A DNA stretch of 62,977 bases, filler included, from Hyphochytrium catenoides (taxonomy: Eukaryota; Protista; Hyphochytriomycota), in assembly GCA_900088475.1 (NCBI GenBank). It is 16 parts of 16 records of this genome, joined end to end, with 100 filler letters (N's around TTAATTAATTAA, not from the genome) between each part and the next. Parts side by side here need not be neighbours in the genome. Positions count along the whole stretch, not along the records: positions 2,564 to 6,497 come from FLMG01003482.1; 15 more parts are not named here. One strand, 5' to 3'. Made by a program: the position numbers and the translations under genes. Under the pieces are notes generated by a model. That model was not told the origin of the DNA, did not search any database, and saw only the letters and a list, made by a program, of their open reading frames with translations. Shown here in pieces: positions 1 through 62,977 of the stretch. Within the stretch, counting starts at the first letter, position 1. Every line of letters starts with the position of its first letter.

Positions 1-288
1 GAGAGAGAGAGAGAAGGATAGGGGTCAGGGAGAATACATAGCCGGGAGGCGGGAGAGAGAGAGCCGAAGGACGAAAGACGGCTGAAAGCGCCAGGAGATG
101 GCGGTCGAATGGGGTGGTATGTACAGGGAGATATAGACAGACAAAAATGAGGAAGTGTGGACGGAGAGTTCTGGTGAGAGATTTCCATGATCTAGCGTAG
201 GGCCAGTCTTTTCGTAGAATGTTAGATCATCCACCCAGCCTCACCTCTCTTTTCTCTGTCTTTGTCTGTCTTCTCTTTCTATTCTCAG

Positions 289-449
289 GCTTCTTCAACA
301 TCGAGCTACCCCCGTACAGCTCCTTGGACGTAACCAAAGAAAGGATCCTAACAGCAATATCTCTTTGCGCTTCCCTGGATGCCGATGACGTGATGGACCG
401 CGTTGATATGCGCTATGATGATGGAGAGGATGAGCCAGGCGACTATTAG
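289..449 (+). CDS. Last exon of a HECT-domain E3 ubiquitin ligase (5' part outside the window)
   Basis: A polypyrimidine tract and AG (287-288) precede (T)[35 protein letters not shown]. This matches the HECT C-lobe end 'TCF(F/N)xLxLPxYSSxxxxxExLxxAI', with the catalytic Cys codon split by the intron. Confidence 0.8.
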
Positions 450-1808
450 ACGCTAACAGTTCAGCTCATATCGAAGAAGAGAAGCGAAGGGAAGGGTCTA
501 CTGGCTGCAGCATGAGAGTCAGGAGAGACTTCGTGAAGGATGGAAGAGAAAAGAAAAAGAGGAGAAAGAAGAGCGAGATAGATTGCCTGTTTCTCTTTCT
601 CCTCGTTGCCCGTCTCTAATGTAGATATTGCTATAGGTTAGGCTCACAGCCGAGAGTGCACTGTGCGCAGCACAGGTTCCCAACGCACTGTCATTTATTT
701 ATTTTAGAGACTATGTTAAGCTTCTATGTTCAGATCGCCCCTCCTTTTTCTTTCTCTCTCTCCCTCTCCTTCCCCTACTCTTTCTGCTCTCTCTCTCTCT
801 CTCTCCATCCCCTACTGTTTCTCTCTCTCCCCATCCCCTACTGTTTCTCTCTCCCTTCCTCTTGTCAACTGTCTCCGGTTACCTGGCTTCTCTTGAGTGA
901 TCGTATTAGGAAGCCAGAAGCCTTTCGGACCTATGTCTCCTCAACCAGTAACAGCTATTCTTTCTATAAAGGCTTTTATTGCCACATCACGTTCTGGCCG
1001 TGGATGTGAGAGACCGATCGGTCTGCAGAGAACATCAACGGGAAGCCTGGAAGACTTACTTTTACAAAGCAAAGCAAGAGAGTGTCCAATGTCGCAGCCC
1101 CGTCGATCGGAGGCCTGCAAGGGAGAGCTAATAGGAGCTAATAGCTGAGATTATGTCTCCATTGATGGTGAGCAGGTATCGCCCTGGCCCTCCGATTACC
1201 TAGCTATAGCGCAGATTAACCGATGATAATCTGCAGAGATTTTTCTCATATCTGCGCCAAAGAGAGTTTATTGAGAAAACGCGAGAGAAAGAGAGAGAAA
1301 AGGGGATAAAGATAAAGGTGAAAGGCCTTAGTGATAACTAGGAAAGCACGAGACAGAGACTACAGGTGAAAGACAGAATGATATAGAGTCACACAGAGGT
1401 TAGAGAGAAAAAGCGAGAGGACCGAAAGAGATAGATCAATAGTAAAGGTAAAGAGATACAGAAAATGAGAAAGGAGATGGACATGGACCACATTACAAAT
1501 GAGAGGCAAAAAGAGAGGGAGAGAACGAGACAGAGAGCAGGGTTGTACCAAGGTAGAAGAGGCACCATAGGGAAGACAGAGTGAGAACGAGAGAGAAGAG
1601 GCGAGTCGCGCATCTTCACAACCCTTAGTCTAAATGCGTTCCTTACATTGACGGATTTCTGCCTTTTGCCAGATTGTCAATACATTCAGGCAACCACAGC
1701 TTTCATACTGCTACAATGTTAGGGTAATAAGGCTGATTAAATCTCTGGGGCACTCCTTAGATTGGCGTTTTTACCTAAATGATTAGTGCAGGAGACAGAG
1801 TTGAAAGG

Positions 1809-1877
1809 AGCCAATGGGAACTGGCCTAAGATAACGGTAGCCAATCATCGATGGCCTTTGTCAGTTCGAGCCAATCA
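1809..1877 (+). promoter_or_regulatory. Three phased CCAAT boxes (putative NF-Y/CBF sites)
   Basis: AGCCAAT with CCAAT starting at 1811, 1841 and 1871, exactly 30 bp apart. No downstream gene identified on this contig. Confidence 0.4.
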
Positions 1878-2463
1878 GAGCCCATCTCTAGGTTTCTCAT
1901 ACTCTTGCTTCAGGACTGAGATCAAAAATCCTTGAAAGTAAAGCTATCTGAAACCTATTCTATAAGGTTTCATTCATGCCTGACAAATGCTTTCCATGAG
2001 GACATTGGTGAAACATTCCATTTGAAAGCAAATATCGCTTCGGCAGTTCTACAGTGGTGGTGACCCTGAATTTTTGCATGTGGTGCTATCCATAATCTAC
2101 ATCGTATTGTTATCGATCAGCTTAGTTCTATTAGGAATAAGTCTGAAAGTGTTGGTCTTCCTGATTCGGGGGTGGACAAAGGAAGGAAGAGGAGGGAGGC
2201 AGCGGAACAAGGAAACGAACTGAATGGCGGACTGATCCTCTTCCAAGACCCCTCACATCTCTTTCCTGACGCCAACGCACTCTGTCTTCCTTGTCCTGAG
2301 CTCTGCTACTGTTGTAAAGCACACATTCTAGGTTTCACACCATATCTCTTTCATCGCCTCTGTCTCGCTTGCCTACGATGTCGCTATTTCTCTGTCTCTC
2401 TCTCTCGCGCTTGATTTTCTCTTCCGGTTTCACTGTCTTTTCTCTCTCTCTTTCTCTCTCTCT

Positions 2464-2563
2464 NNNNNNNNNNNNNNNNNNNNNNNNNNNNNNNNNNNNN
2501 NNNNNNNTTAATTAATTAANNNNNNNNNNNNNNNNNNNNNNNNNNNNNNNNNNNNNNNNNNNN
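2464..2563. other. Synthetic contig-joining spacer N44-TTAATTAATTAA-N44 (first of 15)
   Basis: The same 100-bp spacer, with stops in all six frames, also occurs at 6498, 7825, 8977, 18657, 27497, 29785, 32180, 39435, 40784, 42080, 45025, 46488, 57298 and 61459. Confidence 0.98.
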
Positions 2564-5500
2564 ATGGCGAGGTAGACGGGTTTGCCAAATAGGACCCCGA
2601 GGACGACGGAGGTGTTCAGCATGATAAAGATGGACATCAGGATGAACTGCTCGTTGGGGTGGAAGTTCATAAAGGTAAGGAAGATTAGCAGCGCGCCCAG
2701 GAAGCTCGTATTATATATCGCAAAGCCAATCTGCCTGCTCTCATTGAAGCGCTGGAAGCGGCCTCCCACATCTTTGACCCGGAAGCAGAGCAGAGAGCCC
2801 CAGAGTAGCATTAAACCTTCCAACACCACTATTCCCCATGGGCCCCAGCTGTATGTCGAAGAACAGCCTTCATACCGGCTAGGATCTCTGTCATCAGTGA
2901 AATACTCCCTCATCCTAGGTCCGTCTACGCCAGTCCAGACGGCGAGATAGGTCAAAAAGAAGACCAAGATGCCTGCGAAGAAGGCCATGACCTCTGCGTC
3001 CGTGATCAAAAGCTTCACCAGCTTCTTGTTATTAAATATCATCGCCACGCGCCGCGTCTTTGCAAAAAGCGGACCGAAGATGAAGCAGAAGGAGAGATGC
3101 CCGATCCAAGGCTGTGCCATGCAGACAGTGTGGGTTGGGATCGGATAAAGGGTAAAAACCGTGGCAAAGCAGAGAATGGCCCCAAAGCAGGTGACCATGC
3201 TGAAGCGGAACCCACCCCGGAGAAGGATATACTCGCGGTGGTAGGTTAGGACTGCCATCAGTATGACAGCCATAAGAGTATGGATCCCCGCCAGAATAAC
3301 AATGGCCAGCCGGGCACCATTCAGTTGGAAGTCCACATTGTGCAGCACGGTAGCCCCGCATAACCCGAAAGAGAGACGGTCATCCAACGCTGGAAGATCA
3401 TACAGCGAACCGTTACCCGCGATTCCAGTTAGCCAGACTCGCTTCATGCACTGATTGCAGCCCGGACGAGGAAGAGATGCAGTTGCGTCGTCTGCATTGT
3501 CAAAGGGGCCGCACTGTAGGCCGCCGAATGAAAAGGTTCCTGAGTCATAGAAGGCGTCAATGAGCTTCTCGCGGCTGTCGAAGGCTCCTGCCAGCCTTTG
3601 CAGGCCACTGATCAACATTCTGGCCGTTAAGTAGCCCTCGAGAGCTGCAGCCGACTTCGGAAGGGTTTTGTCCAGGCTGTCCATCGCGCTCCTAAAGTCT
3701 TTCACAGCCTTGAGGCCCGCTGCGTCGTTGGGTAGAGGAACCACTCGAGGGACGATAACCCGCTCTGCTGCCAGCTGCAGCGATATGCCCGCCGCGGTCG
3801 CAAGCCGGAAGAGATGCGACTGCATCTCCTCTACCCCTACTGAAGATAGAGTTAAGTACCACATCCCGTCGGACCTCTTCTTCCCTTCCAAAACTAGCCC
3901 AGCCACGACCTCCGGCGGGCCTACTAGTAGCACAGCCTCGGGTGCGCCATCTCTGTCGCTTCTCAGTGCTGCTAACAAACTTTCGCCTGCGATATCCCCC
4001 TGGGCAATGTCCATTGTGGATTCTGAAAAGATCTCGAGGCGCCGGGATGAAAGAGCGCTTCCCAGTAAGGTCCTAGCCTCTCGGCCAGCAGTGTCATCTG
4101 AGTAGATAATGGAGACTTTGGTGACTTGGTAATCCAGGTAGAGATAATTGATCAAACCAGCCAACTCATCAAATTGAGATGCTCTAAAGCTGATGGCGTG
4201 ACGCTGGAATGGCTGGCGTAGCGACATGGCGCCTGACGGTGAGCCGATAAAGGGAAGGTCGGCTGCCAATGCTGCTTCAAATGCGGCTTGCGTGCTTGCA
4301 ATGCCTACCGAAGAGCCTATGATAGCGAGGATCTCTGGATCGCTGGCTAGCGCTTGGATGTTGCTGTGGGCCAGCTCAGGGTTGTTCTGGTCGTCCCTAG
4401 AGACCAGGGCGAGCTTGATGCCCAGCAGGCCGCCCTTGTCATTTACTTCTTGAAATGCAGCACGGATTCCCGCGTTGAAGGAGAGACCTATTGCTGAAGA
4501 ATCGTCCGCGGGCTGCTTGGGGAGCGACTGCCCGAACTTGATGAACTGCCAAACCTTTGCGCGGTAGCCACAGCTGTCAAACTCCAGGCTCTCTTGGTCC
4601 TTCATTAGGCCGTAGGACCCATCTGGGTTTATGGTGGTGAAGGTAATCCTCCGCATGCAGATGTTGCAGCCGCCCTTCACGTCCCGAGGGAGGTAGGGTC
4701 CACATCGCAGCCCATTGAAGTTGAAATTTCCGCTTTCATAGATTGCGTCCAGCAGCATCTCGCGGGTGAAGGAACGGGAGCCGATGCGCCGTATTGCCTG
4801 AACGATAAGTCGCCCGTTAAGATAGGCCTCAAAGGACAAAAAGTCGTAAGGCTGTCCCGGACTGGAAGCGTTAATGGCAGCTTGATAGCGAGCGACGATG
4901 GGTAGCGAGGCATTCGACGGCAAAGGGACAATCTGCGTAATGACAATGTTCTTCACTATGGCGTGGGGTGGCTCCGTGCGGCTGAGGATGAGATCTCGGA
5001 AGGAGTCTGTTACCGCAGAGATAGCAAGGTACATGGTCCCTTCAGGCAGTATCTTCATTGCTTCAAGGATAAAGAGGGCACTAGGGTTGGACAGCCCGGC
5101 TAGGATGACGGCCTGAGGCTTTGTTTCTCCTCCGCTAATTGCCGCAAGAGCCGCTGTAATATTCTCACTACCACGAGCGTAGCGCCCTTCGCTGTGCAGC
5201 CGTAGATTGTTGGAGTCCAAAGCCAGCACTACGCCCTGAAGGCAAACTTCTCCGAAGGAATCATTCTGAAGGAAGATAGCGATTCTGCTGAATTTTCTGA
5301 CATTGATCAGATATTCGACCATGGCCGCCGCTTCATCCATGTAGGACGGTCTGAAGTTTACAATCTGCTTGTTGAAGGGTGAGCGAAGGAAGGGTGCGCC
5401 CGTGAAAGTTCCGATCAACGGATAGCCTGCGGCCAACACAATGGGCATTGCGGCTTCCACAGTCGCGGTGCCCACCCAGCCTACCATTGCGAAGATCTCG

Positions 5501-5862
5501 TTGGTTCTGTTAGTGAGCTCCCTTGCGTACGCTACAGACTTGCTGGGATCGTACTGATCGTTGTAGGTTTCCAACTCGAGATGGAGGCCCTCCAACTCAT
5601 TGTTAACATTCGCCTCGTGGAATGCTGCAGCAAAGCCCGCGCGAGTTGATTTGCCGAGCTGCTGCGCGCTGCCATTGATTACCGCAGACTGGGCAAACTT
5701 GATTGTAGCAGTGGCACCGCACACTGTCGTCCCAAAGGTCGTTTGGGCGGCCGCCTCTAACGTAGCTTGCGGGTTTAGAAGTACGACGGCTGCCCCCAGC
5801 AGAAGCGAGACTGCTAATAACATCTTGTCAGTAGCGACAAGGACCCCACGTTCTTGATGCAA
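2564..5862 (-). CDS. Class C (GABA-B-like) GPCR: signal peptide, two tandem type-I periplasmic-binding (Venus flytrap) domains, 7TM; C-tail truncated by contig end
   Basis: Single open frame of about 1100 aa with a hydrophobic leader MLLAVSLLLGAAVVLL. It has two LivK/Peripla_BP_6-like repeats (IKFAQS..AGFAAAFHEAN..NDQYDP..FRPSYMDE..QNDSFG / IKFGQS..AGIRAAFQEVN..DDQNNP..FRASQFDE..SDDTAG). The 7tm_3 motifs GPLFAKTRRVAMIF (TM3), FNESRQIGFAIYN (ICL3/TM6) and VLFGKPVY (TM7) follow. Confidence 0.9.
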
Positions 5863-6597
5863 AACGTGATATGCTGCTCTTCCGTGCTTGTAGGCACTCT
5901 TGTCGTCAGCAGAAAGTAGGTGACTGGCTGAAACTCCTTCTCATGAATAGCCGGGCTACCCCTGAGAACCACCACTCTGCTGCGTGAAAGCGCAAAAGAG
6001 GTCGAAGCTAGAGTACCATCCACTCTTCTTGCTTTCCCGAAGAGCTGTGAAGCCTGCATGCGCAGCGCGCACTGCCATTGACAAAGAACTTTGCTCAGGT
6101 TATTTGTTAGCGGCGTGAAGTGGGAGAGCGTAACATCAACTGAAGCCGCAGTGGTCCGGGCCGGAGGCTCTGGGATTCTTTATTACCTAGCTTAATGGCA
6201 ATAATAGGGAGGAGCAAGGAGGATGGTGATCGACCATGGCGGTAGCAGCCCGACACAGGACAGTGGTGGGTGGTAGAGGTTAGCACTTAGCATCCCACAG
6301 ATCGCGCATGCTGTATAAGAAAAAAGAAAATAAAACGGAGTGCAAGGCTCCGGCTTGTGGACTGCCATTCTCGAACCTACTACTTAATTGAATAGTCTTC
6401 TTCGCGGTGATGGGTGGGGCGCAAGAGGTTTGCACCAAGCTGCGAAAGTCTTCTCCTTTTCCGTACTCCTCTTTCCCTTCCCAGCCCTCACGGCAGTNNN
6501 NNNNNNNNNNNNNNNNNNNNNNNNNNNNNNNNNNNNNNNNNTTAATTAATTAANNNNNNNNNNNNNNNNNNNNNNNNNNNNNNNNNNNNNNNNNNNN

Positions 6598-7824
6598 TGG
6601 ATTCAAACAGGCAGCTCTCTGTCGCCCCAGTTCTTGCGTGAGCCCTCTTTGCGGGCACAGGACGATAACGGAGAGGCAAGAGGGCGGAGAAGAGTCTCCT
6701 ATGGTCTTTATAATCCCTCGAACTTGAGTCAATGTCTCTTGGTCATACAGACAGAGAGAAGAGCTTTGGGTCTTCGACTCTTTTAGCACCTCTGAAGCAG
6801 AACCCTGTCTGAAACGGGCTTCTAGGCTTGCGAGTACGAAGGGATACGGCGACTAGCACAGAAGGCACAATAGTACGGGTTAGAAAGACGACCATAGCAT
6901 TGAGAGCTTGTAGCTGAGATAACGCCATCTAAAACCCGGTCCTTGAGAATGCAGCCAGACAAATTTGTGACCTAGCACCCAGCTTGAAGATAAGACATGG
7001 CTAGCGCAAAACGTCACTATTCTCTCCCTTATCCGGCTTCTTATGAAATATCTCTATGTCTGAGACTTTGAATCACTCTCCCTGCGCTGTCGCCTACTTG
7101 GTGTTTATACGTGTATCAGCAGCTACATGCGTGGCTCACCTCTTTTCGAAGCTCCTTTAACACTTGGCTTTCTACTTCTTGAGGCGTCTCTGCCTGAATG
7201 ATGGAAGTGGTCGCGGTACTATATCTGTTATAAATCTCGCTGCTGCAGTAGCAATGAGCCAGCCAGGTGTGATATGGTGCAGATGGCCAAAGATGACATT
7301 AGTACGGGACCCATCATCAGGAGAAGTTGAGATCCGACGATCCAGCCATAAAACACTTTCTGTCTAAGTTTCCACCTTTTCCTCTTATTTCTGAAACTTC
7401 AAAATGCCGAGTCCTCTGAACCCCACCCTTTTTCCCCTCTTCTCTGTCACCTAAATAGTTTAGGTTGGCTTACAGAGATTCTTCTTTAGAGAACATGAGT
7501 CAATCTTGATGGGGGCCCAGCTTACTTTGATATCATCAGGCATCTCCTTCTCTGCCGCGCAAGCCTTGAAAATATGCTCTCGTGCTTCTTAGATGGCTGC
7601 TTGGGCCAGTCTGGACCCTTAGATAGCTTTTTCTATCACAGGTAAAAGGAGATAAAATATAACCTTGAGCTCCAAGAGAAAGTCTGTGCGGCGACAAAAC
7701 ATTCCTAAATTCTGTCTTTGCACTCTCTTCGCAATTTTGCTCTCCCTCTCTCTCGCTTGCGTTCTTACCTTTACCAGCTCCATGACCGCTCTGGCATCTT
7801 CAGCACTATCATGCCCCTGACTAT
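6598..7824 (-). CDS. REX1/REXO5-like DEDDh RNA exonuclease, internal multi-exon fragment
   Basis: The exon from 7824 down to about 7769 reads SQGHDSAEDARAVMELVK (ExoIII motif HxSxED), followed by a GTAAGA donor. The next exon reads KKLSKGPDW...ESIFSRLAR..RCLMIS. The C-terminal exon resembles the REX1-family tail. Confidence 0.7.
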
Positions 7825-8219
7825 NNNNNNNNNNNNNNNNNNNNNNNNNNNNNNNNNNNNNNNNNNNNTTAATTAATTAANNNNNNNNNNNNNNNNNNNN
7901 NNNNNNNNNNNNNNNNNNNNNNNNACGTGACAGCGCTTACTCAACGTTACCGGTCTACCTCGTTGGGGGGAGAGGGAAACTTGAGTTGTTACGGTACTGT
8001 AATCCTGTAAACTATCCGTAGTACCATTGCTCCTGGGGGAAGGCTCACTGTGGGATGAACCCTTCCTAATACCCTAATAAATAAACGATACGCTCTGTCC
8101 GCTATCAGAACACTTTTATCTTATACAGCTTGTTATACAGTATATAAAAAACCTCAGCTGAGGTTATTCCCCGTATTTCATGAGAGTTCATTCTCGAAGT
8201 TGCCGCGTGAGATTGAACG

Positions 8220-8976
8220 ATGGCGCGGAAATGGTTCCAGCTCGTAGGCGAAGATGGGAGCGCTCTGACGTCGGCTGATGCTGTTGTCGTGGATATTGAA
8301 GATGTTGCTGCGTTGCGAAAGGCAGTGTTTGCAGAAGTCTCTCGTGCTCTCCCTGCAACTGTGATCGCGGCCGGGCCGACCTCACAGTATTCGCGGACAG
8401 GGCGGCGTACGACGCGAAGCAGAAGCTGCCCAAATCATCGTCAGCAGTCACTGAGTTCGGAAAGGATGAAGACAATGCGCTCATCGTGCAAGTGCCTCAG
8501 CGCGCAAGCGCACCCGAAGCTACCCTTCTCCAAGTGATTCTGCCGCACATTCTCGCAAATGCTCCGACAACTCTGACTGAACGGGACGGTACATTCAAGG
8601 AACGATTGTGCGAGTTTTATGGATGCTTTCGGCGAAAGAAGACGTGGGTGCGATGCATGTTGCTCGATGTTGCTTTTCCAAGGTCGCTCGTGATATATAG
8701 CGTCGCATTTGTTTCGTCGAAGCAATGAATATTTATCGCTTGCGATGATGCAAATAATATCGGATATCGACGACGAGAAGAATCTGTCTGTTGCTGTTCA
8801 AGCCATTAAAATACGCGCTCAATCATTTCCAAATCAGCTTCATCCGTGATGATTCCGGCATTTTTCGTTTAAAGCTGTTCGATCCTCCCTTCCATCAAAG
8901 ACACGCGCATCATCGATCTCAAAGACCGCAAAGGTCATGACGTGCTCACTACGGAACAAACAGGAGTGCTTCTCAA
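8220..8976 (+). pseudogene. Crinkler (CRN)-like gene: ubiquitin-like N-terminal domain plus HNH endonuclease, frameshifted, 3' truncated
   Basis: Reconstruction across frameshifts: MARKWFQLVGEDG...DVAALRKAV...IAA/DLTVFADRAAYDAKQKL...DEDNALIVQVP (CR N-terminal domain). This is followed by FYGC..VRCMLLD..LVI/ASHLF..DIDDEKN/LLLFKPL..FQISF (HNH_2-like pattern C..AxH..N(G)LLL). Confidence 0.75.
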
Positions 8977-9095
8977 NNNNNNNNNNNNNNNNNNNNNNNN
9001 NNNNNNNNNNNNNNNNNNNNTTAATTAATTAANNNNNNNNNNNNNNNNNNNNNNNNNNNNNNNNNNNNNNNNNNNNAAGAGAGAGAAGAGTGACC

Positions 9096-9466
9096 TCCCC
9101 GACCAAAAGAGAGGCAGGAAGCAAGGGAAGTAGAATCGATTTCTCATGCACTACCAAAAAGGGAAAGAGAGAGGGGCAGAGATTCAGGGAGAGAGAAAAG
9201 TGAGAAGAGGGAGAGAGAGAGAATGGAAAACAAGTCATAGCCTATCCAACAAGCCAGGAGCATACAGAAGAAGACGAAGATCAATAGAGAGTGCCAGAGA
9301 GAGAGAGGGGGAGAGAGGAGAGAGAGACAGAGAGAGAGAGAGAGTGCCAAGCGAATCTAGCACATTAGGGTCGGAAAGACAGACTGAAGCAGAAATTGAG
9401 GAGAAAAGAGAGAAACCCTGCCACATAAACAGACAGTGAGAAGTCCCAGAGGAATGGAGCTTAGCT

Positions 9467-9535
<69 letters not shown>

Positions 9536-10218
9536 CGGGAGAGGAGACAAGACAGGGACAATACAAGAAATGAAGCTTTACTACCTTGGAAGGATGCCAG
9601 GAAGAAAGAGAGAGACGTGACGTAGAGAGAGAGAAAGAATCTCCGCTTGTCAGGACGGCGACGAAGCAGGTCTATCGCCGAAGGAAGGAAGAGGAGGAGA
9701 GTGCTGACAGTGCTACAATGTGAAACCGGAAAGGTTAGGGGAAGAGTATGAAATCAGAGAGAGAAAAGAGAGAGAAAAAGAAAATCTTTGATGAATGTTG
9801 GCAACACTAGAAACGAAGAGGTAGAAAGAGAGGGTGTGTGTGTGTGTGAGAGAGATTGGGAGAGAGAGGAAGAAAGGGAGTGCAAGGGACAGAAAAAGAA
9901 ATAACAGGGAGAGAGAAAGAGAGAGAAGGTCATAACGTCCCCTACAGTACATCAGGACGGAGAAGAGACTGCCTTCCCTTCCGCTTACGTCTCTCCTACC
10001 CCTTGTCCTTTTCTCTTCTCTTTGATGACCTGTCCCTCTCTTTTCTCTTTCTTCCTTTCTCCTAAGTTTTACCTTCCTCTGAGCAGCTGCTGGACAGAGA
10101 ATCTCTTCCTCAATTTGAAGAGAAAGTCGAAAGTACACATCAGATTGGCCACTTTTCCTTCAAACAAGCCTCGAGAGAAAGGAAAGATTCGATGGAGAAC
10201 TAGCAGGTCCAGCACCAG

Positions 10219-10256
<38 letters not shown>

Positions 10257-11360
10257 GGAAGAGAGGGAAAGACGACGGCGAGGCGAAAAAGAAGTCAGCT
10301 GAAGGGGCAAAAGGGAGAAAGAGAGAGGGAGACTGGACACAAGAACGTAAGGGTAGCCTAAGGCCTTTCACCTTGGAAAGAGAGAGAGACAAAGAGAGAG
10401 AGCACGATATGGAGGGAAGTTTCCGAGAGGTTGGAGCTAAACATCAGCGACAGATATTACGACATGTTAGGCGTAAAATGAAGGAACAATACACACAAGA
10501 GAGAAGGGGAGGGAGAGAGAGAGGGAGCGAAGAGAAAGAGAGAGAAGGAACGGCGACGATCAAGGGCCACACAGAAAAGAGATAGAGAAGAAGAAGATTT
10601 AGCAAATCAAAAGTACGCCCAGCAACAGAAGGAAGAAAGCCCCTGGTCGGAGAAGAAAGACAAAGGGCTTGAGAAGGAGAAATAGAGAGAAAGACAGAAA
10701 AAAAGGAAGATCTCAACGAGGGTACAAATGAGAGCGAAGAAGAGAAAGAGAGAAAACGCTATATTCTTCAGCCTCTTACAATAGAACAGGAAAGAGAGAG
10801 AGAGAGAGAGAGCGCTCACCTTGAATTAGGCTCTCGGCGCAAGAAACCTCAGGGGCAGCAAAGAGGCAGAAAGGAGCCCAAAGAAGATAAAAAGAGAGAA
10901 AGACTGTGATCCCCAACTTCAGGACATTGAGAAAGAAGAGAAAGAGCCTTTGGCCCGCGTTCTTCTCATCTCCCTTCCTCCAGGAAAGGGAGAGAAGAAA
11001 GAAGAAGAAAGAGGGAGAGAAGTAGAGCGCCATCTGTTTGAAGTTTAGAGCTAGACAGAAGAACAGAGAGCCAAGTACTTCTTCCCCTCTTAGCAGAAAC
11101 AGGACCGACCAAAGAGTTAGCCCCAGGCACACGGCATTATACTGAAGAGAGAGAGAGAGAAGAAAGAGAAAGAGAGAGAGAAAGAGAGGGAGAGAAAGGA
11201 GAATAAAGGTGAGTTTGCCGGTGATTTGAACACAGGTTCAGAGGACGCGAGACTAAAGAGAGAGAGAGAGAGAGATAAAGAGAAAGATAATGAAACAGGT
11301 GAAAAGAACCGACTGAGCGCTATAACAAAAAAGATGGGGCACAAAATGGTAGAAGCATTT

Positions 11361-11399
<39 letters not shown>

Positions 11400-11523
11400 C
11401 TCTTTTTCCTTCTGGGTGGACGTCCTTCTTGCGCTTCGACTCCTTCCATTGAAATGGAGACTGTCGGTCTGCCGCAGTGTCTCTCTTCATCTCCTGAGTT
11501 TTAATTCCTTCTCTCTCCTCGAT

Positions 11524-11568
<45 letters not shown>

Positions 11569-50687: not shown

Positions 50688-52644
50688 TTAGCTCTCTATT
50701 GTCCCTGACTCTGTCTTCCGCCTCTTGGCGAATATGCTTTGAAGAACAGCGTCACTGGACGACCTCTTATCGCTAGTTTCTGGATCAGCTGCTGGGGCTT
50801 TCTGCTTGAATCTTTATCCGGTCGACAACAAGAAGAGCAAGAGGAGAGGAGCTGTCAGGATAGGAACAAAAGAAAGGAAAGGTACCTTGGGAGTTATCTA
50901 AAAAGAACAGCAAGAGGTGTCATAGCAAGTCTCTCCTAACCTTCTTCGGATCTCATTCCTCGCATCCTCGTCAGCTTTCTTGGTTCCTGGACTCTCAGTT
51001 CTTGTCCGTGCTTTCTGCAAGCGATAGACCGATGGGAACCATGGCTCGTGAATGCCTTCTATAGATCAAAAAGGGTGCAACGTCTCTCTTACCTTCCTCT
51101 CCTCCATTTTTGTGAGCTGCTTGGCCTTCTCGACCTGGTCGGCGTAGAACTGTGATTCTCTCTTAGCATGGGCTACCTCCAGCCGCAGCTTTTCCTGCTT
51201 CAGCTTGCTATCATATGCTGCAGCGGGGGTCAGAATGCAGGCAGAAAGAAGAAACTCAAGCTTGGGCTGTGAGCACTAGGAAACGTCAATGGATAGCTAA
51301 AAGATGTAGCAGTAAGCCTCTACCAGAGAGGTGATAGCTTAGCAGACTGAGTGAAAAACGACCTTGCCGCAGGGCCTACCTCTTAGAACAATCGATAGAG
51401 AGGGAAGAGAGAACTATAACCCCTGACAGGAAAAGGAGGCCGAATGGGACGGCAAGAGACAGGGACAAAAGTATTGAACGAGATGTACGGATATAGGTAA
51501 GGAACAGCAGTTTCCGCTGTTATAGCCATGATTCCCCTGCAGTTTACCTATCTTCTCGGTGAGATGAGCCCAAGTAAACTTGGGCAGGTACTTCATGAGC
51601 CAGACATCCTCATGGTAAAAGCTCCTCTTCTTGCCCCCTGGAATTTTGCCAAGTACACGGCAGCGATCAGTTTATGTGGGAACGGTATCACATCCCCCGG
51701 TGAAAGACCCATGAAAGCCCATGTTTGCCCATGGTTGGAAGACAGGATGAGGTAAACGAGGATAGGACCAAACCGTGCAAGCCACAGCAACGAGAGGCAC
51801 GCAGAGAGCGAGAGACAGACACAGCTGAGGACGAAGCAAAGAACGATCGCCGACTCGATAGAGGTCCCTGAGCGTAAGGTCGAAGCCTTACCGACTTTGG
51901 TGTTGTTCAACATGTCGGCCACGGACTTTGCCACTTTTCTGTCTAAGAACTCCACCCAGCCCTCCACATACTTCATCTTCTTGTTCCCTCCTGCTTGGAC
52001 TCTCCGCCGGTACTGAGTTTGATCTAACGGCCATAGAAGAGATAGGGTGCAATGAGGGAGGAGGAGAAGATGTGAGGAACGTGAACTAGTAAAAGGTAAA
52101 GACTACACAGGAGTCAGAAAGAGATGCTGCGAAGAGGAGCGAACGGAGTAGAAGGGCGAGGAAAGAAGATTGTGTATGGTGTGAGGGACCGCATAGCGAA
52201 GCATGGCAGTGCTGCTCTATGGATATATTGTGTCTCAACAGCAATCTATTGAAACGAAGGAGCCTCTCTGTCCCGGTCCAACTTCAGAACCGATGGAAAA
52301 TGGCGGAAGCCAACACAGATGGACAAGGCACACCAGAACTAGCGGCGCAATCCCGCTGAGCAAGAGAAAGCCTGACCTTCAGGAACCAAGTAGATCCGGT
52401 CTATATCTCCAAATTGGCCTAGCAGGTGTCGCACCTTCTCTGGCTTCATATAAGGCGGAATTGTGCTCAAATAGATCTGTGAACCGCCGGTCAGTCCTTA
52501 CGGGTTAGAGACGAAGTCATAAAGAATAGATAGACATACAATCCCTCTCTTCTTCTCGCCTTTTTGCTTCGACTTCTTGATCTTCTCTAGGTCTAGCGGC
52601 CTCGCTACCGGACCTTCGGTTTCTTTGTTCTCCTCCCTTGCCAT
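50688..52644 (-). CDS. ESF2: Pre-rRNA processing protein ESF2/ABT1, multi-exon
   Basis: KKRGI|IYLSTIPPYMKPEKVRHLLGQFGDIDRIYLVPE|D, YVEGWVEFLDRKVAK..LNNT, GGKKRSFYHEDVWLMKYLPKFTWAHLTEKI and LRLEVAHAKRE. Confidence 0.93.
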
Positions 52645-53284
52645 TCTTCTTGGTACTTCCAGCCTGGAAATCTTCAAAGAGCCCGCGTACCCCTATCTTC
52701 CCCCTTGACGCGCCACTAAAGTAGGGGCCAGGTACTGGTTGATGGGAGCTGACAGAGTCCGACCGGGACGCTAATCAAAGCGCTAAACAATACACAGCTG
52801 TCGGTCACCGGAAACTGGAGTGGATCTTGATGGCTTCAGAGGCAGAGAGCGATGATGATACGAGGAGCTGAGTGACTTATAGAGCGCTGCACGTGCTGCT
52901 CCTGCTCCTGCTGCTTCTGCCTCGTACTGCTGCTCTTGAGTCCTTGCTTCCCTGATGGCAAAGTCGCTTCCTCTTCCAGTTCAGCAGTCTGCAGCAGCAG
53001 CAGCTTCTCATCTTCTCATCATCCCAAGAAATGAATGGGTCCACTAACACAGGCATCGGCCCACCGGATAACGAATAAGCTCTCGCAAGCTTGCTTTTCT
53101 TCTGATTAACCAACAGATTTATTGAGGATTCTCATGGCTTGGACCATTGTGATGATCATATATTAGTTCATTTCTATGATTCTCGGCAGAACGTGCTTAA
53201 CAACGTGACGTGTCAAGTCCTTTGTTGCTCAAGCGGCGAAATTACGGATAATAGACCGACTAGTACCGAATCTAAAGCACCTTC

Positions 53285-56200
53285 ATGCGGTTAAGGATCT
53301 GGGCGACAGCCGTCAAAGGATTCTGGGTGCGGGTGTTACAGCCACCACCGCGCTGGCTTCACCTTGGCAAGCTTGCCACTCGATGTACGTCTCTGATTCT
53401 TGAGACGCTCAGACGAGCTCTGGACGTCAACTGCACAGCTCGAATATCACGGTCTCTAGCAGAAAATATGGTGGTGAAGACAGAAAAGAGCAAAGATGGC
53501 AAGATCTGGACCATCATCCTAAGCAGGTAACCCGTCCACGCCACCTTGCCATCAAGCCATCCTTAATGCTCGCCTTTAATAGGAAGGAAGTAAAGAACGC
53601 CGTCGACCGCTCAACTGCCGACGCTCTGGTGCAAGCCTTCACTGCTTTTGAAGATGACGCGGTGGCTCGGGTAGCAGTTCTCTACGGAGAGAATGGCACT
53701 TTCTGCACAGGTAGGAAGCTACTCCGGTGAAGCCTAGCCAGTAGTGTGACATCCTTTTAACGATGCTGCTCATTTCACAGGAGCTGATCTGAAGGCTATT
53801 TCCAAGGGCATTGACGCTGGAAATAGGTTGCAAGTAGGGATCCTTGACTTTTGTTCTACTGGCAGCTCATATGGAGTTCTGATTCTTTAGTGCTTACCTC
53901 CATACATCTGCGCGGGGGTCGTCGCAACAGTCTACACTGCAACTGGACCCGGGAAGCCAAAGCCGTGCTAACCTGACATTCTTCTGTCCTTGGGATAGGA
54001 TGTAGATATCGAGGCTTTTCCGATGGAGACAAAGGGGCCTATGGGTCCCACCCGACTTCTACTTTCTAAACCGGTCATTGCCGCTGTAGCGGGTTACGCA
54101 GTAGCCGGTGGCTTAGAGCTGGCTGCTTGGTGCGACCTCCGAGTAGTGGAAGAGGACGCTGTCCTTGGCGTCTTCTGCAGACGCTGGGGCGTTCCCCTGA
54201 TTGACGGTGGGACCGTTAGACTGCCCCGCTTGATTGGGCAAAGCCATGCGTTGGACCTTATTCTAACAGGAAGGCCTGTTCACGCTCCTGAGGCTCTTAG
54301 GATGGGCCTGGTTCGTAAGCATCACGTCTCATGAGGCACCAATGCTCTTCGTTGTCTTTGGAGTTATCTTCCCATGTTTTTCTTCTCGACACCTCGATTT
54401 TTGGCATTCCCCTTTCCCTCAACCGACCTACTGGCTTTGAAGCTTAAAAGCAAATGGTAGGCGAACAGAATAGTTTCAAAAGGTTCCGCCCGATTGGAAG
54501 CAGAGAAGCTAGCAGCAGAGATTGCCTCTTTTCCGTCGGATACCATGAAGCAGGTAGGGAGAAGAGACAACTTGAAACGATGCGACGAGAATCCGCCAGA
54601 GGGTTCAGCACAAGAGAAAGATTCGGAAGGGCCTAAAGGAAAGAAAGGTGTACGCATATACCTCACAGAGAAGAAGAAAATCATGCTGTATAGGAGCCGC
54701 GCCCTAAATGTTCCTGTGGGTGTCTCATAACGTCCACATTGGAGAGGACATGGAAGTCATAAATAGACGCCAAGACTGTCACGTCTAACGTTACGTTCTT
54801 AGGACCGCGTCTCTTCGATTGAGCAGTGGGATCTAACCCTTCCTGAGGCTCTAAGGAACGAGTTCAAGAGAGGAAAGGTTTCACTGCAGAAGAGCACTCT
54901 TGAAGGTAGGGCCATGGTTTGCCTTTGTTCACTTCGTGTTAGCCTTTGTTCACGTTGTGCAATATTCCCGTTTTACCTATTTGTCTCTTCTCACGCTTGA
55001 CTGACTGCTCTGCTTTCCATGAGTTGACCCCTCCTCTACGTTGCCTAGGAGCGGTAGCATTTACGCGGCGGAAACCGAATGGTCAAATATCTTCTTCGCC
55101 TACCGGTAACACACAGGCTGAAGGCGAAGAAAAGATATCCGCTGTGATGTTTGACTTGGGGGGTGTCCTCTTTGACTCTCCCCTGGAGCACATCAGAGAG
55201 TACGAGAAAGAGCTCGGTCTGCCAACGAACGCACTCAACAGACTTATTGCCTCAGCAGGGTCTCAGGTTAGTTCCAGAAAATGTGCTACGTGCTGCTTAC
55301 GTCTGAGTGCATGTTTGATGCTATGCTGGCCGCATTCTGCTTCCTCTACAAGTTCATATACCTTCCATGGAGCAGCCGCACTATTATCTTTCTTTTTCTT
55401 GGAACTCTTCCTATAAGTGTACTTCTGATCCTCTCTAGAACTATTCATTGTTTGAGGTTGCCCTCTCCCTATCTTTAGCTACATCGGCACATATCGTCCG
55501 GCCGCTAAACTCCTTCGGTGTAAATAGGGCCCTTTTCAACGAATGGAGAGAGGTGAACTGACAGTGGAAGAGTTTATCAGGGTTTTCGACAAGGAGTGCT
55601 TGAGTTCAGGTTAGAAGGGGTGGTACTCTGCCATTTCCCGCAGCCCCTAGTCCTTCCCTTTCTTTTTAATGCTGTTCCCTCTGTCCTTGTCTGTCTTTTC
55701 GCCTCTCGCAAGACTGACGGCGGCATCACATTTGTCATTTTGTCCCTCTCTTACATCCAAGTGACTCGATTAAGTTGTCCATATCATAGTTTTTGAAGGC
55801 GACTGTTGGCCCAGCTTCTACACAGTAACGTTGACTTCTCATACCAAAGGTTTCAAGGAGCCTCTGGTCGGGAGCTTATGCGCCGTGTGGGTGAAGCGTT
55901 GCGCCCTCGAGAGGCTTTTATCGAGGCTGTAGGACTGATCCGAGGATACGGCTTCAAGACAGCTGCAGTTACCAACAACTTCCTTGACGGGGGGAAAACT
56001 GATACAGTCATTGCACAGTCCATCGCACCGGTTATGTGAGTTCCCACTGTCTAGAAGCATTGGCTTGTGCGTGCTTAACGCTGTTACAGGGATAGAGTCG
56101 TCGAGAGCGCCAAATGTGGACTGAGGAAACCAGATCCGGCGATTTTTGATCTGGCTTGTCGTCAGCTGGGTGTAAAGCCCAGTCAAACCGTTTTCCTTGA

Positions 56201-56414
56201 TGATATAGGAGAAAACCTAAAGGTGAGCGTTATCTAACTCTAATTCTAAAGAGAAGCGCTGACTTATATGGGTTTCCTGCAGAGTGCACGGCGACTGGGT
56301 ATGAAGACTATCAAAGTTGACGCAAACGATGTCAAGGGCATCAACGCCTTAGGCAAGCTGGAACAAGTACTAGGAGTGAAGCTCCTTGATCTTCTCAAAA
56401 AGGCTCGGCTATAA
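53285..56414 (+). CDS. Fusion protein: enoyl-CoA hydratase/crotonase plus HAD-IA phosphatase (ACAD10/sEH N-terminal type), C-terminal PTS1 (ARL)
   Basis: About 11 GT-AG exons, with the start at 53468 or in-frame 53285. ECH motifs: KNAVD, FCT|GADLK, KPVIAAVAGYAVAGGLELA, CRRWGVPLIDGGTVRLPRLIG. The exon at 55049-55267 carries the ECH end (GAVAF), a linker and HAD motif I (FDLGGVL) in one frame. TNN, KPDPAIF and FLDD follow, ending LLKKARL*. Confidence 0.9.
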
Positions 56415-57610
56415 GCCTAGCAAGCAGTTAGACCCCAGCAAGCAGTTTAAGCCCAAGGATATTCCGCTGCAAACATCCAAACGCCAGGCCTTTCTTGTCC
56501 TCTCTGAGGCAGTCGGAAGCCTCATAAAGGAGGGAGCGACCACACACTCAGCTGTAGCTACCGTCTCACCGAGAGGCGGGAACAGGGATCCTGGTCAAGG
56601 AAACGAACAAGCTGAGGACTCTGCGCCCCAGACTTCGCCGGCTCCGCAGGCCGTTCGTCTTCCCATCATCGTCTCTGCTGCTGCTGCTGCTGCTTCTTCT
56701 TGGCTGGGACGGGGAAGAAGGAAGGCAAGGTGACGGTTGAAGCTGAGAAGCGAGGATCAGAACACCTGACATCTCTAACATAAGAGCAGAGCTGTCGGTA
56801 ATCGTCGTATTTGGTCGAAGTGGGGTTACGGTTGTTGTTACTTAGGTTACAGGCTATTTCTGCCCATGTTATCGTACAGTACAGTTTTACAGTACAGTTT
56901 ACTTCGTGTATGCCCCTTAGGGCCAGCCGAGACAAACCTTATTTTTCCGCATATCAGAATACACACAGAACGCTTCCTCTTTAGTCAAGGCATGGGTGGA
57001 AGCTTTAGAGCTTATATATTGGCCAAAGGGCGGGTGGGCGGATTAGCCTGGCAAGTGACTCGAAGGTGTTTCTGAAGGGCATGAGTATCATTCAGAATAT
57101 GAGCACCAAGTTAAGGTACAATTCATGATGGTCAGGCAGTAGTAATATCGTGTGCTCTACATGACTATCAGTTAAGCCTGTTGGCTGGGCGTCCGAGCGC
57201 GTATTACTGTGAGTTCTTTGAGGAAAATCCGTTGTTCGTTGTCTTGTGATTCTGAGGCTCGAAGGAAGGAGGGAGGGAGGGAGGGGGAGAGAGAGAGNNN
57301 NNNNNNNNNNNNNNNNNNNNNNNNNNNNNNNNNNNNNNNNNTTAATTAATTAANNNNNNNNNNNNNNNNNNNNNNNNNNNNNNNNNNNNNNNNNNNNATC
57401 CCCCAATATTAATTCAAAGTGCTCACCATCCAATGATAAAATCTAACATGGTGTACGCCCCGAGCGATTTAACTCGGGCAATATAGTGAGCCATTCGGTT
57501 CTGTGACCACGGATGACCATCACAGTTCTATTTGAATCTAGAGCTTACAGAGTTCTCTAGATCCTGTTGAATGTTCAGCTTCGACCCTTCACCTTAGGGA
57601 GTTCGAGCTG

Positions 57611-57943
57611 CGGGGAGGTGTTGGAGTCTGAGGGCACAGCTATGTGGACTACAAGCTAGCAAGCTTAACTACCCAAGTTTCAGCTCTAAACTCCCAGTAG
57701 AAGCCGAGATATGAAGCAAACGAAATGTCCCTGTTTATATCTATGGCTTATGGTCAGTACCCCTGAATACCTTCAGGACTGACTATTCTAGACAGGGATA
57801 TCTCTATAACTCCATATCTTAGGGTTTATTCGTAATAGTTGGCATAGTCAGAATAGCTCTAGATTATGCGACCCCAGTTGGGCTTGTAAGTCGAGCACTC
57901 TCATCTAATGACATTGTCCAATCATCCTATACAGATCCAACAA
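57611..57943 (+). mobile_element. PPT plus complete 324-bp 3' LTR of copia element A, inserted into element B
   Basis: CGGGGAGG precedes TGTTGGA(57620)...TCCAACA(57943), a 7-bp terminal inverted repeat. Element B integrase sequence resumes immediately after. Confidence 0.85.
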
Positions 57944-60900
57944 TATCGACTTTATGAAAGAGAGAGTGGTACCATCATTGAGCGTAGGGATGTTGTGTTC
58001 GCTGAAGGGGAATTTGGTTCGCTACTTCAAACCTCGCCTCAGCCGCGAGACTCTGTACTCCATCTCACTCTTTGATATACTTAGCGAGGAAGACAGCTCC
58101 CTTCCCAACAATCCGACTCGTAAACGGGATTCTGACCAACATATGTCCATCCAAGTGCCTCCCCACAACGAATACCTCGTCAAACAACTCGATACTGCTG
58201 CCCGCCCCTTGCCAACCCCTGAACCAGCAGACATTGTTGAATTTGTATGGGATGATTGGACAATGTCATTAGATGAGGGTGCTCTACTTATAAGCCCAAC
58301 TGGGGTCCCATAAACTAGAGCTATTCTGACTATGCCAACTATTCCTAATATAGTCTAAGATATGGAGTTATAGAGATATCCCTGTCTAGAATAGTCAGTC
58401 CTGGAGGTATCCTGGAGTACTGACCATAAGCCATAGATATAAACAGGGACATTTCGTTGGCTTAGGACGCAGTATGCGATACCGACAATTCAGCTTCTAT
58501 AGATCCGTGTTCACCGCCCGATGACCGTTGCGAAAAACGAAAATGGACCCCAAGTCAAAGCCTTACATATTCGTTGGGTACCCAGACAACTCAAAGGCCT
58601 ATCGACTGTATGACAGAGAGAGTGGTACCATCATTGAGCGTAGGGATGTTGTGTTCGATGAAGGGGACTTTGGTTCGCTACTTCAAACCTCGCCTCAGCT
58701 GCGTGACTCTGTACTCCATCTCTTTGATGTACTTAGCGAGGAAGACAGCTTCCTCCCCAACAATCCGACTCGAAAAGGGGATTCTGATCAACATATGTCC
58801 ACCCAAGTGACTCCCCCCAACGAATACCTCGTCAAACAACCCGATACTGCAGCCCACCCCTTGCCAACCCCTGAACCCGAAGACACAGTATGCGATACCG
58901 ACAATTCAGCTTCGATAGATCCGTGTTCGCCTCCCGATGACCGTTGCGAAAACCTGCGCGTTTGCCCAGTCAGTCTACAACAACCTCTTGGTGAAACCCC
59001 AGCACGAGCAACCGATTCCCCACAACAAGTACCTCCCTCCCGCATTCCGTTCAAACGCCGACTTCAACAAGAAGACTCTATTTTCTCAATGGCTAATCAC
59101 CTTGGCAACTCCTTATCACCCAATGAACCCCGAACGATAGAGGAGGCTCTTTCTGGACCGGATGTGTCGGAGNNNNNNNNNNNNNNNNNNNNNNNNNNNN
59201 NNNNNNNNNNNNNNNNNNNNNNNNNNNNNNNNNNNNNNNNNNTAAAATATGGAAGTGATGGCACCATCGATCGCTATAAGGCACCACTCGTTGCTCAAGG
59301 CTACAATCAGAAACAGGGGATCGATTACAATGAGGTCTTCGATCCAGTGGTCAGCTATGAGTCCGTCCGATGTATCCTCTCTTTAGCTGCAATGTATGAC
59401 TTTGAAATTCATCATCTGGATATTCGAACTGCCTTTCTCCATGGAGATCTTGACGACACCATATACATGCGCCAACCCCCGGGATTCGCTCAACCATGAC
59501 AGGAACATCTGGTTTGTAAGCTAAAGCGCAGCATTTATGGGCTCAAACAAAGTCCTCGCCAATGGAACAAAGTATTAGATAGTTATCTTCGTGACAACGG
59601 ATTTGAACCCAGCTTGTGTGAACCTTGCGTCTACATCAACAGGTCCGGGGAGGATGACAAGCCGACCATCGTGTCGACTTATGTAGACGACCCGCTGATC
59701 TTTGCGCCAAGCAACAATCGTGCGGATCAAGTTAAAGGACTTCTAAAGGACAGATTCGATGTGAAGGACTTAAGAGAACTCCAATACTTCCTAGGCGTAG
59801 AAGTAATTAGGGATCGAAAGAATCGGAAGATTTACCTTCGCCAACGAAGACTTATTCAAGACCTCCTGATGAAGCGTTATGGCATGGAAGATTGTAACCC
59901 AATCAGCACGCCTGTTACGCCTGGTGAAAGGCTAACCCAAGGCAGACTCTCTCTCTACATTGACTTCTGAAGAGGAACAAAATTTACGCATTAAAGATAC
60001 CGTACAGGAATGCTGTTGGCAGTCTTATGCATCTGATGGTAGCCTCCAGGCCGGATATAGCCTTCGCGGTACAATCAGTTAGCCAGCAAATGACTACTAT
60101 AGACAGACTCACTGGACCGCTTTGAAGCGGATACTGAGATATCTGAAAGGGACTGCAGATCACTTCTTATGTGTAGGAGGAGAAGGAACCCCAGACATCA
60201 TCAATCAGAGTCCAAGACTACAACTCTTTGCAGATGCAGACTGGGCGAATGATCCTATGGACAGGAAATCCATTTCAGCTACTTTCTTACACTGGGGACT
60301 GGTGCTTTATTTCAGTTGGAAGGCTAAGAAGCAGGACATAGTGGCTTCTTCAACCACTGAAGCTGAGTGCATCTCACTGTGGACCGGAGCAAAACATGCA
60401 GAACACATCTCATTATATCTTACAGGAGCTTCAGTATCCATTGAGTAGACCCATCCTCGCACATCAAGACAACAAGAGCACAATAACAGTGTGGGAGATG
60501 CCGAGACCAAAATCGGAAAATATATTGATGTCAAACACTGTGTGGTTAGAGACCAGGTGAATCGCAAAGTCTAGGAATTGCAACACTGTCCAACCAAGAA
60601 GATGACTGCCGACATTCTCACGAAGGCGTTACCAGCACCTCAGTTCCGAGAACTTCTTCCGCAACTCGGGATTGTCCCGTCCACATCCGTCGTAAGACAA
60701 AGTCTACTTTCCGGGGAGGACAAGGCGGAGGCCGACGGACACTCAGGAATTCTGGACCTGCGGGGAGGTGTTGAGAGCAGAAGCTGACAAGAGCTCTAAA
60801 AGGCTCACAGTTCCAGACTCTATCTGACAAGAGGAAGAAGGCACAAAACAGAGTGTTTCAAAGTTATGATAACTAGGTTTTTATCATCAGGTAAGTCATC

Positions 60901-61116
60901 ATATGACGTCAAGAAGTAGTAACTGGATCTAGTAGTTTATAATACGAGACACAGTTACCCTCCAGAAGTACAAGACAACGAGATAACTAGGAAACAGGGT
61001 CCCATAAGCTCTTCATACTCACTTCGAGCATATCAGTAGACCACATAACCTAAATAAGAGTGTCTTCAAATCCCATACATTATTGCGAGCCCGAAGGGTG
61101 AGCCTCAATTTCAACC
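57944..61116 (+). mobile_element. Ty1/copia retrotransposon B: integrase C-terminus, RT, RNase H, PPT and 3' LTR (from 60769); degenerate
   Basis: KMDPKS..FVGY..KAYRLYD..RDVVFDE; YKAPLVAQGYNQKQGIDY; HLDIRTAFLHG; YVDD; FADADWA; SSTTEAE. CGGGGAGG precedes TGTTGAG. A stop at 59497-59499 and frameshifts are present. The LTR end is approximate. Confidence 0.92.
58236..58465 (-). mobile_element. Partial family-A LTR inserted in reverse orientation
   Basis: Reverse complement of about 57714-57943, flanked by GACAT/GACGC. The uninterrupted copy of the site (about 58883) reads GACAC once, consistent with a decayed 5-bp TSD. Confidence 0.8.
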
Positions 61117-61261
61117 CACAGGGGCTTCAGCACAAATGGACTTTTTTCTGTTGTCTGTGTGTCTGTCTGTGTGTCTGTCTGTCTGTCTGTCTGTCTGTGA
61201 GCAAAATTTCACTATTTGGATTTTCACGAATCACTATTTGGGCTTTTTCTTTGGGTTTGAA

Positions 61262-61458
61262 TGTTGGATTTGTGTGGGATGATTGGACAATGTCATTAGA
61301 TGAGAGTGCTCCACTTATAAGCCCAACTGGGTTCCCATAAACTAGAGCTATTCTGACTATGCCAACTATTCCTAATAAACCCGAAGATATTCAGTCATAG
61401 AGAAATCCCTGTTTAGAACAGTCAGTCCTGAAGGTATTCCGGGGTACTGACCATAAGC
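61262..61458 (-). mobile_element. Third family-A LTR copy (reverse, truncated by the spacer)
   Basis: TGTTGGATTTGTGTGGGATGATTGGACAATGTCATTAGATGAG... is collinear with 58236-58430. Confidence 0.85.
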
Positions 61459-61558
61459 NNNNNNNNNNNNNNNNNNNNNNNNNNNNNNNNNNNNNNNNNN
61501 NNTTAATTAATTAANNNNNNNNNNNNNNNNNNNNNNNNNNNNNNNNNNNNNNNNNNNN

Positions 61559-61760
61559 CTATGATCCCGACCACGAAGTAAATTTCCTGGGTGAGTATGG
61601 GATTGAAGGCCCCGTATTGTCGAGTCGTGATGGGGTCTGGCCTCTCCACGCTCATCGTGCGATGTCTTAGAGCTCACGTCCGCCTGTGAGGACAAGCAGA
61701 CCAATGGAGAAGAGTGCCAGACCAATTGTACGCACCCAGATCTGAGGGAATCCGGGGAGG
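61559..61760 (-). mobile_element. Possible DIRS/Ngaro-like RT N-terminal remnant
   Basis: SSPLVCL..K..GEARPHHDSTIRGLQ loosely resembles SPLxxVPKxDGxxRxIHDxS..LN. Confidence 0.25.
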
Positions 61761-62977
61761 CAATCGTAAACGCTAAGCTTCAGTCTGAGGCTTTCGCGTG
61801 GCCAACCCCGCACCGGTCTCGGCACAAGAGACCTTTCGCCGCCAGAGCGTGCAAGACACTCTTGCTTTGCCTCTCACTATCCAGGTCTCTCGTAAGCCTG
61901 TCCTGTCAACTTGTCCAACTATCTGGTGGTGCTAGTGATGCCCTCGATGGCAAGTAAGGCAAGTTCTCTGCTTCTCTCGGTGCCTTGCTTGCGAACTGTC
62001 CGGACTTCAAACTTCTTTCAATAGAAAGCTTGTTGAGAGTCTGGTCTGGTCATGTCTCGACGGATCTTGCCTGACACTGACGAAGGAGTCTGTCGGTTAC
62101 CGGCTAATGTCGTGCCTTTTTGATGCCTCACTCTTCCTCACTTTTTCTTCCATTTCTTGCTCCCATTTCCGGTGGTTTCTCATGGATTGTTTGTGTCCCA
62201 CACCATGATGGCGCTCACCGTGGTCATCATTCTGAGGAAGAGAGAGAGAGTAAGTCTCCCTTTCATGCGTGCTTCGCTTCTCTTCACTCCGTTTTCTTCT
62301 CTCTCTTCACTCCGTTCTCTTCTCTCTCTCTCTGTCCGGCTGTGCTCACTTCTTCCTCGTCCTCCCTCTGCCTTGCTATAGAGTCTCTCTCTTTCACTTT
62401 TGCAGAAGCATTGTTCCTTGCTGTCTTACGTGTCCCTGCGCCTCACACGTTGAAAGTACTCAGTGGGTCCTTCCTCTCGCTTTCTCTCGGGTTTGCAGCA
62501 GACTTTCACCTACTTCTTAGGTTGTTCACCGTTAGCGCTGACTGGGTCTGCTCATGCGGAGGGCTGACCAGCAAGGGAAGAGAAAGAGCTACTCCTGTCC
62601 TATCCAAACCCATCGATTCTGAGCTCTGGATTGCCTTTCAACCGACGCTTTCCTTGACCGATGGCGAACCAGGACCAGTGGACGCTGGAGCGCTGCCGAG
62701 CCCTTCTGCAGGATCAAAGACCTGGGCAGGATATGCACGATAAAGCGTAAGAACGGGGACATGCGGAGTTAGAGCGCGCAAAGCGGGAGATGGGGAAGTA
62801 AAAAGGGGGTTTTCCAAGGCTACCGAAAAAGATGAAAAGCCAGCACAGATGGAGGAGCAAAGTTGAAGAGGAAGCCACGATTGAGCAGACGGGACTGCGA
62901 GAGCGCCAACCTTCCCATATCCCTTTCTCTCCTTCTCTCTCTCACCCCTCCCTTTCCTCTCCTCTCCTCTCTCTCTC

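Follow-up and report, generated by a model that had tools for sequence, protein, structure and literature searches.

A predicted class C receptor of Hyphochytrium catenoides carries two flytraps in series that very probably arose by tandem duplication

One gene in the window analyzed, a stretch of 62,977 nucleotides of Hyphochytrium catenoides DNA, encodes a predicted class C receptor in which two flytrap domains (VFT1, membrane distal, and VFT2, membrane proximal) stand in series ahead of a seven-helix domain (7TM). We are very confident in this two-flytrap 7TM architecture and in its origin by tandem duplication of a unit composed of a flytrap and a tail with four cysteines. The whole explanation, a class C receptor whose duplicated serial flytraps act as a sensor plus a relay, is probable when graded as a blend of its parts, and the division of labor itself, with VFT1 as the sensor and VFT2 as the relay, falls a little short of likely.

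Gene model and domain layout

The receptor ORF has no internal stops from its ATG onward and an in-frame TTG is present upstream at 5862 (table 1). At 2564, just past TM7, the frame runs off the edge of its piece and the cytoplasmic tail and stop codon are missing. When the 5' flank was inspected for coding sequence, the sole feature was an 81-codon ORF (6059–5814) on the minus strand in another frame. The ORF, Pfam matches, and a structural model bear out the original prediction of one uninterrupted frame for a signal peptide, two flytraps, and a 7TM, and the domain coordinates given there depart from the new borders by no more than a short cysteine tail.

Table 1. Features of the receptor locus, in positions of the window.
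Feature	Position	Strand	Description or basis
Receptor CDS	2566..5823	-	1086 codons from ATG; 3' end cut by piece edge
Probable signal peptide, residues 1–27	5743..5823	-	Hydrophobic core, then Ala-rich stretch (translation)
Flytrap unit 1 (VFT1), residues 41–432	4528..5703	-	Membrane distal, Peripla_BP_6/LivK type; Pfam, PDB match, Foldseek
Cys tail 1, residues 374–418 (Cys 374/386/389/418)	4570..4704	-	Beta-hairpin extension; joins VFT1 to first strand of VFT2
Flytrap unit 2 (VFT2), residues 433–834	3322..4527	-	Membrane proximal, diverged paralogue of VFT1; 33% identity
Cys tail 2, residues 771–822 (Cys 771/789/792/822)	3358..3513	-	Joins VFT2 to TM1
Class C seven-helix domain, residues 835–1086	2566..3321	-	Complete to end of TM7; 7tm_3 (1.8e-38), model
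5' flank	5824..6497		No convincing coding sequence; presumably promoter and 5' UTR

Peripla_BP_6 matches the receptor in two stretches (1e-60; 206.7 bits against a cut-off of 31.7), ANF_receptor matches at 1.2e-21, and the family Peripla_BP_A-cyclase matches both flytrap units (34.5 bits). The match of the C-terminal region to 7tm_3, which the original prediction had named as a test, scores 133.1 bits against a cut-off of 33.5 and covers residues 838–1080 and positions 8–249 of the 251 in the profile. No NCD3G domain was matched in the Pfam search at E ≤ 0.01. The AF2 model (mean pLDDT of 89.8, pTM of 0.64) folds into two bilobed alpha/beta units followed by seven long helices (within residues 835–1085) with an ECL2 hairpin (strands 970–975 and 982–988). 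Its N-terminus is a helix (2–15) followed by a disordered stretch of low pLDDT (19–36).

A chimeric assembly, two adjacent genes mistaken for a single gene, or a pseudogene could mimic such a layout. The contigs over the locus are Logan contigs from three runs, all of DNA and all from one study, they break near 3277–3308 and 3590–3664, and one of them has a 1-nt deletion at 4026. However, each break is bridged by contigs from other runs, with contig X1 record 3 (3664–5873) crossing the VFT1/VFT2 junction and contigs X2 record 10 (3270–3597) and X3 record 16 (3058–3304) crossing the VFT2/7TM junction, the place at which the original prediction had been thought vulnerable. A check of the contigs of the three runs across the locus reported neither joints nor loose ends, and the deletion is limited to a single contig of depth 3.2 and absent in contigs of depth 391 and 23. 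A frame that stays open for 1099 codons is far longer than chance would give, the same architecture is present in an independent relative (P0001) and in several transcript-derived homologues, and variation between runs is mostly synonymous, with 12 synonymous sites versus 5 nonsynonymous sites (in 4 codons) across all domains. We consider an artefact of any of these kinds highly improbable, and the gene, to judge by its sequence, is a genuine and intact eukaryotic one, with no introns in the part seen.

Relatives and origin of the flytrap units

Both flytraps are much nearer to bacterial LivK-type proteins than to those of animal class C receptors, as had been predicted. VFT1 matches 4kv7 at 7.6e-42 with no animal flytraps among its matches to PDB sequences, and Foldseek aligns the receptor model to 4kv7 (TM of 0.89, rmsd of 2.5), 3lop (TM of 0.89), and 4m88 (0.86). 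GABA-B chains show ∼16% identity to the receptor in Foldseek, where whole GB chains align over VFT and 7TM. When the full model was used to query the ESM Atlas by shape, all matches were bacterial and of a single domain (0.86–0.87). Free bacterial relatives of VFT1 (the 4kv7 clade) are 35–40% identical to it and have no cysteine tail. Sensor kinases or chemoreceptors are encoded beside four of the five nearest, including HAMP kinases, one of which carries a TorS sensor domain, and ABC transporter genes are beside none of the five. A literature search for a ligand of 4kv7 or 3lop found none.

The two units differ in how much of the bacterial sequence they keep. Among the free bacterial relatives that are nearest to VFT1, 80 positions are conserved, of which the H. 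catenoides receptor retains 59 in VFT1 versus 47 in VFT2, and the same comparison gives 73 versus 45 in P0001, 72 versus 42 in P0007, and 59 versus 30 in P0019. The inner flytrap is the more diverged unit in every double-flytrap receptor examined. VFT1 keeps the signature of these bacterial relatives and VFT2 has diverged. We suggest that VFT2 is nevertheless not decaying but still under constraint, with remodeled cleft positions, because its fold is modeled at high pLDDT, most scaffold motifs are kept, a pattern distinct from that of VFT1 is common to it and VFT2 of P0001 (xPSGxMSLRxPF, LSSVG, and ALEG[YF]), and its variation is mostly silent.

Each unit ends in a tail of ∼45–50 residues with four cysteines, and TM1 begins ∼12 residues past C822. 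The cysteines C386 and C418 of tail 1 and C789 and C822 of tail 2 are invariant in eight relatives, and the pattern xCGP...GCNxCM is confined to four units, both of the H. catenoides receptor and both of P0001. The predicted lack of a cysteine-rich domain is therefore correct with respect to NCD3G but overlooks these tails, which may take the role of that domain.

P0001, which is 47% identical and derives from another sample and an independent contig, shares this layout, encoded by a single ORF without introns, and extends ∼64 residues further past TM7. Across the best 150 of 8046 matches in an exhaustive HMMER search, a census that is a lower bound, proteins with two or three flytraps and a 7tm_3 domain are also found in at least Amoebozoa, Paulinella, and chytrid fungi (Ceratiomyxa, Clastostelium, Amoeba proteus, Paulinella, and Lobulomyces/Clydaea; P0007, P0019, P0047, P0003/P0004, and P0106). 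Those of Ceratiomyxa, Clastostelium, Amoeba proteus, and Paulinella include transcript-derived proteins. Outside of P0001, the multi-flytrap relatives are 26–32% identical to the H. catenoides receptor, and the nearest named relatives among the matches listed are amoebozoan, at ∼30%. Relatives with a single flytrap and 7tm_3 include P0024, P0048, P0050, P0097, those of Cantina marsupialis (P0028/P0038), and diatom clusters. Homologous arrays are also joined to a cyclase (P0016, a euglenid protein with four flytrap units), a TRP-like region (P0014), Ephrin_rec_like stalks, and a kinase plus cyclase (P0163), outputs so different that the sensing module can be called portable. Word-indexed protein searches gave zero matches with the whole receptor, P0001 only with the VFT1 region, and P0001, P0019, and P0163 only with a profile of eight sequences.

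The multi-flytrap 7tm_3 design is already in databases as unnamed, uncharacterized proteins and the H. catenoides receptor is not unique. The original prediction of an independently assembled receptor class has to be given up, as relatives with one, two, or three such flytraps and 7tm_3 occur in several eukaryotic supergroups. Its statement that the architecture was not known as characterized stands, in that a literature search for a tandem-flytrap 7tm_3 design found no paper describing it.

VFT1 and VFT2 are paralogous, tails included (E of 3e-51). In a careful tree, both units of the H. catenoides receptor and both of P0001 form one clade (support of 99/98). A quick tree of 72 units had placed VFT1 and VFT2 apart, suggesting an ancient shared duplication; this reading was dropped because a constrained search that grouped the four H. 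catenoides and P0001 units gave a tree whose log-likelihood was 34 units higher, in agreement with the careful tree. Capture of two separate bacterial genes is rejected because, in the careful tree, no bacterial protein is as close to either unit as the other unit is, and because both units share a cysteine tail of eukaryotic type. Thus, the two diverged flytraps in cis that had been predicted are present, as paralogues of each other that were produced by tandem duplication and not as two captures. The duplication would predate the split of H. catenoides from the carrier of P0001. In the maximum likelihood tree, duplications in Ceratiomyxa, Clastostelium, and other multi-flytrap lineages look separate from that of H. 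catenoides, but in the AU test, a single older duplication shared with the receptors of Ceratiomyxa and Clastostelium is not rejected (p of 0.23), leaving room for an older event.

Possible roles of the flytraps and the seven-helix domain

The best match of the 7TM is GABA-B2 (4.9e-19), consistent with the GABA-B-like domain of the original prediction. The TM3 Cys, ECL2 Cys, FAKT, and NES..IG...YN motif are all in register in the alignment, with FAKT and FNESRQIG corresponding to FAKT and LNDSKYIG of GABA-B2. Residues C901 and C987 align with cysteines of GABA-B2 and are invariant in eight relatives. On these features, the protein is best described as a class C GPCR with a GABA-B-like 7TM. We refrain from placing it in the GABA-B subfamily because GB2 is the closest match but a distant one, the flytraps belong to the LivK type, and the C-terminal tail is cut off.

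The FxPKxY motif of TM7 is altered to FGKPVY in the H. catenoides receptor and reads FGRSLL in P0001, where the motif is absent, so canonical activation is not assured; relatives P0027 and P0009 retain the P-K pair. Together with the occurrence of homologous arrays on outputs other than a 7TM, the altered motif would fit a protein that senses ligands without the usual G-protein coupling and in which the 7TM is an anchor, scaffold, or transceptor. A TM3 lysine and a TM6 acidic residue form the "ionic lock" of class C GPCRs, and the receptor retains the TM3 Lys and a TM6 Glu, as well as the TM3–ECL2 cysteines and the ICL3/TM6 motif. The strong 7tm_3 score and the four variant sites in the 7TM, all of which are silent between runs, likewise argue against loss of coupling, which we regard as improbable.

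We propose that VFT1, which keeps the signature of binding proteins coupled to sensors in bacteria, closes when a small solute binds. VFT2, with its remodeled cleft, would be mainly a relay or modulator or, possibly, a second and different sensor. The two short connectors stapled by cysteines would transmit the movement rigidly, in place of the cysteine-rich domain of mGluR and CaSR, and the 7TM, probably in a dimer, would then activate a heterotrimeric G protein. In the tandem flytraps of BvgS, the distal domains are mobile, the proximal ones are closed, and labor is divided between them (PMC4352136), an analogy that supports a similar division here.

The flytraps could instead, in the reading that the original prediction put first, bind different small molecules and integrate two ligands, either as a coincidence detector or through an agonist and an allosteric modulator. 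The features that suggest constraint on VFT2 (its well-modeled fold, most scaffold motifs, the pattern shared with P0001, and mostly silent variation between runs) would be expected of a second binding site, and its changed cleft positions fit a new specificity as well as a loss of binding. A weak, partial alignment to LivJ (E of 3.5e-06, covering only the first half of the domain) places T119, G142 (T141 adjacent), F190, and L56 of VFT1 at the positions of S79, T102, Y150, and Y18, which we take to be ligand contacts in LivJ. The residues of VFT2 at the first three are I508, G531 (S530 adjacent), and A579. The isoleucine at the equivalent of S79, presumably a contact, argues against integration, and the greater divergence of the inner unit in all double-flytrap receptors examined suits a structural relay. 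Integration of two ligands is thus predicted to be unlikely, though it is the nearest competitor of the sensor and relay reading.

To our knowledge, all class C GPCR mechanisms worked out so far rest on chains with a single flytrap each, which lie next to one another when two chains dimerize. Two non-equivalent flytraps in series, with short connectors stapled by cysteines, are a natural test of the reach and rigidity with which closure is transmitted to a 7TM. It is possible, though doubtful, that class C 7TMs with flytraps arrayed in series are a recurrent protist design, one for which we found no description, in which a flytrap related to bacterial sensor-coupled binding proteins was tandemly duplicated more than once. 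A single chain would then achieve what GABA-B and T1R reach by heterodimerization, namely two non-equivalent flytraps, with two-input or sensor-plus-relay logic. Through the flytrap family, the class C receptors of eukaryotes are connected to receptor cyclases and to a clade of bacterial binding proteins that already serve in sensing rather than transport, a link that bears on the origin of eukaryotic flytrap receptors. We know of almost no characterized chemoreceptors in amoebae, Paulinella, chytrids, or H. catenoides, and a tractable ligand-binding domain would be useful for that reason.

Comparison with known receptor systems

Among class C receptors, GABA-B (GB1/GB2) has the closest 7TM and likewise joins flytrap to 7TM without NCD3G. 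However, each of its chains has one ANF-type flytrap, and two different flytraps are obtained by heterodimerizing, whereas the H. catenoides receptor has two LivK-type flytraps in series on one chain, each with a four-cysteine tail; the TM7 motif of GABA-B also differs from FGKPVY. The receptors mGluR, CaSR, and T1R are similar in 7tm_3 (E of about 1e-12) and in coupling flytrap to 7TM via a disulfide-rich connector, but theirs is the nine-cysteine NCD3G, absent from the H. catenoides receptor, and follows a single ANF-type flytrap. Protist class C receptors with a single flytrap share the same LivK-type family, with tail and 7tm_3, but have one recognizable unit per chain. The multi-flytrap proteins of Ceratiomyxa and others have two or three units of the same family followed by 7tm_3 and differ from the H. 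catenoides receptor in their low identity to it.

Other systems place flytraps ahead of different outputs. Trypanosomatid receptor adenylate cyclases are eukaryotic surface receptors with two extracellular flytraps (PMC6027212). The Peripla_BP_A-cyclase profile is common to them and the H. catenoides units, but their output is one TM helix and a cyclase instead of a 7TM. Bacterial LivK-like proteins of the 4kv7 clade have the same fold and are coupled to sensors in an arrangement that resembles TorT/TorS, but they are free in the periplasm, lack the cysteine tail, and act in trans on their transducer. The sensor kinases BvgS and EvgS have serial tandem flytraps ahead of a membrane transducer, but they are bacterial, with a histidine kinase output, and their flytraps are of a different binding-protein class, the SBP_bac_3 type. 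With tandem-flytrap receptors taken as those with at least two flytraps in series before the transducer, the H. catenoides receptor is one of them, with an output that differs from both the BvgS and the trypanosomatid types.

Architecture of the receptor and its support in the assembly

In a single minus-strand frame, Pfam recovers two stretches of Peripla_BP_6 (1e-60, 206.7 bits against a cut-off of 31.7) and one 7tm_3 domain (table), with a weaker match to ANF_receptor (1.2e-21) and a partial match to Peripla_BP_A-cyclase (34.5 bits). A confident AlphaFold2 monomer model (mean pLDDT 89.8, pTM 0.64; 53 sequences in its input alignment) begins with a helix and a disordered stretch, continues through two bilobed alpha/beta units, and ends in seven long helices, with a beta-hairpin in ECL2. 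Together these uphold the original prediction of two flytraps and a 7TM domain in one frame, whose domain coordinates were correct to within a few dozen bases. We are highly confident that the tandem-flytrap class C receptor is real.

Features of the receptor locus and of contigs from DNA runs X1–X3, in window positions and receptor residues
Feature	Position	Residues	Remark
Receptor frame, minus strand	5823–2566	1–1086	1086 codons from ATG, no stop
In-frame TTG	5862		stop upstream of TTG
81-codon ATG ORF, minus strand	5814–6059		other frame; its end 9 bases inside receptor ORF start
T-F-G-x-x-x-C-G stretch	5719–5742	28–35	mature N-terminus
VFT1 (unit 1, outer)		41–432
VFT2 (unit 2, inner)		433–834
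Cys tail 1		374, 386, 389, 418
Cys tail 2		771, 789, 792, 822
7TM domain		835–1086
7tm_3		838–1080	Pfam 1.8e-38, nearly full profile covered
TM3/ECL2 cysteines		901, 987
TM7 motif	2566–2600		FGKPVY
X1 record 3	3664–5873		spans VFT1/VFT2 joint
X2 record 10	3270–3597		includes VFT2/7TM joint (~3321)
X3 record 16	3058–3304		also counted as covering VFT2/7TM joint
X2 record 14	3626–6497
Deletion, X3 contig	4026		1 nt
Insertion, X2 contig	behind 6384		7 nt, TGGGGGC; upstream noncoding region
Two adjacent changes, X2	3455–3456	790	GCNQCM to GCGQCM

An ORF scan of positions 2564–6497 found the frame open to the edge of the piece, which cuts it artificially just past TM7, and comparison with the homolog P0001 shows ∼64 residues of cytoplasmic tail to be missing from the window copy. 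A stop at 2512 belongs to linker sequence rather than to the genome. The scan found no convincing gene in the 634 bases upstream of the frame; the 81-codon ORF could have arisen by chance or could be an upstream ORF.

Contigs of three DNA runs, all from one study, were compared with the window. Those tiling the receptor were free of reported joints and loose ends, and the VFT2–7TM junction is bridged by X2 and X3 contigs. The deletion at 4026, found in one X3 contig of depth 3.2, would frameshift VFT2 but is contradicted by contigs of depth 391 and 23 and is therefore probably an assembly error. Coding sequence differs between runs at 17 sites, 12 synonymous and five (in four codons) nonsynonymous, a pattern of purifying selection on the gene in all three domains. 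That the architecture is an artifact is extremely improbable, given that contigs bridge both junctions, that variation is mostly synonymous, and that P0001 (47% identical to the window protein over residues 25–1085) independently shows this architecture, encoded without introns by one ORF whose contig comes from a different sample. The X2 changes at codon 790 replace Asn790, part of the near-universal C-N-Q motif of Cys tail 2, with Gly, and are the only variant seen inside a family-wide conserved motif.

The best solved relatives of the 7TM domain are GABA-B2 chains (4.9e-19), as expected from its predicted GABA-B-like character, with mGluR7/8 and GPR179 behind at ∼1e-11 to 1e-12. The switches of the 7TM are conserved: the FAKT Lys, the Glu in FNESRQIG..YN, and the TM3/ECL2 cysteines all match GABA-B2 in the alignment. 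In Foldseek, entire GABA-B subunits superpose on a VFT plus the 7TM over ∼735 columns with an rmsd of ∼20 Å, suggesting that domain orientation in the monomer model differs from that of GABA-B or is uncertain. TM7 of the window protein departs from the usual class C motif, FxPKxY, reading FGKPVY, and in P0001 the motif is gone (FGRSLL); the more distant relatives P0027 and P0009 retain the P-K pair. A noncanonical output of the 7TM domain is quite improbable.

Origin and age of the flytrap pair

The two flytrap units, paralogs derived by tandem duplication of a larger unit that included the tail, align end to end (33% identity, E 3e-51), including their C-terminal four-Cys tails. The tail builds on the final beta-hairpin of the bacterial fold, where free-standing relatives from bacteria share the N-Q motif but have neither the cysteines nor the ∼25-residue extension. 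The original prediction of no cysteine-rich domain holds in that Pfam finds no NCD3G in the window protein, but overlooked the short tail ending each flytrap. C386, C418, C789, and C822 are invariant in 8 of 8 multi-flytrap receptors. C418 is only ∼8 residues away from strand 1 of unit 2, and C822 only ∼12 from TM1; both points of force transfer thus have short connectors, which are probably disulfide-stapled.

Located ∼6 residues ahead of VFT1 strand 1, the T-F-G-x-x-x-C-G stretch is similar to the S-F-G-L-C-G sequence that closes Cys tail 2; in P0001, too, a Cys stands at this distance before the first VFT1 strand. Either the first Cys of a unit belongs structurally to the following unit, or the N-terminal Cys is a remnant of an earlier unit. 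VFT1 has a further cysteine, Cys194.

In a careful maximum-likelihood tree of 42 units, both units of the window protein and of P0001 form one clade (99/98) in which the two outer units and the two inner units each pair with strong support, implying that the duplication is older than the split of the two organisms. In this tree it also appears younger than the split from all other sampled lineages. The xCGP...GCNxCM cysteine pattern, common to these four units and no others, independently supports their placement. An earlier quick tree that missed this clade is superseded. An AU test did not reject one clade of inner units from the window protein, P0001, Ceratiomyxa, and Clastostelium (delta lnL 15.6, p 0.23), and repeated independent duplication, though favored, is therefore unproven. 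The first and third units of Paulinella fall together, apart from unit 2, pointing to further duplications there.

Relatives in eukaryotes and bacteria

An exhaustive HMMER search yielded 8046 related representatives, of which 393 reach E ≤ 1e-30. Among the best 150 are 10 clusters (50% identity) with two to three flytrap units plus a 7TM: P0001, P0009, and P0013 from Logan; P0027 from ENA; transcripts of Ceratiomyxa fruticulosa (P0007), Clastostelium recurvatum (P0019), and Amoeba proteus (P0047); P0003 and P0004 of Paulinella, each with three units; and P0106 of the chytrid Lobulomyces angularis, whose cluster member from Clydaea vesicula is named in UniRef only as 'G-protein coupled receptors family 3 profile domain-containing protein'. 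Since such sequences are already in public databases, without names, the architecture is neither categorically new nor unique to the window genome.

Single-flytrap versions also occur (P0024, P0048, P0050, P0097, and P0028 and P0038 of Cantina). Elsewhere the flytraps are joined to other outputs: four units to a guanylate/adenylate cyclase in the euglenid Rhabdomonas costata (P0016), two to Ephrin_rec_like and a TRP-like region (P0014), Ephrin_rec_like stalks (P0010, P0012, P0023, and P0006 of Cafeteria), and a protein kinase plus cyclase (P0163). No membrane output was found in P0002 and P0005, which have six to seven units. Protists have thus shuffled the flytrap array, a portable sensory module, among outputs, and 7tm_3 fusion is one recurrent use. 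The serial flytraps of P0002 (3020 aa) and P0005 (2821 aa) are of LivK type and lack the Cys tail, and P0002 has an N-terminal Metallophos domain; in the quick tree the units of both fall within the bacterial clade, where their branch is long.

Gene neighborhoods were inspected for five of the closest free-standing relatives, 35–40% identical to VFT1. P0045 (L002:6401-11415) overlaps the start of a HAMP-HisKA-HATPase kinase gene, and P0049 (L006:2310-8479) is upstream of a gene for a HAMP histidine kinase that carries a TorS sensor domain; each of the two is downstream of a response-regulator/SpoIIE(PP2C)/HATPase_c_2 partner-switching set, a layout that looks like a conserved sensory operon. 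A STAS protein is encoded upstream of the set in L006. P0041 (L004:6438-11398), the second of two tandem paralogous LivK-like genes, is directly upstream of a HAMP-MCP chemoreceptor, an arrangement of two flytraps and one transducer in trans. P0063 is upstream of a Cache protein and an MCP, and P0054 has no obvious partner gene in its neighborhood. ABC permease or ATPase genes flank the binding-protein gene in none of the five. The neighborhoods fit the TorT/TorS or LuxP/LuxQ mode, with the binding protein docking on a transducer in the membrane. The predicted LivK-like label is right for the family, but by gene neighborhood the nearest clade consists of sensors rather than transport proteins and is already dedicated to signaling. 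The tree backbone is a polytomy that leaves the bacterial clade and the eukaryotic units without order as sister, nested, or donor.

Roles of the two flytraps and comparison with known systems

Conservation was scored over the 80 columns of the alignment in which the 15 closest free-standing relatives from bacteria show ≥85% conservation. The pair has diverged unequally: outer and inner units keep 59 and 47 of these in the window protein, 73 and 45 in P0001, 72 and 42 in P0007, and 59 and 30 in P0019, and inner units also have longer branches in the maximum-likelihood tree. By HMMER alignment to Escherichia coli LivJ, and the unit alignment for VFT2, positions S79, T102, and Y150 of LivJ, which we take to be ligand contacts, correspond to T119, G142 (T141 adjacent), and F190 in VFT1 and to I508, G531 (S530 adjacent), and A579 in VFT2. 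VFT2 is not decaying; it has a confident fold in the model, keeps scaffold motifs, and has its own pattern common to VFT2 of P0001. That both flytraps sense, making the receptor an integrator of two ligands, appears unlikely.

We tentatively read VFT1 as sensor and VFT2 as relay, at a little under an even chance. A signal peptide would place both flytraps outside the cell, where VFT1 would close around a small solute and VFT2 would relay or modulate this closure, and might itself sense a different input. The stapled tails would act as rigid levers, replacing the cysteine-rich domain. All studied class C receptors dimerize, and this one would do so and then activate a G protein.

Reviews and surveys of GPCR evolution mention ANF, Bmp, OpuAC, Ephrin_rec_like, and 'species-specific configurations' on 7tm_3, and do not describe two or more serial flytraps on a class C 7TM (PMC3971589, PMC12716839, PMC10445921). 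The literature found on tandem or double flytraps covers only BvgS/EvgS, CdgH, trypanosome cyclases, and dimeric animal receptors, in agreement with the original prediction, which knew of no characterized case of the architecture. For serially arranged flytraps, BvgS offers the nearest working analogy: its mobile distal and closed proximal flytraps jointly set the state of the transmembrane helices (PMC4352136). The closest eukaryotic precedent is the flytrap pair of the trypanosomatid receptor cyclases (PMC6027212).

Follow-up and report, generated by a model that had tools for sequence, protein, structure and literature searches.

Does the locus at positions 53468-56414 of the window (the whole 62,977-nucleotide stretch of joined Hyphochytrium catenoides genome parts analyzed here) encode a single protein in which a crotonase is joined to a HAD phosphatase, and what might such a protein do in the cell? 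We addressed this by building a splice model for the region, assigning both domains, and comparing their arrangement with fused and stand-alone relatives and with bacterial gene neighborhoods.

Results

An 11-exon gene for a crotonase-HAD protein

The region contains a coding sequence of 11 exons with GT-AG introns of 54-261 nt, which specifies a crotonase (ECH)-HAD protein of 496 amino acids. The model comprises the following features:

53468..56414, + strand: whole ECH-HAD coding region, spliced model, including the stop codon TAA at 56412-56414
53468..53526, + strand: exon 1, start ATG, MVVKTEKSKDGKIWTIILS; the start agrees with the N-termini of the stand-alone eukaryotic proteins P0153 and P0393
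53583..53710, + strand: exon 2, N-terminal part of ECH (NF006108, 49.5 bits; ECH_1, 26 bits)
53781..53833, + strand: exon 3, ECH (GADLKAISKG...), collinear with bacterial ECH proteins
53999..54310, + strand: exon 4, ECH catalytic core (NF006108, 199.4 bits; Pfam ECH_1, 66 bits)
54461..54553, + strand: exon 5, ECH (NF006108, 28.2 bits)
54803..54905, + strand: exon 6, C-terminal helices of ECH (NF006108, 17 bits)
55049..55266, + strand: exon 7, junction exon with ECH tail, linker and HAD N-terminus including motif I, in a single open frame
55528..55609, + strand: exon 8, HAD cap region (ERGELTVEEF...), from the model and from alignments of the fused homologs and L081
55858..56035, + strand: exon 9, end of HAD cap and motif II (TNN at 55971-55979; TIGR02247, 16.4 bits), acceptor set by frame and homology
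56090..56222, + strand: exon 10, HAD motifs III and IV (TIGR02247, 62.1 bits; Pfam Hydrolase, 28 bits)
56283..56414, + strand: exon 11, HAD C-terminus and stop codon, 62% identity to the L081 ortholog

The resulting protein aligned end to end with the fused proteins P0058 and P0094 (46-47% identity over ~500 residues). The least certain splice sites are the donor of intron 4 (GTTCGT at 54311) and the acceptor of intron 8 (55857/55858), both chosen by homology. An alternative splice between exons 8 and 9 (donor 55595, acceptor 55826) was rejected, as it would delete a conserved E-C-x-x-x-G segment. Likewise, an in-frame ATG further upstream, at 53285, was discarded as start, the N-termini of homologs agreeing with the ATG at 53468 instead. 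An Rfam scan of the 10.7-kb piece carrying the gene gave no match. The adjoining gene encodes a PP2C protein without a close relative; its best matches are in oomycetes and plants (43-46%).

A crotonase domain of the EchA5 type

Residues 1 to ~258 make up a full crotonase fold belonging to the EchA5/PRK08259 family. When the exons were scanned one by one, NF006108/PRK08259 was the top profile for exons 2, 4, 5 and 6, which cover consecutive profile positions 22-238. The summed exon scores (~294 bits) compare with a curated cut-off of 273 bits, the profiles having been scored per exon. Residues 1-256 of the model can be aligned along the entire length of bacterial PRK08259 proteins at 59-67% identity, rising to 72-87% for exon 4, whose top PDB matches were 3r9q, 3qka, 4z0m and 4qfe. 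Three of these structures (3r9q, 4z0m and 4qfe) were also matched by the crotonase fold of the fused homolog P0094, based on a Foldseek comparison of its AlphaFold model (TM 0.94, rmsd 1.7-2.3 Å). This is in line with the preliminary description, which had placed the domain in a subfamily that is normally stand-alone: stand-alone members occur in bacteria and eukaryotes, and the family signature is present.

Two features are relevant to catalysis:

54116..54118, + strand: codon of Glu120 (in GGLE), corresponding to the first catalytic Glu in crotonases and unchanged across 17 fused proteins
54176..54211, + strand: family signature CRRWGVPLIDGG, containing Cys140; the fused family shows no variation in C, RR, GVPL and DGG

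Glu120 maps to chain position 115 of rat ECH in an equal-length match to 1dub_A. The assignment of Glu120 and Cys140 builds on the numbering of the catalytic glutamates of rat ECH, which we take to be Glu144 and Glu164. A canonical hydratase (EC 4.2.1.17) would carry both glutamates. Here the second is replaced by Cys140, a residue that is invariant throughout the fused family.

Both domains lie in one reading frame

Exon 7 runs in one open frame from the last ECH residues (GAVAFTRRK) through a low-complexity linker, PNGQISSSPTGNTQAEGEEK, into HAD motif I, FDLGGV.

55075..55134, + strand: inter-domain linker PNGQISSSPTGNTQAEGEEK, low complexity; the matching segment of P0094 has a pLDDT <50

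A disordered linker of ~25 residues connects the crotonase and HAD domains, and the AlphaFold model of P0094 consists of two confident domains with a disordered linker (pTM 0.49). The junction exon had been given as 55049-55267; the shared exon and frame are correct, whereas the exon ends at 55266. Its best database match, P0001 from a related species, has the same layout within one ORF.

These data bear on whether the fusion is an artefact or the locus makes separate products, either from an internal promoter with a start at Met283 or by termination within intron 6. Met283 lies two residues ahead of Asp285, the HAD nucleophile, and some stand-alone HAD proteins begin just 3-5 residues ahead of theirs, which would suit an internal start. 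However, ECH tail, linker and motif I share one exon and frame without a stop, the junction exon is conserved in a related species (L081), and orthologs exist as uninterrupted genomic ORFs and as complete ORFs in transcriptomes. We therefore regard separate products as highly improbable and uphold the earlier view that the fusion is not a gene-model artefact.

A HAD domain with a complete set of motifs

The stretch from residue ~279 to the last residue, 496, is a full-length HAD domain of type IA, best assigned to the TIGR02247 subfamily. TIGR02247 was the top profile for exons 7, 9 and 10 at consecutive profile positions, with scores of 16.9, 16.4 and 62.1 bits that, being for exon pieces, are not comparable with the cut-off of 125 bits. 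The best PDB match for this part by sequence was the N-terminal domain of EPHX2, and in a Foldseek search with the HAD part of P0094 the N-terminal domain of soluble epoxide hydrolase (sEH) was the best solved structure by fold as well.

55150..55167, + strand: HAD motif I, FDLGGV, with nucleophile Asp285 at 55153-55155; D-L-G-G-V is invariant in the fused family
Exon 10, + strand: motif III Lys422 at 56127-56129 and motif IV Asp446-Asp447 at 56199-56204, read from the sequence

All four HAD motifs are present (D285, T388, K422 and D446-D447, plus N451) and are invariant in 17 fused proteins. The proposed EPHX2/ACAD10-type subtype, described by FDxGGVL (here FDLGGVL), ERGE, TNN, KPDP and FLDD, is borne out by the presence of every one of these motifs and by the matches to TIGR02247 and EPHX2. 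Motif I reads D-L-G-G, with Gly at the +2 position, so that the general acid/base Asp of a DxD motif is missing. This DxG form is found in all fused proteins.

The missing Asp raises the question whether the HAD part is a catalyst or lacks catalytic activity and tunes the crotonase as a regulatory or ligand-sensing module. A precedent for regulation comes from ACAD10, whose HAD domain retains just the first Asp of DxD, has negligible activity on 4-phosphoacyl-CoA (4-phosphohydroxyacyl-CoA) and was proposed to restrain the adjacent kinase, the D48A mutant showing a raised kinase output (PMC11342911). In contrast, the C. elegans and human ACAD10 HAD domains were found to be active, Mg2+-dependent lipid phosphatases whose activity is abolished by mutation of the nucleophile (bioRxiv 10.1101/2025.09.10.675409). 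Moreover, the DxG motif is the usual form among the stand-alone HAD relatives examined, and the nucleophile Asp, TNN, Lys, DD and Asn are all invariant. A purely regulatory HAD domain thus appears quite unlikely, and we favor a catalytic role.

A peroxisomal targeting signal at the C-terminus

The protein ends in KKARL, described previously as a canonical PTS1.

56403..56411, + strand: PTS1 tripeptide Ala-Arg-Leu, preceded by Lys-Lys; from the sequence, fitting [SAC][KRH][LM]

This terminus is indeed present, and the signal is kept in the fused relatives, 18 of 21 of which end in [SAC][KR][LM]. Among stand-alone ECH matches only 8 of 185 end in a PTS1. Four of these eight were traced to their source and all were eukaryotic: proteins from scallop, from Phalansterium and from an MMETSP transcriptome, plus a fourth that the ECH tree places in a group with the scallop protein. 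A brittle-star ECH protein outside the length-limited set of 185 also terminates in SKL. For stand-alone HAD representatives the count was 8 of 30, including proteins of Chytriomyces and Lactarius. Separate PTS1-bearing versions of both partners occur in fungi, amoebozoans and marine invertebrates. Note that the peroxisomal reading assumes the existence of peroxisomes in H. catenoides.

The fusion recurs in other microbial eukaryotes

The architecture is not restricted to H. catenoides, being found in at least about 20 database clusters. P0094, P0130 and P0133 are fused in uninterrupted ORFs on genomic contigs, while P0129 and P0136 (Nonionella stella) are fused, complete ORFs from transcriptomes. 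L081, from a related species, is an ortholog with the same intron positions, a preserved junction exon and the terminus RKARL. The active-site-type residues of both domains, catalytic in related enzymes, do not vary across 17 fused proteins. In the ECH tree the fused proteins fall into several weakly supported groups, a topology compatible with a single origin as well as with more than one. UniRef and nr contributed none of the fused proteins found, no cluster in the ESM Atlas has the ECH-HAD architecture, and a literature search for a described crotonase-HAD fusion found none. The ECH-HAD fusion is rare and unstudied, and recurs in other microbial eukaryotes.

Bacterial gene neighborhoods

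The two families also meet in bacteria. Among 40 informative HAD loci from bacteria, 7 carry a bona fide NF006108 ECH gene 0.6-1.3 kb downstream on the same strand, in the order HAD - His_Phos_1 - ECH, with the stop codon of His_Phos_1 overlapping the start of ECH. In L106, the cluster ECH scores 403 bits to NF006108 and the cluster HAD 179 bits to TIGR02247. An AGPS-like flavoenzyme is encoded upstream in L099 and L106 (2uuu, 3e-68), two loci that are related to each other. Local clustering showed that other crotonase, CoA-transferase III and NUDIX genes recur beside the bacterial HAD.

From the ECH side the picture differed: no gene for a HAD, His_Phos, AGPS-like or CBS-citrate-synthase protein lay within 8 kb at any of the best 80 bacterial ECH loci, and these loci had no conserved neighbor. 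Weak associations were seen with acyl-CoA dehydrogenases, PaaX- and TetR-like regulators and SDRs. A link through bacterial neighborhoods is therefore evident from the HAD side but not from the ECH side, and the apparent HAD-ECH operon is limited to a minority of bacteria. The Rosetta-stone argument made at the outset, that the fusion links two families in one pathway, nevertheless gains from this cluster and from the existence of both partners as separate PTS1 proteins in eukaryotes.

We considered whether the fusion is instead one of convenience, in which unrelated peroxisomal enzymes of different pathways share a promoter and a PTS1. Such an arrangement would fit the separate PTS1 partners of other eukaryotes, the predicted disorder of the linker and the pTM of the P0094 model, which indicates no fixed domain interface, as well as the lack of a HAD gene near most bacterial ECH loci. 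However, the same-strand order with its overlapping stop and start recurs in all seven HAD-side loci, which are diverged, a frequency far above chance if the family is approximately single-copy per genome, as we assume. Furthermore, the fusion is kept across relatives that are only ~46% identical, with the active-site-type residues of both domains unchanged. On balance, we consider a fusion of convenience unlikely and prefer a shared pathway.

Discussion

Proposed function

Taken together, the locus is probably one eukaryotic gene for a predicted two-domain enzyme of the peroxisomal matrix, the activities of which would serve the same lipid pathway. The ECH-HAD protein would be imported by PEX5 via its -ARL terminus. 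The crotonase domain would bind an acyl-CoA, using the oxyanion hole and the single conserved Glu120. As an invariant Cys takes the place of the second hydratase Glu, the domain may carry out an isomerization or some other conversion of the thioester and not plain hydration. The HAD domain, with Asp285, Thr388, Lys422, Asp446/447 and Mg2+, would strip phosphate from a lipid-like or acyl-CoA-derived phosphoester. Such a role would parallel the lipid-phosphate phosphatase activities that have been reported for the HAD domains of EPHX2 and ACAD10. The latter dephosphorylates 1-O-alkyl-2-acetyl-, 1-O-alkyl- and 1-acyl-glycerol-3-phosphates (bioRxiv 10.1101/2025.09.10.675409).

Crotonase and HAD domain may act in the same peroxisomal lipid pathway, since several protist lineages have the partners fused, other eukaryotes have them as separate proteins with a PTS1 each, and some bacteria have them in one apparent operon. 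The gene order, with HAD first in bacteria and ECH first in the fusion, counts against this reading. Our best guess for the pathway is a fatty-acyl side branch, namely ether-lipid or acyl/alkyl-glycerone-phosphate turnover, or the handling of phosphorylated hydroxy-acyl compounds.

A broader proposal, which we put forward tentatively and with some doubt, is that EchA5-type crotonases and TIGR02247 HAD proteins make up a conserved, unrecognized module. It would occur as a bacterial operon with a histidine phosphatase and an AGPS-like enzyme, as two PTS1 proteins in many eukaryotes and as a fusion in several protist lineages. Its task might be the peroxisomal turnover of ether lipids or acyl/alkyl-glycerone phosphates, or the handling of phosphorylated acyl-CoA.

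For EchA5 no substrate is known, and M. tuberculosis with a knockout of the gene showed no significant defect in growth or infection (PMC3220763). Both halves of the fusion come from large families, and for crotonases of the EchA5 type crystal structures are available. A connection with lipid phosphates was made only recently for HAD domains of the kind present in soluble epoxide hydrolase and ACAD10. The pointers to a shared pathway (the PTS1-bearing fusion, the separate PTS1 partners and the bacterial cluster with an AGPS-like enzyme) provide concrete candidates for assays. If the module reading were true, it would offer a function for EchA5 and a physiological context for the phosphatase domains of EPHX2 and ACAD10. 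In addition, the fusion adds an unlisted enzyme to the predicted peroxisomal proteomes of protists, including foraminifera.

Comparison with known systems

The crotonase domain shares the signature CRRWGVPLIDGG with EchA5 (Rv0675) and other NF006108 proteins (4z0m, 3qka, 3r9q and 4qfe). While the bacterial EchA5/PRK08259 proteins stand alone at ~256-280 residues, the Hyphochytrium protein has an added HAD domain and PTS1, and its gene has introns.

The HAD domain is assigned to the same subfamily (TIGR02247) as that of EPHX2. In EPHX2, however, it is N-terminal and fused to an epoxide hydrolase of the alpha/beta-hydrolase type, whereas in the Hyphochytrium protein it follows a crotonase at the C-terminal end; no exon gave a Pfam Abhydrolase match indicative of the EPHX2 C-terminal domain. 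EPHX2 is partly peroxisomal via a weak PTS1, and its motif I is DxD, in contrast to DxG in the fusion. Separately, P0119 was observed to have an EPHX2-like architecture. ACAD10, in which HAD, APH kinase and acyl-CoA dehydrogenase domains are combined, likewise joins a HAD of this type to an enzyme handling acyl-CoA. No APH-type kinase or acyl-CoA dehydrogenase match (Pfam), as expected for ACAD10/ACAD11, was found in any exon. ACAD10 is mitochondrial and ACAD11, which lacks the HAD domain, is peroxisomal, while the fusion carries a PTS1.

EHHADH/MFE1 and plant MFP2, which were among the weaker PDB matches, resemble the fusion in coupling a crotonase to a second enzyme in the peroxisome. Their partner is a 3-hydroxyacyl-CoA dehydrogenase, which is absent from the ECH-HAD fusion, and their crotonase, which has both catalytic Glu residues, comes from another subfamily.

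Finally, the bacterial cluster of AGPS-like, HAD (TIGR02247), His_Phos_1, ECH (PRK08259) and CBS/citrate-synthase-like genes (L106, L099, L143 and others) differs from the fusion in having separate genes in reverse order with the histidine phosphatase between them, and it occurs in a minority of the bacteria carrying either gene. Nevertheless, it brings together on one strand the same two families that are joined in the Hyphochytrium protein.

The fusion gene and its junction exon

Analysis covered 46588-57297 of the window. Direct reading and the ORF listing resolved short plus-strand coding blocks between GT-AG introns, giving an 11-exon model of the fusion gene that encodes 496 residues, has no internal stops and contains introns of 54-261 nt.

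Exons of the fusion gene model
53468-53526, +, exon 1
53583-53710, +, exon 2
53781-53833, +, exon 3
53999-54310 (putative donor), +, exon 4
54461-54553, +, exon 5
54803-54905, +, exon 6
55049-55266, +, exon 7, the junction exon
55528-55609, +, exon 8
55858-56035 (putative acceptor), +, exon 9
56090-56222, +, exon 10
56283-56414, +, exon 11

Exon 7 carries, in a single frame, the crotonase (ECH) tail GAVAFTRRK, a low-complexity linker (PNGQISSSPTGNTQAEGEEK) and the HAD motif I FDLGGV. The preliminary description had placed these elements in one exon and frame, as we find them, but had ended the exon at 55267, one base too far; all other features it described are present in the model, including the C-terminal KKARL before TAA. 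Individual exons served as queries for the database and PDB searches and for the family scans; the joined 496-residue sequence was used in local alignments only.

Exon 1 can be extended upstream in frame, without a stop, as far as an ATG at 53285. Translation from there would lengthen the protein by 61 residues, rich in Arg and poor in acidic residues (MRLRIWATAVKGFWVRVLQPPPRW...). The segment 53285-53467 could be 5' UTR or could provide an alternative start with a mitochondrial-type presequence and dual targeting. A presequence-like N-terminus is combined with -SKL in the scallop and related stand-alone homologs P0208 and P0170. At the other end of the gene, 56412-56455 comprises 2.4 copies of an 18-nt unit (TAAGCCCAGCAAGCAGTT), running from the stop codon into the presumed 3' UTR. 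Elsewhere in the window, a large exon at 49788-50540 (+) scores 163 bits to Pfam PP2C and covers the C-terminal two thirds of such a protein phosphatase. Its best database relatives, from oomycetes and plants, are only 43-46% identical, and the source organism is therefore without a close annotated relative in the collection. GA-rich microsatellite arrays (47627-47684 and 48019-48148) flank an assembly gap (N run, ~47.6-47.7 kb).

Family assignment and catalytic residues

Pfam matches were to ECH_1 for exons 2 and 4 and to HAD families for exon 10. Among NCBIfam models, NF006108/PRK08259 was the best match for exons 2, 4, 5 and 6, at consecutive profile positions 22-238, and TIGR02247 ('epoxide hydrolase N-terminal domain-like phosphatase') for exons 7, 9 and 10. 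Among solved structures, the ECH core is nearest by sequence to the mycobacterial EchA5-type proteins 3r9q, 3qka, 4z0m and 4qfe, and the HAD part to the N-terminal domain of EPHX2. Both the ECH subfamily and the EPHX2/ACAD10-type HAD named in the preliminary description are thus borne out. Bacterial proteins share 72-87% identity with exon 4, and residues 1-256 align collinearly with whole bacterial PRK08259 proteins at ~60-66% identity, indicating that the crotonase half is complete and correctly spliced. The upper value for exon 4, the ECH core exon (53999-54310), reached with proteins of Myxococcota, Actinomycetota and Pseudomonadota, is unusually high for a eukaryote-bacteria comparison; either extreme constraint or fairly recent gene transfer might account for it.

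In an alignment of 17 fused proteins, the Glu of GGLE and the signature C-RR-GVPL-DGG are invariant in the ECH domain, as are the D-L-G-G-V nucleophile motif, TNN, K-P, DD and N in the HAD domain. Exon 4 residues 22-104 matched 97-179 of rat enoyl-CoA hydratase (1dub_A), segments of equal length that we read as gap-free. From this mapping and the rat numbering, we take Glu120 to correspond to the first catalytic Glu and the invariant Cys140 to stand in place of the second, so that simple hydratase activity should not be presumed for the domain. Motif I of the HAD domain is DxG, not DxD. The AlphaFold model of the fused protein P0094, built on the fused-family alignment, has two confident domains joined by a linker (residues 262-289) with pLDDT <50, and an overall pTM of 0.49. 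In Foldseek searches its ECH domain matched EchA5 structures (TM 0.94, 54-56% identity), and its HAD domain matched the sEH N-terminal domain over ~225 columns (30-32% identity).

The same fusion in other genomes

A HMMER search with the junction exon over 1.84 billion representatives gave 128 hits. These include full-length fused proteins whose HAD domain starts at residues 272-335, such as P0058 (508 aa) and P0094 (553 aa), and several fragments with crotonase tail, linker and DLGGV. Alignments of the window's model with P0058 and P0094 run from end to end, with 46-47% identity. P0094, P0130 and P0133 are each one uninterrupted ORF on genomic contigs, a transcriptome assembly contains P0129 as a complete ORF, and the foraminiferan Nonionella stella is the source of P0136. 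Locus L081, from a different sequencing run, encodes an ortholog (~60% identical, ending RKARL) with introns placed as in the window gene and the same junction exon in one ORF. This recurrence makes a gene-model artefact very unlikely, as the preliminary description had argued from the single-frame junction. That the locus yields separate products remains a rival reading, to be weighed against the single-frame junction and the fused transcriptome ORF.

With P0058 and a profile of the 17 fused proteins as queries, word-based searches listed ~20 clusters with both ECH and HAD Pfam domains, none of them a UniRef/nr entry and none named other than 'enoyl-CoA hydratase'. These searches were not exhaustive, since four members of the query alignment were absent from the profile output. 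The ESM Atlas has no large cluster with the fused architecture, and we found no literature description of it. Within the reach of these searches, we therefore regard the fusion, a new domain architecture from known families, as rare and undescribed.

The intronless P0133 gene lies on a eukaryote-like metagenome contig (L085:5668-9725) next to a NUDIX gene and the pieces of an acyl/acetyl-CoA synthetase-like gene. Bacterial HAD genes, too, recurrently have NUDIX genes as neighbours, which may be coincidence. P0124 was rejected as a fusion, being a miscalled ORF that bridges two genes on the frameshift-ridden contig L086. The order there (6001-10369) is a different crotonase, a HAD, a PRK08259-like ECH joined to CBS by miscalls, and a citrate-synthase-like gene.

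Predicted peroxisomal targeting

The preliminary description had read KKARL as a PTS1, and an ending of the form [SAC][KR][LM] is present in 18 of the 21 fused proteins or fragments. Among stand-alone ECH hits (a length-limited set), only 8/185 have such an ending. The four traced are all eukaryotic: an MMETSP transcriptome, scallop, a protein grouping with scallop in the tree, and the amoebozoan Phalansterium. A brittle-star homolog outside this set ends in SKL. Of complete-looking stand-alone HAD representatives, 8 of 30 carry a PTS1 ending, including those of Chytriomyces and Lactarius. Individual examples are the ECHs P0208, P0220, P0393 and P0153 (scallop, brittle star, Phalansterium and an MMETSP protist; -SKL or -AKL) and the TIGR02247-type HADs P0051 and P0105 (Chytriomyces and Lactarius; -AKL or -SKL). 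In other eukaryotes each partner is thus predicted to be peroxisomal on its own, the pattern that would be expected of a Rosetta-stone fusion of two co-located enzymes. By their C-termini, EchA5-type crotonases and TIGR02247 HADs both seem to be widespread, unlisted peroxisomal proteins.

Bacterial gene neighbourhoods

An association of the two families in bacterial gene neighbourhoods, which the preliminary description had proposed checking, was seen from the HAD side and not from the ECH side. No HAD lay within 8 kb of the best 80 bacterial ECH loci, whose neighbours were not conserved (AidB-like acyl-CoA dehydrogenases in 5/35 genera, SDRs in 4/35; within 5 kb, a FadE-like dehydrogenase at 28/80 loci and a PaaX-like regulator at 22/80). 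Scanning metagenomes with a HAD alignment yielded 80 loci with a stand-alone HAD, most of them apparently bacterial. Where at least 1.4 kb of downstream sequence was available, 7 of 40 loci had a full-length ECH on the same strand 0.6-1.3 kb downstream (L099, L106, L114, L139, L143, L145 and L147; GC 0.69-0.75). By our estimate, which assumes a roughly single-copy crotonase family per genome, this is far above chance. These ECHs are 52-59% identical to that of the window; in L106 the ECH reaches 403 bits against NF006108, whose cut-off is 273, and the HAD reaches 179 bits against TIGR02247. The seven loci are diverged (56-65% identity to L106 for HAD, 63-79% for ECH). A His_Phos_1 phosphatase of ~207 aa lies between HAD and ECH in six of them (not detected in L145), its stop overlapping the ECH start in L099, L106 and L143. 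Other crotonase genes lie beside HAD in four further loci, and CoA-transferase III (5 loci) and NUDIX (4 loci) genes also recur next to HAD. Downstream, L106 and L143 encode a CBS-plus-citrate-synthase-like protein, which in L157 follows HAD directly.

In L099 and L106, the two loci that extend far enough upstream, HAD is preceded by an FAD-linked oxidase; among solved structures, this oxidase is closest to alkyl-dihydroxyacetonephosphate synthases (2uuu, 3e-68; 4bby, 8e-61), with D-lactate dehydrogenase at 1e-31. In eukaryotes, ether-lipid synthesis begins in peroxisomes, with alkyl-DHAP synthase among the enzymes of these first steps, which makes the AGPS-like neighbour at the two loci suggestive. 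The one-strand clusters L106:6253-11618 and L099:4009-8317 comprise this oxidase, the TIGR02247 HAD, His_Phos_1 and the PRK08259 ECH, the former cluster also including the CBS-plus-citrate-synthase-like protein; in itself, the arrangement resembles an uncharacterised operon.

Comparison with known enzymes

Best supported is a bifunctional enzyme of the peroxisomal matrix whose domains would both serve one lipid or acyl-CoA pathway; its architecture, targeting signal, conservation and genomic association are what we observe, its import, catalysis and substrates what we infer. A fusion of convenience, joining two unrelated peroxisomal enzymes, remains a rival, to be set against the HAD-ECH clusters of bacteria. 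The architecture suggests a function, open to experimental test, for two orphan groups of enzymes. No substrate is assigned to EchA5, and M. tuberculosis lacking it shows no significant defect in growth or infection (PMC3220763). The HAD domain of ACAD10 resembles that of the fusion in retaining just the first Asp of motif I; one study reported negligible activity on 4-phosphohydroxyacyl-CoA and suggested a regulatory role (PMC11342911). A regulatory, non-catalytic HAD domain likewise remains a rival reading for the fusion. A later preprint reports that the ACAD10 HAD dephosphorylates 1-O-alkyl-2-acetyl-, 1-O-alkyl- and 1-acyl-glycerol-3-phosphates in a Mg2+-dependent manner, that this activity is lost upon mutation of the nucleophile Asp, and that the domain resembles the EPHX2 lipid phosphatase (bioRxiv 10.1101/2025.09.10.675409).
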